From positions 27,348 to 91,347 of the forward strand of contig JBAXDL010000003.1 in NCBI GenBank assembly GCA_037140955.1: DNA of 64,000 nucleotides. Direction: 5' to 3'. Source of the stretch: a bacterium. Its GTDB lineage: Bacteria > Patescibacteriota > Minisyncoccia > Moranbacterales > GWC2-37-73. The notes below the pieces were generated by a model. It was not told the origin of the DNA. It searched no databases and saw only the letters and a list, made by a program, of their open reading frames with translations. This document shows positions 1 to 64,000 of the stretch, piece by piece. The position numbers and the translations under genes were made by a program. Numbering within the stretch: the stretch's first letter is position 1; the number at the start of each line of letters is the position of its first letter.

Positions 1-1344
1 TCAATCAAAACTTTTGGACCAACTGAGTTTGCTCTCAAACTTTGGTCAATCATCTTTGGCACACTCACGGTTCTTGGAGTCTTTCTTTTGGCCAATGAAC
101 TTTTTGCAAACCAGTTGGCCGGACTTGTTGGAGCATATTTGATTGCTTTTTCCTATTGGGCGATTAATTTTTCGCGCATTGGCTTTCGCGCCATCATGGT
201 TCCCTGCATTTTAACCTTTGCTTTCTATTTTCTCTTAAAAGGCCTTCGCACAAAAAAATTGCATGATTTCATTATTGCCGGTGCGATCTATGGATTGGGA
301 GTTCACACCTACATCGCCTTTCGAGTTTCTCCTCTTGTGCTGGTGGCACTTTTTGTTTCATTGCTAATCACACGCAAAAACTTTATTCGAGAATATTGGA
401 AACATGTGCTTGTTTTTACTTTTGCCATGTTTGTGGCAGCCTTTCCAATGTTGGCCGATTTTTTCATATACAACCCGCAGCACTATGCCTCTCGCACCAG
501 TGAAATTTCTGTTTTAAACCCAGCTTCCAATCAAGGACACCTCGTGCTGACAGTTGCCAAAACATTCGCACTCAGCATTCAAAAATATTTCATCATGGGC
601 GATCTCAACATGCGCCACAACTACAGACCATATGCCCTGCTAAATCCAATCGTGAGCGTTGCGTTTTTGCTTGGTCTAATCTATATCATCAACAAATTCT
701 CTCATCTTCTTTGGCTGCGATTCAAAAAACAAGAGCGCAATGAAAAACTCGATATCTATGTACTGCTCTTGGCTTGGTTTTTTGCACTCCTTATTCCTGA
801 ATTTTTGGCCAATGAAGGAAACCCTCACGCTTTGCGTTCCATTGGAACCTTGCCAGCAGTGATCATCATCTCAGTCATTCCTTTTCTTTGGGTTTTCAAA
901 AAATATTCACAATTTGGACATGCCTACAAAACTTTCACCATCTGCATGCTAACATTTGCTTTTGTTTTTATTGGACTATCCGACCCAATCAAATATTTTG
1001 TCTTTTTTGCTAATAGCCCGAAGCAGCATGAGGTTTTTGATGCCAACCTGCGAAGTGTTTCAGATTTCATCAGAACGCTGCCAGCAGCAGAAAAAAAATA
1101 CATAGTGACCGGTTCAATGGAAAGACTCACTATCAAATATCTAAACCCAACACTGCCAAACACCTTCTACTATTACCCTGGCGAGGCTTCAAACATTCAA
1201 GCCGCACCAAATGAAAAGATTCAGATAATCTTCACTGCTTGGGATTGGGACACGATGAACTCTTTGAAAGACAGAATTCCAAATCTGAAAGTAGAGGAGC
1301 ACAACAATAAATTTGGCGATATTTTTATAATACTAAGCAATTAA
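1..1344 (+). CDS. Membrane glycosyltransferase, GT39/ArnT/PMT family (5' partial). The reading frame is open from base 1.
   Basis: Frame 1 is open from position 1 (SIKTFGPTEFALKLWSIIFG...). The protein is multi-TM and hydrophobic with the N-terminal loop architecture of GT39/ArnT-like lipid-carrier-dependent glycosyltransferases. It is paralogous to 1357..3204 and 19626..22010. Confidence 0.55.
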   Translation, partial: SIKTFGPTEFALKLWSIIFGTLTVLGVFLLANELFANQLAGLVGAYLIAFSYWAINFSRIGFRAIMVPCILTFAFYFLLKGLRTKKLHDFIIAGAIYGLGVHTYIAFRVSPLVLVALFVSLLITRKNFIREYWKHVLVFTFAMFVAAFPMLADFFIYNPQHYASRTSEISVLNPASNQGHLVLTVAKTFALSIQKYFIMGDLNMRHNYRPYALLNPIVSVAFLLGLIYIINKFSHLLWLRFKKQERNEKLDIYVLLLAWFFALLIPEFLANEGNPHALRSIGTLPAVIIISVIPFLWVFKKYSQFGHAYKTFTICMLTFAFVFIGLSDPIKYFVFFANSPKQHEVFDANLRSVSDFIRTLPAAEKKYIVTGSMERLTIKYLNPTLPNTFYYYPGEASNIQAAPNEKIQIIFTAWDWDTMNSLKDRIPNLKVEEHNNKFGDIFIILSN

Positions 1345-1356
1345 ACAAAAATAAAT

Positions 1357-3204
1357 ATGGAAAAGTTTCTCAAGAAAAAATACAAAATAATTGTCACCGT
1401 CATCATGACAATCTTTTTTGTGGTCTCACTTTTAAACGCAAAAAATGACAGTGCAACTTTTGATGAAATTGCTCACATTCCTGCTGGATATAGTTATGTT
1501 CAAATGCAGGACATGCGCCTAAATCCAGAACACCCACCCTTACTGAAAGATTTGATTGGAATTCCTTTGGCTTTTTTGAATCTCAAATTTGACACCACTG
1601 CCACATTTTGGACAGGCGAAGGCTTTGCTCGAATTTGGGATGATGGCCAATGGGCTGCCGGCAAGCATCTTTTGTATGAAGCAGGAAACAATCCTGATCA
1701 GATTATTTTTTGGGCGCGCGTTCCAATTATCATTCTTTCTGTTGTTCTTGGTTTGTTTTTGTTCATGTGGGGCAAGCAAATTGCTGGAACATTGGGTGGA
1801 TTGTTTGTGTTGGTTTTGTACGCTTTTGATCCAAACATTCTTGGACACAATCACTATGTCACCACCGACATCGGCATCGCAACATTTTTGACTTTCATGT
1901 TTTACTATTTCATCAGATTCATCAAAAATCCAACTTGGAAAAATGTTGTCGTTGGAGGAATATTTTTGGGACTTGTTGGTCTGGTGAAATTCTCATCGCT
2001 CATGGCTTTCCCTATTCTTGGACTTGTTCTTATTGTCTATCCTCTTGTCAAAAAAATCTCACACGACGACAAAGAGATCAAGGAAAAATTCTTGCGCACA
2101 AAATTGTTCTTTTCATATCTCGGAAAAGGAATTGTGGCTTTTGCAATTTCCATGGTTGTGATTTGGATTTTGTATTTTGTTAACACCTACAACATGCCGA
2201 GAGAAATAATTGCCAGACAAATAAACTTCTCCTTTCCGCTTGATGATCCTAATCCTCTCAGCATGATCACCAACAAGTCCCTCGCTGTAATAAACTCAAC
2301 AACCCTCACAAAACCACTTGCTGAATATTTCCTTGGTGTCACCATGGTTTTCAAGCGCGTGGCCGGTGGAAATGGCGCATACTTTTTGGAAAATGTTTCC
2401 AGCAAGGCTTCCAAGATTTATTTCCCACTAGTTTTCACTATCAAAGAAACAATGCCATTTTTGACGCTTATTGTTTTCTCCTTGACCTATACACTCATTC
2501 AAATTTTTTCAACATTCAAAAGATCGTTGCGAGAAAAAACTGTTGGAAAAAATTTCAAGCGCTTTCTGCAAACAGGCGTCACGGAATATGCACTCTTTAG
2601 TTTTATTGTGCTGTATGGATATTTGAGCATCACAGGAAACCTCAACATCGGCTTGCGCCATCTTTTTCCAATCATGCCACTTGCCTATTTGCTGGTTACC
2701 AAAAAAGTTTTCGATTTCATGCAAGGCAAACACCTTGCCACCAAGCATCAGTTGCAAATCATCATTTCCATCTTAATAATCTGGATCATGCTTATTCCGG
2801 TGTTTAGTTATCCTGGCTATGTTTCATATTTCAACGAAACAGTGGGTGGCAGCAAAAATGGATACAAATATGTCACAGATTCAAATGTTGATTGGGGTCA
2901 GGATCTTATTCGTCTGAAAAAATTCCTAAATGAAAATCCTCAAATAGAAAAGATCAATGTTGATTATTTCGGAGGTGGAAATCCTGCTTATTATCTTGGT
3001 GACAAATATGCTTCACTTTGGGATTCAAAACGCCCAATTGAAAAAGGATGGTACGCCATCTCAGTCAATTCATTGCAAGTTAGCATCTATGACAAGGTAA
3101 ACAAAACAGCTGACACCAATTATGCCTGGACAAAAGCCTACACGCCAGCCACGATGATTGGCAATTCCATTATGATCTACTATGTCCCAGAAACGATAAA
3201 ATAA
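1357..3204 (+). CDS. Membrane glycosyltransferase, GT39/ArnT/PMT family (phospholipid carrier-dependent).
   Basis: 615 aa with many TM helices. There is a DE-containing first loop (DEIAHIPAGYSY) near the N-terminus, as in PMT/ArnT-family enzymes. The start lies 13 nt after the upstream paralog. Confidence 0.6.
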   Translation: MEKFLKKKYKIIVTVIMTIFFVVSLLNAKNDSATFDEIAHIPAGYSYVQMQDMRLNPEHPPLLKDLIGIPLAFLNLKFDTTATFWTGEGFARIWDDGQWAAGKHLLYEAGNNPDQIIFWARVPIIILSVVLGLFLFMWGKQIAGTLGGLFVLVLYAFDPNILGHNHYVTTDIGIATFLTFMFYYFIRFIKNPTWKNVVVGGIFLGLVGLVKFSSLMAFPILGLVLIVYPLVKKISHDDKEIKEKFLRTKLFFSYLGKGIVAFAISMVVIWILYFVNTYNMPREIIARQINFSFPLDDPNPLSMITNKSLAVINSTTLTKPLAEYFLGVTMVFKRVAGGNGAYFLENVSSKASKIYFPLVFTIKETMPFLTLIVFSLTYTLIQIFSTFKRSLREKTVGKNFKRFLQTGVTEYALFSFIVLYGYLSITGNLNIGLRHLFPIMPLAYLLVTKKVFDFMQGKHLATKHQLQIIISILIIWIMLIPVFSYPGYVSYFNETVGGSKNGYKYVTDSNVDWGQDLIRLKKFLNENPQIEKINVDYFGGGNPAYYLGDKYASLWDSKRPIEKGWYAISVNSLQVSIYDKVNKTADTNYAWTKAYTPATMIGNSIMIYYVPETIK

Positions 3205-3222
3205 ACAATATTGTGCAAAATA

Positions 3223-3258
3223 AAAACGCTCCAAGAAATTGTGAGCGTTTTTATTTTT
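3223..3258. terminator. Hairpin plus T-tract between convergent genes: aaaacgctc-N11-gagcgtttt, then tatttttc.
   Basis: 9-bp stem with an 11-nt loop. T-runs follow on both strands. It sits between the end of a + gene at 3204 and the end of a - gene at 3267. Confidence 0.5.
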
Positions 3259-3266
3259 CTTTATTG

Positions 3267-4166
3267 TTACTTTTTCTTTTCAACTTTCTTTGCTTCAACA
3301 TTAACTGCTTGATCCACAGACACTGTTTGTTCAGCGTTTTTTAGTTTATAGAAAACTTTGTTTTCATTGCGCAGGTCAAAATATGCCACATTATTTTTTT
3401 TGTCACCAGTAATTTCTTTTTTAAAAATAGTTTCTAAGGTTTTCATTGCTCCCTCGAGAGAGTATTGTGTTGAGAAATAGAACTCAGTTCCCTGACTTGT
3501 TTTGACATTAATCTCCTGAGCCATTCGAGATGGTGTGAAATATTGATCAATAATTTCAAAGCCAATTTTTGCAAGCTGATCCTTTATTCCCAGCATGTAC
3601 TGTTCATAGGAAAAATCAACAATATCGCTTCCAATTTCAACCTCTTTTCCGCTTTTATCAACAATTTGCAAAAGATTGTTCTGAATCAACTCCTGTGATG
3701 AAAAATCAGCCTCGCTATATGCAATACCGTTCTCGTCCAACATGAAACATTTTTCATTGCTACACCAAACAAGCAGCGCATTTCTTTCTTCAATATTTAT
3801 GTCAACAGAATCTGGAAATCTCTTTGAAACTTTTATTGTTTTTATTTTTTTAAAATTTTGACTCAAAATCTTCTCAACCTTCCCTTGAGAAATAAACAAA
3901 AAATTATTTCTAGGAATTATTCCCAAATATTTTCCATCCAATGAAACACCAACAACAGCTTGCAATTGAGCATTGTCCAATTCTTTTGCTCCAGCAACAA
4001 CAATATTTGAAATCTTCAGATATGGAGAAAAAAACACAATATATATAGTAACCGCAATAAAGGATATTAACAGTAGATAGAAAATAACCTTAGAAAAAAT
4101 TACTTGTTTGACATTATTGCTTTCGCAATGATCACCTGTGCAATTTTTGATATATTTTTTGCTCAT
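3267..4166 (-). CDS. ftsQ: Cell division protein FtsQ/DivIB-like (N-terminal TM plus POTRA-like region).
   Basis: Short cytoplasmic N-terminus, a single TM (VIFYLLLISFIAVTIYIVFF), then a POTRA-like pattern ...I.N..V.G......I..........R..P..........RNALLVW.... Confidence 0.4.
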   Translation of the reverse strand: MSKKYIKNCTGDHCESNNVKQVIFSKVIFYLLLISFIAVTIYIVFFSPYLKISNIVVAGAKELDNAQLQAVVGVSLDGKYLGIIPRNNFLFISQGKVEKILSQNFKKIKTIKVSKRFPDSVDINIEERNALLVWCSNEKCFMLDENGIAYSEADFSSQELIQNNLLQIVDKSGKEVEIGSDIVDFSYEQYMLGIKDQLAKIGFEIIDQYFTPSRMAQEINVKTSQGTEFYFSTQYSLEGAMKTLETIFKKEITGDKKNNVAYFDLRNENKVFYKLKNAEQTVSVDQAVNVEAKKVEKKK

Positions 4167-4188
4167 TTTTTTGTTTTATATTTTTCTT

Positions 4189-5088
4189 TTATATGTCCAT
4201 GAACAATGTTTCCAAAACAAGCCGCCCATTAGCATTGCTTCTCTTGAGAATTGTCATGCTCTTTTGAATTTTAGAGATGCTGTCATATGATTTTTTAGCA
4301 TCTTGACCATTGGCAACAATCATGGATTTCCTGATTTCCCAAAGCCAAATATTCAATTTTTCTATTGTTCTGAGTGTGTCCTTTGAGAGTTGTTCTGCGA
4401 GCTTGAACTTTTCATTCAACGTTCCTTTTTTCATTTTTTCAAATTCCATGAGCGCATCAATTCTGAAGTTTTTTTCTTCCACATTGGCATTCAAAAATTT
4501 TGCCAAGCCTGGTCTGCCAATTGAAAGCTCAATGCAATCATTTTGAAATGAAAAATCTTCACCAAAGCCTTTTTGCATGTCGCGATCTTCAACCAAACCA
4601 AAATTAAGAATCTGCAAGCGTGAGATTATTGTTGGCAAGATCCTGTCTATCTCATGGGTAACCAAGATTATTATTGTTGTTGGGTTTGGCTCTTCCAGGA
4701 TTTTCAAAAGTCCATTTTGCGCAGAAACATTCATTTTGTGAGCGCTATCAACAATCAAAATCTTGTATTTTCCATGATATGGAAACAAGCTTAGGCTGTT
4801 TTTGGCATCTCTGATTGCCTCAATAGAAATGTCACGCTGTTTTGTGATGCCATTTTTTTCTACCATTTCAGGTTCCACCACAAGCAAGTCCAGCAACGCT
4901 TCTTTGTTGTACTCATCCATTGTCAGTGACAATTCATCCCCAGAAATGGCAGCCAAGGCAAACATTTTTGCCAGTGTGAATTTGCCAACATTTTGCGGAC
5001 CAGAAAAAAGATAAGCATGACCAAGACTGCTCTTTTTTAGTGAGTTTCTAAGTATTGAGGCAACCTTTGTGTTTCCAATAAAGTCCAT
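4189..5088 (-). CDS. holB: DNA polymerase III delta-prime subunit.
   Basis: HAYLFSGPQNVGKFTLA (P-loop-like), LLKILEEP, SRLQ box. The length is about 300 aa. Confidence 0.75.
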   Translation of the reverse strand: MDFIGNTKVASILRNSLKKSSLGHAYLFSGPQNVGKFTLAKMFALAAISGDELSLTMDEYNKEALLDLLVVEPEMVEKNGITKQRDISIEAIRDAKNSLSLFPYHGKYKILIVDSAHKMNVSAQNGLLKILEEPNPTTIIILVTHEIDRILPTIISRLQILNFGLVEDRDMQKGFGEDFSFQNDCIELSIGRPGLAKFLNANVEEKNFRIDALMEFEKMKKGTLNEKFKLAEQLSKDTLRTIEKLNIWLWEIRKSMIVANGQDAKKSYDSISKIQKSMTILKRSNANGRLVLETLFMDI

Positions 5089-5213
5089 ATGAATTTAAAT
5101 TTCTAATTCTGAATTTTTAATTTTGAATAAAATCTTAATGGCACAATGTTTCAAAATTTAAAACATTGAAAATTCATTCAAAATTCAAAATTGGAAATTA
5201 AAAATTAATAGCC

Positions 5214-6356
5214 CTACTTTTCCAATAATGCTTTTTCAATAAACTGACCAAATTCCCTTTGAAATCTTTCTCTTGAAAATTCTTCTCCTCTTTTTCTTAT
5301 CACATCTTTATCATAATTCCCCTCATTATTCAAAAATCTTCTCACGCCATCAGCCAAAACTTCGGGAGTTTGGGCATCAAAAAATTCCCCCGTAACACCC
5401 TCTTGCACGGTTTCCAGTGCGCCACCCTTGCGAAATGCAATCACAGGAACACCACACAGCATTGATTCTATTGGAGTTATTCCAAAATCATCCTCTGCTG
5501 CGAAAATAAAAGCCTTGGCTCCTTTGAAATATTGTTGAGTGACCTTGTCCGACTTCCATCCCAGAATCTTAATGTTGTCCTTGGCAATTTTTCTGAGGTG
5601 TTTTTCTTGTTTACCTGTTCCAATCACAACCAAGGGCAATCCCAATTTATTGAAAGACTCCACCACCAAATCAACTTTTTTGTAAGGAGAAAGACGTGAG
5701 ACAACCAGGAAATAGTCTTTGTCTGTCAATTCTTGGCTTTTGGTTTCTAAATCCACTTCTTGCCTCAGGCTAACTGGTGGATATATTACCGAAGAATCAC
5801 GCCTATAATATTTTGAAATTCTTTTTTGCGTATACGATGAATTTGCAATCAAGTGTTCCGGCCTTTGCGCTGCAAGATTGTCCCAGAGGCGCAAATAGTT
5901 GAAAAAGAAGCGCAAGAAAAAATTAGCTTTTGTTTTTCTATCTTCCTTCAAATATCTCTCATTATAATCCCAAACCCAACGCATTGGCGAATGCAAATAT
6001 GCCACATTCACCGTGTCCAATTTTGTCACAATCCCCTTGCTCCAAGCGCCAGAAGATGAAATGACCAAGTCAAATTCACGCAAATCAAATGTCTCAGGAA
6101 TAACAGGGAAAAAAGGCAACAGCCATTGCTGGTTTTTTCGCAAAATTTTTGGAAACTTCTGCAAATAAGACGCAACAATGTTTCTATCCTTAAAATAGGT
6201 TGATTTTATTTTTTCATCATACAAAATGGTATAAATCGGAGCATCTGGATACATCTTGGCAATTTCCAAAAGAACCCGCTCTGCACCACCAAAAACAGTG
6301 ACAAAATCATGCACAATGGCAACTTTTATTTTTTTTTCAGCAACATCTTCTTTCAT
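5214..6356 (-). CDS. Glycosyltransferase family 4 (GT-B, group 1).
   Basis: GGAERV motif near the N-terminus. The C-terminal half is of the E-x7-E type (GITPIESMLCGVPVIA). The start overlaps the stop of the upstream recombinase by 4 nt. Confidence 0.7.
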   Translation of the reverse strand: MKEDVAEKKIKVAIVHDFVTVFGGAERVLLEIAKMYPDAPIYTILYDEKIKSTYFKDRNIVASYLQKFPKILRKNQQWLLPFFPVIPETFDLREFDLVISSSGAWSKGIVTKLDTVNVAYLHSPMRWVWDYNERYLKEDRKTKANFFLRFFFNYLRLWDNLAAQRPEHLIANSSYTQKRISKYYRRDSSVIYPPVSLRQEVDLETKSQELTDKDYFLVVSRLSPYKKVDLVVESFNKLGLPLVVIGTGKQEKHLRKIAKDNIKILGWKSDKVTQQYFKGAKAFIFAAEDDFGITPIESMLCGVPVIAFRKGGALETVQEGVTGEFFDAQTPEVLADGVRRFLNNEGNYDKDVIRKRGEEFSRERFQREFGQFIEKALLEK

Positions 6357-7165
6357 AAAGGACTTTTTATGTTTCTTAGCATCGGATTCGTCACCTTGGT
6401 ATATATCTGTGTTGTCCTTATATTAGCATGACCAAGAAGTTCCTGTACATATCGAACATCAACACCATTTTCCAACAAATGTGTTGCAAAGGAATGCCTG
6501 AGCGAATGAAATGTGGCATCCTTTTGGATTCCAGCTTTTTGCAAGGCATTTTCAAAAACCTTTTGCGCCGTTCGTTCCGTGAGCTTTCCCTTGCGCTCAC
6601 TAGCAAAAACAAACTCATCAAGATCCTTGCCTGCAATCAGGCTTTGAATTTTTTCAACCAATTTTTCAGGAAGCACTGTGATTCGATCCTTGTTTCCTTT
6701 GGCTCCCTTGAGATGCATTGTCAATTCAGGCAAATCCAAATCCTTGACCTTCAAGTTTATGACCTCACTAACTCTCAGTCCCCCAGCATATGCAAGCGCA
6801 ATCATCAAATTGTGCTTTTGATTGATAATTTCATTCAAAATGACTTGAATTTCATCTCGCGAAAGCACAATTGGAAGCTTGCTGGCAGTTTTGGCAAAAT
6901 GCACATCAATTTTTCCTCTATATTTGAGCACATTCCAGCAGAAAAAATTAATCGCTTGCAGACTTTGATTTGTTGTCTGAGAAGAATATCCTTTGTCCAC
7001 TTTTGATAGGATGAATTTCTTGATAAAATCAACATCAACCTTTTCAAAATTATCCTTTTTTGCTTGCAAATACTCAGCCACACAGAAAGAATAACTCTTG
7101 ATAGTTTTTGGACTGTATTTTCTCAGTCGCAATTCATCTTGAAGTTTTTGCAAATAGACGTCCAT
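6353..7165 (-). CDS. xer: Tyrosine-type site-specific recombinase, XerC/XerD family (short, 270 aa).
   Basis: The C-terminal catalytic region is HSLRHSFATHLLENGVDVRYVQELLGHANIRTTQIYTKV (R..H..R..H...Y). It is translationally coupled (ATGA overlap) to the downstream GT4 gene. Confidence 0.85.
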   Translation of the reverse strand: MDVYLQKLQDELRLRKYSPKTIKSYSFCVAEYLQAKKDNFEKVDVDFIKKFILSKVDKGYSSQTTNQSLQAINFFCWNVLKYRGKIDVHFAKTASKLPIVLSRDEIQVILNEIINQKHNLMIALAYAGGLRVSEVINLKVKDLDLPELTMHLKGAKGNKDRITVLPEKLVEKIQSLIAGKDLDEFVFASERKGKLTERTAQKVFENALQKAGIQKDATFHSLRHSFATHLLENGVDVRYVQELLGHANIRTTQIYTKVTNPMLRNIKSPL

Positions 7166-7235
7166 TGATATTTATGCTAATATTGCCTTGTAAATAAATT
7201 ATACAAAATATTCGCAATAGATGCAAAATTTTGTA

Positions 7236-7262
7236 CAGTATGCGAAAACACTTCGCATACAA
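7236..7262. promoter_or_regulatory. dif-like palindrome: cagtatgcgaa-aacac-ttcgcatacaa (arms of about 11 bp, 5-nt spacer).
   Basis: The 9-bp arms are perfectly inverted (gtatgcgaa / ttcgcatac), extending to 11 with two mismatches. The site lies 70-95 bp upstream of the xer start and has the architecture of Xer recombination sites. Confidence 0.35.
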
Positions 7263-7311
7263 AAGAGTTGATCTGAAATGTCGCTCCACTACGTTTGCTC
7301 CATTTCAAATC

Positions 7312-7340
7312 AACGTGCGCGCCTGCCAGGCGCGCACGTT
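7312..7340. promoter_or_regulatory. 29-bp perfect GC-rich palindrome: aacgtgcgcgcctg-c-caggcgcgcacgtt.
   Basis: 14-bp arms with a 1-nt centre. It is the most GC-rich 30-mer in an AT-rich spacer, lies between the divergent xer and the 7417 gene, and is preceded by an overlapping 14-bp imperfect hairpin (7267-7314). Confidence 0.4.
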
Positions 7341-7416
7341 GTGCGAAATCTAGAATTTACATTTTATTTTGAAGGGCAAGAAAAATTATTTAATACGAGA
7401 ATATAATTTAACTTTT

Positions 7417-8070
7417 ATGAACACATATATTTATAAGAAATATGTAATTATTTTTGGATTTATTATTGGCTCCCTTCTTTTTATTATAGATCACCATTTG
7501 GAATATTTTTTGTACGGATTTATTATTGGCGCAATAATTTCTGTTGTTTATGTTTATACTTTTATTCCCAAGGCGGAATCTTCAGTTATAGTTTTTGATG
7601 ATGAAAAAATGATGCCCGGATCACCAATGCCATCAAAAATTTACATTTTAAGAGGGTTTTTTATAGGATTGCTTGTTTCTTTTATATTGATTCTGATTCC
7701 AGTTTTTATGCGCTCAATCCGTGACTTTAATCAAGCAAGAAAAGCTCATACGGATTATGTTTACGTAATTCAAAATTGCGGAAATAATCCAAGTGATAGT
7801 TGTCTCAGGAAATTGTGTTCTAATAATTACGATTGCGGGTTTGCTGTAATAAAAGATCCTCTTTCTTCTTTTGCATTAGAATATCATGATTATCGAGTTG
7901 AAAATGCTTCATATGCTTGGACGTTACTAATTCCAGATATCAGCGAGGGACTACAAGTATATTATATGTTTGGTTATTTGGGATTACTTGTCTTGCTATT
8001 ATTTTTAATCATTCCAGTATTATTAGGCTCGCTATTCGGTTTTATATATGGAAAATCGAAATACAAATAA
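7417..8070 (+). CDS. Hypothetical 4-TM membrane protein with a Cys-rich central loop. The start is uncertain: the ORF track uses TTG at 7369, and ATG 7417 is preferred here.
   Basis: Hydrophobic segments occur at both ends. The central loop reads NCGNNPSDSCLRKLCSNNYDCGF. A TATAAT lies at 7402-7407, 9 nt before the ATG. No recognisable family. Confidence 0.35.
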   Translation: MNTYIYKKYVIIFGFIIGSLLFIIDHHLEYFLYGFIIGAIISVVYVYTFIPKAESSVIVFDDEKMMPGSPMPSKIYILRGFFIGLLVSFILILIPVFMRSIRDFNQARKAHTDYVYVIQNCGNNPSDSCLRKLCSNNYDCGFAVIKDPLSSFALEYHDYRVENASYAWTLLIPDISEGLQVYYMFGYLGLLVLLLFLIIPVLLGSLFGFIYGKSKYK

Positions 8071-8330
8071 ATTTTCTTGCCCTTTATTTTTAATGAAAAT
8101 TCTCGACATCGTCCAACACGGCATATCTGGTTTCGCTACGCTACACCCAAATGCTTCGCACTTCAGATGGTGCCAATACGTTGATCTGAAATGTTCCCAA
8201 ATTAGGAACACTTCAATTTGCATTCATAAAAAATTCATTTGTCCACATATTGAATACAACTAAATTTCAACATTGATTCATATATGCAAAAGTGATCAAG
8301 AAATAATATTTGATATTTTTCATATTAAGA

Positions 8331-8359
8331 TTGCCCATTTTTTAATCTTTTGCTACAAT
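8331..8359 (+). promoter_or_regulatory. Near-consensus sigma70-type promoter: TTGCCC, 17 bp, TACAAT. The -10 ends 6 nt before the ATG, predicting a leaderless mntA-hepT transcript.
   Basis: ttgccc (8331-8336), a 17-nt spacer, tacaat (8354-8359), ATG at 8366. There is no SD. Confidence 0.4.
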
Positions 8360-8365
8360 ACAGCC

Positions 8366-8665
8366 ATGACTACATTAACTATCAAAAATCAAATAATCCC
8401 TATTTTAAAGCGCCAAGGAGTCCTTAAGGCGGCTATTTTTGGTTCTTTTGCAAGAGGTGAGGAAACAAAAAGAAGCGATGTTGATATTTTGGTAAAACTT
8501 GGCAAAAACAAGAGTTTGCTTGATCTTGTCGGGCTTAAGCTTGAATTGGAAGATAGTCTTGGTAGGGATGTCGATGTCGTTTCCTATGGAGGAATTAACC
8601 CACTCTTGAAAAATATAATTTTAAAAGAACAAAAAGTGATTTATGAAAGAAAAAAAAGATCCTAA
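8366..8665 (+). CDS. mntA: MntA-type minimal nucleotidyltransferase (antitoxin of a HepT/MntA TA pair).
   Basis: GSFARGEETKRSDVDILV (GS-x9-13-D-x-D nucleotidyltransferase motif). About 99 aa from ATG 8366. The track's 8273 start adds an unlikely 31-aa extension. Confidence 0.75.
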   Translation: MTTLTIKNQIIPILKRQGVLKAAIFGSFARGEETKRSDVDILVKLGKNKSLLDLVGLKLELEDSLGRDVDVVSYGGINPLLKNIILKEQKVIYERKKRS

Positions 8666-8987
8666 AATTTTTCTTACACATATTTTAAAAAGTATAGAGA
8701 GAATAGAAGATGATACGGCTGGTTTGTCTGAGGCTCAATTTTCAAGAGCACTAACCGTTCAAGATGCGGTTGTGCGTAGGCTGGAAATTATCGGTGAAGC
8801 TGTAAGAAATATTGCAGATGATTTTAGAAAAAAGCATACTAAAATCCCTTGGAAGAAAATGGCAGGATTGCGTGATGTTTTGATTCATGAATATTTTGGT
8901 GTCGACATGGAACTTGTTTGGAAAATTATTAACAATGATATTCCAAAATTGAAAAAACAAATTTTGAAAATAGTTGAAAAACTTTAG
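8643..8987 (+). CDS. hepT: HepT-type toxin (DUF86, HEPN family).
   Basis: R-x4-HxY motif (RDVLIHEYF). 114 aa. It overlaps the mntA stop by 23 nt. Confidence 0.7.
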   Translation: MKEKKDPKIFLTHILKSIERIEDDTAGLSEAQFSRALTVQDAVVRRLEIIGEAVRNIADDFRKKHTKIPWKKMAGLRDVLIHEYFGVDMELVWKIINNDIPKLKKQILKIVEKL

Positions 8988-9037
8988 AATTAAAAAAGTA
9001 ATTCGCCAAAAAACTAACACTGATTGAGATACTATCC

Positions 9038-10186
9038 CTATTCCCCCTTCAAGATAACAGAAATTTCCCTCGCACATTGGTCCCAATCAAATCTTTTCAC
9101 ATTTTTAAGACCTTTTTTGATAAGGTCTTTTTTCTTTTCTTTGTTAGAAATTATTTCAAAAATATTCTCAGCAATTTCATTTGGATTACTTGGATCAACC
9201 AAAGCAGCTGAACAGGTATCAAATTGCATCTTTGCTTTTTCAAGACCGGATTCCGGTTCAAGCCCGGAATGACAAGATGTGATCTCGGAAATCGAAGAAT
9301 TGTTTGAAGCAACAACGCAGCATCCAACACTTTGCGCTTCCAAAATTGGAATTCCAAAGCCTTCATATTGTGTTGGAAAAACAAAAACATCTGCATTTTT
9401 CAAAAGTTCCCATTTTTCATCATCACCCACGAATCCAAATTCTTGAATTTCCTCATTCCATTTGGAATTTGATATTTGGAATTTGATATTTACATAATTA
9501 TGTCCTGGTTTTCCAGCAAGTATAAGATGATGCGGAATATTATATTTTTCCTTCAATATGTCAAAAGCTTTGATGATATTTGCAATATTTTTCCTTTCCT
9601 CAATTCTACCTAAAAATAAAAGAAATTTCTGATTTCTAATTTTGGATTTTATTTGATATTTGTCATTTGGATTTTGGATTTTATTGCCGTATCCCTCATA
9701 AATAACCTTTATTTTTTCATTTGCAATTCCATATAGTTCAATCAAATCCTTCTTGGTGTTTTCAGAAACTGAAATTATCACATTTGCCCAAATGCAGGAT
9801 TTTTTGATAGTAAGACGCATATAAAAGCGCTCAAACCAAGAATATGCTCGTGGAAGAAATTCATATTCCAGGCCATGCACTGTCACGATAGTATTTCTTG
9901 GATGAATCATTGGCACAGTATGTGCAGGAACAAACAATTTCTCCACTGGATGCAAAAACATTTCCAATGACAATCCAAATTGTGTCCAAAATATTGGAAA
10001 TCTTATTTCCGTGATTTTCCAATTTTCTGGCAACTTGAAATCTATTTTTTGATTTTTACGAATATACAAAATTACTTGCTCATTCTGCAAGTAATTTGTA
10101 AGATTTTCTATAACCTGATATGAATATTCTTCAATACCAGTTCTTTGTTTCAAAAATGCCCGAGAAGCATCGATGCCTATTTTCAT
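9038..10186 (-). CDS. Glycosyltransferase family 4 (group 1). The C-terminal region contains a GC-rich palindromic-repeat fragment in frame.
   Basis: QYEGFGIPILEAQSVGCCVVAS (E-x7-E region). The peptide SCHSGLEPESG is encoded by the GC-rich 9258..9282 segment shared with the element inside elp3. Confidence 0.7.
   Translation of the reverse strand: MKIGIDASRAFLKQRTGIEEYSYQVIENLTNYLQNEQVILYIRKNQKIDFKLPENWKITEIRFPIFWTQFGLSLEMFLHPVEKLFVPAHTVPMIHPRNTIVTVHGLEYEFLPRAYSWFERFYMRLTIKKSCIWANVIISVSENTKKDLIELYGIANEKIKVIYEGYGNKIQNPNDKYQIKSKIRNQKFLLFLGRIEERKNIANIIKAFDILKEKYNIPHHLILAGKPGHNYVNIKFQISNSKWNEEIQEFGFVGDDEKWELLKNADVFVFPTQYEGFGIPILEAQSVGCCVVASNNSSISEITSCHSGLEPESGLEKAKMQFDTCSAALVDPSNPNEIAENIFEIISNKEKKKDLIKKGLKNVKRFDWDQCAREISVILKGE
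9258..9282 (-). repeat. Partial copy of the GC-rich palindromic element, in frame within the GT4 coding sequence (CHSG-peptide family). It is 20 bp identical to 46908-46927.
   Basis: The minus-strand sequence tgtcattccgggcttgaacc matches tgtcattccgggcttgaccc at 46908 apart from a one-base insertion (19 of 20 identical). It lies in a local GC spike. Confidence 0.55.
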
Positions 10187-10232
10187 TGCTTGTTAGATAT
10201 TAGCGTTTAGCTATTACAAAAAATAACCACTA

Positions 10233-10343
10233 TGCGAGATTATTTTTATTATTTGGCCAATAACCGGCGACAGTGGATTCTTGAGCTTTTGGATATTAAG
10301 CATTTCATCCAAAAGCGTGCCAAAAAATGAAAATAATCTCACA
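10233..10343 (+). repeat. MITE-like intergenic element, copy A (TIR tgcgagattatttt / aaaataatctcaca, central hairpin).
   Basis: 111 bp between mreB (3' end) and GT4 (5' end). Hairpin gcttttggat-N12-atccaaaagc at 10285-10316. Shares the ggccaa..gcgacag..tgagctttt..aaaagcgtgccaaaaa core with five other copies. Confidence 0.8.
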
Positions 10344-10358
10344 TAACTCAATAAAAGC

Positions 10359-11366
10359 CTACTTCGCCAGCGTAATTGTCCTTTTGTATATTTCAAGATT
10401 ATCAAGAGCAATTCCTATCCCCTTGATCACGCAAAACAAAGGATCATCAGCCACATAGCAAGGCACGCCAATTGTTTTTGTGATGAGTTGATCAAGATTG
10501 CGCAACAAAGCTCCTCCACCAGAAAGAATCATGCCTTTGTCCATGATGTCAGCAGCCAATTCGGGTGGCGTTTCTTGAAAAACTTTTTTAATAGCATTAA
10601 TAACCTCTCGAAGTTCATCTTGCAATGCTTCCGTCACTTCATTAGAAGAGATTCTAATTGTTTTTGGAAGTCCACCCATAAGGTCGCGACCACGCACATC
10701 CATATGATCTTCTTTAACTTGAGCAATAGCACTGCCAATTTCTTTTTTGATGTCCTCGGCCGTTCTATCCCCCACTGCCAAGCCATATTTTCTTTTAATA
10801 TAATCAGAAATTGCTTGATCAAATTTGTTTCCACCAACACGTGCACTGTGAGCAGCCACAATGCCTCCCAAGGAAATCACAGCAATCTCCGATGTTCCGC
10901 CACCGATATTAATAATCATATTACCTTGAGCATTATGAATAGGAATTCCAGCACCAATAGCAGCCAACAATGGCTCTTTCACAACATAGGCTGATTTTGC
11001 ACCAGCTTTCACTGCTGCATCAATCACGGCGCGACGTTCAGTCGATGTCACTCCAGCAGGAATGGAAATCATGATTTCAGGCTTAAAAACCCTGACCTTG
11101 CCAGTCACCTTGTTGATAAAATATTTTAGCATTGCTTCTGTCACACGATAATCAGCAATAACACCATCCTTCATGGGACGAGATGCCACAATATTGTCAG
11201 GTGTGCGACCAAGCATTTCCCTTGCTTGATTGCCAACCGCCAAAACAATATTGTCCAATGGCGAAACAGCCACCACAGATGGCTCATTAACAACAATTCC
11301 TTTGCCAGGAATAAAAACCAAAGTGTTTGCAGTTCCAAGATCAATTCCTATCCTCCTGATAAACAT
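10359..11366 (-). CDS. mreB: Rod shape-determining protein MreB (actin-like ATPase).
   Basis: IGIDLGTANTLVF start, phosphate-1/2 and adenosine motifs, 335 aa. Confidence 0.9.
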   Translation of the reverse strand: MFIRRIGIDLGTANTLVFIPGKGIVVNEPSVVAVSPLDNIVLAVGNQAREMLGRTPDNIVASRPMKDGVIADYRVTEAMLKYFINKVTGKVRVFKPEIMISIPAGVTSTERRAVIDAAVKAGAKSAYVVKEPLLAAIGAGIPIHNAQGNMIINIGGGTSEIAVISLGGIVAAHSARVGGNKFDQAISDYIKRKYGLAVGDRTAEDIKKEIGSAIAQVKEDHMDVRGRDLMGGLPKTIRISSNEVTEALQDELREVINAIKKVFQETPPELAADIMDKGMILSGGGALLRNLDQLITKTIGVPCYVADDPLFCVIKGIGIALDNLEIYKRTITLAK

Positions 11367-11419
11367 AATCGTAAAAATTTCAAATTATAAATTTTAAATT
11401 CTAAATCAATTTCCAATTC

Positions 11420-11746
11420 CTAATTTTTAAATTCCGAAACCCTGAAATTACCATTTTCCAATTTTCTTTTTTCTCTGCTCATTATTTTTTCATGTTTCTT
11501 CCAGAAAGCTTTTTCAAATTCTTCCACACTCACACCAATACTGATCATGTTTCCCAAAATCAAATTCATCAAATCAATATTCTCCTCAATAAAATCCTCT
11601 TTAGATTTTCCTTTTGTCACTGCTTGTGCCAACTCACCTAGTTCTTCTGTCATCAAATTCAAGCGAAAAGTCATCTCCTCATTGTTTGTCCCTTTCATTT
11701 CATTCTTTGCGTGAAATTCAGCAATGGCATTATAGAATTTTTTCAT
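11420..11746 (-). CDS. MazG-like all-alpha NTP pyrophosphohydrolase domain protein. The start is probably ATG at 11746; the track's TTG start at 11791 would overlap repeat copy B.
   Basis: EELGELAQAV motif with an EE..E.....E/D pattern. About 108 aa. Confidence 0.45.
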   Translation of the reverse strand: MKKFYNAIAEFHAKNEMKGTNNEEMTFRLNLMTEELGELAQAVTKGKSKEDFIEENIDLMNLILGNMISIGVSVEEFEKAFWKKHEKIMSREKRKLENGNFRVSEFKN

Positions 11747-11766
11747 AAAAATAATATGCAAATTTC

Positions 11767-11870
11767 GTGAATCTATTTCATCTTGAGGCAACAGCGAACG
11801 AGAGTGAGGTCTTAGCTTTTGATTATTAACTCCTTAATCAAAAGCGTGCCGAAAGAGGAAATAGATGAGC
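11767..11870 (+). repeat. MITE-like element, copy B (TIR tgaatctatttc / gaaatagatgag).
   Basis: Between murA (3' end) and the mazG-like gene (5' end). Hairpin gcttttgatta-N9-taatcaaaagc followed by gtgccgaaagaggaaatag. The core is colinear with copies A, C, D, E and F. Confidence 0.7.
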
Positions 11871-11894
11871 AGAAATTTGCTCAATCAAAAAACT

Positions 11895-13157
11895 TCATTT
11901 CTCAATTCTCTTAATATCAGCTCCCAATTTTGCCAGCCTTTCTTCAATTTTTTCGTATCCTCGATCAACTTGATAAATCTCTTCAATTGTTGAAGTTCCT
12001 TTGGCACAAAGCGCCGCAATGATGAGTGATGCTCCAGCTCGCAAGTCGAAACTTTTGATTGAACTTCCACGAAGTGCAATTGGACCAGAAATCAAAGCTT
12101 GATGTGGATTCAAAATTTTGGAATCAGCTCCCATTTTTTCAAGCTCGCTCAGATAGTTAAATCTTCCTTCAAAAATTGTGTCAAAAATCATGGTTTGTCC
12201 TTTGGCTTGAGTTGCCAACACGCCCAATGGCTGCTGCACATCAGAAGGAACTCCGGGATATGTGCGAGTGTCAATTTTTTCAATTGCTTTCAAATTGTCA
12301 TTTGGCAAAACAGTGATAGAATCATTTTCAATCTTAAAATCTGCGCCAAATTGCCTAAGTCTTTCCAATACAATATCCAGATTATCTTCTCTTGCGCCAC
12401 GCACAGTGATTGGACTTTTGGTTGCCACGCCCATGATCAAAAATGTTGCAGCCTCATTTGCATCAGGAATAATCTCATGCAATGCTCCTTGCAAATTTTG
12501 ACTACCAACAATTTCAAGTGTGTGAGTTCCTAGTCCTGAAATTTTTGCACCCATAGAAATCAAAAATCTTCCCAAATCCTCCACATGTGGTTCAGCTGCA
12601 GCAATTTTGATGATGGTTTTTTCAGGCAAAGATGCAGCCAGCATCATCGCATTTTCCGTAGCTGTGACTGAAAATTCTTGCAGCACAACTTTGCCAGCTT
12701 TTCGAGAGCTTGCATCAACAACATAATTGCATTCATCTTGCACAATTTTCACGCCCATTTTTTCAAGCGCATCAAAATGTGTTCCCACTGGACGTTTGCC
12801 GATGGTGCATCCGCCAGGATGAGCAATGTTGAATTTATCAGTGCGAGCAGAGAGCGAACCAAGCAGCAAAATCGAAGAGCGCAATTTTTTCACTGTGTGC
12901 AAATCTATTTTTGCAGCATCCAAATCTTTAGCACAAATTCGCACAGTCCTTTCACCTTCCCAAGCAACCGAAACATTCATGCTTTGCAAAATTTCAAGCA
13001 TGCGATATACATCCTCAATCAAGGGGATGTTTGAAATGACACACTCTCCAGCTGTGAGAACAGTTGCAGCCAAAATTGGAGTTGTTGCATTTTTTGATCC
13101 CCTCACATCAATTGTCCCTGAAAGCTTTTTGCCTCCAGTAATTTCAAAATATTCCAT
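11895..13157 (-). CDS. murA: UDP-N-acetylglucosamine 1-carboxyvinyltransferase.
   Basis: ITGGKKLSGTIDVRGSKNA near the N-terminus. Catalytic Cys in HPGGCTIGKRPV. 420 aa. Confidence 0.9.
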   Translation of the reverse strand: MEYFEITGGKKLSGTIDVRGSKNATTPILAATVLTAGECVISNIPLIEDVYRMLEILQSMNVSVAWEGERTVRICAKDLDAAKIDLHTVKKLRSSILLLGSLSARTDKFNIAHPGGCTIGKRPVGTHFDALEKMGVKIVQDECNYVVDASSRKAGKVVLQEFSVTATENAMMLAASLPEKTIIKIAAAEPHVEDLGRFLISMGAKISGLGTHTLEIVGSQNLQGALHEIIPDANEAATFLIMGVATKSPITVRGAREDNLDIVLERLRQFGADFKIENDSITVLPNDNLKAIEKIDTRTYPGVPSDVQQPLGVLATQAKGQTMIFDTIFEGRFNYLSELEKMGADSKILNPHQALISGPIALRGSSIKSFDLRAGASLIIAALCAKGTSTIEEIYQVDRGYEKIEERLAKLGADIKRIEK

Positions 13158-13205
13158 AAAATTTATTATATAGTAATAATCCTTTTTTTCAAGTATTTTT
13201 CAGTC

Positions 13206-14603
13206 TTATTTTAATTTTGTTGCCGCCTCCCTGAATTTGTCACCGCGATCAAATTCATTGGCAAAAAGGCCAAAGCTGGCAGCTCCAGGTGAAAGCAGCA
13301 CGATGTCACCAGCATCAGCAAGCTGTTTGGCTTTGGAAACAGCGTCATGCATAGAAGAAACAACAACAATTTCCTTCAAAAAATCTTCATCAGCAATTTT
13401 CTTGAGTTTTTCCATGATCTTGTCAGTAGCAGTGCCACTAAGCAAAATCAAGTTTTTGGTTTTTTCAAAAATCTCTTGGGCAAAATTTCCAAAATCAAGG
13501 TTTTTGTCTGTCCCGCCAGCAATAAGCACTATCGTTTTTTCAAAAGCATTAAGAGCGGAAATGGCAGCGTCTGGAATTGTGGCAGCGGTGTCGTTGTAAT
13601 ATTTCACACCGCCAAGTTCTCGCACAAATTCCAAGCGATGAGCAACACCCTTGAGTTGCGGCAAAGCTTTTTTAATTTCACTATCGCTCAGCCCATAGGC
13701 ATATACCGCGCCAATAGCAGCCATCACATTGGAAAGATTGTGCTTACCTGGAATTAAAATATTTTTAATTGCCGCCAGCTTTTTCACATCAATTCCATTA
13801 TTCAAATAAATAGCCTCATCTTCAATGAAAACACTGCGACTTTTTTTGAGTGGCTCATAGGAAAACTTGATTAATTGTGATGGAGCCTCCTTGCAAGCAT
13901 CTTTCAATGCCTGATCGTCATAATTAAACACCAACCAATCCTTAGGTTTTTGATTTGCAAAAATATATTTCTTGTCTTGAAAATATTTTTCCATGGTTCC
14001 ATAATAGTTTAAATGATCCTTCATGATGTTTTTGAAAACAGCAATATGCGGACTCAATTTTGCTCGCCCCAAAGCTGAAAGTCTCCAACTAGAAAGTTCA
14101 AAAACAACAATAGAGTCTTTTTTTAGCAATAGTAACTTGTCCAAGACAGAAACCTGACCAATTCCGATTTTTATTGGATTTTTTCCGGCAGACTTTAGAA
14201 TTTCATAAATTAGTGTGGCAGTTGTGGTTTTGCCTTTTGTGCCAGTGACTCCGATAATCTTATTTTTGCATAACTTAAAAAACAGACTGGAGTCCATTTC
14301 TACTGGCACTTTGTTTTCAAGGGCAAATTTAATATGCTTGTCCGTCCATGGAGCAGCAGGATTTTTGACAATCATGTCAGCATTAGAAAAATCCTCCATG
14401 CGATGTTGTCCAAGCACATATTGAATATTTTTGATTCCCTTGAGCTTTTCTAAGGAAGCACTCAGCTGCTCTTTTGTTCGAAGATCAGTGGCAATAACCT
14501 TGGCTCCTTGCATAGCCAAAAATTTCACAGTTCCCACTCCACCACCATGCAGACCAATACCCATTACGGTTATTTTCTTTCCCTTAAAAAAAGATAATTC
14601 CAT
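13206..14603 (-). CDS. murD: UDP-N-acetylmuramoyl-L-alanine--D-glutamate ligase.
   Basis: Mur ligase P-loop GVTGTKGKTTTATL. MurD-type N-terminal Rossmann fold. C-terminal LLSPGAASFGLFANEFDRGDKF. Confidence 0.85.
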   Translation of the reverse strand: MELSFFKGKKITVMGIGLHGGGVGTVKFLAMQGAKVIATDLRTKEQLSASLEKLKGIKNIQYVLGQHRMEDFSNADMIVKNPAAPWTDKHIKFALENKVPVEMDSSLFFKLCKNKIIGVTGTKGKTTTATLIYEILKSAGKNPIKIGIGQVSVLDKLLLLKKDSIVVFELSSWRLSALGRAKLSPHIAVFKNIMKDHLNYYGTMEKYFQDKKYIFANQKPKDWLVFNYDDQALKDACKEAPSQLIKFSYEPLKKSRSVFIEDEAIYLNNGIDVKKLAAIKNILIPGKHNLSNVMAAIGAVYAYGLSDSEIKKALPQLKGVAHRLEFVRELGGVKYYNDTAATIPDAAISALNAFEKTIVLIAGGTDKNLDFGNFAQEIFEKTKNLILLSGTATDKIMEKLKKIADEDFLKEIVVVSSMHDAVSKAKQLADAGDIVLLSPGAASFGLFANEFDRGDKFREAATKLK

Positions 14604-14608
14604 ATGTT

Positions 14609-16201
14609 TTAAAATTCAAGAAATGAAGTTTTTCTGCGAATAACCTCCCCAGATCGAAACTGTGTTATCAAACCATTTTTGACTGTCAATTGACCATTGA
14701 CAATGACCCATTCAACACCCTGAGAATATTGATAAGGATCTTCAACTGTGGCCATGTCCTTAATTTTTGCAGGATCAAACACGATCACATCAGCATGATT
14801 ACCCTCTGCCAATATTCCACGCTTTGCAATATTAAATTTTTCAGCAGGAAGTCCACTCATTTTGTGCACAGCCTCTTCCCAACCAACAACACCACGCTCT
14901 TTGACGTATTGAGCAAGTACTCTTGGAAAAGAGCCGAAATTACGTGGATGCACAATCTCACCAGTTCCACGATGCTGCAAATTATAGCCAGAACCATTGG
15001 AAGATATAATTGAAAAAGGATTTATTACTGCCTTATCAACATTTTTTTCGCTAAGCACTTCCATCATAGTAACCACGCGACCCTCACTAGCAATCAAAAC
15101 ATCAATAATGGCATCTTCCACGCTCTTGTTTTGAAATTCAGCAATTTCAGTAATTTTTTTGTGATTTAATTCTTTGTCCAAAGATGAAATTGAAATGATA
15201 ACTTTCGAATAATCATTGCCACTTTCTTTCATGTCCTTAATTGCACGCTTGCGCATGTCTTCGTCCTTAAGACGCGAAAGCATGATGTTGCGACCACCTT
15301 CAGTGACCCAATCAGGCAACAAAATATAGAGCACACTGCCGGTTGAAGTGTATGGATATACATCAAAATGAACATTAATGCCACTTGTGCGTGCAGTTTC
15401 AATCAAATTCAAAGCTTCTTCCATTAATGGCCAATTCTTTTTCCCCATAGCTTTCAAATGTGAAATTTGCAACCTGACACCTGTCTCTTGTGCAATTCTA
15501 ATCGCTTCTTCAATTGCTTTGATCAAATCATCACCCTCGCCTCTAATGTGTGTAGTATAGACACCGTCATATTTCTTGACTATTTCAGCCAATTCAGCAA
15601 TTTCACGAGATGATGCCAGTTTTGCATGCGTATAAACCAAGCCAGTTGAAAAACCAAGCGCACCATCTTTCATTGATTGGGTTAGCATTTTTTTCATGAC
15701 CAACATTTCAGCAGGACTAATGTCTCGCACCTCATCTCCAACTAATCCGCGTCTAAGTGTTCCATGTCCAACCAATGAAGCAAAATTCAAAGCAATATTT
15801 TTCTTTTCAACCTCAGCCAAAAATTCCTTCATGGAAAGCCAATTGAAACTAACATTTTTCATGTCAGTCCATTTTTGGATTGATTTCATCACTTCATGAC
15901 TCGCCAATGGAGCCAAGGATGTTCCACAGTTTCCACCAACAATAGTCGTCACACCTTGATATAGTAAACTTTCAAGAGCTGGATCCAAAAACAAGCGCCA
16001 ATATGTGTCTGAATGATTGTTAACATCAATAAAACCAGGAGAAACATATTTTCCAGTTGCATCAACTTCAATTTGAGCCTGTTCGTTGTGCAAATCTCCA
16101 ATTTCAGCAATCATGCCTTCTTTGATTCCTAAGTCGCCACGAAACATAGGTTTGCCACTACCGTCAATGATTGTGCCATTTTTTATTAGGATATCAAGCA
16201 T
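14609..16201 (-). CDS. N-acyl-D-amino-acid deacylase (D-aminoacylase) family amidohydrolase.
   Basis: ILIKNGTIIDGSG...VSPGFIDVNNHSD metal-binding N-terminus. About 530 aa, typical of the D-aminoacylase / amidohydrolase-3 family. 5 nt downstream of murD. Confidence 0.6.
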   Translation of the reverse strand: MLDILIKNGTIIDGSGKPMFRGDLGIKEGMIAEIGDLHNEQAQIEVDATGKYVSPGFIDVNNHSDTYWRLFLDPALESLLYQGVTTIVGGNCGTSLAPLASHEVMKSIQKWTDMKNVSFNWLSMKEFLAEVEKKNIALNFASLVGHGTLRRGLVGDEVRDISPAEMLVMKKMLTQSMKDGALGFSTGLVYTHAKLASSREIAELAEIVKKYDGVYTTHIRGEGDDLIKAIEEAIRIAQETGVRLQISHLKAMGKKNWPLMEEALNLIETARTSGINVHFDVYPYTSTGSVLYILLPDWVTEGGRNIMLSRLKDEDMRKRAIKDMKESGNDYSKVIISISSLDKELNHKKITEIAEFQNKSVEDAIIDVLIASEGRVVTMMEVLSEKNVDKAVINPFSIISSNGSGYNLQHRGTGEIVHPRNFGSFPRVLAQYVKERGVVGWEEAVHKMSGLPAEKFNIAKRGILAEGNHADVIVFDPAKIKDMATVEDPYQYSQGVEWVIVNGQLTVKNGLITQFRSGEVIRRKTSFLEF

Positions 16202-16295
16202 ATTTTTTATTTTAATAAGTGTTTACTTTATAGCTAAATTCTAACATTTTTAATGTTAAATGCCAAGCAAAATACTCAAAAAAAATTTACGTTTT

Positions 16296-17009
16296 TTATA
16301 TCCATTTTTTTGCTTCCAAGCCAAGTCTTGCCGCTTCACGTTGAGCTTCTTGCTTTGAATTTCCTTCGCCCTCTGCCACCAATTCATCAGCAAGATAAAC
16401 GCCAACCACAAAGTGTTTGTCGTGATCAGGTCCCCATTCCTTCATCACGCGATACGATGGAGTGACTTTGCTATTTTCCTGCGCCTTCTCTTGAAAATAA
16501 CTTTTTGGATCAAGGTATAATTTTTTTTCAATAATCTCGGTCAATCTGGTTGCTACATTTTTCAAGACAAATTTTTTGGTCACCTCATATCCTTGATCAA
16601 GATAAATAGCGCCAATAATGGCTTCCAATGCGTTTGCCAGTAAGTATTGACGAGCTCTCCCTTTGTCTTTTGCTTCTCCGCGACTCATGAGCAAAAATCC
16701 TTCAACTCCAATGCTTTGCGAAACACTAGCAAGCATTTCACCATTAACAAGCGCACTTCTCCAACTAGTAAGTTCGCCTTCTGGATTTTTATAATTAGCG
16801 TACAAATATTCAGTTATAATCAATTCTAAAACAGCATCACCCAAAAATTCCAAACGCTCATTGTGATCAAGCGCATAATCTCTGTTTTCATTTAAGTAAC
16901 TTCGATGCGTCACTGCCTGTCTCAAAATTTCAATATTTCCAAATTCAACTCCAATTTTTTTAGCTAAAGATTCGATCATAGATACAAAAACCCAAAAACC
17001 AAATAACAA
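16296..17009 (-). CDS. rnc: Ribonuclease III.
   Basis: ERLEFLGDAVLE signature, C-terminal dsRBD, 237 aa. Confidence 0.9.
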   Translation of the reverse strand: MLFGFWVFVSMIESLAKKIGVEFGNIEILRQAVTHRSYLNENRDYALDHNERLEFLGDAVLELIITEYLYANYKNPEGELTSWRSALVNGEMLASVSQSIGVEGFLLMSRGEAKDKGRARQYLLANALEAIIGAIYLDQGYEVTKKFVLKNVATRLTEIIEKKLYLDPKSYFQEKAQENSKVTPSYRVMKEWGPDHDKHFVVGVYLADELVAEGEGNSKQEAQREAARLGLEAKKWI

Positions 17010-17127
17010 AAACCAAATAAAATCAAAAGTTCAAAATCTTAATTTTTAGATTTTGATATTTAGTCATTTATTTGAAATTTGACATTTGGATTTTAGATTT
17101 GAAATAACTCAATTATATTCAGAAAGC

Positions 17128-17616
17128 TTATTTTTCTTCTTTTGCTTTTACTTCTTGCTCTTCTTTGTGTTTTTTTGTACTATCATCTTTCATGGGCTCA
17201 CCCATTTCACGATAAATGGTTCCAAGCACGCCATTAACAAAGCGAGCACTACTGTCACCTCCAAATGTTTTGGCAAGTTCTATTGACTCATTGATTGCAA
17301 CCTTTGGTGGGACTTCCCCATAATTTCCATGCATCAATTCATAAATTCCAAGACGAAGAATGTTTCGATCAATCAAGGTCACTTGATCCAATGGCCATTC
17401 AGGAGCACACTTTTCAATCAAAGCATCAATTGTTGCTCTTTTCTCCAATGTTCCCTTGGCCAAATCTTTCACAAATTCAAAATCTTCAATGCCCGGGGCA
17501 AATTCAAGCACATTGCGTCTGACAATATCATCAATCAACTCATCATGCATGCCTTGAAAATCCCACTCAAAAAGAGCCTGCATTGCAACGCTGCGCTGAA
17601 GATGTCTATTTGCCAT
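17128..17616 (-). CDS. nusB: Transcription antitermination factor NusB, with a Lys/Glu-rich C-terminal tail.
   Basis: [21 protein letters not shown]-terminus. All-helical, 162 aa. Confidence 0.8.
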
Positions 17617-17658
17617 AAATGATATTTATTTTATACAACTTAAGTACTTATAAGATGC

Positions 17659-17856
17659 TTATTTCTTTTTTGCTACTTTTTTGATAGTGTTTACAACTTC
17701 ATTTCCTTTGTAAAAACCACAATGAGTGCAAACTCTGTGTGAAAGTTTTTCCTTGCCGCATTTTGAACATGTTTGAGTTTTGATTGGCTCAATTGCGAAA
17801 CGATCTCTTTTTGCATCTCGTCTTTGTTTGGTGTGCCTCTGTTTTGGTACTGACAT
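17659..17856 (-). CDS. rpmF: 50S ribosomal protein L32.
   Basis: MSVPKQRHTKQRRDAKR... then C-x2-C ... C-x2-C zinc ribbon. 65 aa. Confidence 0.8.
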   Translation of the reverse strand: MSVPKQRHTKQRRDAKRDRFAIEPIKTQTCSKCGKEKLSHRVCTHCGFYKGNEVVNTIKKVAKKK

Positions 17857-17869
17857 AGTTTAGTCAAAA

Positions 17870-17898
17870 GTTCTTAAAGTTTGTAAAGTTCGTAAAGC
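17870..17898 (-). promoter_or_regulatory. Periodic 9-mer leader repeat (gttcttaaa gtttgtaaa gttcgtaaa gc) 14-42 nt upstream of the rpmF start. No SD.
   Basis: Three tandem GTYNGTAAA units. The same motif occurs upstream of nusG at 41254-41290. Confidence 0.4.
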
Positions 17899-18005
17899 TA
17901 CTAACAAATGCCTTATATTGCGCTCTTTACAGACCTAAGAACCACTACAAATAAATATTAAAAATACAACGTCATAATAGCATGGCATTTGTGATTTGGC
18001 AATAG

Positions 18006-18683
18006 TTACGCCATTTTTAAGGCTTTTTTGACTGGCGCAAAGCTTTTGCGATGAATTTCACATGGACCATACTCAAAAAGAGCTTCCATGTGTACCTTTG
18101 TTCCATAGCCTTTGTGCTTATCTAAGCCATATTGTGGATATTTTTTATGCATTTTTTCCATCATGCGGTCGCGTGTTACCTTTGCCACAATTGAAGCGGC
18201 TGAAATAGACTTCACTAATCTATCTCCGCCAATTACAGCATATTGTTCCATGGAAAGATTTGGAATTTGTTTGTTGCCGTCAACTAAGATGATGTATTTT
18301 GGCTCTTTTCCTGACCAAATTTGTTGACTAATATTTCTTTTGAGCTCCAAGATTGCTTTTTTCATGGAAAGAAAACTGGCTTCCAGGATATTAATTCGGT
18401 CAATTGTTTCGTGATCGCAAAGACCGATGCCCAAGTAAAAATGCTCACCAATAAAATCAAAAATCTCCCCTCGCTGTTTTTCTGAGACTTTTTTGGAATC
18501 CCTAATGAGGTCAAATTGTTTTTGCTTTTCAATTGGAATTTCAAAATTAGGATTCTTGAACATTGCAGCGCAGGCTAGTACTGGTCCGCAAAGCGGACCT
18601 CTGCCAACTTCATCAGTTCCAATGATGTGCGTGAAGCCTTGTTTGGCAAAATCTTTTTCCAAAATAAAAGTTGATGTTTCCAT
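18006..18683 (-). CDS. rnhB: Ribonuclease HII.
   Basis: IIGTDEVGRGPLCGPV catalytic N-terminus. 225 aa. Confidence 0.9.
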   Translation of the reverse strand: METSTFILEKDFAKQGFTHIIGTDEVGRGPLCGPVLACAAMFKNPNFEIPIEKQKQFDLIRDSKKVSEKQRGEIFDFIGEHFYLGIGLCDHETIDRINILEASFLSMKKAILELKRNISQQIWSGKEPKYIILVDGNKQIPNLSMEQYAVIGGDRLVKSISAASIVAKVTRDRMMEKMHKKYPQYGLDKHKGYGTKVHMEALFEYGPCEIHRKSFAPVKKALKMA

Positions 18684-18773
18684 ATATAAATACTATAACT
18701 TATTTGCCACTTTGCATAATACAAAAAAATACAGCACGAGTTGGCCGTATTTTTGATTATTTCAAGAAAAAAG

Positions 18774-19325
18774 TTATTCTGTTTTTTTAAGATACTTGGC
18801 TAGTGCTAGCTTTGCAGGAGCAATGCTTACAACTGGTCCACCCTCGCAATGCAAATAATAACCTTTGATTATAAGTGTTTCTGGTTTTTCATCAGTAGCC
18901 TTTTTTAATTTAGCAATTAAGGCAGGATCAGCATCTGCAATTTTTAGCAATTCATTGACATTCTTTCCCTTGTCATCCGTGATTTGAACTGGCAAGCCAA
19001 TCAAGTCATCTTTTGCCACTTTAAACAACCATTCCTTTTTTTCACCAACAACTGAGTCCAAAACATATCTTCCACGCAAGGCAACTTCACCGTCATACAT
19101 ATGACCTTTGCATGGATCTTTTTGGAAGTTTTGAGTGAGCTCATCAACATTCCCCTGATCGACACTTCCATTAGCAACATCTTGATTTTTTGAATCCTCT
19201 ACACTTGGGGTATTATTAGTAATAGCCATTTGTTTCCTATTTTCAACCAAAAATATTCCACCGATAACAATTGCCAGCAAAACTATTATTCCAATTGCAA
19301 ACTCACTTGCTATTTTTTTGTTCAT
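18774..19325 (-). CDS. Hypothetical membrane-anchored (N-terminal TM) secreted protein.
   Basis: N-terminal TM IGIIVLLAIVIGGIFLV. No recognisable family. Confidence 0.35.
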   Translation of the reverse strand: MNKKIASEFAIGIIVLLAIVIGGIFLVENRKQMAITNNTPSVEDSKNQDVANGSVDQGNVDELTQNFQKDPCKGHMYDGEVALRGRYVLDSVVGEKKEWLFKVAKDDLIGLPVQITDDKGKNVNELLKIADADPALIAKLKKATDEKPETLIIKGYYLHCEGGPVVSIAPAKLALAKYLKKTE

Positions 19326-19625
19326 TTTTATTTTATCTGCAAACTAATAACGCAGAAAATTAATTTATTACAGGACTAATTACATGCTAAGATTATAACA
19401 TTAACAATGGCTTCTGTAAAAAAATAAGTTATTCACAGCTTCCCTTATTTAAAGCAAAAATCAAATGTTTTCAATCTGGCAAGTCCATGCTATACTTTAA
19501 AAACTAAATTATCTTGCAAATTCCAATGGCCAAGTCCCTGGAGGATGAAGATACAAAAAAACATATGACAACAAATATTTTTTATTTTGCTTTAGCCCTA
19601 TTTTATTAATAGTGGTTTTTTATTT

Positions 19626-22010
19626 ATGAAAAAAACAGAAAAAATAAAAAAATATCTAAAAGATAATCCTTTGGCGGATAAAAAGAGGATTGCCAAAAAA
19701 TTCAAACTAAACCATCTCGTGGCTTTGGATATTTTAGCTGAAATAAACAATGAATCGCCAGATGCTATTGCCAAAACTAAAAAAGAAAATAAATTTTCTT
19801 TTTTAGCGGACATTTTTAACAATAAAGTCATAAGCAACAAAAATGCCTATTTCTTTCTTTTTGGATTGGCTGGTATTTTGAGAATTTTTTATGCCTTAAA
19901 GTTAAATACTTTTCCACAGTTAAATATTGAAATATTGGATGCACAATATTATGTCGATTGGGCCAAAAAAATAAACACTTATGGAGTATTGGGTGACAAA
20001 ATATTCTTCACTGAACCACTCTATGCCTATTTCCTTGCAATGATACTAAAAATCTCAACGCATGGATTAATACTAGTCAGGATTCTTCAAATGATACTTG
20101 GAAGCTTGCTACCAATTGTGATTATGAAAATTGGAGAAAAGATTTTCAGCAGACCAATAGGCTTTATTGCTGGCATCATTGTAGCAGTATATGCTCCTTT
20201 TATTTTCTATGAGAATCTTATCTTAAAAACATCTTTGGAAATTTTCTCATTAGCTGGTTTTTTCTGGTTTTTTCTTTTTATGCTAGAAAAAAAATCCAAC
20301 AAGACCTATCTTATTGGAGGATTATTACTGGGAATACTGTCACTCATAAAAGGAAATAATATAATATTTTTTCCAGCAATTTTGTTGATTTTGTATTATT
20401 CAAAAAAACTTATCACCAAAGAAAAACGCGCGCTGTCACTTTTTTTTGCTCTTGGTTTTTTTCTAGTCATTTCACCGATAACTTTGCGCAATTATATTGT
20501 TGGGAAGGATTTTGTTCCAACAAACTATTCCATTGGAATAGTGACCTATCAAGGCAATTGGTGGGGATCTGATGGTTCCACTGCCATGGTACCAAGTTTT
20601 TTCAGACCACATCCAAAATATGAAGAAACTGATGCCAGAGAGATGGCCAATGCCTATGCCGGCAAGAATCTCTCACCCTCCAAAATATCAAGTTTTTGGA
20701 TTGGAAAAGCTATTAGCGAGAGCTTTTCTGACCCGATTCGTTTTCTCAAAAATTTGTTCGTCAAACTTTTGATGCTTCTTAATTATCATGAATTAAGTGA
20801 TGATTATAGTTTTGATTTTTATGCCAAATTCATCATCTTGCTAAAAGTATTACCAGGATTTCTTATTGTTTCAACCCTGGCAATTACGGGCATGCTTCTT
20901 GCTCTTTTTTCAAATGATTTGAAGTGGACTATTTCCAAAAAAACAAATACTAGCCTTCAGGAGATTTCAAAAAAAACAAAACTATTATTAAGTGTGATTG
21001 GAGTTTATGTATTGGTGCTGTTAATATCAAATATAAATTCAAGATATCGCATGCCACTGGTTCCATTTTTGTCCATTTTTTCAGCAGTGACAATTTGGCA
21101 TATTTGGATAAAAATAAAAAACAAACTATGGGAATTTATCCCAATAACATCAATTTTGATAACACTATCAGCTGGACTTTCCATGTTCCCACTGCCAATT
21201 TATGGAGCAATCAATGAAGATGCCAATGCCTATCATCAAATTGGATCGTATTATATTGAAAATAAGGATTTTGAAAGAGCCAAGTTGTATTTCGAAAAAA
21301 CTATAGAGATTGATAAGAATTATGCCTGGGCCTACAAAAATCTTTTCCTTATAAACATGCAAAAGGGCGATCTCAAAGAAGCTGAAAAAAATATAAAAGA
21401 AGTTATTATAATACGCTCAGATGATCTCTCCAACTACGAAAATCTTGCACTATTAAAAAATGCGCAAAAAGAATTAACAACTGAAATAAAAGATCAAATA
21501 AACAAAAGCATCAGTGATGGAACTCCGAATATTTATGATACCGATTCATATGAAGCAAGTAGATATTTGTCAGCCAAAGATAGCAAAAAAGCTGAACAAT
21601 TTCTCCTTAAATCATTAGAAAAATTCAACAATCCACCAAACTCACTGATCGCACTTGCCTCCGTCAAAAGAGCTAGCAATTCAAATGATGAAGCAATTAA
21701 ATACTTGTCACTAGCCATAGAAAAAAATCCATATTTACTTCCGGCCAGGTATAATCTAGCAAACATATATATCGAGCAAAAAAATTATCAACTGGCGATT
21801 CCACAACTCAAAGAGATATATGACATCACACCAGAACTTGGACAAACTTGGTCAAACCTAGCAATAGCATATATCAACACCAAAAATTCTGCCCAAGCCT
21901 CGCCAGTTATCAATGACTACATTAAAAGATATCAAGATGACCCAACCAAAAAAGAAATGGTTGATAAATTCCAAAAATTAATTTCCCAAAGCAAAACACC
22001 AACAAACTAA
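19626..22010 (+). CDS. GT39-family membrane glycosyltransferase fused to a C-terminal TPR-repeat domain.
   Basis: The N-terminal 500 aa are multi-TM and GT39-like. The C-terminal 250 aa carry TPR-like repeats (YHQIGSYYIENKDFERAKLYFEKTIEIDKNYAWAYKNL...). Confidence 0.6.
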   Translation: MKKTEKIKKYLKDNPLADKKRIAKKFKLNHLVALDILAEINNESPDAIAKTKKENKFSFLADIFNNKVISNKNAYFFLFGLAGILRIFYALKLNTFPQLNIEILDAQYYVDWAKKINTYGVLGDKIFFTEPLYAYFLAMILKISTHGLILVRILQMILGSLLPIVIMKIGEKIFSRPIGFIAGIIVAVYAPFIFYENLILKTSLEIFSLAGFFWFFLFMLEKKSNKTYLIGGLLLGILSLIKGNNIIFFPAILLILYYSKKLITKEKRALSLFFALGFFLVISPITLRNYIVGKDFVPTNYSIGIVTYQGNWWGSDGSTAMVPSFFRPHPKYEETDAREMANAYAGKNLSPSKISSFWIGKAISESFSDPIRFLKNLFVKLLMLLNYHELSDDYSFDFYAKFIILLKVLPGFLIVSTLAITGMLLALFSNDLKWTISKKTNTSLQEISKKTKLLLSVIGVYVLVLLISNINSRYRMPLVPFLSIFSAVTIWHIWIKIKNKLWEFIPITSILITLSAGLSMFPLPIYGAINEDANAYHQIGSYYIENKDFERAKLYFEKTIEIDKNYAWAYKNLFLINMQKGDLKEAEKNIKEVIIIRSDDLSNYENLALLKNAQKELTTEIKDQINKSISDGTPNIYDTDSYEASRYLSAKDSKKAEQFLLKSLEKFNNPPNSLIALASVKRASNSNDEAIKYLSLAIEKNPYLLPARYNLANIYIEQKNYQLAIPQLKEIYDITPELGQTWSNLAIAYINTKNSAQASPVINDYIKRYQDDPTKKEMVDKFQKLISQSKTPTN

Positions 22011-22014
22011 TAAT

Positions 22015-25000
22015 ATGAAATATACACATCTTCACGTACATTCTCACTATAGCTTGCTAGATGGTCTTGGAAAAATAGATGATCTTCTTGATCGCGCCAA
22101 GGAGCTTGGCATGGAATCAATTGCACTGACTGATCACGGTGTGATGTATGGAGCAGTTGAACTTTTCATTAAAGCCAAGGAAAAAGGCATCAAAGCAATC
22201 ATTGGTTGCGAAATGTATATCACCCCCAATGATTTGCACAGCAAGAATCCAATTGCAGAAGATCGCAAACGCCACCATCTAATCCTTCTAGTTAAAGATG
22301 AAGAGGGCTATCACAATCTCATGAAACTTGTTTCCATTGCACATCTTGAAGGATTTTATTACAAACCACGTATTGATAGAAAAGTTCTTCGCAAATACGC
22401 CAAAGGACTTATTGGTCTTTCGGCTTGCGTGGAAGGAGAAATTCCGTCCCAGATTATTATGGGAAATTATGATAAAGCCAAGGAGTTAGCTTTAGAATAT
22501 AAGGACATTTTTGATGATGGAGGATTTTTTTTGGAGGTGCAAAGTCACGCCAAATTCTCCAATCAAGCCGTTGCCAATGAAGGAATCTTCAAATTAGCCA
22601 AGGAAGTTGATTTGCCAGTAGTGGCAACAAACGATGTGCATTATGTCAACAAAGACGATGCTAGTGCTCAAGACATTCTGCTTTGCGTGCAAACCAATCG
22701 CAAAGTATATGAATCTGATCGCATGAATTTGATGGATTTTGATTTGTCATTGCGCAGTCCTGAAGAAATTTTGGCATGCTTTCCAAACAATCCTGAAGTT
22801 CTTTCTAACACACAACTCGTTGCTGATCAATGTGATTTCAAAATAAAACTAGGAGAAACGCAATTGCCACATTTCGATGTGCCAGAAGGTCACACTGACA
22901 TGTCATATTTGATTGAATTTTGCGAAAAAGGTTTAATCAAAAAATATGGAGACAAGGTTACTGAAGTACATCGAACAAGAATGGAATATGAACTTTCAGT
23001 TATTGAAAAATGCGGATATGCATCATATTTTTTGATCGTGCAAGACTTTGTTAATTGGGCCAGAGACAATGGAATTGTGGTTGGACCAGGGCGCGGAAGC
23101 GCTGCTGGTAGTATCATTGCCTATCTAACAGGCATAACAAATGTTGATCCAATTGAATATAACTTACTGTTTGAAAGATTTCTTAATCCAGAAAGAGTTT
23201 CCATGCCCGATGTCGATATGGATTTTGCTGACGACAGACGCGATGATGTGCTCAACTATGTCAGACAAAAATATGGCAATGATCATGTTTCACAAATCAT
23301 AACATTTGGAACAATGGCCGCGCGCGCCGCCATTCGAGACACAGGAAGAGCATTGGGAATTCCATATGATTTTTGCAACAAGACATCTCAAATGATTCCA
23401 ATGTTCACTTCCATCAAAAAAGCCTTGGAAGATGTTCCTGAATTCAAGGAACACTACAATTCAACTGTTGATGCAAGAAAATTAATCGACAGTGCCATGC
23501 GTCTTGAAGGTGTTGTTCGCCACGCTGGAATGCATGCTTGCGGAGTTGTAATCACCAAAGAACCTGTGACATATTATTCTCCAATTCAAAACATCACCGG
23601 CTCGCGCGAAGGAACTGTGACGCAGTATTCATCATCAACCAAATCATCCTATGTGGAAAAGATTGGACTGCTAAAGATGGACTTTTTGGGATTGAAAAAT
23701 TTAACAATCATTCAAAACACTCTGCGCATCGTCAAAAAAACCAAAGGCATCGATATTGATATCGACACCATTCCAATTGATGATGAACTTACCTATAAAT
23801 TGCTGCAAGAAGCACGCACAACTGGAGTTTTTCAATTTGAAAGTTCCGGCATGAAAAGATATTTGAAATTATTGAAACCAACAATTATTGAAGACATCAT
23901 CGCCATGGTGGCACTTTATCGTCCTGGTCCTATGGATTGGATTCCTGATTTTATTTCTGGCAAACATGGACGAAAAATAAAATACGTTCACCCAAAACTA
24001 GAACCAATTTTGAAAAATACTTATGGCGTGGCTGTTTATCAAGAACAAGTTATGCAAATAGCCAGGGATTTGGCAGGTTTTACTATGGGCGAAGCTGATG
24101 TGCTCAGAAAGGCTATGGGTAAAAAAATCTTTGAACTCATTAAAGAGCAGAAAATAAAATTTGTGGAAGGTTGCATTGCCAATGGAAGCACCAAGGAAAT
24201 TGCAGAAAAAGTTTTTTCGTTCATTGAACCTTTTGCTGGTTATGGATTCAATCGCTCTCATGCTGCCTGCTATGGAATTATTGGCTATCAAACAGCCTAT
24301 CTTAAGGCGCACTTCCCATCTGCATTTATGGCGGCCTTGCAAACATCAGATCAAGACAACATTGATCGAATCGCCATTGAAGCTGCCGAATGTCATGACA
24401 TGGGAATCAAAGTTTTGGCACCAAATGTCAACGAAAGTTTTGAAGACTTTGCTGTTATTACAGAAGATGATGGATCAGAAAAAATACGTTTTGGATTTAA
24501 TGCAATTAAAAACGTGGGAGGAGTTATTGCAGCTGAAATTGTGGCAGAAAGAAAGAGAAATGGAAAATTCAAATCACTTGGAGATTTCTTGGAGCGTGTT
24601 GAAACAAAGGATCTCAACAAAAAATCAATCGATGCACTGGCAAAAGTTGGAGCATTAGATGAACTTGGAGAAAGAAATCAAATCGTTCAAAGCATGGAAC
24701 AGATTTTGATGTTCACAAAAAGCGTACAAAAATCCAAAAATTCCAATCAAGTTAGTCTTTTCGGTGAGGCAATCCTAGAAACACCACAAGTGCCACTGCT
24801 TGAAGTTGATCCGGCCTCAAAAAGACAACAACTGCAATGGGAAAAAGAATTATTAGGACTATATGTCTCTGGTCATCCAGTAAAAGAATATCAATCATAT
24901 ATCGACAAGGTTGCAGTGTCGTTGGACAAATTGGCGCCAGAACTGGTTGGACAAAAAATTGCAGTTGGAGGCGTTATTCAAAAAATTCAAAAAATTCTTA

Positions 25001-25554
25001 CCAAGCGTCAGGAAACAATGCTTTTTGTGATGCTTGAAGACACACGAGGAAAAATCGAACTTCTTGTTTTTCCAAAAGTTCTTGAGCGCATTGCAAGTGT
25101 TTGGGAGGAAGAACGCATGATCATTGCCGAAGGCAGACTCTCAGATAAAGACGGAGTATACAAATTAATTGTTGATGAAGCAAAAGAACTTAATCGAGGT
25201 GAAATTGAAAATTATTTGCGCGTTGAGGCCACCAAGAAAATATATAACACGCCTGACAACCATGATGATGACAATCAACCACCAACAAGTGGTGTGCCAT
25301 ATCCAACAGATCAAAATTCACCCCAAGAACAATTAGCAAATCAAAAATTAATAGTCACACTTCCCTCTAATGCCACCCCTGAAATAATTCACAATCTTTC
25401 CAGGTTTTTCAACACTTGCACATCTGGCTCATGCAAGGTTTTTCTTCATCACCAGGCCAACAAACTGGAAACACCCTTTTGCATTGAAAACAGTCCAAAT
25501 TTGATTGGAGAAATAAAAAAACTAATTCAAGGCGGCAGCGCTGAATTGGCCTAA
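22015..25554 (+). CDS. dnaE: DNA polymerase III alpha subunit.
   Basis: PHP domain HLHVHSHYSLLDG, palm, fingers and OB domains. 1179 aa. Starts 5 nt after the upstream stop. Confidence 0.95.
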   Translation: MKYTHLHVHSHYSLLDGLGKIDDLLDRAKELGMESIALTDHGVMYGAVELFIKAKEKGIKAIIGCEMYITPNDLHSKNPIAEDRKRHHLILLVKDEEGYHNLMKLVSIAHLEGFYYKPRIDRKVLRKYAKGLIGLSACVEGEIPSQIIMGNYDKAKELALEYKDIFDDGGFFLEVQSHAKFSNQAVANEGIFKLAKEVDLPVVATNDVHYVNKDDASAQDILLCVQTNRKVYESDRMNLMDFDLSLRSPEEILACFPNNPEVLSNTQLVADQCDFKIKLGETQLPHFDVPEGHTDMSYLIEFCEKGLIKKYGDKVTEVHRTRMEYELSVIEKCGYASYFLIVQDFVNWARDNGIVVGPGRGSAAGSIIAYLTGITNVDPIEYNLLFERFLNPERVSMPDVDMDFADDRRDDVLNYVRQKYGNDHVSQIITFGTMAARAAIRDTGRALGIPYDFCNKTSQMIPMFTSIKKALEDVPEFKEHYNSTVDARKLIDSAMRLEGVVRHAGMHACGVVITKEPVTYYSPIQNITGSREGTVTQYSSSTKSSYVEKIGLLKMDFLGLKNLTIIQNTLRIVKKTKGIDIDIDTIPIDDELTYKLLQEARTTGVFQFESSGMKRYLKLLKPTIIEDIIAMVALYRPGPMDWIPDFISGKHGRKIKYVHPKLEPILKNTYGVAVYQEQVMQIARDLAGFTMGEADVLRKAMGKKIFELIKEQKIKFVEGCIANGSTKEIAEKVFSFIEPFAGYGFNRSHAACYGIIGYQTAYLKAHFPSAFMAALQTSDQDNIDRIAIEAAECHDMGIKVLAPNVNESFEDFAVITEDDGSEKIRFGFNAIKNVGGVIAAEIVAERKRNGKFKSLGDFLERVETKDLNKKSIDALAKVGALDELGERNQIVQSMEQILMFTKSVQKSKNSNQVSLFGEAILETPQVPLLEVDPASKRQQLQWEKELLGLYVSGHPVKEYQSYIDKVAVSLDKLAPELVGQKIAVGGVIQKIQKILTKRQETMLFVMLEDTRGKIELLVFPKVLERIASVWEEERMIIAEGRLSDKDGVYKLIVDEAKELNRGEIENYLRVEATKKIYNTPDNHDDDNQPPTSGVPYPTDQNSPQEQLANQKLIVTLPSNATPEIIHNLSRFFNTCTSGSCKVFLHHQANKLETPFCIENSPNLIGEIKKLIQGGSAELA

Positions 25555-25667
25555 AAAATTCATAACAAATTATTTAGCTTTTTATGTATACTTGTTTTTT
25601 TGCTTGCCTTTCGTTTGCTGTGCTCACATGGAAGCCGCAAAAAACAATATACATGAAAAAATAAAAA

Positions 25668-26855
25668 TTATTCCAAAGAATAAGGAAAAGCATCCAGCAA
25701 TTCCGCTGAATAATAAAATTCATAAGCAAGTGAACCAAAACTATATTTTGACTCTCCAACAGTGATCTGACTTCCTCCAACTTTTGGATTGGCATTTGGC
25801 TGTGATTGAGGAAAACCAACATTAAAAAGTGTGCCCACAATTTCTGGGCGATATTTGATATCATAGCCAGCCTTTTCCCATTGACTCATCATTTGTTTTA
25901 AATATATCGCGCCGTAAAGATAAGAAAAATAGTGCGTGTTTTCAGTCAAACGATCATAACGCTTGTCGGCATCATCCTCATTTTCAAAGTCCAACTTATG
26001 TTCAAATTCGGGACCCAAATAATAAGGTGAATTTTTGTCTTTCAGGTGATTTTCAGTTTCAATGGCTGTATTCTCCTTGATTCCCATGATTCCCAAAGAG
26101 ATTTTGTTAGCATTTCCAAGAATCTTGAGTGGCTCAAAAAATTTCTTAAAAAGTTCCCTATTACTATTAAACAAACGAACTTGCTCTACGATTGCACAAG
26201 AAACCAACAATCGCGGCTCAATGCCAACAACGCCGGCAGCTCTGTCAATCACATCCTTATCTTTAACTATTGCCTCTCTGATTGTTTTCCATTGGTCATT
26301 ATCCATCCATGGAAAAATCGTAGCACTTTGAATTCCCATATATTTCTTGCTGATCAAATCATCATCAGCTTCAACATTTTTGTTATCACAAACAGCAAAG
26401 ACATCACTGCTATATTTTGCCTCAATTCTGAGTCTAGCCGCTAAAATCATTTTGGAAACCAAAACATCTGAATCTGTTTTTTGATAATTTTCTATTATTT
26501 TTACTGCAGCCTCAGGTGCATTTTTGCCAATAATATCTATTTGGCAATAATTTTTTGACTTCACAGCTTTCTTTGCTGCAAGATTATTCATCTGCAAAGA
26601 CAGGTCATCCAGAGAGTTTTTAATTAAAATATCCTTACCATTTTCAGTGCCCGCCCTCACAACACTTGCTTTTACATTTTTTCCCATAACAACCTCTTCA
26701 AATCTTTGACTATTGCTGTCAATCACACCTTTCACATCAGTAAAATGAAAGCGAATAGCAAAAAAACCCACAACCAAAACAAAGCCAATCAAAGCAAAAA
26801 CATGCAGACAATATATATAGCTATTATAAAAAAATGTTTTAATACTATTTTTCAT
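25668..26855 (-). CDS. Hypothetical membrane-anchored protein (N-terminal TM, large extracytoplasmic domain).
   Basis: TM at residues about 10-35. No confident family assignment. Confidence 0.35.
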   Translation of the reverse strand: MKNSIKTFFYNSYIYCLHVFALIGFVLVVGFFAIRFHFTDVKGVIDSNSQRFEEVVMGKNVKASVVRAGTENGKDILIKNSLDDLSLQMNNLAAKKAVKSKNYCQIDIIGKNAPEAAVKIIENYQKTDSDVLVSKMILAARLRIEAKYSSDVFAVCDNKNVEADDDLISKKYMGIQSATIFPWMDNDQWKTIREAIVKDKDVIDRAAGVVGIEPRLLVSCAIVEQVRLFNSNRELFKKFFEPLKILGNANKISLGIMGIKENTAIETENHLKDKNSPYYLGPEFEHKLDFENEDDADKRYDRLTENTHYFSYLYGAIYLKQMMSQWEKAGYDIKYRPEIVGTLFNVGFPQSQPNANPKVGGSQITVGESKYSFGSLAYEFYYSAELLDAFPYSLE

Positions 26856-26978
26856 ATTTCAATATTACCATATTTCATAATTATCTCGAAAAATGCTTGA
26901 TTTATCCCTTAAATACTGTAGAATATAAGCATACAAAAAAACAATATTATCAAATTAAGTCCTAAAAAACATATTTTT

Positions 26979-28739
26979 ATGCAAAATACCGAAAATAAGC
27001 TAAATCTATTACGTCATTCCACTGCACATGTTTTAGCGGCCGCTGTCTTGGAAATGTTTCCTGAAGCTAAATTTGGCATTGGACCAGCCATTGATAATGG
27101 TTTTTATTATGACTTCGAGCTTCCAAGAACCTTGATTCCCGAGGACCTTCCACTACTGGAAGAAAAAATGAAAAGTATCATAAAACAAAACAGCATTTTT
27201 GAAAAAACCGACGTTTCAGTTGAAGAAGCCTTGAATCAGTTCAGGGCACTTGATCAGAACTTGAAACTTGAACTTATTGATGATCTCCACAAGAGTGGCA
27301 ACGAAACCGTTACGATATATAAATCTGGAAACTTTGTTGATCTTTGCAGTGGTCCACACCTTGAGTCAACAGGAAAAATTGATCAACGCGCTTTTGCTTT
27401 GACAAAAATTTCCGGAGCATATTGGAAAGCAGATGCACAAAAACAACAACTGCAAAGAATTTATGGTGTTGTTTTTGAAAACAAGGAAAAACTCAAAGAA
27501 TATTTCAACTTAGTGGAAGAGGCAGCCAAAAGAGATCATCGCAAGCTTGGCAAAGAATTGGACCTGTTTTGCTTTTCTGATTTGGTTGGACCAGGCCTAC
27601 CATTACTTACACCAAATGGAACAATCATTAAAGATGAACTGCAAAAACACATTGAAAAAGTTTGTCGTGTTTATGGTTTTCAAAAAGTCTCCACCCCACA
27701 TCTTTCCAAAATTGATTTGTATGAAAAATCAGGACATGCTCAAAAATTTGGAGATGAACTTTTTCAGGTTACCTCTCACTACAAGCAAAACTATGTCATG
27801 AAGCCAGTGCAATGCCCTCACCAAACTCAAATTTTTGCTTCAAAATCTCGTTCATATCGCGACCTCCCTATTCGCTACATGGAATCAGAGAAACAATATC
27901 GCGATGAAAAACCAGGAGAAATTGGTGGATTGCAAAGAGTTATTGCTATTACAGTTGAAGATGGTCATAGCTTTTGCACAGTTGATCAGGTCAAGCAAGA
28001 AGTAAAAAACATGGTTGAAATTATTCAAAATTTCTACACCTCGCTTGGCATGTGGGAAAATCACAGCGTTTCCTTGTCAGTTCGAGATTATGCGCATCCA
28101 GAAAAATATATTGGCGAAACTTCCGATTGGGATCTTTGCGAAAAAATGTTGCAAGATATTTCAGACGAGATGGGATTAAATGCTATCAAGCATGAAGGTG
28201 AAGCAGCTCTCTACGGTCCAAAACTAGATTTTATGTTCAAGGATTCACTAGGAAAAGAAATTCAAATTCCCACAGTTCAATTGGATTTTGCCACACCAAA
28301 GAGATTTGATTTGGAATACACAAACAATGAAGGAACAAAATCAACCCCAGTAATGGTTCATCGTGCCATTCTTGGATCATATGAAAGATTCATGATGCTT
28401 TTGATTGAGCATTTTGCTGGCGCATTTCCACTATGGCTATCACCTGTTCAAGTTTCAGTTTTGCCAATTTCAGAAAAATTTGCAGACTATGCCAAGGAAG
28501 TTAAAAATATTTTACTTGAGCAGGATATTAGAGTTAATTTAAATGACAAAGCTGAGTCACTTGGCAAGCGTATCTCAGAGGAAGAAAAAGCAAAGACTCC
28601 CTATATCATTGTTATTGGAGAAAAAGAAACTGCTGACAAAACAGTCGCTATTCGAACAAGAGGAATCCGAGAGCAACAAACAATTCCAACTAATGATTTT
28701 GTTGAAAAAATATTAACCGAAATCAAAGAAAAGAAATAA
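26979..28739 (+). CDS. thrS: Threonyl-tRNA synthetase lacking the N-terminal TGS (N1) domain.
   Basis: Editing-domain HSTAHVLAAAV motif, class II motifs, HRKLGKELDLF (ThrRS signature), RAILGSYERF. 586 aa. Confidence 0.9.
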   Translation: MQNTENKLNLLRHSTAHVLAAAVLEMFPEAKFGIGPAIDNGFYYDFELPRTLIPEDLPLLEEKMKSIIKQNSIFEKTDVSVEEALNQFRALDQNLKLELIDDLHKSGNETVTIYKSGNFVDLCSGPHLESTGKIDQRAFALTKISGAYWKADAQKQQLQRIYGVVFENKEKLKEYFNLVEEAAKRDHRKLGKELDLFCFSDLVGPGLPLLTPNGTIIKDELQKHIEKVCRVYGFQKVSTPHLSKIDLYEKSGHAQKFGDELFQVTSHYKQNYVMKPVQCPHQTQIFASKSRSYRDLPIRYMESEKQYRDEKPGEIGGLQRVIAITVEDGHSFCTVDQVKQEVKNMVEIIQNFYTSLGMWENHSVSLSVRDYAHPEKYIGETSDWDLCEKMLQDISDEMGLNAIKHEGEAALYGPKLDFMFKDSLGKEIQIPTVQLDFATPKRFDLEYTNNEGTKSTPVMVHRAILGSYERFMMLLIEHFAGAFPLWLSPVQVSVLPISEKFADYAKEVKNILLEQDIRVNLNDKAESLGKRISEEEKAKTPYIIVIGEKETADKTVAIRTRGIREQQTIPTNDFVEKILTEIKEKK

Positions 28740-30022
28740 TGAAATATTTCATCAAAACATTTGGTTGCCAGATGAATGTTTCAGACAGTGAAAGATTGGC
28801 AACTTTTTTGGAGAAAAATAATTACACAGAATCATCCTTGATTTCAGAGGCTGATTTGGTTATTTTCAATACCTGCGGAATCAAACAAACTGCAGAAAAT
28901 CGCGCCTATAGCATGATCAATAATTTGCGCAAAGCTGAGCTAAAAATCAAAAACCAAAAGACAAAGAATATTGTCATGACAGGCTGTCTCGCGCATCGAG
29001 CTGATGTGCAAAAACGCATGCAAAAAAAGGTTGATCTTTTCACTGAAATTAAAAATTTCGAAAAAGATTTTGAAAAAATATCAAAAAATTCTATTCTAGA
29101 TAATCGGGATTATTTAAGTACAATACCAAAACATTCAAATAATTTTCAGGCCTATGTGCCGATCATGACCGGTTGCAACAATTTTTGCACCTATTGTGTT
29201 GTTCCCTATGCTCGCGGACGTGAAGTTTCTAGGCCTGCAGAAGAAATACTTTCAGAAATAGAAAAATTAGTTGCCAATGGATACAAGAACATTATCCTGC
29301 TTGGTCAAAACGTAAACTCATATCTAGACCACAAAACAAATTTTCCAAAACTTCTAAAAAAAATTAATGCTATTAGTGGAAAATTCTGGATTCAATTTAT
29401 ATCTTCTCATCCAAAAGATATGGATGATGAGCTCATTGCGACTGTCACAAAACTAAAAAAGGTGTGCGAATGGATACACCTTCCAATGCAGGCCGGCAAT
29501 GATGAAATTTTGCAAAAAATGAATCGCAAATACACAGCAAAACATTATCTAGGAAGAATTAGAAAAATAAAAGCTGAATTTAAAAAAAATAAACCAGCAA
29601 CATTGTTTTCAATTTCATCAGACATCATTGTTGGCTTCCCAACCGAATCAAAAGCTCAATTCCTGGACAGTGCCGAGGTCATGGAAAAATCAAAATTTGA
29701 CATGGTATTTTTTGGACAATTTTCTCCAAGACCAGGCACCGTGGCCTGGAAATTAAAAGATGATGTCACTCAAGAAGAAAAAACTTGGCGCGAAAATTTT
29801 CTAAATGAAATTCTCAAAAAAACAACACTTGTAAACAACAATAAATATATTGGAAAAGTTTTGGAAGTTCTCATTGAAAAAGAAAAAGATGGCCACTATT
29901 TTGGAAAAACCAGAACGCAAAAAAATGTAAAAATCAAAAACACAAAAAAAGATTTGATTGGAAAATTTGTAAAAGCCAAAATAACCAAAGCCAATATTTG
30001 GAATCTCGAAGCAACAATATAG
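28739..30022 (+). CDS. miaB: tRNA-2-methylthio-N6-dimethylallyladenosine synthase (radical SAM methylthiotransferase).
   Basis: N-terminal MTTase Cys cluster (FGCQMN...NTCGIKQ...GCLAHR), radical SAM CTYC-x2-C, TRAM C-terminus. Close to miaA. Confidence 0.75.
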   Translation: MKYFIKTFGCQMNVSDSERLATFLEKNNYTESSLISEADLVIFNTCGIKQTAENRAYSMINNLRKAELKIKNQKTKNIVMTGCLAHRADVQKRMQKKVDLFTEIKNFEKDFEKISKNSILDNRDYLSTIPKHSNNFQAYVPIMTGCNNFCTYCVVPYARGREVSRPAEEILSEIEKLVANGYKNIILLGQNVNSYLDHKTNFPKLLKKINAISGKFWIQFISSHPKDMDDELIATVTKLKKVCEWIHLPMQAGNDEILQKMNRKYTAKHYLGRIRKIKAEFKKNKPATLFSISSDIIVGFPTESKAQFLDSAEVMEKSKFDMVFFGQFSPRPGTVAWKLKDDVTQEEKTWRENFLNEILKKTTLVNNNKYIGKVLEVLIEKEKDGHYFGKTRTQKNVKIKNTKKDLIGKFVKAKITKANIWNLEATI

Positions 30023-30032
30023 CTGGAAATGA

Positions 30033-30066
30033 AAAAGACTAATTCGTTGAATTAGTCTTTTTTGTT
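30033..30066. terminator. Bidirectional hairpin terminator: aaaagactaattc-gttg-gaattagtctttt, with T-runs on both strands.
   Basis: 12-bp stem between convergent miaB (+) and the response-regulator gene (-). Confidence 0.55.
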
Positions 30067-30468
30067 TTATAGTGAAAATCTTTCTAATTGCAAAAATAAT
30101 TCATCAAATATTATTGGCTTTTGAATAAAGCCATCAAAAATACCACCAGAAACAATAAGATCGCCTGACAAGCCAAATGTTCCACTTATTAAAATTACTG
30201 GAATATTTGAAATTTCTTTAATCTTTTCACACAATCTCAAACCATCATCACGTCGAGGCATGCACAAATCAGTTAGAACAATATCAAATAGATCACATTC
30301 ATTCCTGAAAATTTCAAATGCCTCAAATCCGTCAGCAGCAGAAACAACATGATGACCATGCTTTCTCAATAGATTACCGAGAGTAATGCGGACAAGTTCA
30401 TCGTCATCAACCTGCAGAATTCTACCTTTTTTCATGGATAACTCCTCTTTCAAAAAAATAGCCACCAT
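30067..30468 (-). CDS. Stand-alone response-regulator receiver domain (CheY-like).
   Basis: DDDELVR...D(54)-equivalent in DIVLTDLCMPRRDDG, conserved T/S and K positions. 133 aa with no output domain. Confidence 0.7.
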   Translation of the reverse strand: MVAIFLKEELSMKKGRILQVDDDELVRITLGNLLRKHGHHVVSAADGFEAFEIFRNECDLFDIVLTDLCMPRRDDGLRLCEKIKEISNIPVILISGTFGLSGDLIVSGGIFDGFIQKPIIFDELFLQLERFSL

Positions 30469-30475
30469 TGAATTA

Positions 30476-30826
30476 TTATTTTTTGGAAAATTTAACCAAA
30501 TTTGATTTCTTTGCTACTTCCTCCTTAATGGTTTTGCAACTAATTGAATCAATTAGTGACATAGCATATGTATAAATAAATTTACCCTGCCCGCCACAAT
30601 CGAAACATGCTTCACTAGCTTCTGCGAAAAATCTTTGATATTGGTTGTATTCATCTTTTAATACAACATCTTGCCTTTCCAGTTCTACTGCAAAGTAGTC
30701 TTCAAATTTCAGAAATTGTTCACCAATAGAACCCAAAATCATGGCTTTTTCCATTGCAGACTGACATTTTGCACATTGTTGGCACATTTTTCCCAAAAAT
30801 CCGATCACTCTGTACGATTCTTGCAT
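30476..30826 (-). CDS. Hypothetical small Cys-rich protein (C-x2-C-x2-C ... C-x2-C), co-operonic with the receiver protein.
   Basis: CQQCAKCQS and CFDCGG motifs. 116 aa. 8 nt upstream of the receiver gene. Confidence 0.35.
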   Translation of the reverse strand: MQESYRVIGFLGKMCQQCAKCQSAMEKAMILGSIGEQFLKFEDYFAVELERQDVVLKDEYNQYQRFFAEASEACFDCGGQGKFIYTYAMSLIDSISCKTIKEEVAKKSNLVKFSKK

Positions 30827-30888
30827 AAGAAACCTCCTTTTTTAATGAGCATTTACATCTATCAATAAGGCTAGTATACTCCAAAGTA

Positions 30889-31842
30889 ATGAAAAAACAA
30901 GCTCAAAAAATTGTCGTGGTGATGGGTCCAACAGCCTCCGGAAAATCAGGAATGGCTATTTTGATTGCCAAAAAATACAATGGTGAAATAATCTCAGCTG
31001 ACAGTCGACAAGTCTATATGGGCTTAGATATCGGAAGTGGAAAAGTTTCAAGACAACAGACAAAATACAACATGCAAAATACAAAAAATATAGAATACAT
31101 TTCCGAAGGAATTGTGCATCATCTTATTGATGTTGCAAATCCAATGGATGATTTCAATATTTCACACTTTAAAACATCAGCAAGTATTGCCATTGAAAAA
31201 ATAATAGCAAAAGGAAAGCTTCCAATCATCTGCGGTGGAACGTCTTTTTGGATTGATTCAATAACAAAAAACACCTTTATCCCGGAAGTTGCTCCTGATC
31301 ATGCCCTGCGAGCAACACTGGAAAATAATAGCATTGAAGAATTATTTTCAATGTTGCAAGAACTTGACCAGGAAAGAGCCCAAAATATTGATCAAAAAAA
31401 CAAAGTCAGATTGATTCGTGCAATTGAAATTTGCAAAGCACTTGGAAAAGTTCCGAAAAACAATGAAAACTCTTATCAATCAAAAGCCAATTCGAAATAC
31501 AATTTTTTACAAATTGGAATTTTGATAGACAGAACGCAATTAAATGAAAAAATAAAAACCAGATTAGAAGAAAGATTTGCAGATGAAATGATTCAAGAAG
31601 TAGAAGGACTACTAAAAAACAACATCTCTCCAGCATGGCTAGAAAGAATTGGTCTTGAATATCGCTGGATTAACAGGTATCTTCAAGGCAATGTCCAACT
31701 AGATGAAATGCAAAAATTGCTCTATTTTGACATCATTCACTACGCCAAAAGGCAGATGACATGGCTCAAGAGAAACACTGATATTATCTGGATAAAAGAC
31801 TATGGTGAAGCCGAAAAAGAAATGGAGAAATTCCTAAAATAA
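30889..31842 (+). CDS. miaA: tRNA dimethylallyltransferase.
   Basis: P-loop VVMGPTASGKS. 317 aa. Confidence 0.9.
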   Translation: MKKQAQKIVVVMGPTASGKSGMAILIAKKYNGEIISADSRQVYMGLDIGSGKVSRQQTKYNMQNTKNIEYISEGIVHHLIDVANPMDDFNISHFKTSASIAIEKIIAKGKLPIICGGTSFWIDSITKNTFIPEVAPDHALRATLENNSIEELFSMLQELDQERAQNIDQKNKVRLIRAIEICKALGKVPKNNENSYQSKANSKYNFLQIGILIDRTQLNEKIKTRLEERFADEMIQEVEGLLKNNISPAWLERIGLEYRWINRYLQGNVQLDEMQKLLYFDIIHYAKRQMTWLKRNTDIIWIKDYGEAEKEMEKFLK

Positions 31843-31925
31843 CCACAATTATTGACAAAAAAACAGATATCTGGTAGAAATATAAGTCAGTAAAAATCTA
31901 GTTATTTAAAAAGGAGGTGATTGCA

Positions 31926-32294
31926 ATGAAGAGCTTGGCTGCAGAAATATTCAACAGCACGATAGGAAAGATTGATAGCCTTTCTATATCAGACTATCAA
32001 GATGAATCGACATCAATAAACATCAAATTGCTTCGTGATGCCGACACAGTTTCTTTTGTTCAGGGAATATGCCTGAAAACGACAAATCAGGAAGGAGAAA
32101 TAATTCTTGAGGCTGGAATTGCAACACTCTTAAAAAGAGCAAATCTCTCAATTTCAAAAAAGATAATAGAAACAGAGAAATCAGGAATATTAATTGTGCC
32201 ATTTTCAGCAGAAAGTGGAGTCGCCAAAAGCAGCAGAGTGAAACTATATTTTGCGATGAATGGTAGGATATTATCGAGAGAATATGCACTATAA
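31926..32294 (+). CDS. Hypothetical protein. The start ATG at 31926 is preceded by AAGGAGG; the track's GTG at 31917 lies inside the SD.
   Basis: SD aaggagg at 31911-31917, 8 nt from the ATG. About 122 aa with no family. Confidence 0.35.
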   Translation: MKSLAAEIFNSTIGKIDSLSISDYQDESTSINIKLLRDADTVSFVQGICLKTTNQEGEIILEAGIATLLKRANLSISKKIIETEKSGILIVPFSAESGVAKSSRVKLYFAMNGRILSREYAL

Positions 32295-32297
32295 CAA

Positions 32298-32336
32298 AAA
32301 AGGCAATCCCAATTGGGTTTGCCTTTTGTCTTTTTA
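32298..32336. terminator. Bidirectional hairpin: aaggcaatccc-aatt-gggtttgcctt, then ttttgtcttttt.
   Basis: Stem of about 10 bp with one mismatch. T-runs on both strands between convergent genes. Confidence 0.5.
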
Positions 32337-32344
32337 TACAACTT

Positions 32345-32815
32345 TTATTGTTTTTTCATTTTCAATCTGGTCTTATTTATTTTCAAACTATCCAGCATAA
32401 CCATAGCATCATTCAGTCGACCTAAAATCTTAGGAAAGTTATCTTCTTTATACAATCTATTTATACTGTTCAATCTCCTTTCAACATCATCAACCTGCGT
32501 TTCATAGGTGTGCTCACTTAGTGCTATTTTTTCTGGTCTGACTTTATTTTCACTTAAATCACTAGCAAGTTTTGTCAGCACTGCAATATCATTCTCAACA
32601 GCACTCAATGCAGTTTCAAAGTTTTCCTTTATAACCTCCTTTGTTTCAACATCATCACCTTCAAATTTAGTATTCTCAGCCTTCAATGCCCTTTTTGCTG
32701 TCTCATTTTGTATAGCACTAGTTGCCTCCAAAGCTTTCTCATGGCTTATATCTTCATTGCCTTCAACATCCTTAATTGGGGAAACTTTTCCATATTTATA
32801 ATCTTCGATAGACAT
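32345..32815 (-). CDS. Hypothetical coiled-coil protein.
   Basis: 156 aa, charged and helical. No family. Confidence 0.3.
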   Translation of the reverse strand: MSIEDYKYGKVSPIKDVEGNEDISHEKALEATSAIQNETAKRALKAENTKFEGDDVETKEVIKENFETALSAVENDIAVLTKLASDLSENKVRPEKIALSEHTYETQVDDVERRLNSINRLYKEDNFPKILGRLNDAMVMLDSLKINKTRLKMKKQ

Positions 32816-32827
32816 ATTTTTTGTTTA

Positions 32828-34312
32828 TTAAATTAATTTATTTTTTAGTAACTCCAAAACAACTTGTGGATTTGCTTTTCCGCCACTCTCCTTCATTACC
32901 TGACCCATCAAAAATTTGAGTGCGTTTTCCTTTCCTGCTTTATAATCTTCTACTGATTTTGGATTATCCGCAAGAACTTTGTCCACCACTGCTCCAAGCG
33001 CATCGCCATCATCCATTTGGGCAAGATTTTTTTCTTCAATAATCTGCGATGGATCGCCGCCGGTGTGATACATTTCCTTGAGCACGGTTTGTGCCGCACT
33101 TGAATTTATTTTTCCATCTGCCACCAAACCAATCAATTCAGCATAATTTTCAGCTGATATTTTCAAATCAGCCATTTTGTGATTATTTTCAGCCAAATGC
33201 TTTCGAACCTCAGAAATCAAATAATTCACAGCAAGCTTGATTGCCTTTTCACTCTCAGCAGCAACCTCTCGTGAAACAATTTTCTCCTTCAATTCTCCAA
33301 CCACCTGCTCAAAATATTCAGCCAAATCACTTTCAGCTGTCAAAACAAGAATATCGGCTTTGTTCAAACCATATTCACCAGCAAACCTCTCTTCTTTTTG
33401 TGCTGGAAGCTCTGGCAGCTTGGCTTTCAAGCTTTCGACATAGGCAGCTGAAAATTCCATTGGTGGAATGTCTGGCTCAGGAAAATATCGATAATCATGT
33501 GCAGATTCTTTTTTTCTTTGCGACACTGTCACGTTTTTCACACTATCCCAACCACGAGTTTCTTGCACTAATTTTTCACCATTTTCCAAGGCTTCGGTTT
33601 GACGCTCAATTTCATAGTTAATAGCCTTTTCCACAAAACGGAAAGAATTGATGTTTTTCACTTCAACCTTGGTTCCACTCAATTTTGGCTCCCCTTCTTT
33701 GTGAAGTGACAAATTCACCTCACAGCGCATGTTGCCTTTTTCCATGTCAGCATCTGAAATTCCCAAATATCGGCAAATTTGCTGCAATCTTGTGCAAAAA
33801 ATACGAGCTTGCTCGCCATTTTCAATGTCAGGTTCAGTTACAAGCTCCATTAGTGGCACTCCAGCACGATTATAGTCAACCAGGGTATAATCTGCTCCAT
33901 CCGGATGAATAAGCTTGCCTGTGTCCTCCTCAAGATGAATACGCGTCACCCCAATCAGTTTCTTCTGTCCATCAGCAGTTTCTATTTCCATGTTCCCAAG
34001 GCCACAAAGAGGCTGATCATATTGAGAAATCTGATAACCCTTCGGAAGGTCTGGATAGAAATAATTTTTTCGATCAAACTTTGATTTTAAGTTCAATTCA
34101 CAATTAAGAGCCAATCCTGCCAATTGCACAAACTCAATTGCCTGCTGATTTGGCACCGGCAAAGTCCCTGGCTGCGCTGTGCAAACAGGACAGATGTGCA
34201 CATTTGGTTGTTTCTCATGTCCAAGTCCATTTTTGGAATTACAAAACATTTTCGACTTTGTTTTGAGCTCCACATGAACCTCCATGCCAATAACTGGGAT
34301 ATATTTGGTCAT
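32828..34312 (-). CDS. gatB: Aspartyl/glutamyl-tRNA amidotransferase subunit B.
   Basis: IGMEVHVELKTKSKMFC N-terminus, GatB/YqeY C-terminus. 494 aa. Confidence 0.9.
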   Translation of the reverse strand: MTKYIPVIGMEVHVELKTKSKMFCNSKNGLGHEKQPNVHICPVCTAQPGTLPVPNQQAIEFVQLAGLALNCELNLKSKFDRKNYFYPDLPKGYQISQYDQPLCGLGNMEIETADGQKKLIGVTRIHLEEDTGKLIHPDGADYTLVDYNRAGVPLMELVTEPDIENGEQARIFCTRLQQICRYLGISDADMEKGNMRCEVNLSLHKEGEPKLSGTKVEVKNINSFRFVEKAINYEIERQTEALENGEKLVQETRGWDSVKNVTVSQRKKESAHDYRYFPEPDIPPMEFSAAYVESLKAKLPELPAQKEERFAGEYGLNKADILVLTAESDLAEYFEQVVGELKEKIVSREVAAESEKAIKLAVNYLISEVRKHLAENNHKMADLKISAENYAELIGLVADGKINSSAAQTVLKEMYHTGGDPSQIIEEKNLAQMDDGDALGAVVDKVLADNPKSVEDYKAGKENALKFLMGQVMKESGGKANPQVVLELLKNKLI

Positions 34313-34496
34313 AATTTTATAATTATCGTTTTTAGTAAGAATTATTTTAATACAAAATTTCCTTAATTTATTTCATTGCTCAAATTTCCAAATCTCAATT
34401 TCCAATTTCCAACAAAATTCCAATGTATCAATTTTCAAAATTAAATTCATTTAAGAGCTTATTTGGCATTTGCAATTTGGATTTTGAAATTACCTA

Positions 34497-34835
34497 CTAT
34501 CTATTGTCTCCATTACCATTAATAACACCACGATTCATCCTACTTTGCAACTTTTCAATATTAAACTGTGCAACTTCATCCAATGACAATTTCAGCTCAC
34601 TTGAAAGCTGCGAAACATACCACAAAACATCGCCCAATTCTTTTTTGATTTCCTGCTTTGTATCCTCATCAATAACACCACCCTTGTCGCGAATAACTTT
34701 CTTTATTTTCTCAGCCACCTCTCCAGCCTCGCCAGAAAGACCCAGTGTTGGATACACAAAATTACTTCCCACTTCAGGATAAAGAGCTGTTTTTCTTGAT
34801 TCTTCTTGATATTCTTTAAAATTCATATTTTTCAT
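34497..34835 (-). CDS. mazG: MazG-family nucleoside triphosphate pyrophosphohydrolase (house-cleaning).
   Basis: LSGEAGEVAEKIKKVIRDKGG...KQEIKKELGDVLWYVSQL (EE..E..K...E.GD motif). 112 aa. Confidence 0.7.
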   Translation of the reverse strand: MKNMNFKEYQEESRKTALYPEVGSNFVYPTLGLSGEAGEVAEKIKKVIRDKGGVIDEDTKQEIKKELGDVLWYVSQLSSELKLSLDEVAQFNIEKLQSRMNRGVINGNGDNR

Positions 34836-34865
34836 GTTTTAGTATTTACGTTTTTATTTAAGCAA

Positions 34866-34972
34866 TGTGAGACAATTTTTCTTTTCGGCCAACAGAAACG
34901 AGAGTTTCTCTTGAGCTTTTAGATATTGAGTATTTTATCTAAAAGCGTGCCAAGAAGGAAAATAGTCAAGCA
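34866..34972 (+). repeat. MITE-like element, copy C (TIR tgtgagacaattttt / aaaatagtcaagca).
   Basis: Between mazG and the tmk-like gene. Hairpin gcttttagat-N12-atctaaaagc shows compensatory changes relative to other copies. Confidence 0.8.
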
Positions 34973-34990
34973 ATTGTGCAAACATCTTGC

Positions 34991-35587
34991 TTACAATATT
35001 TTCTCTATTTTTTCCACAATATCAGCTTGAACTTTTTCAATCTCCTGATTTGCATCCACCTTTTCCCAGCCGTATTGATTTGCCAAAAGTTCATGGAAAT
35101 TCTTGCAAATAACAATTCGCTCCTCATTTGTTTCATTGCGATGATCTTTTTCAATGGCAGACAAAAACCTTTTTCCATGCATCAGAATTTCCAGATCAGG
35201 CTTGAGCAAATCTTTGTTAATCTCAACCAAGTAATCCAACTCACCACCCCATGTCAATCCCCAAGATATGCCAGTTCCAGTATAATCTTCAGCCACAATC
35301 CACTCTCCATCCTCAAGCCTGTTTTTCAGTTCTTGCTCATATCTCTTGCGATTATCAGCATATTTTGCTTGCAAATCATGCGTGGAAAGCTCATTATTTT
35401 TTCGAAACTCACTATCACGCAAGTATTTATAAATAAAAGGCCCTTCAGGTTCTAGATCATAGATTGGATATTTCAATCTTGAAACATTTTTACCAAGACT
35501 TTTCAAATGCTCAACCAAAAGCTCAACTTGGGTTGTCTTCCCAATTCCATTGATCCCATATATCGCAATGAATTTTCCTTTTTCCAT
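34991..35587 (-). CDS. tmk: Thymidylate kinase-like / deoxynucleoside kinase family P-loop kinase.
   Basis: IAIYGINGIGKTTQ P-loop of dTMP-kinase type. 198 aa. Sits in a thymidylate-synthesis cluster. Confidence 0.5.
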   Translation of the reverse strand: MEKGKFIAIYGINGIGKTTQVELLVEHLKSLGKNVSRLKYPIYDLEPEGPFIYKYLRDSEFRKNNELSTHDLQAKYADNRKRYEQELKNRLEDGEWIVAEDYTGTGISWGLTWGGELDYLVEINKDLLKPDLEILMHGKRFLSAIEKDHRNETNEERIVICKNFHELLANQYGWEKVDANQEIEKVQADIVEKIEKIL

Positions 35588-35591
35588 ATTA

Positions 35592-36092
35592 TTATCTTTC
35601 CAATTCTAAAAATGTATATTTAAATTCTGCATCCGCACTTTGTTTTTTGCTAATAACTTTGTTAAATTGCGAATATTCTGGGAAAAAAGTGTCACCATCA
35701 AAATCACCATCAATCAATGTTAAATACAACTTATCAGCCATGCCAATTGTTTGAGCATACACATTAGCACCACCACAAATAAAAATTTCGTCTTTTTCAA
35801 TTTCACGTGCCTTGTTAATTGCCTCCTCAAGATTGCTTGCCATAATAACGCCGGCAATATGTTCCTCACTGCTGCCAGAGAGAACTATTGTTGTGCGATT
35901 AGGCAAAGGTTTTCCAATTGATTGAAAAGTTTTTCTTCCCATCACCACAACATGCCCATTGGTTGTTTGCTTAAAATGCTTGAAGTCTTCAGGAATATGC
36001 CAAAGCAGCTGATTGTTTTTCCCAATCGCCCTATTTTCTGCTAGCGCACAAATAATACTAATTTTTGGATTGTTCATTTTTATTGCTAACAT
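35592..36092 (-). CDS. folA: Dihydrofolate reductase. The start is ATG 36092 or 36077; the track's 36242 start runs through repeat copy D and is rejected.
   Basis: ISIICALAENRAIGKNNQLLWHIPEDFKHFKQTT...VVMGRKTF. 162-167 aa. Confidence 0.8.
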   Translation of the reverse strand: MLAIKMNNPKISIICALAENRAIGKNNQLLWHIPEDFKHFKQTTNGHVVVMGRKTFQSIGKPLPNRTTIVLSGSSEEHIAGVIMASNLEEAINKAREIEKDEIFICGGANVYAQTIGMADKLYLTLIDGDFDGDTFFPEYSQFNKVISKKQSADAEFKYTFLELER

Positions 36093-36120
36093 TTTTATTA
36101 TGTTTTTTATAGCATAGTTT

Positions 36121-36226
36121 TGCGAGACAAATTTTATTTTTGGCACGCTTTTGAATGAATACTCACTATTCAAAAGCTCAAGAGCTACTGTCGCCAGCTG
36201 TTGGCCAAAAACAAAATTAGTCTCGC
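36121..36226 (-). repeat. MITE-like element, copy D, in inverted orientation (TIR tgcgagacaaat / attagtctcgcga).
   Basis: The reverse complement matches the core of copies A, C and E (ggccaacagctggcgacag...gagcttttgaatagtgagtattcattcaaaagcgtgccaaaaa). It lies between folA and thyA. Confidence 0.8.
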
Positions 36227-36271
36227 GACTGCATAAATTCAAGATGACATTATTTCATCCATTAAAAACAC

Positions 36272-37183
36272 TTAAACAGCTATAGGAGCCTTAATCGGTG
36301 GATATGGATCATAATTTTCCAAAACAAAATCTTCAAACTTGAAATCAAAAATATCCTTCACTTCTGGATTTATCTTTATACTTGGAAGCTGGCGTGGTTG
36401 CCTTGAAAGCTGCTCAGCAACTTGATCAAAATGAAAATTATAAATATGAGCATCGCCAAGCGTGTGCACAAATTCTCCAGCTTCCAATCCGCAAGCCTGT
36501 GCAATCATCATTGTCAAAAGTGCATATGATGCAATATTAAACGGCACACCCAAAAGCGTATCGGCACTTCTTTGATACAACTGACAAGAAAGTTTTCCAT
36601 TGGCCACATTGAATTGAAAAAGAAGGTGACATGGTGGCAACGCCATTTTGTCGATGTCTCCCACGTTCCAAGCTGACAAGATAATCCTTCTTGAATCAGG
36701 ATTTTTTTTGATGGTTTCAATAATTTGAGCAATTTGATCTATCTCTTTGCCATCAGTTGTTTTCCAATGTCTCCACTGCACGCCATAGACCGGCCCAAGC
36801 TCTCCCCACGTGGCAGCAAATTCATCATCTGTTTTTATCCTTTTAATATAATTTTTCATCTCATCCTTCCATTCTTGAGAATAGGTTGGGAATTTTTCAG
36901 CCAAATTATTCTTATCAAGATAAGATTGAAAAGGCCAATCATTCCAAATATGCACATCATTTTGCACTAAATATTTGATATTTGAATCCCCTTTCAAAAA
37001 CCAAATAAGCTCATGAATAATACCTTTTAGAAAGACTTTTTTGGTTGTGAGAAGAGGAAAACCCTTTTGCAAATCAAAGCGCATTTGATAACCAAAAACA
37101 CTCTTGGTGCCAACCCCAGTTCTGTCGCTTTTTTGCACTCCATTGTCCATGATGTGCTGCAAAAGATCCAAATATTGTTTCAT
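36272..37183 (-). CDS. thyA: Thymidylate synthase (ThyA type).
   Basis: [31 protein letters not shown], catalytic Cys in LPPCH. 303 aa. Confidence 0.95.
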
Positions 37184-37206
37184 AGAATTTAATAACTCTA
37201 AAAATA

Positions 37207-37761
37207 TTATTTAATATTTTGACTTATAATATCATTAATTTGTTCATACAAATCAGGAAATGTCCCATCATTATTAATGACATAATCTGAATAATTTTTC
37301 AGATCCTTTATTTGAATTTCAGTTTCAAGCTCATGATCTTTCTTGAAGTCTTCAAAGGTCTTGGCAGTATCATCAGTATTTTCAGCTCGCTTAATGATGC
37401 GCTCATAGCGATTTTGCATATCAGCCTCCATGTAGATAAGTTTAAAGTGAGGCAATTCCTTAAGATAAGAAATGTCAGCCATACGACGCACACCATCAAC
37501 TACCACCAAATCATGTTGATCATTTTCAGCATCATGATACATAGCCTTAGCTAAAATATCTTCTCCAAAATTTTTACGCAAAACAGTTGAAATTGTTGAA
37601 ATATTTTCTCTAGATTGTTCAACATAAATTCGATCCAAAACATCCCGCAAAATAGTGGAAAAGCGATGAGCGTTTCCCTTGTGATGTTCGATAACATGCT
37701 TAGCAATTGTTCCCTTGCCAGAACCCATTTCACCCGTAATCCCCAAAATTAACTTTGCCAT
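37207..37761 (-). CDS. Deoxynucleoside monophosphate kinase, phage T4 gp1-like (P-loop NMP kinase).
   Basis: P-loop [13 protein letters not shown]. The C-terminal [22 protein letters not shown] resembles the T4 dNMP kinase C-terminus (..VITNDGSLEEL..). 184 aa. Confidence 0.45.
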
Positions 37762-37769
37762 ATTTTTTA

Positions 37770-38255
37770 TTATTTCTTTTCAAATATTAAATTATTTTTT
37801 GTCACATATTGCCTGTAAGTCACTCCAGCCATGTCTAGCATTCTTCTTGAAGCCACACTCATGTCATCATCATGATATTTGTCACTTTCGAAAATAACTT
37901 CTCTTATGCCATTTTGAATAATCGTTTTGGCACATTCATTGCAAGGAAACAATGTGCAATACAATCTCGATCCTTCAGTTTCAGCATTAGCATTATAGAT
38001 TGCATTTTCCTCGGCATGCACCACATAGGCATATTTTTTCTCACAAAAAGCTCCTTCTCTGGCCCATGGCAAATCACCATCTCCGCAACCCCTCGGAAAA
38101 CCATTATATCCAAGACCAACCACAATATTTTTCTCATTAACAATACAAGCTCCATTTTGAGTGTTGGGATCCTTTGAGCGATGAGCAATCACCTTGCTCA
38201 TTTGCATGAAAGTCTCATCCCAATCAAGATATCCCTCACGTTTTTCAGTTTGCAT
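37770..38255 (-). CDS. dCMP deaminase (cytidine/deoxycytidylate deaminase zinc-binding family).
   Basis: HAEENAI and PCNECAK zinc ligands. 161 aa. Confidence 0.8.
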   Translation of the reverse strand: MQTEKREGYLDWDETFMQMSKVIAHRSKDPNTQNGACIVNEKNIVVGLGYNGFPRGCGDGDLPWAREGAFCEKKYAYVVHAEENAIYNANAETEGSRLYCTLFPCNECAKTIIQNGIREVIFESDKYHDDDMSVASRRMLDMAGVTYRQYVTKNNLIFEKK

Positions 38256-38332
38256 ACAAGTAAATTTTAATCATTATTCCAATATCTTTATTGTATACAT
38301 TTTATCAAATACAGTAAAGATCATATTACAAC

Positions 38333-38368
38333 ATAAAAAAGACCCTGCAGACATTTGTCTGTAGGGTC
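38333..38368 (-). terminator. Rho-independent terminator: 13-bp stem gaccctgcagaca-tttg-tctgtagggtc (one G-U pair), with a T-tract on the minus strand.
   Basis: Immediately downstream of the minus-strand secreted-protein gene. The reverse-complement hairpin is followed by tttttt. Confidence 0.6.
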
Positions 38369-38390
38369 AATGATTTTTAAAAAGAAAAAA

Positions 38391-39197
38391 TTAATTTTCC
38401 TTTCGAATGAGGACGAGCACATCACCTTCCTTCACAACAATATTGTCTTCCGGTGAGATATAGTTTTCCGCCGGAATGACAATATTTTCAAATGAAACAT
38501 AAAAGTTTCTTTTGCCAATATTGTGAAATGTTGGCATCTTGATTTTTCGTTCTGGTTGCGGGTTCATGTTGAACATGATTTTCCGTTTCAAGAAGCCTCG
38601 ATTGTCAGCAACGACAGCGCCAACAATCTTTTTGTCGCCAGTGTCGGAAAAAAAGTGAGTGTTGTGAATGAAGCTAGCCAACTCACGCTCGGTTCCAGGC
38701 GACATCGCAACCAACTCATAGCTGAATTTTGTGTCATCAGTTGAAAGTCCAAAGATATTCCTTGGCACATTTCCGTTTTTTACCAAAAGACCAAGATCTT
38801 CTGGTTCAATTTCCATAAAACTTCCAATGTAGCTATTTACAAGCCATGTTGGAATTGTAGAAGAAATGTCCATCAATGGAGCGCAAGCTGCCAAATCAGC
38901 ACCAGTTACCTTGAAACGATACCAGCCAGCAGACACCAATTCTCCAGGATTTTTCTTCTCCCAGGCACCAATCACTCCAAAGAATGATTGGGATGTTTTC
39001 AATTGGCTCGTCTCTAACGTGCCACAATTCACTGAAGTCACAGTGAATTGATATGGCATATACCTCTGAAATTCGCCATTGATCAAAATTGATCTCCTGA
39101 TGGTCACCAATTCCTCACTGCCACCACCAGCCATCACTGGAAACGCCGACAGGGCAAAAATCGCTAATACAAGCCCAAAAATCATCATTTTTCTCAT
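38391..39197 (-). CDS. Hypothetical secreted protein (signal peptide). The start is at 39197 with SD AAGGAG; the track's 39257 start is rejected.
   Basis: MRKMMIFGLVLAIFALSAFPVMAGGG signal peptide. SD aaggag 7-12 nt upstream. Confidence 0.45.
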   Translation of the reverse strand: MRKMMIFGLVLAIFALSAFPVMAGGGSEELVTIRRSILINGEFQRYMPYQFTVTSVNCGTLETSQLKTSQSFFGVIGAWEKKNPGELVSAGWYRFKVTGADLAACAPLMDISSTIPTWLVNSYIGSFMEIEPEDLGLLVKNGNVPRNIFGLSTDDTKFSYELVAMSPGTERELASFIHNTHFFSDTGDKKIVGAVVADNRGFLKRKIMFNMNPQPERKIKMPTFHNIGKRNFYVSFENIVIPAENYISPEDNIVVKEGDVLVLIRKEN

Positions 39198-39361
39198 TTT
39201 CCTTCTCCTTTTGTTAAGACTACTGGAATGCCGGACATGTCCGGTTGTGTCAATCAAGACAACGTATTATTATACGCTTTTTTGTCAAAAAAGTCAAGAA
39301 AAAAACATCCCCGAAAAGATGTCTTTTTGCTTGATAGGCTTTATAGACTTTCAGCTTTTGA

Positions 39362-40039
39362 CTAAAGTGTCACTTTAATTCCAGGTCCCATAGTTGAGCA
39401 AACTGAAATTGTCATCACATATTTTCCTTTGATTCCAGAAGGACGAGCCTTTTGGATTGCATCCAAAAACATAGCATAGTTTTCTTCAAGCTTCTTTGTT
39501 TCAAAAGAAACCTTTCCAATCACTTGGTGCACATTTCCAGTGTTGTCATTTTTAAAACTAAGTTTTCCCTTTTTAAGCATTTCTACAGCTTCCTTGATCT
39601 TGTCGGTTACTGTTTCAGTCTTTGGTGAAGGCATAAGACCACGGGGTCCAAGGATTTTTGCCACAACTGCAAGTTTCGGCATCATTTCAGGACTTGCAAC
39701 AATCACATCAACTTCTTCCATTTTTCCAAGCTTGATTTTTTCAATCAAATCTTCAGCTCCAACGAAGTCAGCACCAGCCTCTTTGGCTTCAGTTGCCTTG
39801 GTTGAAGTGATAACTGCAATTCTGGCAGCCTTGCCGATTCCATGAGGAAGGACAACTGCTCCACGAACTTGTTGATCACCTTTTTTTGGATCAACAGCAA
39901 GTCTGATGTGAACCTCAACAGATTCATCAAATTTTGCAGTTTTGGTTTCTTTTGCCAAAGCCAAGGCCTCGGTCACGGCATACAATTTGTTTTTTTCAAT
40001 TTTTTCAGCCACAGTCTTATATTTTTTTCCTCTAAACAT
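39362..40039 (-). CDS. rplA: 50S ribosomal protein L1.
   Basis: MFRGKKYKTVAEKIEKNKLYAVTEALALAKE... 225 aa. Confidence 0.9.
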   Translation of the reverse strand: MFRGKKYKTVAEKIEKNKLYAVTEALALAKETKTAKFDESVEVHIRLAVDPKKGDQQVRGAVVLPHGIGKAARIAVITSTKATEAKEAGADFVGAEDLIEKIKLGKMEEVDVIVASPEMMPKLAVVAKILGPRGLMPSPKTETVTDKIKEAVEMLKKGKLSFKNDNTGNVHQVIGKVSFETKKLEENYAMFLDAIQKARPSGIKGKYVMTISVCSTMGPGIKVTL

Positions 40040-40117
40040 AGTTTTGTGTGGTCAACGAATCACGTAATATATTACTCAATTCTCCCACTATTATAATTTT
40101 ATAAACCACAGAAGCAA

Positions 40118-40224
40118 TGTGAAACTATTTTTCTTTTTTGGCCAATAGAAGCGACAGCTTCTCCTGAGCTTTTGAATAATGAGTATTTCATTCAAAAGCG
40201 TGCCAAAAAGGAAAATAGTGGAAC
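40118..40224 (+). repeat. MITE-like element, copy E (TIR tgtgaaactattttt / aaaatagtggaaca). Serves as the reference copy.
   Basis: Inserted in the rplK-rplA intergenic spacer. Core ttttggccaatagaagcgacagcttctcctgagcttttgaataatgagtatttcattcaaaagcgtgccaaaaaggaaaatagtggaacaattgc. Confidence 0.85.
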
Positions 40225-40249
40225 AATTGCAATCATCTTAAAGAATGTT

Positions 40250-40678
40250 CTAGTTTTCAATCTTGATTCCCATGCTTCTTGCTGTTCCAGCCACAATATT
40301 CATTGCTCCCTGCACATCATTAGCATTCAAATCAACCATCTTTGTCTTTGCAATTTCTTCCAATTGAGCCTTGGTCACAACCTTGCCAACCTTGTCTTTG
40401 AGTGGATTTGCAGCACCTTTTTCTGCGCCGGCAGCCTTTTTCAAAAGTTCAGCAGCTGGAGCTGTCTTCATGATGAAATCGAATGAACGATCCTCGTATA
40501 CTGTGATTTCAACTGGCACAACTTCTCCCATCTTGTCGCGAGTTTGATCATTGAAACGAACACAGAATTCTTGAATAGCAACACCATGTTGACCCAAAAC
40601 TGGTCCCACTGGAGGAGCTGGATTAGCCTTTCCACCAACTATTTGCAACTTAATGACCACTTTAATCTTCTTTGCCAT
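40250..40678 (-). CDS. rplK: 50S ribosomal protein L11.
   Basis: [33 protein letters not shown]. 142 aa. Confidence 0.9.
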
Positions 40679-40702
40679 ATATTTTTTCCTTAAGGTTATT
40701 TA

Positions 40703-41248
40703 TTATATCTTAGTAATCTGCAAGAAATCAAGCTCTACAGGGGTTTCGCGTCCAAAGATTGTCACCAAAACTTTCACCTTTCCCTTCTCTTCGTCAAATT
40801 CTTGAACCTTTCCATCAAAGTCTTTAAATGGTCCTTCGTTGATTTTCACCGCATCGCCATTTTTAAGGTCAATCTTGTATTTCGGTTCAGACACTCCCAT
40901 GCGCTTTTTCAACATTTCAATTTCTTTTGGATCAACAGGGGTTGGAGTTGTACCAAGACCAATAAATCCGGTCACATTTGGCGTGTTTCGCACCACATAC
41001 CATGAAGCATCAGTCACAACCATATTAACAAGAACATAACCAGGATAAATGCGCTCTTCAATTACTGTGCGCTTGCCATTTTTGATCTTAATCTTGTTCT
41101 CCTTTGGAACCATTACATCAAAGATAAGGTCTTGCATGTCCATGGATTCAATACGCTGCTTCAAATTTCTGGTAACATTGTCTTCATAACCAGAATATGT
41201 ATGAATCACATACCAAGCTCGCCCATGATGTTGTGTCTGTTTTGCCAT
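40703..41248 (-). CDS. nusG: Transcription termination/antitermination factor NusG.
   Basis: AWYVIHTYSGYEDNV NGN domain, C-terminal KOW. 181 aa. Confidence 0.9.
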   Translation of the reverse strand: MAKQTQHHGRAWYVIHTYSGYEDNVTRNLKQRIESMDMQDLIFDVMVPKENKIKIKNGKRTVIEERIYPGYVLVNMVVTDASWYVVRNTPNVTGFIGLGTTPTPVDPKEIEMLKKRMGVSEPKYKIDLKNGDAVKINEGPFKDFDGKVQEFDEEKGKVKVLVTIFGRETPVELDFLQITKI

Positions 41249-41253
41249 AATTT

Positions 41254-41290
41254 AGTCTTAAAGTCCGTAAAGTCCGTAAAGTCCGTAAAG
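41254..41290 (-). promoter_or_regulatory. Tandem 9-mer leader repeat (gtcttaaa, then 3 x gtccgtaaa, then gc) 6-42 nt upstream of the nusG start codon. No SD.
   Basis: Three perfect gtccgtaaa units plus one degenerate unit. The same periodic motif lies upstream of rpmF. Confidence 0.45.
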
Positions 41291-41352
41291 CTTATTTGAA
41301 TTTTGCTTTATAGACTCTTAACCTTATAGGCTTTTATCTTGAAATTTATTTC

Positions 41353-41538
41353 TTACTTGATAATATATGTCTTTAGGATATAACCAAAAATCCAGTCTAA
41401 TCCGCCCAAAAATCCTGCCACAATAACGCTTACAGCCACCACTAGCAGCGTGTAATTTATTGTTTGTTTTTTTGTTGGCCAATTCACTTTCAGCATTTCT
41501 GCCTTAGCTTCAAGGAAAAATTGTATAGCCTTGTTCAT
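41353..41538 (-). CDS. secE: Preprotein translocase subunit SecE.
   Basis: 61 aa with a single C-terminal TM (LLVVAVSVIVAGFLGG) in the conserved position upstream of nusG. Confidence 0.8.
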   Translation of the reverse strand: MNKAIQFFLEAKAEMLKVNWPTKKQTINYTLLVVAVSVIVAGFLGGLDWIFGYILKTYIIK

Positions 41539-41619
41539 AAGGGTATTTTTTTGAGTTTTTTAAAAAGCCCTGGGGGCTTTCTTTATTCAAAGTCTACACT
41601 AAAGGCACTTATCTGTCAA

Positions 41620-41653
41620 TATTTTTCAAATAAAAATATCCCCAAAGAGGGAT
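41620..41653 (-). terminator. Terminator after tRNA-Ile: atatccc-tctttg-gggatat, followed by ttttatttg on the minus strand.
   Basis: Perfect 7-bp stem with a T-tract, 10 nt after the tRNA 3' end. Confidence 0.45.
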
Positions 41654-41663
41654 ATTAAATAGG

Positions 41664-41737
41664 TGGGCTTATCAAGATTCGAACTTGAGACCTCGTCATT
41701 ATCAGTGACGCGCTCTAACCAGCTGAGCTATAAGCCC
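41664..41737 (-). tRNA. tRNA-Ile (anticodon GAT).
   Basis: The reverse complement gggcttatagctcagctggttagagcgcgtcactgataatgacgaggtctcaagttcgaatcttgataagccca folds as a canonical cloverleaf. Anticodon loop ctGATaa. 74 nt, CCA not encoded. Confidence 0.9.
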
Positions 41738-41784
41738 ATAAAATTTGCAAAAACTGCGTGATAAGCGCAGTAAATTCTATGTTG

Positions 41785-41857
41785 TGGACCGGACAGGACT
41801 TGAACCCGCTACCTCCTCAGTGCAAATGAGGCGCTCTACCAGGTGAGCTACCGGCCC
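41785..41857 (-). tRNA. tRNA-Ala (anticodon TGC) with a G3:U70 identity pair.
   Basis: The reverse complement gggccggtagctcacctggtagagcgcctcatttgcactgaggaggtagcgggttcaagtcctgtccggtcca. Anticodon loop ttTGCac. Acceptor gggccgg/ccggtcc with G3-U70. Confidence 0.9.
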
Positions 41858-41865
41858 ATAAATAT

Positions 41866-41941
41866 TTGGATTTGAGCCTGCACCTCCTCAATGCAAGAGA
41901 TTGAGAACATGTGAGCAATCTCCGCTCTGATGATTTACCGG
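41866..41941 (-). other. Degenerate tRNA-Ala-like duplicate (pseudo-tRNA). It shares the 5' acceptor and anticodon region with tRNA-Ala but has no intact D-arm or 3' acceptor strand.
   Basis: The reverse complement tgggccggta...ttgcattgaggaggtgcaggctcaaatcc matches tRNA-Ala tgggccggta...ttgcactgaggaggtagcgggttcaagtcc. The middle portion is scrambled and the 3' end is missing. Confidence 0.3.
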
Positions 41942-42159
41942 CCCATAAATGAGCTACAGAAATAATTATAACAAAAAGAAAAAATTTGTCCATAGCTAAA
42001 TAACAATTAAACAAAAATTGCTATATTTGACATTAATTTTAGATATATTATGCTTGAAATACATATTGATATAGTTCATTACTAAAGAAGCTAAGGGAGG
42101 TGAATCTGGAAATATTTTTGCAAAGCTGAAGCACACATCAAAAAACCGGAGGCGCAAAA

Positions 42160-42495
42160 ATGAGAGGTGTCCAGAAGAAAAACAAGATCAAAAAGCAGGT
42201 AGAAAAAGTTCTTGACCGCAACGAGAATTTGGCCGATGGAGAGCAAAAAAAGATCCTAACAGAGCAAGAGATCAAAAAAGCTCGAGCCAGGCCACTTTCA
42301 GTTCATGGCAAAAAAGCCCTGCGAGAACTCGAAACCCAAAAAACCGGACCCAAAACCTTTAGTGATTTTATCATCAAAAAGGCTGAGGAAAAGGGATTAA
42401 AAGTTCCAACCAACAGAGAAGAAGCCAGAAAACATGCCAGCAATAAACTTAGGGCAACTCCTTGCCCTACTGCATTTTGGCTGTCCCAACAATGA
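42160..42495 (+). CDS. Hypothetical Lys-rich basic protein.
   Basis: 111 aa with high K/R/E content. SD ggagg 8 nt upstream. No family. Confidence 0.35.
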   Translation: MRGVQKKNKIKKQVEKVLDRNENLADGEQKKILTEQEIKKARARPLSVHGKKALRELETQKTGPKTFSDFIIKKAEEKGLKVPTNREEARKHASNKLRATPCPTAFWLSQQ

Positions 42496-42535
42496 AAAAA
42501 CAAAGCCCGACGGAAATCCGCCGGGCTTTAAAATT
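42494..42535 (-). terminator. Rho-independent terminator for trxB: aaagcccg(a)cgg-aaat-ccgccgggcttt, with a T-tract on the minus strand.
   Basis: Stem of 9-10 bp with one A-C mismatch. The reverse complement is followed by gtttttt. Confidence 0.5.
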
Positions 42536-42554
42536 ATCTCAGAATATAGAAGAT

Positions 42555-43484
42555 TTAATTTTGTTTCTTCAAAAATTCCTGCACACTGTGCGCTGCAATT
42601 GCACCTTCGCTTGCAGCTGTGATGATTTGCTTGAACTTGTCAGAGCCAGTAGTTATGTCACCAGCCGCCCAAATCCCCTTCTTGCTAGTTCTTCCCGATG
42701 GATCAACTTTGATATAATTTTGCTCATCCAAATCTATTTCCAAATTCTTTATCAAATCAATATTTGGATCTGAACCAATTTCTGCAAATATTCCATCGAC
42801 TTTCAATAGTTCGCTGCCCTTATGTGAAGCATCTAAAAGCAATTCTTCAACTTTCATTTCGCCCTTTATTTCCTTAACATTGGTCATGAAAATATTTTCA
42901 ATCTTTGGATTTTTTGCTATAGCCTGAGCCCAAAATGATTCGCACCTGAGCTTATCTCCTCGATAAATCAAATATACTTTTTCAGTAAGATCACCCAAAT
43001 ACACAGCTGCACCAGCAGCACTATCATTTCCACCAACAATTGCCACGGTTTTACCTCGATAAAAAAACCCATCGCATGTTGCACAATATGAAACACCTTT
43101 TCCAATAAATTCTTTTTCTCCAGGCACTCCAAGGTGACGATGTTTTGTTCCCATGGCAAGCAATATTGTCTTTGCTTGAATTTTTTGACCATCACTCAAA
43201 AACAAAACATATCCCTCCTCTTTTTGCTCAATCTCATCAACCATTGCAACCAAAACAGTTGCCTTGTCATAACTTTTGGCGTGAGCATCTGCTTTTTGAG
43301 CAAACTCAAAGCCAGCAATTTTTTCGCTTCCAAGCCAATTGCCAATTTCATGTGTTTGGGTGGTCAATCCTCCTGCGATGCCACCGATCACCACATTAGA
43401 AATTCCATAGCGCGAGGCATAGACTGAAGCAGAAAAACCAGCAGGGCCAGCACCAATAATTGCAAGATCGTATGTATTATTCAT
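42555..43484 (-). CDS. trxB: Thioredoxin-disulfide reductase.
   Basis: FAD motif DLAIIGAGPAG, redox-active CATCDG, NADPH motif. 309 aa. Confidence 0.9.
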   Translation of the reverse strand: MNNTYDLAIIGAGPAGFSASVYASRYGISNVVIGGIAGGLTTQTHEIGNWLGSEKIAGFEFAQKADAHAKSYDKATVLVAMVDEIEQKEEGYVLFLSDGQKIQAKTILLAMGTKHRHLGVPGEKEFIGKGVSYCATCDGFFYRGKTVAIVGGNDSAAGAAVYLGDLTEKVYLIYRGDKLRCESFWAQAIAKNPKIENIFMTNVKEIKGEMKVEELLLDASHKGSELLKVDGIFAEIGSDPNIDLIKNLEIDLDEQNYIKVDPSGRTSKKGIWAAGDITTGSDKFKQIITAASEGAIAAHSVQEFLKKQN

Positions 43485-43514
43485 AATTTTATAAAATTTT
43501 CAGCTTTTGGCTGA

Positions 43515-43826
43515 TCATCCTCTGGATGACATCTTAAATAAGCTTTTTAAATATTTTTCATCTATTTCTTTTTTTCCCTCAAAATTGCAAATAAAATCAT
43601 TTTTAAGTAGTTCAACTCCAATCATTGAAACAGCCTCGCGTATTGCTGTTATTTGCGTGATCACATCAATGCATTGTTTTTCCTCTTCAATCATTCTGCG
43701 AATCCCCTTGAGTTGCCCTTCAACTCGCGAAATTCTGTTGCCAATCTTCTCTTTTATTTTTTCTTTGTCACTTTTTGTGACAATTTTTTTAGCAATCTTT
43801 TTCATAAAAATATCATTAGAGCTCAA
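43515..43826 (-). CDS. Metal-sensing transcriptional repressor, CsoR/RcnR/FrmR family.
   Basis: ISRVEGQLKGIRRMIEEEKQCIDVITQITAIREAV matches the CsoR core (RIEGQ..GI..M.E....C.D.L.QI.A...A). 103 aa. Confidence 0.7.
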   Translation of the reverse strand: MSSNDIFMKKIAKKIVTKSDKEKIKEKIGNRISRVEGQLKGIRRMIEEEKQCIDVITQITAIREAVSMIGVELLKNDFICNFEGKKEIDEKYLKSLFKMSSRG

Positions 43827-43876
43827 AATTATTCAAATACCTACTAGGGGTATAATATGATATACAATTAAAATTG

Positions 43877-44704
43877 TCAAAAATAATAATTTCTAAGTAT
43901 GTAAACAATAATTATAATAAAAGCCAATCCAACCCTGTACCAAAAAAATGGAGCATACCCAACTTTTGCAATAAACCTAAGCATATATTTGATCGCAAGA
44001 TATCCACTGATTGCTGCCGCAAGAATTCCAAATACAAGTGGCATTGTCATGCCTGCCTTCAAAAGATGTGGCACCTTCACAATGGCTGCGCCAAAGATTA
44101 TTGGAGTGGAAAGTAGAAAGGAAAAGCGTGCGGCCTGCTCTCGCGAAAATCCCAAAGCAAGTCCGGCCGTCATGGTTGCGCCAGAACGCGAAACACCAGG
44201 AACAATAGCAATTGCCTGAGAAAGTCCAATCAAAAAAGCATCCTTGAGTCCAAGCTTGGAAATATCCTTTCGACAAGTTGCATATTTGTCTATAAAGTAC
44301 AAAGCCAATCCAACCAACGACAAAGTCATGGCAATCAAAAGTGGACTGCGAAACATTTCTTCAACTTTTTTGTCAAACAGAAATCCAAAAATAGCCCCAG
44401 GAATTGAAGCAATCATCAGAAGCCAAAGCATGTTTGCCTGATAACTTATTGTCTTTATTGTATATTTTGTTTTCAACAAAGAATTTGAAGCTGCCTTGAA
44501 AATATCCAACCAATCTTGCCAAAAAAACCAAACAACTGCCACCAGCGTTCCAATATGCAAAGCAACATCAAAAGAAAGGCCAGGATCAGTCCAACCAAAA
44601 AACCATGGAGCCAAAATCAAATGTGCAGTTGAAGAGATTGGTAAAAATTCACCAAGACCCTGCAGGACTCCCAAAAAAATTGCTTGAAAAATATTTAGAT
44701 CCAT
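43877..44704 (-). CDS. uppP: Undecaprenyl-diphosphatase.
   Basis: FLGVLQGLGEFLPISSTAHL and C-terminal PGVSRSGATM motifs. 275 aa with 8 TM. Confidence 0.9.
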   Translation of the reverse strand: MDLNIFQAIFLGVLQGLGEFLPISSTAHLILAPWFFGWTDPGLSFDVALHIGTLVAVVWFFWQDWLDIFKAASNSLLKTKYTIKTISYQANMLWLLMIASIPGAIFGFLFDKKVEEMFRSPLLIAMTLSLVGLALYFIDKYATCRKDISKLGLKDAFLIGLSQAIAIVPGVSRSGATMTAGLALGFSREQAARFSFLLSTPIIFGAAIVKVPHLLKAGMTMPLVFGILAAAISGYLAIKYMLRFIAKVGYAPFFWYRVGLAFIIIIVYILRNYYF

Positions 44705-44743
44705 TTTTTTATTTTTTACTTCTTATTTATTAATATTATAATC

Positions 44744-45493
44744 TTACGTCTTTTTTGTCTTTTTTCCTATTAGCAGAATGTTTTTGTTTTCCACGATCTC
44801 GCATCTTTCAATTTCATAGCCAGCTTTTTGAAAAAGCCTTTTCAACTCACGTCTTGTGAAAGCATGATGAAATCTGGCAAATTTCTTTCCTTGATTGTCA
44901 GTAAAATCAATTTCACAATCATTCCAATCAAGCAAACTCTCTCCTTTGATTTTGCTTTTCCAATTTTGCAAAATATTTTTGAAATATTTTTTTTGCTTCA
45001 CCTGCCAAATTCGCCAATCAGCAAAGAAAACTGGCCAAAGATACCAAGCAGTAATTACAACTTTGCCACCATCTTTTGTCACACGAAAAAGATCATTAGC
45101 AACAGCTTGGCGATATTCCTTTGATGGAAAATGATGAAAAACAGCAATACTATAAACAGTGTTGAAAAATCTTTCTTCGAACGCAAGAGTTTTCTTTTTT
45201 GGATCAATTTTTGAAAAGCTAATATTTTGCTCTGGATGCTTGCTCTTAGCAAGATCAATAAGACCACCAGAAACATCCACTCCCCAATATTGAACATTTT
45301 TTTCTTCAAAAAGCTCCAGCAATCGCCCATTGCCACAACCAAAATCAAGCACACTGTCGCCTTTTTTGACGTGGTCAGCAATAAATTCAAGAGAACGCCA
45401 AAAATGCTTCCTGGTTTGGGAAAATTTGATGCAAATAAGGTCATATCCAGCTTCAGTCTCATTTAGCACTTTCTGAGCAATATCTTTTTTCAT
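44744..45493 (-). CDS. Class I SAM-dependent methyltransferase.
   Basis: Motif I VLDFGCGNGRLL. 249 aa. Confidence 0.7.
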   Translation of the reverse strand: MKKDIAQKVLNETEAGYDLICIKFSQTRKHFWRSLEFIADHVKKGDSVLDFGCGNGRLLELFEEKNVQYWGVDVSGGLIDLAKSKHPEQNISFSKIDPKKKTLAFEERFFNTVYSIAVFHHFPSKEYRQAVANDLFRVTKDGGKVVITAWYLWPVFFADWRIWQVKQKKYFKNILQNWKSKIKGESLLDWNDCEIDFTDNQGKKFARFHHAFTRRELKRLFQKAGYEIERCEIVENKNILLIGKKTKKT

Positions 45494-45572
45494 GTTTTAA
45501 GCATAACAAATATAGACCAAACATTCAAACACAATCCTTGCATATTATCCTGCCATATATTAGGCTTAATAA

Positions 45573-47258
45573 ATGGAAAAATACTATGACAATTATATCA
45601 AATCAGCCATCAAACAGCTTCCCGACTTTCTGGATGATTTTTCAAAACTCAAAAAAAAGCTGTCCAAGCAATACAGTATTCCACTTCCAACTAACGCAAA
45701 CTTGCGTGACAGATACAATCAACTTGTAGAAAAAAGAATCATCAAAAAGAATGAAGCTTTTGAAGACATTCTTTGCACGCGTGGAATTCGCACGCAATCA
45801 GGAGTCGCAGTGGTGGCCGTCCTCACCAAGCCCTATCCATGTCCTGGAAAATGCATCTATTGCCCAACAGAAAAAGACATGCCCAAGAGTTATCTCTCAA
45901 ATGAACCGGCAGTGATGCGCGCTATTGACTCTCAATTTGACCCCTATCGTCAAATGCAAAATCGCTTGCGCTCACTGGAGCTAAATGGGCACCGAACAGA
46001 CAAGATTGAGCTTATTGTGATGGGTGGAACTTTTTCATTCTTACCCAAAGCATATCAAAAAAAATTCATAATCAGATGCTTTGCTGGGGCCAATGAATTT
46101 AAAAACAAAAGACAAAATTCAAAAGACAAAATTCAAAAGAGCCCACAAGAGCAATTGCAATTTGAGCAAAAAAGAAATGAAACCGCAAAGCAAAGAATCA
46201 TCGGGCTCACACTTGAAACAAGACCGGACTATATTAACGAAAAAGAAATTTTAAACTTCAGAGAACTTGGCTGCACGCGAGTTGAACTTGGGGTGCAGAG
46301 TATTTATGATGATGTGCTCGAATTCAACAAGCGTGGCCATCTTGTGAGCGAAACAATCAGAGCCACTAAGCTGCTCAAGGATGCAGGCTTTAAGATAAAC
46401 TATCATATGATGCCAGGTCTTCCAGGCTCGAGCATTGTTCGTGATTTTGAAATGTTCAAGTCTCTTTTTGATGGACCAAATTTTCAACCAGACATGCTCA
46501 AGATATATCCAACAGTTGTGCTCAAAGATAGTGAGTTGTATGATATTTGGAAAAAGAAAAAATACATACCGCTTTCAAATGAAGCTTTTGAAAAATTGGT
46601 AGTAAGGATAAAGAATGAAGCTATTGTGCCATATGTTCGCATTGCAAGACTCATTCGCGATGTGCCGACACCATCAATCATGGCTGGACCAATGGTTTCA
46701 AACTTGAGACAAATCATCATTCCGAAGTCAAATTGTCCCTGCATTCGTTGTCGCGAAGTTGGTGCAACCTACAAAATAAAAGAAAAAATTGTTCTGGATA
46801 GAATTGACTACAAAGCTTCAGATGGTCAAGAAATTTTCTTGCAATATGTTTCGCCTGACAAAAAAAAATTATTCGCCCTTTTGCGCCTTCGAATTCCAAA
46901 CTCCTCGTGTCATTCCGGGCTTGACCCAAAATCCAGCAAGTCTCACCAAAAAACAAACGACCTGGATTCACGCCTCCGCGGAAATGACAAGCTTTATGAT
47001 CTTTTGCCAATCCTGCAAAGTGCCGCCCTTATCAGAGAGGTTCATACCTATGGAAAATTAACCAAGATAGACACGCAAGACAAAACATCTCCGCAACATA
47101 TTGGACTTGGAAAAAAACTTCTTCTTGAAGCTGAAAAAATTGCCAAAGAAGAATTTGGTATGTCAAAAATAACAGTAATTTCTGGTGTTGGTGTGCGTGG
47201 ATATTATAGAAAAAATGGATACAGGCTTAAAAATACCTATCTAACAAAAAAGATATAA
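45573..47258 (+). CDS. elp3: Elp3-family radical SAM / GNAT protein (tRNA U34 carboxymethyluridine synthase homolog). Carries an in-frame palindromic-element insertion.
   Basis: VAVVAVLTKPYPCPGKCIYCP radical-SAM cluster region characteristic of Elp3, and a C-terminal GNAT (HIGLGKKLLLEAEKIAK). 561 aa. Confidence 0.75.
   Translation: MEKYYDNYIKSAIKQLPDFLDDFSKLKKKLSKQYSIPLPTNANLRDRYNQLVEKRIIKKNEAFEDILCTRGIRTQSGVAVVAVLTKPYPCPGKCIYCPTEKDMPKSYLSNEPAVMRAIDSQFDPYRQMQNRLRSLELNGHRTDKIELIVMGGTFSFLPKAYQKKFIIRCFAGANEFKNKRQNSKDKIQKSPQEQLQFEQKRNETAKQRIIGLTLETRPDYINEKEILNFRELGCTRVELGVQSIYDDVLEFNKRGHLVSETIRATKLLKDAGFKINYHMMPGLPGSSIVRDFEMFKSLFDGPNFQPDMLKIYPTVVLKDSELYDIWKKKKYIPLSNEAFEKLVVRIKNEAIVPYVRIARLIRDVPTPSIMAGPMVSNLRQIIIPKSNCPCIRCREVGATYKIKEKIVLDRIDYKASDGQEIFLQYVSPDKKKLFALLRLRIPNSSCHSGLDPKSSKSHQKTNDLDSRLRGNDKLYDLLPILQSAALIREVHTYGKLTKIDTQDKTSPQHIGLGKKLLLEAEKIAKEEFGMSKITVISGVGVRGYYRKNGYRLKNTYLTKKI
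46908..46989 (+). repeat. GC-rich palindromic element of about 82 bp inserted in frame in elp3 (encodes SCHSGLDPKSSKSHQKTNDLDSRLRGNDK). Terminal inverted repeat gtcattccggg / cccgcggaaatgac.
   Basis: Local GC spike with inverted termini. In other frames it reads VIPGLTQNPA / HASAEMTS, typical of a widespread palindromic-repeat peptide family. A 20-bp partial copy (one-base insertion difference) lies at 9258-9282. Confidence 0.6.
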
Positions 47259-47261
47259 ATT

Positions 47262-48302
47262 TTATTCTCCAGCCAGCTGACCACAGGCTGCCTTGATCTC
47301 ATCGCCAAGACTTTTTCTGATAGTTGCATGAACTTGATATTTCTCAAGTTCATTTTTAAATATTTGCGTTCTGGTTTTAGAAGAAGGTTTTAGGTTTTCA
47401 CTAGTAGCATTATATCGAATAAGATTCATATGCAAAAGATGATTATTCCCAATTGAACAAATAAAATCTGAAAGTTGTTTTGCATCAAGAGCTGTGTCGT
47501 TTATGCCATCCAGCATGATATATTCCAAAAAAACCTTACGCTTAGTGATGACAAAATAATTCTTGAGGGCATTTTTTAATGCCTCCATGTTATCCAATTT
47601 ATTTACTGGCATATACAGGTCGCGTTTTTTGTCATTAGCAAAATGCAAAGAAATTGCCAAGTTCACCTGTGGAAACTCTTGAGACATTTTTTCAATTCCT
47701 TTTGCAATTCCAGAAGTGGAAACTGAAATGCTGCGAGATCCAAAACCAAATAGCTTTTCATCAATCAAAACAGCAATACTATCTGAAACATTTTTCCAAT
47801 TATTAAAAGGCTCCCCCATTCCCATATAAACAATAGTTGAAACTTGCTCACTTTTTGCTTTTAGATTTTTGCTTTTAGATTTTAAATACTGACGCCAAAA
47901 TAAAACTTGATCAGTAATTTCTTCACAACTCAAATCACGCTTAAACCCAATTTTTCCTGTCGCGCAAAACCTGCAACCCATCGCACATCCAACCTGACAT
48001 GAAATGCAAGCTGACCATGTGTCGGGCTTTGGCGAAATCAAAACCGTTTCAATCAAATTTCCATCATTCAATTTCAAAAGCGCTTTAATTGATTGTCCAT
48101 CCTTGGCAACCAAAACCTTTTCAACATTAAAAGAAAGTAATTGCAGTTCTTGTTGCATTTTTTCTCGCAAATCCTTGGACAAAGTTGAAATTTCAGCAAA
48201 AGAAGAAACACCATCAGCAAAGATAGCTTTTGTTATTTGACCAAAACGAAATTTTGGCAAATTATTTTCCTGCAAGAAATTTTGAAGTTTTATTATATCC
48301 AT
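47262..48302 (-). CDS. rlmN: 23S rRNA (adenine2503-C2)-methyltransferase, radical SAM (RlmN/Cfr family).
   Basis: CQVGCAMGCRFCATG cluster, C-terminal conserved Cys in AACGQLAG. 346 aa. Confidence 0.85.
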   Translation of the reverse strand: MDIIKLQNFLQENNLPKFRFGQITKAIFADGVSSFAEISTLSKDLREKMQQELQLLSFNVEKVLVAKDGQSIKALLKLNDGNLIETVLISPKPDTWSACISCQVGCAMGCRFCATGKIGFKRDLSCEEITDQVLFWRQYLKSKSKNLKAKSEQVSTIVYMGMGEPFNNWKNVSDSIAVLIDEKLFGFGSRSISVSTSGIAKGIEKMSQEFPQVNLAISLHFANDKKRDLYMPVNKLDNMEALKNALKNYFVITKRKVFLEYIMLDGINDTALDAKQLSDFICSIGNNHLLHMNLIRYNATSENLKPSSKTRTQIFKNELEKYQVHATIRKSLGDEIKAACGQLAGE

Positions 48303-48340
48303 CTTAACTATTCTGCCTTTATATATTTATATCAAACAAA

Positions 48341-48910
48341 TCATACTATCATTACTAACAATTTAAATGCCAGCCAGCCATAAAAAAATCCCAGCAGTAT
48401 TCCAGCCAAAATATCACTAGGATAATGCATGCCATTGTGCAGACGAGAAAAGGCCATCAACAAAACAAAAGCAGCAGCACACAAAAATAGTGATGGGTAA
48501 AAACTGACAATCACAAAGAGCATGGCCACTGTTGTTGCCATGTGGCTCGATGGAAATGATGAATCAGAAAATTTCTTCCCAACTGATTTTATTAATTTTG
48601 GAAAAGAAACGAATGGCCGCTTTCGCTTGGGAACAAAAAACAGCAACAAGTGCTTAATCAAAAGCTCAGTTATTCCAAAATGCAAAATCGCAACCAGGAC
48701 AATTGCCATTAAAAATGATTTTATTATTTCGGGATGTCGTAATATTGCAACCACAGCAAGCGCTGACCAAAAAAAGGCCAGGAAAGGAATTGAATTCAAA
48801 AAAGACAAAAAAATATCCATCCTTTTTGAACCAAGGTCATTAAAATATTTTACAATTTTTATTTCAAATTTATCCATCAGGCAGTAGAAATTCAAATGAG
48901 CTATGCTCAA
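48341..48910 (-). CDS. PAP2-family membrane phosphatase.
   Basis: PSSH and SR-x5-H-x3-D motifs (SFPSSHMATT...SRLHNGMHYPSDILAG). 189 aa with 5-6 TM. Confidence 0.65.
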   Translation of the reverse strand: MSIAHLNFYCLMDKFEIKIVKYFNDLGSKRMDIFLSFLNSIPFLAFFWSALAVVAILRHPEIIKSFLMAIVLVAILHFGITELLIKHLLLFFVPKRKRPFVSFPKLIKSVGKKFSDSSFPSSHMATTVAMLFVIVSFYPSLFLCAAAFVLLMAFSRLHNGMHYPSDILAGILLGFFYGWLAFKLLVMIV

Positions 48911-49010
48911 GTAAAATTATAATTTACAAATAAAAGCTTGCCATGCAAAAAGCAATAAAAAATGATCTAGCATCATAAAAATCTTTGAATTTTCACTGCC
49001 TGATCCATTT

Positions 49011-50477
49011 CTATATAACACTAACGATTATCATACCAACTAGTGCGATTGTAGTAACGATAACAGCAGACCAGCCAAATATCTTAACCCACAAAGGATT
49101 AGTCTCACTACCCATTATTTTCTTATCATCCCCTATTTTCATAATAATAGCCAGCAGTGGCAAAGCAATCACTCCATTCAAAAAGGCTGACCAATACAGC
49201 GCCTTTATAGGATTAATACCAAGAAAATTCATACCAAGACCAACCAGGATAGAAATTGCAATCACCAAATAAAAACCCTTAGCCTTTTGGAATTTCTCTT
49301 CTAAGCCATTATTCCAATTCATTAGCTCACTAAGTGCATAGGCTCCACTGCCGGCCAAAATAGGAACAGCCAAAAGACCAGTTCCAATAATACCAATAGC
49401 AAAAAGCAAGAATGCATACTCTCCAGCCAATGGGCGAAGAGCAAGGGCCGCATCTTGAGCTGAATCAATACTTGTTATTCCGTTAGCAAAAAGAACATTA
49501 GCAGTTGTCAGTACAATGAAAAAGAAAACAATATTAGCCAAAATCATCCCAGCATCAACATCAGTGCGCATGCGTGCAACACGACTGCAAACTTCGGTTT
49601 TATTTTTTTTACAATTATTCATTTTACCATCCTCAACCTCCTCTGAAGCCTGCCAAAAGAAAAGATATGGTGTAATCGTTGTTCCAAAAACAGCAATCAT
49701 TGCAAAAATATATTCTTTTGTGAAAGATATATTTGGCACAAATGAGTGCTTGAATATATTTATCCAATCAGGATGCGTCATAAAGCCGGCCACAATATAT
49801 GCAAAAACTGAAATTGTGAGCCATTTTAAAAATTTAACATACACGTGATATTTAACAAAAATCTCAAGCAAAATAATAATTACTGCAAAAGATATTGCTC
49901 CAACTGCATAGTTAATACCAGAAATCATATTCAAAGATGCTGCCATAGCACCGAGGTCAGCACCAATATTGGCAATATTGGCAATCATCAAAAGCAAAAC
50001 TGCCATCATCACTGTTCTTTTTTTGAAATATTTCTTTAGCACCGCAGCCAATCCCTTATTAGTGACGATTCCAATACGAGCACAAGTTTCCTGGATTGCA
50101 AGCATCATTGGCAAAAGCCAAGCAGCCATCCAAAGAATGTTCAAACCAAATTTAGCACCAACCGCACTATAAGTTCCAATTCCACCTGGATCATCATCAG
50201 ATGCTCCAGTGATAAGCCCTGGCCCAAGAGCACGCACAAACAAATATGCTTTCTTGGCAGGATTTCCAATGATATTTTTGGCAACATCAATTTCTGTTTT
50301 TGCGATCTGTAAAGTTCCATCAACAGTTCGCACCGCCTCAACCTCACCCCAGACAATCAACTTTTTCACCAAAATCAAAGGCACACCAAGCTCCCTTCGA
50401 AATTCGGAGAGTGTTAAGAAATTTTCTGATTTTTTTTCTACGGAAATATCTGCATTTGGCTGCTTTTTAATTCCCAC
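49011..50477 (-). CDS. mntH: NRAMP-family divalent metal cation transporter, with an N-terminal extension of about 55 aa.
   Basis: GPGLITGASDDDPGGIGTYSAVGAKFGL..LW matches the NRAMP signature (GPG....DPGN......G...G..LLW). 488 aa with about 11 TM. Confidence 0.6.
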   Translation of the reverse strand: MGIKKQPNADISVEKKSENFLTLSEFRRELGVPLILVKKLIVWGEVEAVRTVDGTLQIAKTEIDVAKNIIGNPAKKAYLFVRALGPGLITGASDDDPGGIGTYSAVGAKFGLNILWMAAWLLPMMLAIQETCARIGIVTNKGLAAVLKKYFKKRTVMMAVLLLMIANIANIGADLGAMAASLNMISGINYAVGAISFAVIIILLEIFVKYHVYVKFLKWLTISVFAYIVAGFMTHPDWINIFKHSFVPNISFTKEYIFAMIAVFGTTITPYLFFWQASEEVEDGKMNNCKKNKTEVCSRVARMRTDVDAGMILANIVFFFIVLTTANVLFANGITSIDSAQDAALALRPLAGEYAFLLFAIGIIGTGLLAVPILAGSGAYALSELMNWNNGLEEKFQKAKGFYLVIAISILVGLGMNFLGINPIKALYWSAFLNGVIALPLLAIIMKIGDDKKIMGSETNPLWVKIFGWSAVIVTTIALVGMIIVSVI

Positions 50478-50497
50478 AATATTTATTCTTAATTTGT

Positions 50498-51526
50498 TTA
50501 AATTATTTCTTTAATTATATTCTCATATTCCCCAAGCTCCAATAGCATCATTAAAATTTTGGCCAACTTGTCACTATCATGGCGAATAAAAGATCGCTGA
50601 AAAGCTAATGCATCAGAATCTGAATATTCATGTTTTTGATCACTCAAAATATTTGCTCTAACCACACGATATTTCCTTTTTAATTTCCTGCCTTCATCAA
50701 AAAGAACCAGCAATTCATTTTGACTTTCATATTTTTTGACCAATCTTGCATCAGGTTTTTTTGCATTAAAAATAACAAAATCAATTCGATCACTGCCAAT
50801 GTATCCATTTATAGAATCAACATATTCATCCAAAGTAAATTTTTCAGTATGCCCTTTTTTGTTTACCAAGTTGCAGTTATACACAACTATTGCTTTTGAT
50901 TTTTTGATTGCTGAAGCAACTCCACCTACCAATAAGTTTGGAATAATACTGCAATAATGATTACCGGGACCAATAATGATAATATCGGCCTCTAGAATTT
51001 TTTCAATGGCACTTTTGTTTGCCATTGCAGCAGGAGAAAGATAATTTTTTTTAATTCCAATTTTTTCAATACTATAATCATGATTTATTTCATTTTCTCC
51101 ACATATTTTCTTGCCATTTTTAAGCTCCATAAAAAGATTAGTGTCCTTGTTGGTAACAGGAATAACATCTCCTTTCACATTCAAAATTCTGGAAGCCTCT
51201 TCGACTCCCTTGGAAAAATTTCTGTTAATCTTTTCAAGCGCTGAAAGAAAAAGATTTCCAAAATTATGGCCCTTAAGACCTCCATCAGCAAAACGATAAT
51301 TCATTAATTCTCTGAGCATCTCAGAAGAATCACTAAGTGCCACCAAACATTGACGCACATCTCCAGGCGGAAGCACTCCAAGCTCATCTCGCAAAACGCC
51401 AGTTGAACCGCCATCATCAGCCATCGAAACAATCGCTGAAATATCAACAGCATATTTTTTGAGCCCACTGAGCAATGTAAAACTCCCAGTTCCGCCACCA
51501 ATTGTAACTATCTTTTTTCTTTGCAT
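50498..51526 (-). CDS. yvcK: YvcK/UPF0052 (CofD-like) family gluconeogenesis-factor-type protein.
   Basis: KIVTIGGGTGSFTLLSGLKKY...MADDGGSTGVLRDELGVLPPGDVRQCLVAL. 342 aa. Confidence 0.75.
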   Translation of the reverse strand: MQRKKIVTIGGGTGSFTLLSGLKKYAVDISAIVSMADDGGSTGVLRDELGVLPPGDVRQCLVALSDSSEMLRELMNYRFADGGLKGHNFGNLFLSALEKINRNFSKGVEEASRILNVKGDVIPVTNKDTNLFMELKNGKKICGENEINHDYSIEKIGIKKNYLSPAAMANKSAIEKILEADIIIIGPGNHYCSIIPNLLVGGVASAIKKSKAIVVYNCNLVNKKGHTEKFTLDEYVDSINGYIGSDRIDFVIFNAKKPDARLVKKYESQNELLVLFDEGRKLKRKYRVVRANILSDQKHEYSDSDALAFQRSFIRHDSDKLAKILMMLLELGEYENIIKEII

Positions 51527-51546
51527 TTATTAAAATATAATATTAG

Positions 51547-51730
51547 TGAGAATAATTTTTTATTTTTGGCGCAATAGCGTCGTGCTTAGCACTCTTTCAA
51601 ACCCCTCGGTTCGAATAATTCCGCCACGGGAAAACCTAGTTTTTCCCGACCCATTTCCTGACAGTTTCTATTGAGCTTTTGGATATTGTGTATTTATCCA
51701 AAAGCATGCCAAAAAGAAAGATGGTAGAAC
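51547..51730 (+). repeat. MITE-like element, copy F, carrying a nested insertion of about 78 bp (51592-51669) that contains gggaaaacctagtttttccc and ggttcgaat motifs.
   Basis: Left end gtgagaataattttttatttttggcgcaatagcgtcg. Right part tgacagtttctattgagcttttggatattgtgtatttatccaaaagcatgccaaaaagaaagatggtagaaca. Hairpin gcttttggat/atccaaaagc. Lies between yvcK and leuS. Confidence 0.7.
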
Positions 51731-51749
51731 AATTTAACTCAAGAAATAT

Positions 51750-54155
51750 TTATTCAACAACAATATTTATAATCTTTCCTGGAACAAAAATAATTTTTTT
51801 GATTTCTTTTCCATCCGTGAAAACTCTCACCTTCTCATTTTCAAGTGCGGTCTCTTTCACCTCATCCTCAAGCACATCCGCAGCCACCATCAATCGCTCG
51901 CGCACTTTTCCATTAACTTGCACCACCATCTCAATCTCATTATCCCTTGAAAGCTTTTCATCGAATTGTGGCCAGCTCTGCAAGAAAATTGATTTTTCAT
52001 TTCCAAGCCCACTCCATAATTCCTCTGCAACATGTGGAGCAAAAGGAGCAAGAACGATGAGCAACGACTGAAAATCATCTTTTGCAATCTTGCTTTCCTT
52101 TTCCATCGCATTTACCAAAATCATCATTTGCGAAATGGCAGTATTAAATCTGAAATTTTCAATATCATCAGAAACTTTTTTGATAGTTTTATGCAACAAA
52201 GAAACAATTTTCTTGTCACTTGAAATATCAGCACTTACTAATTCTTTTACTTTCCAAATCTTATCCAAAAATCTTCGTACGCCACTTACGCCTGTTGTAC
52301 TCCAAGAAACACTTTGCGTAAATGGGCCCATAAACATTTCATATAATCTCATAGCATCAGCGCCATATTCACCAATAATGTCATCTGGATTAACAACATT
52401 ATTCCAGCGCTTGCTCATTTTGCGTCCATCCTCAGCCATAATAAGTCCCACATGTAAAAGTTTTTTGAAGGGCTCAATAGTTGAAACAACTCCAATATCA
52501 TACAAAAATTTATGCCAAAATCTTGCATACAAAAGATGTCTTGTGGCGTGTTCTGCACCACCAACATATAGATCAACAGGCATCCACTGCTTTTCCAAAT
52601 CTTTATCAATTATTACCTTATCATTTTTTGGATCAATATAGCGCAAATAATACCAAGATGAACCTCCCCATTGTGGCATCGTGTTAGTTTCTCTTTTCCC
52701 TAGTCTTCCACACTTTGGACAAGTAGTATTGACCCAATCAGAAATGCTTGCCAATGGTGATTCTCCGGTTCCGGTTGGTTCATAGTTCTCTACCTCAGGA
52801 AGTGTCACTGGCAAATCCTTTTCTGGCACACCAACAGCACCACAATTCTCACAATGAATAATCGGGATTGGCTCACCCCAATATCGCTGGCGAGAATATA
52901 CCCAATCGCGCATTTTGTAATTTACCTTTCTTTTGCCAATTTTTTCTTTTTCTAAATAATCTGCAATTTTTTCTCTAGCCTCAGACGAAGATAAATTTGA
53001 ATATCCATCAGAATTAATAAGAATACCATCATCCGTAAATGCATTTTCAAAAATTGATCCACCTGAAACAACTTCTTTAATCTCAAGATTATATTTTTTT
53101 GCAAACTCAAAATCCCTTTCATCATGGGCTGGCACTGCCATCACAGCCCCTGTTCCATATCCACCCAAAACATAATCGGCCACAAAAAGTGGCACTGATT
53201 TTCCAGTAAAAGGATTCACAACCAAAATACCTTCTAGCCTCACGCCAGTTTTTTCTTTTTGCAATTCGGTTCTTTCTAGATTTGTTTTTTTGTTTGCATC
53301 CTCAATATATTTTTTAACCTCATCAAGATTAGAAATATTTTCCTTCAATTTTTCAATAATTTCATGTTCTGGGGCAACCACGGCATAGGTAATTCCAAAA
53401 GCAGTGTCGATTCTAGTTGTATAAACCTCAATTTTTTCGTCACTACTTTCAATTTGCATTGCAAATTGAACACCTTCACTTCTACCAATCCAGTTTTTTT
53501 GTTGCTCAACAATCATATCTTCCCATTCAAGCTGGGGACTATCAAGATCATACAAAAGCCTGTCTGCATAGTCGGTCATTTTCAAAACCCATTGTCGCAT
53601 TTGTTTTTGCTCAACAACACTTCCACATCTCTCGCATTTTCCATCCTCCAAATCCTCATTAGAAAGCCCTGTCTTACAACTTGGACACCAATTGATTGGC
53701 GCATTTGATTCATAGGCTAAACCCTTCTCAAAAAGCTTCAAGAAAATCCACTGCGTCCACTTACAATAAGCAGGGTCAGTGGTATTAATTTCCCTATCCC
53801 AGTCATAAGTAAAACCAAACATTTCAAGTTGTCTCTTGTAGTTAGCTATACTCCTGGCAGTAAAAACATTTGGATTACTCTTATTTTTGATTGCATAATT
53901 TTCAGCCGGAAGACCAAAAGCATCCCAACCCATTGGATGAAGAACGCTAAATCCATTAAGCATTTTGAAGCGCGCTGTCACATCAGTTGCAATATATCCT
54001 TTCGGATGACCGACATGCAACCCAACTCCTGATGGATATGGAAACATGTCTAAAACATAAAACTTCTTATCACGCGAATAATCCTTATAAGTCCCATTAT
54101 CCTCCCAATATTTTTGCCATTTTTTTTCAATATTTTTTGGTTCGTATTTTTCCAT
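51750..54155 (-). CDS. leuS: Leucyl-tRNA synthetase.
   Basis: HVGHPKGY (HIGH), KMSKRWNN (KMSKS), CP1 editing domain. 801 aa. Confidence 0.95.
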   Translation of the reverse strand: MEKYEPKNIEKKWQKYWEDNGTYKDYSRDKKFYVLDMFPYPSGVGLHVGHPKGYIATDVTARFKMLNGFSVLHPMGWDAFGLPAENYAIKNKSNPNVFTARSIANYKRQLEMFGFTYDWDREINTTDPAYCKWTQWIFLKLFEKGLAYESNAPINWCPSCKTGLSNEDLEDGKCERCGSVVEQKQMRQWVLKMTDYADRLLYDLDSPQLEWEDMIVEQQKNWIGRSEGVQFAMQIESSDEKIEVYTTRIDTAFGITYAVVAPEHEIIEKLKENISNLDEVKKYIEDANKKTNLERTELQKEKTGVRLEGILVVNPFTGKSVPLFVADYVLGGYGTGAVMAVPAHDERDFEFAKKYNLEIKEVVSGGSIFENAFTDDGILINSDGYSNLSSSEAREKIADYLEKEKIGKRKVNYKMRDWVYSRQRYWGEPIPIIHCENCGAVGVPEKDLPVTLPEVENYEPTGTGESPLASISDWVNTTCPKCGRLGKRETNTMPQWGGSSWYYLRYIDPKNDKVIIDKDLEKQWMPVDLYVGGAEHATRHLLYARFWHKFLYDIGVVSTIEPFKKLLHVGLIMAEDGRKMSKRWNNVVNPDDIIGEYGADAMRLYEMFMGPFTQSVSWSTTGVSGVRRFLDKIWKVKELVSADISSDKKIVSLLHKTIKKVSDDIENFRFNTAISQMMILVNAMEKESKIAKDDFQSLLIVLAPFAPHVAEELWSGLGNEKSIFLQSWPQFDEKLSRDNEIEMVVQVNGKVRERLMVAADVLEDEVKETALENEKVRVFTDGKEIKKIIFVPGKIINIVVE

Positions 54156-54390
54156 ATAGCTACAAGATTACAAATTTATATAAACACACAATAATTTATG
54201 TGAGAATATGTTTTTATTTTTTCACTAGAAATAAGTCACTTTGGTGTTATGTCAAAAGTTGCAATTATTTCTCCGTGACAAAAATAAAAACATATTCTCA
54301 CAACTATGCCATACCAACAAATCCATAAAAAATAAAAACAACCATCTTTAATTGTTTTTATGATATCAGAATTTTTATATAAAATCAATA

Positions 54391-55233
54391 CTATTTTTCC
54401 CTCTGTTGAGCCTTAAAGGCCAGATAGACATTTTGCAAAAGACAAGCAATCGTAACAGGGCCAACACCTCCAGGCACTGGCGTAATATAGCCAACATTTT
54501 CAGCAGTAGAAGCAAAATCGACATCCCCAAGAATCTTACCGTCAACATTTTTGATTCCACCATCAACAACAACTGCGCCACTTTTAAGCATTTTTCCAGC
54601 AATAATTCCCGGGATTCCAACCGCACTTATCACAATATCGGCGTTTTTTATTTTGGCAATATTTTGATCAAAACTTGAAGACAAGAAATAGTTCGCAAAA
54701 AACCCATCTTTACCCAAAGCTGCACACATTATTTTTCCAAATTCATCAGAATTTGCAACCACAATAGTATTTTTGCCCACAAGCATCTTTTTGACACTTT
54801 TGATTATTTGCAAAATTGCCAAAGGAAAAACTGGCGCAGCACAATCACTGTCACTCAAAAATAGTTCAATATTTTTCCCATGAAAACCATCAACATCTTT
54901 TTTAGGATTAATAGTTGAGATTATCAAGTCGGTATCAAATTTTTCCAAAATTGGCAATTGCACAATAATACCAGAAACATCATTGTTCTCATTTAATGAA
55001 ACTATTAAATCCACAATTTCACCTTGCTGCACCTCTTCAGTAAATTCATGTAACAAAAATTCAATTCCAATTTCTTTGGCTTTTTTTCTTTTTAATGCAA
55101 CATACAAATGAGAAGCTTGGTCATTGCCAATCAAAATAACATCTAATCGTGGTTTTTTTTCAAAATCAATAAGCTCACTTTGCAATTGAGCCAGAATTTC
55201 ATTCGCAACTAATTTTCCATGAAGCAATTTCAT
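54391..55233 (-). CDS. folD: Bifunctional 5,10-methylene-tetrahydrofolate dehydrogenase / cyclohydrolase.
   Basis: LLHGKLVANEI N-terminus, PGGVGPVTIACLLQN C-terminus. 280 aa. Confidence 0.85.
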   Translation of the reverse strand: MKLLHGKLVANEILAQLQSELIDFEKKPRLDVILIGNDQASHLYVALKRKKAKEIGIEFLLHEFTEEVQQGEIVDLIVSLNENNDVSGIIVQLPILEKFDTDLIISTINPKKDVDGFHGKNIELFLSDSDCAAPVFPLAILQIIKSVKKMLVGKNTIVVANSDEFGKIMCAALGKDGFFANYFLSSSFDQNIAKIKNADIVISAVGIPGIIAGKMLKSGAVVVDGGIKNVDGKILGDVDFASTAENVGYITPVPGGVGPVTIACLLQNVYLAFKAQQREK

Positions 55234-55353
55234 ATTTTTTCAATTATTTAACCATCCTATGAGCATTTAACCACAAAAATAAGTAAATATCAAATGCACA
55301 AACAAAAAAAACAAGCCCACCAAGCTTGCTTGTGATGCTAGTTGCAATTACTT

Positions 55354-56586
55354 CTACTTGTATCTCAGAGCATCAAGAGGATCAATCTTGCTGGCACGAC
55401 GAGCAGGAACCAAGCCAGTCAAAAATCCAACCACTCCAGAAAAAGCCAAAATGGAGAAAATGAACCAAGTTGGAGTATAAAAAAGACTAACACTTTGTCC
55501 ACCAAATCTGGTTGCCACAAAGTTAATGAGCATATTAAAAACCACACCACCAATAAGTCCAATTGAGACACCAGCACAACCACCCAAAAATCCCATGATT
55601 GCAGATTCCATAAAAAACATTACCGAGATGCCAATATCTGAAGCACCGATTGATTTCATAATACCAATCTCCTCTGTTCTTTCAAGCAAGGTAATTGTCA
55701 TGGTGTTAAACATACCGATAGCAGAAACAAAGAGAGCAATAAAACCAAACAACATCAAAATTATTTGCACAACCTTAAAAATTTGATTTGCCTGATCGAC
55801 AGTGTCGGAAAGTGATGAAACCAGGAGGCCATATTCCAAAATAGCATCTCGTATTTTTATCATCTCATTATTTGATTTTGTTTTTACTTTTACTTGACCA
55901 TATTTGTCAATTTTCAAATTGTTAAGCGAAGACATATTTATATAAATAATATTATCCTCACCATCAACAACTCCAACTATTTTATATTTCACACTACTAT
56001 CTACTTTTTCAAACTCGCTTTGTGCTTGCGAATCAGATCCGGAGTCTGAAACATCCTCCGTAGCTTCAACAAATCTTGGAACAAAAAATGAAAATGTCAT
56101 CTCTTTACCAATCATTTCATCCACATTTTTGCCAAAAACTTGCCCAACAGAGCTACTAATAACTATTCCATTAGGAGTGCTGTCATCAAAAAGAATTCCC
56201 TTGCTTGGCTTGAATCCACCAAGTTTTAAAAAGGATGGTTTAGAACCAATAGTGACAAGATCTGCAGACAATTCATCCAAATGACCCTGTGTGGTTATTT
56301 GAAAAGCTGGACTAACATCTTCAACTCCTGGCATTGCTCCAATTTTTTTGATCATTTCTTGATTCAATGAAACAACTCCCGATTTTGCCTCTGAAATATC
56401 CAAAGTGAGGAGAGAATCAGCAGTGGTTATTCTTTCCAAAAGTGTTTTTTGCAAGCCATATCCCAAGGAAACCAAAAACAAAATAGCACCAATACCAATA
56501 CTCATACCCAAAACAGTCAAGAGCGTTCGAGACGTCCTGGCTTTAAACATTCTGGTTGATAATTTAAACAAATCTACAAATTTCAT
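55354..56586 (-). CDS. ABC transporter permease, FtsX/MacB family (TM1, large extracytoplasmic domain, 3 C-terminal TM).
   Basis: 410 aa. N-terminal TM LLTVLGMSIGIGAILFLVSLG, about 230 aa extracytoplasmic, C-terminal FtsX-like TM bundle. Confidence 0.75.
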   Translation of the reverse strand: MKFVDLFKLSTRMFKARTSRTLLTVLGMSIGIGAILFLVSLGYGLQKTLLERITTADSLLTLDISEAKSGVVSLNQEMIKKIGAMPGVEDVSPAFQITTQGHLDELSADLVTIGSKPSFLKLGGFKPSKGILFDDSTPNGIVISSSVGQVFGKNVDEMIGKEMTFSFFVPRFVEATEDVSDSGSDSQAQSEFEKVDSSVKYKIVGVVDGEDNIIYINMSSLNNLKIDKYGQVKVKTKSNNEMIKIRDAILEYGLLVSSLSDTVDQANQIFKVVQIILMLFGFIALFVSAIGMFNTMTITLLERTEEIGIMKSIGASDIGISVMFFMESAIMGFLGGCAGVSIGLIGGVVFNMLINFVATRFGGQSVSLFYTPTWFIFSILAFSGVVGFLTGLVPARRASKIDPLDALRYK

Positions 56587-56603
56587 TTTTTTATTTTTAT
56601 AAA

Positions 56604-57914
56604 CTAGGCTGAATATCGAAGCAACATAATAAGCTCAACTTCCCTAACAACTCTCTCAGCACTACCCTTATACAACCCAACACCACCCAATTTTTTTGGA
56701 GCATCCAGTCTTTGCTGCAAACCAAAACGATCAATCTTGTTTTCAACTCGCAACTTAATGAATGATCTGAATCGCAACATCACATCATCATCAAGCTTTA
56801 GATGATAAAAACTAACTAAATAATCAGAGAAAGTAACAATTCCAGTAGCCTGATCAACATTCAAAGCTTCGGCTTGAAGTAAGATACTCTTGGTTCTTTC
56901 AGTAAAGGATACCGCTCGAACTTTATTCCAACCAGCTCCACCCTTGTCAAAATCAAGATCCAATTTTTCAGCAAGTCCATTGCTATCAATATTTCTAAAC
57001 AAGAATTCTTTCAGCAGATTCTCACCAGCGTTTATCTGTTCCTCATTTAATTCTGAAATAATATGAGCCAAAAGCTGTTTAGCTTTAAACGGAATAAGCA
57101 AAACTCCAACTTGTTGCAAGGAAAGATTTTTAAATGTTCGCATGAGCAATTTAAGTTCACTTGAAATTTCCTCTGGTGTGACGGCAAGATCTTTCTTGAT
57201 AGCATCTTTTGGTCTCTTGTCATGATTGATTTCCTCACTAACTTTCTTCCCATCTTTCATATGGATAATTCTATCAGCATACACGAGATGTTCCGGATTA
57301 TGAGTAACCATGATCAAGGTTTTTTTGTCGATATCATTAATTTCCTTGAAAATGTCAAGCACGTTTTGAGCTGACTCAGAATCAAGATTTCCCACTGGCT
57401 CATCAGCCAAAATTATTTCTGGATCATTAACGAGTGCTCTTGCGATAGAAACGCGCTGCTTTTGTCCACCAGAAAGCATGGCAGGAAATTTGTCAGCTTG
57501 CTCAGCAATACCAAATCGTCGCAAAAGTAGCATCGCTTTTTCCCTTCTTTCCTTGAGCCCTTCTCCGCGAAAAACTTTTGGCAAACAAACATTATCAAGC
57601 ACCGTCAGCGTTTCAATCAAGTAAAAGGCCTGAAAAACCATTCCAATCTGAGTTTGATGAAATTCAACTGTTTCCTTTTTTGTCATTTGCATCAAATTCT
57701 TTCCCTGCACAATAACATCACCATAAGTTGGAGCTTGCAGACCAGAGATACCATAAAGCAAGGTCGACTTTCCACAACCAGATGGACCATAGATAATGAT
57801 ATATTCCTCAGGATAAATTTCAACGCTAACACCATCCAATGAACGAACTTCATTGGATTTTCCTTTGTTATATATAACCCGCAATTGATCAACTTTTATG
57901 CATGGTTCTGCCAT
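56604..57914 (-). CDS. ABC transporter ATP-binding protein (MacB/LolD-like) with a C-terminal extension of about 200 aa from an unknown domain.
   Basis: Walker [10 protein letters not shown], signature [15 protein letters not shown], Walker B ILADEP. 436 aa, with residues 230-436 unassigned. Confidence 0.8.
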
Positions 57915-58065
57915 TTTTTTATTTTTATTTCTACCTCAAGATAATGCCAATCTCATGATTTTTTAAGTTAATTAAGGAATTAAAAAACAAAAAATATTAT
58001 CATGAATGATGACTTAATATTAACACAAAAACAATATACTGACCATACCAAGAAAATTTATCTAA

Positions 58066-58386
58066 CTACAACTTTAAAAGATTTTTAAATAGAACATTAT
58101 ATTGTCTTATTTTTTTTATATTTACAGTGTAATTACGAAATGTACCATTTCTCTTTTCTAGTAACAAATCCAAACTTTTTAATTTAGAAATATGATGAGA
58201 TGCTAAGTTTTGAGGAATACCAAGCTTATTATAGATATCAGTAACATTCATTGACTCATCTTTCAATAACATCACTATTTTCAATCGATTATCATCAGCA
58301 ATCACTTTTAAAAAAGAGTTAACATCTAAAAACAAATCATCAACTTTGCTTTTTTTATTACTCAAATCTTTGATTTTCTTTTTCAT
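58066..58386 (-). CDS. ArsR/SmtB-family HTH transcriptional regulator.
   Basis: ADDNRLKIVMLLKDESMNVTDIYNKLGIPQNLASHHISKLKSLDLL. 106 aa. Confidence 0.7.
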   Translation of the reverse strand: MKKKIKDLSNKKSKVDDLFLDVNSFLKVIADDNRLKIVMLLKDESMNVTDIYNKLGIPQNLASHHISKLKSLDLLLEKRNGTFRNYTVNIKKIRQYNVLFKNLLKL

Positions 58387-58490
58387 ATATTAAATTAGAA
58401 AAGATTAATTTATGCACATAAAAAACCGTATTCAAAAGATAATACGTTATATCAATCAAAAATCTTTCATTAAAAAAATTTAAGACTTTT

Positions 58491-59657
<1,167 letters not shown>

Positions 59658-59692
59658 TTATACTTGTCTTTTCAAAAAAGTCCATAGCTATC

Positions 59693-61603
59693 TTATTTCA
59701 AAACCTTACCATTTGAAAATCCAACAAATTTATCCTCAGGAAGCATTGTATTTTTTTTCTCCCCACTAAGTACAATATCTTCCCCAGTAAAAGCATCTTT
59801 TGCTGTTAGTGATGATGGATTTAGCAAATTAATCGGTTCACCTATTTGATTATTCTGTGGAGTCACAGCGACTTTAAATATTATCTCTCGAGGCAATCCA
59901 AGCACCCCAGTTCCAGCAGAGATGTCACCAGCATCCCAAATTATTTGATTTGTTCTTTCATTGTAGGAAACTTTTTCAGTCGAAGGAATAAGCTCCCCAA
60001 CCCAACGCACTCCTGACGGTAGGGATGAAATTATTTTAACACTAGTTATATCATTTGAAACATTAATAAGCTGCCAATGCAAGGAAAAAGTTGTTTCCTT
60101 GTTGCTTTCCATTGGCATTGGTCCAACATTTTTAACCTTACTGTCAAAATAATACCCCTTAGTATCAAAAATAACTTTAGACGCCAACTTTAATTCAAGC
60201 TTATTACTTCCAATTATTTTATTTGAATTTATGGGTGTTGGAATATCAGGACTATCAATTTTTGCCACAGAAGAAACAATGAAATTCTTATCAAGCTTAT
60301 TTTCAATTGGAATAGTATTTTTAACTGGAACAGAAAAACGAACAAATCCGGTGGCACCAGGATTAATATTTGCCAAAATTGGAACATCAGAGGCCTTCCA
60401 TGTTATGATGTTTTTTGCATTATCATATGATCCCTTATCTATATTCATTTTTGAAAAATCAAGAACATTTCCCTTTATTTCAACATTAATTATGGCATCA
60501 CGAAGTGTGATATCACCAGTATTTTCAAACGTCACTGCATATTTTATGACCTCGCCAGCCTTAACTATTTCATTGTTCTTCTCTTCAACTCGCTGAAAAA
60601 TTCGAAGAACTGGAGAAACAATACGCGTTGTCAATTCTTGCTTATCATAGATTACAAATTTTGCACCTTCCCCAATGTGACCCAGAGAAACAACAATGCT
60701 CTTCCCTTCATCACCACCACCATTAATTTTTCCTTGAATATTTATTTTGCCAGATTGTCCAGGCTCCAGATTACCAACATACCAATAAGAACCCTTTTCG
60801 GAAGATTTTGGTTGAGAATCCTTAAGCTGAAAATCAACTGGAAAATCAACCCTCAGTTGAATATCACTGAGTACCCTCGTGTCTAAATTTTTATATTCAA
60901 TAACATACTCCATTGAATCTCCATTGACCAATTGTTGTGGCCCAGCAACGCTAACAACAACAGGAGCTGCTGCGATGTTAACACTTATTTGATCAGTCAT
61001 TGAAAGCTTCTCAACAGCATTTGAAGGAGTGAAATCAATTTCTGCATGCAAAAAAACAGGAAAATCCTTTGGAGCATAAAAAACACCCTTAAACTCAGCC
61101 TGACCCACACTCATTGGGGCAATATCACCAATGAATATTTTACTAGTAGTATTGTTTATGTATTTTAAGTTCAAACTATCAATAGGTTGAAAATTTTCAG
61201 AATAAGTAATTTGTATTTCTGTGTTTTTAAGTGTGACTCTATTGCTATTAGAGTAATGAATTATATATTTCGTCGGCTGATTACTGTCAGCCTCCTTTGG
61301 ACCTTCAAAGGAGATACTAACCCTATCCTGATGAAAAGCATTTTTCATCCACCATCGATAAAAAACTGTTCCAGAAACAGCAAGCAAAAGAAAGACAAAG
61401 ACTCCAATAAAGATCCAAATATTCCTCTTTTTTTCTGGCGTCAATCCTCTTTGTGGCTGATTCCAATTTTTATTTTCATCAAATGGACTGGAACTGCTAG
61501 CAACACTAACGGATGGATCATATGCGCTATTATCGTGACTCCTGCTTTCAATTTTATCAGCATTTGATTCGTATAACTCACGATTAAGATTATCTAGTGG
61601 CAT
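59693..61603 (-). CDS. Hypothetical membrane-anchored surface protein with repeated beta-rich DUF11/CARDB-like modules.
   Basis: A cytoplasmic N-terminus of about 60 aa, one TM (IWIFIGVFVFLLLAVSGTVFY), then about 550 aa of repetitive modules (..Y.I...N.G...L.....V....). 636 aa. Confidence 0.4.
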   Translation of the reverse strand: MPLDNLNRELYESNADKIESRSHDNSAYDPSVSVASSSSPFDENKNWNQPQRGLTPEKKRNIWIFIGVFVFLLLAVSGTVFYRWWMKNAFHQDRVSISFEGPKEADSNQPTKYIIHYSNSNRVTLKNTEIQITYSENFQPIDSLNLKYINNTTSKIFIGDIAPMSVGQAEFKGVFYAPKDFPVFLHAEIDFTPSNAVEKLSMTDQISVNIAAAPVVVSVAGPQQLVNGDSMEYVIEYKNLDTRVLSDIQLRVDFPVDFQLKDSQPKSSEKGSYWYVGNLEPGQSGKINIQGKINGGGDEGKSIVVSLGHIGEGAKFVIYDKQELTTRIVSPVLRIFQRVEEKNNEIVKAGEVIKYAVTFENTGDITLRDAIINVEIKGNVLDFSKMNIDKGSYDNAKNIITWKASDVPILANINPGATGFVRFSVPVKNTIPIENKLDKNFIVSSVAKIDSPDIPTPINSNKIIGSNKLELKLASKVIFDTKGYYFDSKVKNVGPMPMESNKETTFSLHWQLINVSNDITSVKIISSLPSGVRWVGELIPSTEKVSYNERTNQIIWDAGDISAGTGVLGLPREIIFKVAVTPQNNQIGEPINLLNPSSLTAKDAFTGEDIVLSGEKKNTMLPEDKFVGFSNGKVLK

Positions 61604-61663
61604 ATTTTTTATTTTTATTTCTTCTTATACTTTATTATATTATAGCATAAAAATAACATCTAC

Positions 61664-62443
61664 TTAAATTATCCACCTCAAAAAATCATCCACAACAAGC
61701 TGAACTTGATCACAATCAACTTGCTTTACGCTTATTTTAGGGACAGTACTTAGCTTATTTTTCAAAAAAAGTCTTATAATCTTTACAACATTAGCATTTA
61801 TTCTTAAAACTATATTCTCATGACCCATAATGCAATTTTGACAAAGAGCACCACCCTGCTTGGAGCCAAAATAAATTAAATCTTGCGACAATTTATTTCC
61901 ACAAGAAACGCAATTCTCAACCTCAATTGCAAAGCCAAGAAGATCCAATAATTTAACCAAAAAACCAAGTCTTATCAATGAATATTTAATATTTAAATTA
62001 TCATCATCGATATTTAATAAATTTCCAGCAACATAAAAATCCATCGCTTCCAGATAGTCCTTAAGCAAAAGAAAGACCAATTGGTCTGGATTTTCAAAGT
62101 CTATTAATTTTTCAAAAACACTCAATCCAAGAAAAACATCCAACAGCGCGCCACAATCACCCTTAAGCAAAGTGAAATTATTTTCAACTATCGAACTAGT
62201 TATTTTTCCAAGCCCCCTTGATCTTATTACGCAAACATCGGCCAAGGTTATATTCTCAAGAGATGCTGCCAACTTTGCCTGAGGCTTTCTAACACCCTTC
62301 GCTATTGAACTTATTTTTCCGCCCTCAAGAGTATATAAGACATATAATCTATCAGTCTCGCCAATATTCTTCTTATTTAAAATAATTGCAGTGTATTTAT
62401 ATTCCATAGTCTCATTATTACACTCTTTATTGGATTTGAGCAA
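61664..62443 (-). CDS. recO: DNA repair protein RecO.
   Basis: N-terminal OB fold (YKYTAIILNKKNIGETDRLYVLYT), C-terminal zinc motif CVSCGN...CQNC. 259 aa. Confidence 0.8.
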   Translation of the reverse strand: MLKSNKECNNETMEYKYTAIILNKKNIGETDRLYVLYTLEGGKISSIAKGVRKPQAKLAASLENITLADVCVIRSRGLGKITSSIVENNFTLLKGDCGALLDVFLGLSVFEKLIDFENPDQLVFLLLKDYLEAMDFYVAGNLLNIDDDNLNIKYSLIRLGFLVKLLDLLGFAIEVENCVSCGNKLSQDLIYFGSKQGGALCQNCIMGHENIVLRINANVVKIIRLFLKNKLSTVPKISVKQVDCDQVQLVVDDFLRWII

Positions 62444-62488
62444 AAAAATCGCTCCATATCAGTTGATATGGAGCGAGAAATATTGACC

Positions 62489-62707
62489 CTAGAAAAAATT
62501 ATGCCTCTTGCTCGCTCCCTCCGTAAAGATATTCATGATGATCAAGAAAACAAACAAGAAGGCAACACCTTTGCAAACAAAAACAACAAAACTAGCAATC
62601 CATGCCCAAAAATACCATCCAGTAAAAAAGATAAGCAGCAGGTAACAGAAAAAAAATAGACAAATGAAAAGTGAATAATAATCTCCTTTAATGTTATTCA
62701 TTAGCAT
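62489..62707 (-). CDS. Possible small 2-TM membrane protein between ileS and recO (weak call).
   Basis: 72 aa, hydrophobic, same strand as its neighbours. No other support. Confidence 0.2.
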   Translation of the reverse strand: MLMNNIKGDYYSLFICLFFFCYLLLIFFTGWYFWAWIASFVVFVCKGVAFLFVFLIIMNIFTEGASKRHNFF

Positions 62708-62780
62708 CTTTACTTCCTCCTTTTGGTTTATTTTTCTGCAGAATCTTGTTTTGCTAAAATTTTAAAACAACATTGCAAAC

Positions 62781-64000
62781 TTAAATCTTCTTCAATGCAA
62801 TTATAATCAAGCTGCCATCAATTGAAATTTCTTTCATAATATCAGCTTCATTATTGGTTGAATTAATAACGTCATCAGCTAAAATCTCAGCTTTTATTAT
62901 TTCTGAAAATTGCTCAAAGACACCTTCCATTCCAACATACCATAACTTTATCCTATTTTCAACCTCATATCCAGCCTGTTTCCTAAGCTCCTGCACACTG
63001 CGAACAATTTCACGAGCAATGCCTTCCTTGATCAATTCAGCGCTAAGTTCTGTATCCAAAATGACATTCTCTGACTGTGAATCATTCATCACTACCACCT
63101 TAATATTCAATTCATCTTTGATAATTTCAATAAGTTCATCCTGAAATTCATTTTTGATTGATATTTTTGCAAGTGGTTGACGTACCTTTATCTTAGCTTG
63201 AGAGCGCAATTGCAGACCTTCGGTGATCACCTCTCTTGCCATTTTCATTTCATCATTTAGTGACTCATCAATGTGTTGATGCTCGCCAGTTGGCAAATCA
63301 GCCAAATGCACAGATTCCTTGCCGGTTAGGTTCCTATAAATCTCCTCACTCATAAAGGGAGCAAATGGCGCCATCATTTTTGACAAATTAACAAGCACGT
63401 GATGCAAGGTTGCATAGGCTTGTTTTTTGTCAGCATCATTTTGCGACTTCCAAAAACGCTTACGAGAACGTCTAACATACCAATTTGACATATCATCTAT
63501 AAACTTTGAGAATGCTCGCGAGCTTCGATGAAGTTCATATTTTTCCATACCATCATGCACTGCAATTATCAAGGTATTGAGTTCAGACAAAATCCACTTG
63601 TCCAACAAATTAGTTGTATCAGAATGTTTGAATTGCTCATCATGCTTCCAATTGTCAATATTGGCATACAACACAAAAAATGAATATGAATTCCAAAGCA
63701 TGCGCATCATTCCACGCATAATCTCTTCCACATCTTTTTGTGAAAAATTCAAATTTTGTGCAGCCACTACTGGCGAACTCATCAAATACAAGCGTATTGA
63801 ATCAGCGCCATATTTATCAAACATGAGCATTGGGTCAGGATAATTATTATAACGCTTACTCATCTTTTTTCCATCCTCAGCTAAAACTGTCCCATTAACA
63901 ATGACATTTTTATATGCTGTCCCACCTTTAATCCCAGTAGCGATAATATGCAAATAATAAAACCAGGCCCTTGTTTGATCAACTCCCTCAGCAATAAAAT
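62781..64000 (-). CDS. ileS: Isoleucyl-tRNA synthetase, C-terminal part (5' partial, continues beyond the window end).
   Basis: KMSKRYNNYPDP (KMSKS). Anticodon-binding region. The C-terminal ELIKEGIAREIVRSVQELRKQAGYEVENRI is an IleS-type junction motif. The reading frame is open to position 64000. Confidence 0.8.
   Translation of the reverse strand, partial: FIAEGVDQTRAWFYYLHIIATGIKGGTAYKNVIVNGTVLAEDGKKMSKRYNNYPDPMLMFDKYGADSIRLYLMSSPVVAAQNLNFSQKDVEEIMRGMMRMLWNSYSFFVLYANIDNWKHDEQFKHSDTTNLLDKWILSELNTLIIAVHDGMEKYELHRSSRAFSKFIDDMSNWYVRRSRKRFWKSQNDADKKQAYATLHHVLVNLSKMMAPFAPFMSEEIYRNLTGKESVHLADLPTGEHQHIDESLNDEMKMAREVITEGLQLRSQAKIKVRQPLAKISIKNEFQDELIEIIKDELNIKVVVMNDSQSENVILDTELSAELIKEGIAREIVRSVQELRKQAGYEVENRIKLWYVGMEGVFEQFSEIIKAEILADDVINSTNNEADIMKEISIDGSLIIIALKKI

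Follow-up and report, generated by a model that had tools for sequence, protein, structure and literature searches.

Repeat elements at nusG, rpmF and rplA

The window, that is, the whole stretch of 64,000 nucleotides that was analysed, belongs to a Moranbacterium (Patescibacteria/CPR); the assignment to Candidatus Moranbacteria is based on homologues of NusG. On its minus strand secE is followed by nusG, and at another place rpmF is followed by nusB and rnc (Table 1). Both nusG and rpmF are preceded by a run of 9-bp units. The nusG leader reads GC TTTACGGAC TTTACGGAC TTTACGGAC TTTAAGAC TAAATT ATG on the minus strand (41291-41246), and it can alternatively be laid out as GC(TTTACGGAC)x3TTTAAGAC-TAAATT-ATG. 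TRF detects this array at 41259-41290 as 3.6 copies of a 9-nt period that match at 100%. The rpmF array has the same period (3.4 copies, 86% matches) and is followed on the minus strand by TAAACT (17862-17857) and then by the start codon (ATG, 17856-17854). Its core is identical at the corresponding loci of two relatives, L010 and L139 (loci of relatives carry L-numbers throughout).

Table 1. Repeat elements in the window and the genes next to them
Feature	Position	Strand	Basis
3' (right) arm at nusG: GC(TTTACGGAC)x3 TTTAAGAC	41255..41291	minus	sequence and TRF; paired in MFE fold
TAAATT, directly 5' of the nusG ATG (41248-41246)	41249..41254	minus	sequence; unpaired in fold
Loop separating the nusG arms: AAAATTCAAATAA, 13 nt	41292..41304	minus	fold
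5' (left) arm at nusG, units in reverse orientation: AAAGCCTAT AAGGTTAAG AGTCTATAAAGC	41305..41334	minus	sequence and fold
secE, upstream cistron; stop codon 18 nt 5' of the left arm	41353..41538	minus	translation; Pfam SecE
nusG, downstream cistron	40703..41248	minus	Pfam NusG+KOW
3' arm at rpmF: GC TTTACGAAC TTTACAAAC TTTAAGAAC TTTTGAC	17863..17898	minus	sequence, TRF, fold
5' arm at rpmF: GGTTCTTAGGTCTGTAAAG, near reverse complement of CTTTACAAACTTTAAGAACT	17925..17943	minus	fold
Putative rpmF promoter: TTGCCA-17-(TG)TATTAT	17974..18002	minus	promoter scan
rpmF (L32)	17659..17856	minus	Pfam L32p
nusB, downstream of rpmF	17128-17616	minus	Pfam NusB
rnc, downstream of nusB	16296-17009	minus	Pfam RNase III
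Half element of the same family: AAAGTCTAT AAAGCCTAT CAAGC	39329..39351	minus	TRF and sequence

The initial annotation had reported periodic 9-mers upstream of both genes and had treated them as a shared element, and both statements were confirmed. The period of 9 was recovered by TRF at both places, and the phased cores lie above chance: the pattern ACTTTN4ACTTTN4ACTTT with at most one mismatch has four matches in the window, all of them at the nusG and rpmF sites, and 0.06 are expected from shuffles. A single 9-mer with two mismatches occurs at chance level (105 found, 115 expected in the window), so the signal is the phased array and not the word. The two runs are one kind of element, as they can be aligned over ~44 nt. 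The leading GC and the ATG are 43 nt apart at nusG and 42 nt apart at rpmF, and the common 3' end GACTAAAYT-ATG has its sole exact matches in the window at these two genes. The plus-strand consensus that had been proposed, GTYCGTAAA, holds for all three nusG units but fits only one of the three at rpmF (GTTCTTAAA, GTTTGTAAA, GTTCGTAAA).

Upstream of each array lies an inverted partner. This partner had been overlooked in the initial annotation, as had a third copy, a half element that follows the stop codon of rplA. A stem of ~26 bp is predicted for the RNA of the secE-nusG spacer (-21.3 kcal/mol, z -3.2), and none of 200 shuffles was as stable. In the MFE fold, AAGAC (41259-41255) and TAAATT together form an 11-nt unpaired tail (41259-41249) before nusG. 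The left arm at nusG has a homologous counterpart in L131, a relative that is described below. The predicted fold of the rpmF leader has -26.1 kcal/mol and a z of -2.1. The half element at rplA begins 10 nt 3' of the rplA stop codon, and a canonical terminator comes next.

That the runs lie on the coding strand and in a transcribed leader or spacer was likewise borne out. The rpmF array is located 3' of a promoter that is conserved in relatives, in many of which a cTTGCCAaa ... TGnTAnAnT motif recurs at the same position. With the putative promoter at 18002-17974, the rpmF palindrome would thus be situated inside a 5' UTR of ~110 nt. On the gene strand of the secE-nusG spacer, the promoter scan found no promoter, and the nusG element is therefore probably intercistronic. 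The nusG array itself was also considered as a sigma-70 promoter. This was rejected, as hexamers within the units would have 14- or 23-nt spacers and the promoter scan was negative. An N-terminal extension of NusG into the repeats was discarded as well because of an in-frame TAA two codons 5' of the ATG. NusG models of 191-198 aa do exist in relatives; these derive from another, structured leader and not from the 9-mers.

It is true that neither gene has a Shine-Dalgarno (SD) sequence, as had been pointed out, but this is uninformative. An SD core (GGAG/GAGG/AGGA, -21 to -4) precedes only 3 of the 49 ATG-start genes in the window, so its absence at nusG and rpmF is a property of the genome. 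In the window, A makes up 50% and T 32% of the 21 nt that precede the starts.

Tandem palindromes in Moranbacterial spacers

The short-period arrays in Moranbacteria were surveyed with TRF (at least 2.8 copies) in 536 kb of Moranbacterial DNA that had not been selected by pattern. This sample contains 131 such arrays, 112 of which lie outside ORFs. Period 7 dominates with 90 arrays, and those of period 9 belong mostly to the ACTTTAYRR family, to which the units at nusG and rpmF also belong. Start codons follow within 40 nt in 41 of the 131 cases, and 25 arrays are located just after a stop codon. In the window itself, several other intercistronic spacers are filled by tandem palindromes of 7-mers (5089-5213, 11367-11419, 34313-34496 and, between nusB and rnc, 17010-17127). 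The elements at nusG and rpmF are thus the period-9 members of a general class of tandem palindromes. A depletion of G was considered as a general rule for start-proximal arrays and was rejected, as the 7-mer families near start codons contain G.

Orthologous sites in relatives

At the secE-nusG spacer, the element differs even between very close relatives. The Moranbacteria that encode an identical NusG protein (L001-L008) have unrelated nusG leaders. In L009, where the SecE protein is identical and the DNA nearly so, the spacer is a mere 12 nt long and lacks the element, and the same is true for L216. In L131 (NusG 98% identical), a homologous spacer of 101 nt contains both arms with diverged 9-mer units (GCTTGGTGG ACTTTACGG ACTTGATGG ACTTTGTAAC; hairpin z -4.4). 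L217 and L218 (NusG 94-95% identical) carry tandem palindromes of unrelated 7-mers in this spacer (CATATAA.../GCTACAT... and GTTCCAC...). Palindromes of 7-mers are also present in the nusG-rplK spacer of L216 and L217, and in L217 the same 7-mer unit is found in two spacers.

The rpmF leaders of 67 relatives were recovered via NusB. Within this set, four different repeat units are found, or none. An ACTTTAYRR array is present in L010, L139, L141-L144 and L148, 7-mers of the type GACTTTT in L136 and L140, AGAAATT in L153 and AATCCGTTA in L155; L137, L138 and L196 have no array at all. The predicted hairpins reach a z of -3.4 to -4.5 in four sequences and are weaker in others. When the subclade with 9-mers is aligned, the ACTTTA cores appear as invariant columns, and the flanks and the left arm are much less conserved. 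As the aligned sequences were chosen for carrying arrays, this conservation merely hints at a constraint on the forward units. Overall, the position and the architecture recur but the unit sequence does not. By these comparisons, the element is not a conserved operator of nusG and rpmF: at orthologous sites it is gained, lost and replaced rapidly.

Distribution and placement in other genomes

To follow the family beyond Moranbacteria, the pattern CTTTACNNACTTTANNNACTTT was scanned with one genome per species, and at least 120 loci were obtained. The counts below refer to the matches listed and are not frequencies per genome or phylum. Judged by record titles, the 120 matches listed comprise ~65 loci from the FCB group (Fibrobacterota-Chlorobiota-Bacteroidota), 28 from Patescibacteria, 9 unclassified and 18 from other taxa; Patescibacteria and the FCB group together make up ~78%. 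The FCB-group carriers among them include Bacteroidales, Ignavibacteria, Paludibacter, Rikenellaceae and others. Clear chance matches were seen mostly among the 18 loci from other taxa. The strict unit ACTTTA-Y-R-R occurs in 86 of the 120 genome loci listed, compared to 13 of the 119 viral-contig loci listed from the same scan. Among the matches listed, the commonest units are ACTTTACAA, ACTTTATAA, ACTTTATGA and ACTTTACGA, an array has between 3 and 17 units, and several arrays are located at contig ends.

For the analysis of their placement, ORFs were called mechanically (first ATG, at least 80-90 codons, table 11). All of the following counts are again among the matches listed. The arrays are mainly intergenic, with 10 of 108 inside ORFs, and they are polar: the 3' end is nearer to the gene border in 55 of 67 (p = 1e-7; median 22 vs 129 nt), and this polarity is also found in arrays without a partner arm (29/36). 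At the nearer border, 34 arrays have a start codon of the same sense and 33 have a stop codon that belongs to a gene on the opposite strand; 16 of the 36 partnerless arrays abut such a stop codon. Within 40 nt of an ATG, the forward orientation is favoured ~3.5 to 1 (25 vs 7). Of the 88 arrays listed, 23 have inverted AAAGT cores (at least two within 100 nt) on their upstream side and none has them downstream; many of the 88 have no partner arm. A convergent arrangement of the arms was seen in none of them. Read in gene sense, the layout is stop codon, (AAAGTYYRT)n, loop, (ACTTTAYRR)n, start codon, with forward units 10-25 nt before start codons and reverse units just after stop codons. Sharp termini were not found; towards their ends the arrays fade out by degrees (ACTTT, then ACTNN).

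The genes 3' of forward arrays, whose names were read from N-terminal sequences and flanking ORFs, are mixed. They include S12, L13, GroEL, AckA, GreA, Kbl, KdsA, FtsW, membrane proteins and a response regulator. Complete palindromes in Patescibacteria are found between groES and groEL (L069), 5' of rpsL (L017) and between rplQ and rplM (L054), and furthermore in L036, L065 and L088. The two arms may differ in period, as in L036, where 8-mers face 9-mers. In L071, L082 and L105, the arrays lie upstream of predicted promoters and would thus be outside the mRNA.

In summary, the repeat family occurs at three places in the window as well as in many genomes of Patescibacteria and of the FCB group, is intergenic with a polar placement, and is tied to no functional class of genes. 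The initial annotation had suggested that operons for ribosomal proteins and transcription factors share a control element. This proposal is not supported, as the element is lost or replaced in relatives, its neighbouring genes are mixed, about half of the arrays lie at stop codons and the lack of an SD is genome-wide. It had also been stated that a random distribution of the motif, including positions inside genes and with no enrichment at leaders of ribosomal proteins, would speak against such a role. A specificity for these leaders is indeed missing, but the motif is not randomly placed, being intergenic and anchored to gene borders. An autoregulatory leader of ribosomal protein or Nus genes was rejected for similar reasons, since the element is neither conserved with the orthologous genes nor limited to a regulon. 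A generic role of the nusG and rpmF arrays as standby site, as had been envisaged, or as unstructured leader may apply.

Comparison with known repeats and leaders

In Rfam 15, the nusG and rpmF leaders gave chance-level matches (E > 4), and nothing but tRNAs was detected in 16 array-bearing loci and the window. Searches of the open-access literature with the exact repeat strings and with concepts found no description of the repeat. The elements thus appear to form a widespread, as yet undescribed family of intergenic tandem-repeat palindromes.

Among the closest likenesses are the REP/BIME/REPIN sequences of Proteobacteria, which are short, intergenic and imperfect palindromes with several copies per genome. 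They are variable between strains, form genome-specific families, are often located within operons or after stop codons, and give rise to hairpins in the mRNA. The present element shares its intergenic location, the imperfect palindrome, several copies per genome and the variable presence. REPs are, however, G+C-rich single palindromes without internal tandem periodicity and are linked to RAYT transposases, whereas the present arrays have A+T-rich arms of 7-9 bp units, and their unit is common across phyla. Foldback (FB) elements also possess long inverted arms of short tandem repeats in variable copy number. These are kilobase-scale, eukaryotic and demonstrably mobile, in contrast to the 60-150 bp found here. 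The present elements may be mobile as well, given that they are present in some relatives, absent in others and found in several copies.

Correia elements (Neisseria) and similar bacterial MITEs are likewise intergenic inverted repeats that are co-transcribed and form hairpins; those of Correia elements can be cleaved by RNase III and alter expression. Correia elements differ in that their sequence is fixed (100-155 bp), their terminal inverted repeats are defined and a TA target is duplicated; no such feature was found here. A MITE with target-site duplication was accordingly rejected: the comparison with L009 shows that the whole spacer is replaced, with no duplication, and the termini are not sharp. 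The 7-bp repeats of Haemophilus influenzae hmw1A/hmw2A resemble the arrays as short units between promoter and start that evolve by slippage. Those, however, are single hypervariable arrays at contingency genes, whereas here ~3-4 units with a palindromic partner are found at housekeeping operons. The epsilon sequence of T7 gene 10 (UUAACUUUA) and S1-dependent leaders share with the nusG and rpmF leaders an ACUUUA core, an unstructured and G-poor leader and an AUG without SD, but they are single copies with neither periodicity nor an inverted partner.

Weighing of the possible explanations

The explanation that is held with slightly more confidence than doubt is that the 9-mer run is the start-proximal arm of a foldback-type intergenic tandem-repeat palindrome, whose effects would be generic and which would not act as a specific operator. 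Several alternatives, in which the hairpin, the units or a bound factor would be selected, have to be weighed against it. An RNA hairpin that is selected as RNase III site or as exonuclease stabiliser, and that would uncouple secE from nusG and autoregulate rpmF-nusB-rnc, is unlikely. The folds at nusG, at rpmF, in L131 and in some relatives are significant, palindromes lie in the operon spacers groES-groEL, rplQ-rplM and secE-nusG, and rnc is itself part of the rpmF operon, where the spacer between nusB and rnc is occupied by a second tandem palindrome. When the arms of the window and of L144 were compared by hand in the aligned sequences, one apparent compensatory change (A-U to C-G) was noticed. 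By analogy, the E. coli rnc leader, which mediates autoregulation, and the Correia elements, which are cleaved by RNase III, could serve as precedents. Selection of the hairpin at the mRNA level would be expected to make the sense transcript stabler than the antisense, because G-U pairs become A-C mismatches in the other strand. Contrary to this expectation, the sense transcripts were no stabler than the antisense ones (13/20, p = 0.29); among independent 9-mer palindromes, the sense was stabler in 3 of 8. A bias in G-U pairs is missing as well, and the palindrome of L217 even pairs far better as antisense (-37 vs -13 kcal/mol). The unequal arm periods in L036, the many partnerless arrays, the weak z-scores in several orthologous leaders and the variable presence among close relatives also argue against a selected hairpin. 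A different function is conceivable at the level of translation initiation. In this case, (ACUUUAYRR)n 5' of the AUG would recruit the 30S subunit in SD-independent bacteria, for instance via S1, and the inverted arm would be a built-in mask. This is rather improbable, although the forward arm lies 10-25 nt before starts, the forward orientation is favoured near the ATG and the unit is common to two phyla with little SD use (3/49 in the window). Patescibacteria and the FCB group are both known for their limited use of SD sequences. The Patescibacterial arrays precede rpsL, rplM, groEL, greA, nusG and rpmF, the ACTTTA cores are invariant in the aligned rpmF leaders and, by analogy, the core resembles the epsilon enhancer of T7 gene 10. 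On the other hand, approximately half of the arrays among the matches listed abut an opposite-strand stop codon, orthologous leaders carry quite different units or none, nusG of the nearest relatives manages without the repeat, and some arrays are upstream of predicted promoters (L071, L082, L105). The more specific proposal, in which (ACUUUAYRR)n is a conserved ribosome-recruitment module of SD-less Patescibacteria and FCB bacteria and (AAAGUYYRU)n a cis mask or processing signal, is slightly less probable still.

At the DNA level, the divergent ACTTT/AAAGT cores could be bound by a protein of the LytTR, ribbon-helix-helix or nucleoid-associated type. Such an operator array would explain why the 5-6 bp core alone is invariant, why the arms are divergent and never convergent among the matches listed, and why some arrays are upstream of promoters; the absent strand bias is expected of a DNA-level feature as well. 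The reverse units AAAGTTYRT even fit the 9-bp LytTR consensus [TA][AC][CA]GTTN[AG][TG]. LytTR proteins bind two 9-bp sites with a spacer of 12-13 bp (~21 bp apart). The window units (AAAGTCCGT), however, break the consensus at GTT, and the arrays are contiguous at period 9 and not ~21 bp apart. Close relatives carry other units and periods at these very sites, which would require another protein per lineage, and the operons concerned have housekeeping functions in CPR genomes that are poor in regulators. An operator array is thus very unlikely. The presence of the repeat at both nusG and the rpmF-nusB operon finally gave rise to the idea of tandem boxA-like NusB/NusE sites that autoregulate the genes of Nus factors. 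Both loci in the window precede such genes, the CUUUA core is common to the repeat and E. coli boxA (GCUCUUUAACAA), and boxA elements reportedly occur upstream of nus genes. The best unit, however, matches E. coli boxA at ~8 of 12 positions when compared by hand, arrays precede unrelated genes elsewhere, and they are absent from the nusG leaders of the closest relatives. Among 215 loci of the comparison, none contains a 16S gene. The broad gene context and the absence in the nearest relatives argue against boxA-type autoregulation, which would be a most improbable explanation.

Possible origin and effects of the palindromes

The arrays consist of short head-to-tail units, which are perfect at nusG, diverged in L131 and number 3-17 elsewhere; such arrays probably become longer and more uniform through replication slippage. 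That three units are perfect at nusG but diverged in L131 would point to a recent expansion or conversion. As three related copies are present in 64 kb and one 7-mer unit is found in two spacers of L217, the family may also spread or get copied within a genome. Slippage alone is insufficient because the same 9-bp unit and polarity recur in two distant phyla. This recurrence requires either common descent and horizontal spread or a conserved recognition factor. The identical unit and polarity in two distant phyla is the main fact left unexplained by the palindrome reading, and it keeps a sequence-specific reading alive, as translation-initiation module or as protein-binding array, albeit at low probability.

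As the elements lie in transcribed spacers, the two arms could form an A/U-rich hairpin of 26-30 bp in the mRNA. This hairpin would stop 11-20 nt short of the AUG and leave the A-rich start region single-stranded. Any effect on expression would therefore probably be generic, although the comparison of sense and antisense stabilities lends no specific support to such a role of the hairpin. The effect may concern the processing or stability of the mRNA or the insulation of a start codon that lacks an SD, and the element itself would be tolerated and dispensable.

Significance

The results show that matching repeats 5' of two seemingly related operons need not signal a regulon, and that a missing SD is uninformative for any particular gene of this organism. 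They also establish ACTTTAYRR as a family of gene-border-anchored, divergent tandem arrays in many genomes of Patescibacteria and of Bacteroidota/Ignavibacteriota. In practical terms, the arrays break assemblies, with several of them at contig ends, and mislead gene callers. If they are merely selfish or driven by slippage, the family would mark genome dynamics in the streamlined CPR genomes. If, instead, (ACUUUAYRR)n is a ribosome-recruitment module, it would represent a new class of translation-initiation element across phyla, and a conserved factor that recognises the unit would bear on the selection of start sites in SD-less bacteria.

Tandem arrays and palindromes

Tandem arrays with a period of 7 or 14 nt are numerous in the window, with units such as AATTTTG/CAAAATT, CCAAAT/ATTTGG and GGAAATT, and several of them consist of inverted arms that occupy entire intercistronic spacers. 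The array at 5089-5213 is an example of the latter (folding energy -28.6 kcal/mol, z -5). A period of 7 is by far the most frequent in 536 kb of Moranbacterial DNA, accounting for 90 of the 131 short-period arrays.

One conserved palindrome is common to a set of IMG/VR viral contigs (L223, L235, L241, L242, L252, L255, L269, L275, L277, L285, L287, L288, L290, L292, L307, L325 and L334-L336). Its architecture is that of the 9-mer palindrome found before nusG and rpmF, but its unit is different: (AAAGTARGT)n is followed by GTGTGAACAC and then by (ACTTTACTT)3. In two Ignavibacteriaceae loci (L089 and L026), ACTTTACAA arrays merge directly into adjoining arrays of CAACTTT, CAACTATTA and CTCTACACA; there, the units seem to change by mutation and to expand again at the same site.

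Other elements of the window

The window has at least six intergenic copies of a structured repeat, roughly 100 nt long (TTTTTGGCACGCTTTTGRAT...ATYCAAAAGCTCAAGAG...GGCCAAA), whose 13-mer is matched 11 times against 2.3 expected. No match to the repeat was obtained in Rfam; it is possibly a MITE or a structured RNA of unknown type. Upstream of the 801-aa gene, the spacer contains a perfect 23-nt inverted repeat (TGTGAGAATATGTTTTTATTTTT and its complement, copies 58 nt apart); the folding energy of this spacer is -59.7 kcal/mol (z -5.9).

The place expected for rplJ/rplL, after rplA, is occupied by a 288-codon ORF that is preceded by a near-consensus promoter (TTGACT-17-TATAAT). No Pfam match was found for this ORF, which possibly does not encode a protein.

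The tRNA-Ala/tRNA-Ile pair is typical of rRNA spacers; in the window it stands alone and has a strong match to a promoter of its own. Upstream of the pair is a third sequence resembling a tRNA, with the same 5' flank (tttatgggccggta...); neither ARAGORN nor Rfam reported it.

Features of the window
Feature	Position	Strand
288-codon ORF (TTG start)	38391-39257	-
tRNA-like sequence	41870-41950	-
Promoter match, tRNA-Ala/tRNA-Ile	41992-41965	
~100-nt repeat	around 10310, 11839, 34940, 36141 (+ strand), 40193 (rplK-rplA spacer), 51699	
7-/14-nt arrays	5089-5213, 9460-9682, 11367-11429, 16985-17105, 31051-31086, 34313-34496, 46101-46140, 47852-47884	
23-nt inverted repeat	54199-54302	
801-aa gene	51750-54155	

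NusG and its leader in other Moranbacteria

A conserved nusG leader that is richer in G+C occurs in many other Moranbacteria and may be a cis-regulatory RNA. In L005-L007 it spans the 164 nt between secE and nusG, ending ...gagacgggacgctcatttttgtagctgctcgtacctcgcagacaaaaATG. Gene callers mistranslate this leader as a false N-terminal extension (MRDAHxCSxSLRS...), which results in NusG models of 191-198 aa. The NusG protein encoded by the Moranbacterial loci L001-L008 is 100% identical to that of the window, on contigs that differ in their neighboring genes, in intergenic DNA and at synonymous sites; more than 120 NusG clusters are found at 84% identity or higher. Such conservation is unusually strong.

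Follow-up and report, generated by a model that had tools for sequence, protein, structure and literature searches.

The 82 bp segment at positions 46908–46989 (forward strand) of the window, i.e., the whole 64 kb stretch of DNA analysed here (part of a 285 kb contig), is a worn copy of a known class of repeats, here in a new bacterial group. We think it likely that the segment consists of two different TGTC/CGTC-tagged REP units in head-to-head orientation, a decayed heterodimer that is REPIN-like and of the RPE-6/RPE-4/dRS3 class, translated within a loop of the enzyme Elp3 and now eroding. The CGTC-tagged REPs (families CGTC-1/CGTC-2; Di Nocera, De Gregorio & Rocco 2013, BMC Genomics 14:522, PMC3733652) have an unpaired 5' tetranucleotide tag (CGTC, TGTC or CCTC), a stem of 8–9 bp that opens with an A-T pair followed by a T-A pair, a loop that measures 4 nt in family 1 and 5 nt in families 2–4, and a short unpaired 3' tail fitting CCA. 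They are mostly found as head-to-head dimers, often heterodimers, and the intragenic dimers encode 20–30 amino acids, with peptides such as LLDSRFRGND, CHSRESGNP, VIPAKAGI and VIPGLDPGI given in the supplement (PMC3733652). Their hosts in 2013 were mainly Alphaproteobacteria, across 5 phyla; they had no flanking dedicated transposase and no dedicated enzyme was found, and CGTC-1 was equated with Rickettsia RPE-6 and Neisseria dRS3, and CGTC-4 with RPE-4 (PMC3733652). Judged by its sequence, the window element has every one of the defining features. The tag is present as TGTC at 46908–46911, as GACA at 46986–46989 and, in a second copy located in a GT4 gene, as TGTC at 9274–9271 (reverse strand), and the stems of the three window units all start AT.../...AT. 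The left Elp3 unit and the GT4 unit share the 5-nt loop CTTGA, and the right Elp3 unit has the 4-nt loop GGAG/CTCC; in Elp3 both units end in the tail CCAG, that of the GT4 unit being CCGG, and the Elp3 element is a head-to-head heterodimer of a 5-nt-loop and a 4-nt-loop unit. The preliminary description had likened the segment to the Rickettsia palindromic elements (RPEs), seeing in it a palindromic repeat of wide occurrence whose insertion in frame is tolerated, and this agrees with the published definition of a family that contains RPE-6 and RPE-4 (PMC3733652).

With both tags the element measures 82 nt and reads TGTC-ATTCCGGG-cttga-CCCAAAAT-CCAG, followed after a 25 nt spacer by CTGG-ATTCACGC-ctcc-GCGGAAAT-GACA; it thus consists of a pair of TGTC-tagged hairpin units placed head to head. 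The left unit (46908–46936, forward strand), of the 5-nt loop type, is composed of the tag (46908–46911), the stem arm ATTCCGGG (46912–46919), the loop (46920–46924), the second arm CCCAAAAT (46925–46932) and the tail (46933–46936). Two G-to-A changes in the second arm have broken two of the eight pairs; the intact form TGTCATTCCGGGCTTGACCCGGAATCCAG is present in metagenome loci. The A-rich spacer (46937–46961, forward strand) encodes KSHQKTND and resembles that of the orthologous copy in the nearest relative, L002. The right unit (46962–46989) is inverted, reading TGTC-ATTTCCGC-GGAG-GCGTGAAT-CCAG on the minus strand; with its 8 bp stem and 4 nt loop it is of the CGTC-1 type, which is also found in Azospirillum, Neisseria and Legionella records, and it has two substitutions relative to the canonical CTGGATTCCCGCCTCCGCGGGAATGACA, present in exact form in L189. 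After two GC-to-AT changes each Elp3 unit retains six of its eight pairs, and the four changes that separate the window dimer from the canonical one cost ca. 10 kcal/mol. The inverted termini noticed earlier, TGTCATT (46908–46914) and AATGACA (46983–46989), form a perfect 7 nt inverted repeat, and there is an inner inverted pair, AATCCAG (46930–46936) and CTGGATT (46962–46968). The folding energy of the element is −23.2 kcal/mol (z = −2.5 vs. shuffles). It had been described as an 82 bp GC spike, and its GC content is indeed higher than that of the Elp3 gene, but only modestly so (0.50 vs. 0.39).

The host gene (45573–47258, forward strand; 561 aa) codes for Elp3, the radical-SAM/acetyltransferase enzyme of tRNA U34 carboxymethylation. 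As reported before, the element is in frame, but its boundaries had to be corrected, since the inserted DNA comprises 81 nt (46908–46988) or 27 residues (C446–D472), and the S and K bordering it belong to the host. Its location was also mistaken: instead of lying between the radical-SAM/linker region and the GNAT domain, it is inside the C-terminal acetyltransferase (GNAT/KAT) region, between strands 433–442 and 484–492. Because solved Elp3 structures and 69 of 121 orthologs are devoid of the segment, sequence alignment identifies these 27 residues as an insertion, as had been supposed; the site spans 51–57 nt in orthologs without it against 138 nt here. The AlphaFold2 model of Elp3 matches the known structures (mean pLDDT 85.8), with values of only 61/51/48 across residues 441–470, i.e., the insert is a low-confidence loop in an otherwise confident fold. 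Translated across the element, the frame of Elp3 gives ...NSSCHSGLDPKSSKSHQKTNDLDSRLRGNDKLY..., and RVIPGLTQNPA...WIHASAEMTS is obtained in the +2 frame, in which both peptides listed in the preliminary description for other frames (VIPGLTQNPA and HASAEMTS) can be recognized. A full-text literature search for the REP-encoded peptide strings returned no match. No genic copy has a stop in the frame of its host, and the length differences among genic copies are all divisible by three, which is not so for intergenic copies: all the dimers at the two Elp3 sites (80, 80, 74, 74 and 71 nt, and 74, 74, 56 and 59 nt) are 2 mod 3, whereas nine intergenic dimers split 3/3/3. From this conservation of the frame we infer that the insert would be read through as a predicted 27-residue flexible loop.

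The second copy in the window is found in a gene for a family-4 glycosyltransferase (GT4; 9038–10186, reverse strand; 382 aa). The 20-mer TGTCATTCCGGGCTTGAMCC occurs exactly twice in the window, at 46908–46927 (forward) and 9255–9274 (reverse), with 0 occurrences expected (100 shuffles). The chance of ca. 1e-12 first attached to this coincidence is a per-site figure; for the whole window a composition estimate gives ca. 5e-8, which is still decisive. In GT4 the 20-mer is on the coding strand and in frame, encoding SCHSGLEPESG, so that the partial copy previously claimed there is real. It forms part of a single left-type unit (9246–9274, reverse strand), TGTC-ATTCCGGG-CTTGA-ACCGGAAT-CCGG, with seven of the eight stem pairs intact, and this unit, together with ca. 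31 nt left over in decayed form from the old spacer and right unit, makes up an in-frame insert of 60 nt (9215–9274, reverse strand; C305–T324, CHSGLEPESGLEKAKMQFDT). The solved structures of GT4 enzymes are too remote for the insert to be placed on them, and orthologs were used instead; 63 of the 120 have a short 12-aa loop, and in one ortholog (L208) there is a full dimer at identical junctions. The history of the GT4 copy is as in Elp3, with more decay, the left unit having been kept and the right one lost. Both window copies are thus decayed and genic, and no others were seen within the 64 kb.

To look at the family beyond the window we compiled a catalogue from related MAG loci. A GTCAT-anchored hairpin with loops of up to 29 nt proved too loose a criterion (242 matches vs. 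115 in the control), and a stricter unit finder was adopted, giving 61 units in these loci vs. 11–12 in reversed/shuffled controls. The curated catalogue holds 54 units in 1.36 Mb, at densities of up to 7 units per ca. 20 kb, compared with 2 copies in the 64 kb window. The tag is TGTC in all 54, a perfect 8 bp stem with a 4- or 5-nt loop is found in 41 (31 with 5-nt and 10 with 4-nt loops), and the tails include CTA (17), CCA (16) and CTC (9). As the units were chosen by a hairpin filter, their 98% pairing is partly circular and only covariation between subfamilies is informative: five of the eight pairs vary on both sides, with 64 such cells vs. 22 ± 4 in shuffles, and the first two pairs are AU and UA without exception in the 31 aligned units. 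Besides the decayed window copy, the loci of the relatives contain 21 head-to-head dimers (51–203 nt); units also occur singly, and those paired in one dimer often differ in their stems. Units nested within one another were also seen. The further copies on which the status of the element as a repeat had been made to depend turned up in the same window, in the related MAG loci (1.3 Mb), in at least 120 metagenome stretches (GC 0.34–0.64) and in 6 viral contigs, and family sequences are also present in plasmid/chromosome records of Azospirillum, Legionella, Neisseria and sphingomonads. Among the metagenome matches with flanks long enough to test there are at least 76 head-to-head dimers, the right-hand partners of which end in GACA or GACG. 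Intact copies of the canonical dimer are found in related Patescibacteria MAGs, and this same dimer is also intergenic and in unrelated genes of unrelated organisms, near-identical dimers being distributed across organisms of 34–64% GC. Compared with the CGTC-tagged REPs of 2013, the plan of tag, stem, loop and tail, the head-to-head heterodimers and the encoded peptides are the same, but the element now comes from a MAG of ca. 36% GC belonging to the Patescibacteria (Moranbacteria-like), the tag is uniformly TGTC (54/54), the same protein loops are occupied in ca. 45% of the orthologs and the window copies are eroded.

The Elp3 element is identical at 63 of 82 positions (77%) to that of L002, vs. 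72% for the flanks, and both are inserted at the same junctions. By this alignment the two copies are orthologous, so that the element is old and eroding. Inserts are carried by 52 of 121 Elp3 orthologs (43%) and by 57 of 120 GT4 orthologs (47%) and derive from several repeat families; the two host loops are both hotspots. A neighbour-joining tree interleaves empty and occupied Elp3 alleles, and is too coarse to count gains and losses. The junctions are constant (with slashes marking them, IPxxx/CH ... ND/KLY in Elp3 and tct/TGTCAT ... /tgyTCA in GT4) and the interiors between them vary, with CHSGLDPES, CHPELVSGS, CHPERSR and CHSRESGNP types; other hairpins at these loops leave a AATGATAAA remnant. 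We believe that the hotspot pattern probably reflects the tolerance of the loops combined with repeat turnover at an already occupied site. Because the junctions are constant while the interiors differ, it might also be suggested that these loops are long-lived landing pads in which, after the entry of one TGTC-tagged dimer, the tags TGTCAT...ATGACA direct repeated exchange or overwriting by the active REP subfamily and attract unrelated palindromes, a tentative proposal that we think unlikely. If it were true, conserved enzymes of Patescibacteria would have their surface loops continually rewritten by an active process directed to these sites. Retention of inserts in 43–47% of the orthologs could reflect weak positive selection rather than neutrality.

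Another reading would be that the loop insert has been co-opted, its basic peptide (KSSKSHQK...RLRGNDK) aiding tRNA binding or its mRNA hairpin slowing ribosomes before the last part of the acetyltransferase, with selection keeping "some palindrome" in place. The occupation of the same loop in so many Elp3 and GT4 orthologs by several unrelated palindrome families would fit, as would the rate of evolution of the window copy, which does not exceed that of the coding sequence on either side. However, 69 of the 121 orthologs, the archaeal and Dehalococcoides enzymes and eukaryotic Elp3 all work without the insert, the peptides found at the site are unrelated between families, the insert is unstructured in the model and the window hairpins are degrading (two of eight pairs lost in each). 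Besides, the same pattern in the unrelated GT4 loop argues for tolerance and not for function, and co-option appears to us improbable. The interpretation as a native, lineage-specific Elp3 loop, palindromic by chance and with only a fortuitous likeness to GT4, could invoke that the insert is common to the closest relatives at identical junctions, but short-loop orthologs are interleaved with insert-bearing ones in the tree and the same dimer is found between genes and in unrelated genes of unrelated organisms; it is already refuted by the metagenome and viral copies and by the 20-mer match, and we find it scarcely conceivable.

TG...CA ends are typical of many DDE elements, and the terminal inverted repeats TGTCATT/AATGACA, together with a dimer size (51–203 nt) within the MITE range, could point to a MITE of the classical kind, derived by deletion from a DDE-type IS with TGT...ACA terminal inverted repeats and moved by cut-and-paste. 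However, target-site duplications were sought at 22 dimers and no flanking direct repeat was found, only T...A, which is part of the inverted repeat, and on these grounds the MITE was rejected. What would be terminal repeats are in fact autonomous hairpin units that are also found singly, often with different stems within a dimer, and the stems co-vary, constancy being limited to the tag, pairs 1 and 2 and the tail, which is the pattern of a REP and not of a transposase-binding terminal repeat. In addition, no parent IS was found in the 2.1 Mb of sequence examined, and an origin of this kind looks very improbable. The compact folding of the element might also suggest something like a mini-intron, an intervening sequence excised at the RNA or protein level before Elp3 matures, and introns within rRNA and tRNA genes are a known feature of Patescibacteria, according to a recent report (10.1101/2025.07.03.662931). 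Nevertheless, self-splicing introns and inteins are larger than 82 nt, and a stop-free frame with multiple-of-three lengths in the genic copies is not expected of something that is removed. An Rfam search at gathering score found two tRNAs only in the window and nothing at E ≤ 1 in 46850–47050, so that an intron or other RNA family was rejected, and we see hardly any likelihood in such removal.

The RPE concept reportedly goes back to Ogata and colleagues in 2000. As with RPE-6/RPE-4, small palindromes have entered housekeeping genes in frame, in a genome that is reduced and AT-rich, and would be read as extra loops; the Elp3 insert is in frame and open, with the characteristic peptides of the family, and its ending LDSRLRGND is like that of the R. 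conorii dimer peptide SFLRKQES...LLDSRFRGND (also HSRFRGND). However, the host phylum differs, the left unit is of the 5-nt-loop CHSGLDPES/VIPGLTRNP type and not of the RPE-6 type, and the expression of RPE-bearing proteins has been shown in Rickettsia, whereas the Elp3 insert is known here from its sequence. The longer RPE-1 is presumably unrelated in sequence to the Elp3 element. In the very small AT-rich genomes of Patescibacteria, ca. 45% of the orthologs of two unrelated enzymes carry palindrome-derived loop sequence, and this is therefore the RPE phenomenon at scale in a second reduced-genome lineage besides Rickettsia.

Similarities extend to the Neisseria dRS3 repeats and NIMEs, which have the hairpin ATTCCC-N8-GGGAAT in common with the canonical dimer; the right unit of the latter matches N. 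gonorrhoeae records at 89% over 37 nt, in at least 40 places per record. The dRS3 repeats form clusters between genes and are used by filamentous prophages for integration, a role that was not seen for the Elp3-type element. In GTAG REPs, REPINs and BIMEs, as in this family, a tetranucleotide tag stands beside a short hairpin, the mobile unit is probably an inverted doublet and target duplication is lacking, and E. coli BIMEs have heterodimeric partners, as in the Elp3 element. The REPIN/RAYT model is thus our working model for the movement of the TGTC-tagged family, although GTAG REPs have a GTAG/GTGG tag and a G/C-initiated stem, features absent here, where the tag is TGTC and the stem starts with A-T. 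Cyanobacterial small dispersed repeats, which Elhai and coworkers reportedly described in 2008 as hairpins of ca. 20–30 nt inserting into genes and into one another, show nesting as here, but their sequence is unrelated and they have no tag/tail architecture.

The history that we propose would start in an ancestor shared with the closest sampled Moranbacteria, where the element entered the acetyltransferase domain of Elp3 at a tolerant loop. Because the length of the element preserves the frame and there is no in-frame stop, it would be transcribed and translated as a 27-residue flexible surface loop, probably a neutral passenger sequence, later to be eroded by GC-to-AT mutation. The family itself would spread as single-stranded DNA hairpins handled in trans by a candidate enzyme, most plausibly a HUH/Y1 transposase of the RAYT kind. 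In the window, tblastn with three RAYT sequences from the supplement of PMC3733652 gave no match. Related Patescibacteria loci (L048 and L080) do contain Y1_Tnp genes (Pfam Y1_Tnp, E 5e-7 to 2e-14), but these are flanked by GTAG/GTGG-type and not TGTC-type hairpins and were discarded as the enzyme of the family; a RAYT gene flanked by TGTC units was found neither in these two loci nor in the window. A scan of all loci examined for genes bracketed by TGTC units ("REPtrons") gave no candidate enzyme gene, yielding only regularly spaced intergenic dimers and arrays. Complete genomes of ca. 1 Mb rich in intact copies would be a compact place to seek the enzyme that moves CGTC-type REPs, which Patescibacteria could expose because their genomes have only ca. 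a thousand genes.

Some minor observations concern the insertion sites. The "empty" Elp3 allele NNAK (AATAATGCCAAA) resembles the element end GGAATGACAAA, and at a second Elp3 site DEK (GATGAAAAA) resembles CATGACAAA; at the GT4 site the empty allele shows no resemblance to the element end. This likeness at the Elp3 sites is compatible both with a target preference and with an old remnant. There are also consequences for annotation, as stop-free palindromes lengthen conserved proteins by 20–30 residues, create spurious overlapping ORFs and seed databases with recurrent "junk" peptides such as CHSGLDPES, VIPGLTRNP and LDSRFRGND. Two spurious ORFs of this kind overlap the Elp3 element, at 46789–47061 (forward strand) and 46717–47010 (reverse strand).

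The segment at 46908-46989 reads on the forward strand as two hairpin units placed head to head (HH) with their TGTC tags outward: a left unit (TGTC ATTCCGGG cttga CCCAAAAT CCAG), a spacer (caagtctcaccaaaaaacaaacgac) and a right unit (CTGG ATTCACGC ctcc GCGGAAAT GACA). The inverted termini of the preliminary description are a perfect outer repeat of 7 nt (TGTCATT/AATGACA), accompanied by an inner pair that is likewise perfect (AATCCAG/CTGGATT), and the predicted fold has -23.2 kcal/mol (z = -2.5). The local GC spike claimed there does exist, although it is modest (0.50 against 0.39 in the Elp3 gene; ca. 36% in the window), and the +2 frame indeed gives VIPGLTQNPA...HASAEMTS. Two overlapping open frames, 46789-47061 (+) and 46717-47010 (-), of 90 and 97 aa, exist solely because the stop-free palindrome bridges them, and such frames are a likely source of "hypothetical proteins" with VIPGLTQNP-type peptides.

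The host ORF (45573..47258, +, 561 aa) is Elp3 (Pfam Radical_SAM and Radical_SAM_C; E ca. 1e-116 to solved Elp3 chains), with about 30 residues more than Elp3 of Methanocaldococcus infernus (6IAZ), at 454-483 as HMMER places them. When the 120 closest orthologs are included (64-76% identity, annotated as Moranbacteria and other Patescibacteria), the distance from LLRLR to IREVHTYG is bimodal, with a short loop (7-22 aa) in 69 of the 121 sequences and 46 aa in the window. Empty sites measure 51-57 nt in DNA and that of the window 138 nt, so the insert amounts to 81 nt (C446-D472) and the segment is the insertion it was taken for. The AlphaFold2 model, for which 117 sequences were used, has high overall confidence (mean pLDDT 85.8, pTM 0.86; target-normalised TM-scores of 0.76-0.90 to Elp3 structures), and pLDDT falls to 61/51/48 across residues 441-470 (<50 at 446-451 and 458-466), between strands 433-442 and 484-492 and upstream of the QHIGLG motif. 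On this model the insert would be a flexible loop within the C-terminal acetyltransferase region and no interdomain linker, rather than lying between the radical-SAM/linker region and the GNAT domain as first proposed. The loop has low confidence and no secondary structure, from which we infer surface exposure.

A GTCAT-anchored hairpin search of the window and 80 assembly-derived Elp3 loci (1.29 Mb), a sample in which Elp3 copies are over-represented because the loci are Elp3-centred, retrieved 61 units against 11-12 in reversed or shuffled controls. TGTC is the tag of all 54 curated units; in 41 of them the 8-bp stem is perfect (5-nt loop in 31, 4-nt loop in 10), and the tails are CTA, CCA or CTC. 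Subfamily stems vary (ATTCCGGA, ATCCTGAA, ATGCTGAA, ATTCCCGC, ATTCCCAT and ATCCCGGG, among others) with pairing maintained: when 31 distinct units are aligned, stem pairs 1-2 are invariant (A-U and U-A) and five of the remaining six vary on both sides. Compensated cells number 64; shuffles give 22 +/- 4, and sliding the 3' partner lowers the number strongly. The figure of 98% paired is circular, as the units were selected by a pairing filter, whereas the covariation between subfamilies is not. Most units form HH dimers with tags outward (51-203 nt in total), frequently with different partner stems, and no target-site duplication was found at the dimers, whose flanks are always T...A. The units agree in full with CGTC-tagged REPs as published, which have CCA tails, predominantly HH dimers with common heterodimers, and no dedicated transposase (PMC3733652). 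There, CGTC-1 was equated with Rickettsia RPE-6 and Neisseria dRS3, and CGTC-4 with RPE-4, which bears out the analogy with in-frame Rickettsia palindromic elements drawn initially. Intragenic CGTC dimers encode 20-30 aa, and the listed peptides (Additional file 3: CGTC-1 SFLRKQES...LLDSRFRGND, CHSRESGNP, VIPAKAGI; CGTC-2 RHSELVSGS; CGTC-3 VIPGLDPGIH...GRVKPGHD) have the same signatures as the window element and its orthologs (PMC3733652). The kind is already known, both as CGTC-tagged REPs and as RPE-type in-frame palindromes. Within the literature searched, the host lineage, the host genes (Elp3 and GT4) and how often the same loops are occupied and turned over appear to be new, the REP phrase together with Patescibacteria/CPR not being found among the top matches; we consider the finding of moderate interest.

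Two occurrences of the 20-mer TGTCATTCCGGGCTTGAMCC were found in the window, against an expectation of none. The second, at 9255-9274 (-), lies as noticed before within a family-4 glycosyltransferase (GT4) gene (9038..10186, -), in coding orientation, and reads SCHSGLEPESG. The GT4 loop has 12 aa in 63 of 120 orthologs versus 32 aa in the window, where the insert (9215-9274) is, as supposed, partial: the left unit alone (9246-9274) plus ca. 31 nt of unrecognisable remainder. The junctions (tct/TGTCAT.../tg(t/c)tca) are common to the window and two ortholog loci, L207 (80% identical) and L208 (60%), and L208 keeps the full dimer (CHSGLDPESRAKHAGEGLDSRFHGND). From the canonical dimer, found exactly in metagenome loci L189 and L160, the Elp3 copy differs at four positions, each a GC-to-AT substitution. 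Each unit has two of them and has lost 2/8 stem pairs; the predicted energy is -22.4 kcal/mol, and "repairing" the sequence would bring it to -32.7 kcal/mol. An intact dimer with identical junctions and a spacer like that of the window is present in L002, the closest relative with DNA (75% protein identity), and 63/82 positions of the element are identical (77%; flanking codons 72%). The Elp3 copy was therefore inherited from an ancestor common with L002, and its erosion proceeds in an AT-rich genome. Immediately downstream of the GT4 gene, a nucleotidyltransferase (Polbeta/NTP_transf_2) and a HepT-like RNase (8273-8987) are, from this Pfam pair, presumably an MNT/HepT toxin-antitoxin module; in L208 a second GT4 gene takes its position. 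A perfect GC-only hairpin at 7315-7337 (GTGCGCGC-ctgccag-GCGCGCAC), intergenic between ORFs 6353..7165 (-) and 7369..8070 (+), has no relation to the TGTC family.

Both loops are hotspots. TGTC-REP signatures were found in 28 of 121 Elp3 sequences and 16 of 120 GT4 sequences, and other inserts in 24 and 41, respectively. Elp3 insert interiors vary (CHSGLDPES, CHPELVSGS, CHPERSR, CHSRESGNP, CHSELAEES and others) between constant junctions, IPxxx/CH and ND/KLY. The same loop holds unrelated GC-rich palindromes, GGAGGTTCAACCTCC (GSTS..EVEPP), CCCCTCCC..GGGAGGGG (PPSYQGGGWEGV) and GGGAGCTCAGCTCCC x2, and in a more distant clade GTCATTGCGAGGAGCGAAGCGACGTGGCAATC (VIARSEATWQSQ type) and ..CTTACAGGTTAAAACCTGAGCTCC (YRLKPELQ type); the relatives' loci with unrelated palindromes are L012 (11303-11392), L016 (5481-5582), L023 (7206-7295), L027 (4011-4100), L011 (5883-5978), L050/L051/L058/L061 and L059-L064. 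In L016 a TGTC-element remnant (AATGATAAA) follows the unrelated hairpin, and in L066 TGT-GGGAATGACA alone is left. A second hypervariable Elp3 loop (residues ~175-196, window 46095-46160; model pLDDT 67 at 181-190) has TGTC-REP dimers in several relatives and database orthologs (L003 10536-10609, L004 594-667, L021 10536-10591, L028 10536-10594; DYPx/CHPEFISGS..MLKQVQHD/KLL), and in the window a 14-nt tandem duplication (AGACAAAATTCAAA x2, 46110-46137) in place of the dimer. Occupied and empty Elp3 alleles are interleaved in a coarse neighbour-joining tree. We propose that a tolerant loop was entered long ago and has since undergone turnover, possibly through nesting, deletion and replacement by the dominant subfamily of each genome; alternatively, the hotspots may reflect repeated targeted insertion. 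NNAKHF, the common allele without an insert (L006 11330-11386 and further "empty" alleles), has the coding sequence AATAATGCCAAA, which differs by a single mismatch from the end of the element, AATGACAAA, and DEK (GATGAAAAA) at the second site resembles CATGACAAA; an old remnant or a preferred target may explain these resemblances.

Frame data point to probable read-through of the inserts: all genic copies are open in the host frame. Dimer lengths (GTCAT to ATGAC) are 80, 80, 74, 74 and 71 nt at the first Elp3 site and 74, 74, 56 and 59 nt at the second, all 2 mod 3; nine intergenic dimers split 3/3/3. As many genic copies are orthologous, these lengths show frame-preserving change through time and not numerous independent events. 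The dominance of the CH...ND frame is explained by stop codons: the TGA within GGAATGAC closes one of the three frames, and internal TAG or TGA codons close others. A DDE-type MITE fails as an explanation, since target duplications are absent and the ends are hairpin units, and so does a native Elp3 loop, given the dispersed copies elsewhere. Frame conservation and the lack of an Rfam match make an excised intervening sequence very unlikely. Co-option of the peptide or of an mRNA hairpin is disfavoured, since most orthologs are insert-free, the peptides at the site are unrelated to one another, and the hairpins are still decaying.

BLAST of the canonical dimer matched plasmid records at 215 places in 36 records (one within ileS), through the CGTC-1 unit, in Azospirillum, Legionella, sphingomonads, Cupriavidus and Neisseria, all among the hosts named in PMC3733652. 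Further copies, a search for which had been proposed, were found for the intact left unit TGTCATTCCGGRCTTGAHCCGGAATCC in 6 viral contigs and at least 120 metagenome stretches; among the matches listed, contig GC is 34-64% (mostly 45-55%), so the family extends beyond Patescibacteria. At least 76 of 108 flank-testable units among the metagenome and viral matches listed are in HH dimers, most commonly TGTCATTCCGGRCTTGAHCCGGAATCC, a 10-25 nt spacer and CTGGATTCCCGC(TTTC/CTCC/CTTC)GCGGGAATGAC(A/G), the same design as the window element. Also among these matches, open frames of 250 codons or more contain ca. 17 of the 127 units (e.g., L160 CHSGLDPESRSKNKNWIPAFAGMT), although on GC-rich contigs some of these frames may be spurious; the remaining units are intergenic. 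The six IMG/VR contigs (L081-L086, GC 0.44-0.60) are classed as viral, either phage or misclassified cellular; in L083 dimers recur ca. 2 kb apart (94-146, 2116-2139, 3879-4010, 5889-5941). L109 has a tandem array of four TGTC units (6391-6522, period 36 nt), and such clusters were mentioned for Neisseria and Wolbachia (PMC3733652). Many metagenome dimers (L094, L106, L137, L144, L145, L167, L170, L185, L191, L193, L197) share the left flank TTTACTTTGATT or variants and a right flank resembling RSCTTCRGAAWT, which suggests that, in those ca. 50% GC organisms, the dimers either belong to a larger composite repeat or have a preferred target. Right units of L094, L099, L106, L177, L185, L194 and L197 contain nested palindromes, a second hairpin taking the place of the CGTC-1 4-nt loop (ATTCCCGC-TGGAGTTTACCCCGTA..TACGGGGC-GGGAAT).

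Mobilisation is the weakest part of an account whose firm points are element class, dimer architecture, structural constraint on the hairpin, lack of target duplications, dispersal among genomes, persistence in frame and decay. On the model of GTAG REPs/REPINs with their RAYT (Y1/HUH) transposases, the elements would move as single-stranded hairpin DNA handled in trans, with a Y1/HUH enzyme as a conceivable, rather doubtful mobiliser. No dedicated enzyme was reported for CGTC REPs (PMC3733652) and none was found in the later literature searched. With three RAYT queries from the supplement of PMC3733652, tblastn detected no homolog in the 64-kb window, and Pfam-confirmed Y1_Tnp genes in two Patescibacteria loci, L048 (2993-3739) and L080 (6913-7434 and 9302-9823). 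On either side of those in L080 the hairpins have GTAG/GTGG tags (CGCGTAGGAGGCAAATCTTGTTTGCCTCC; TTCGTGGGCCGGGCTTTAGCCCGGC) and not TGTC, indicating that GTAG-type "REPtrons" exist in Patescibacteria; in L080 they adjoin the Elp3 gene.
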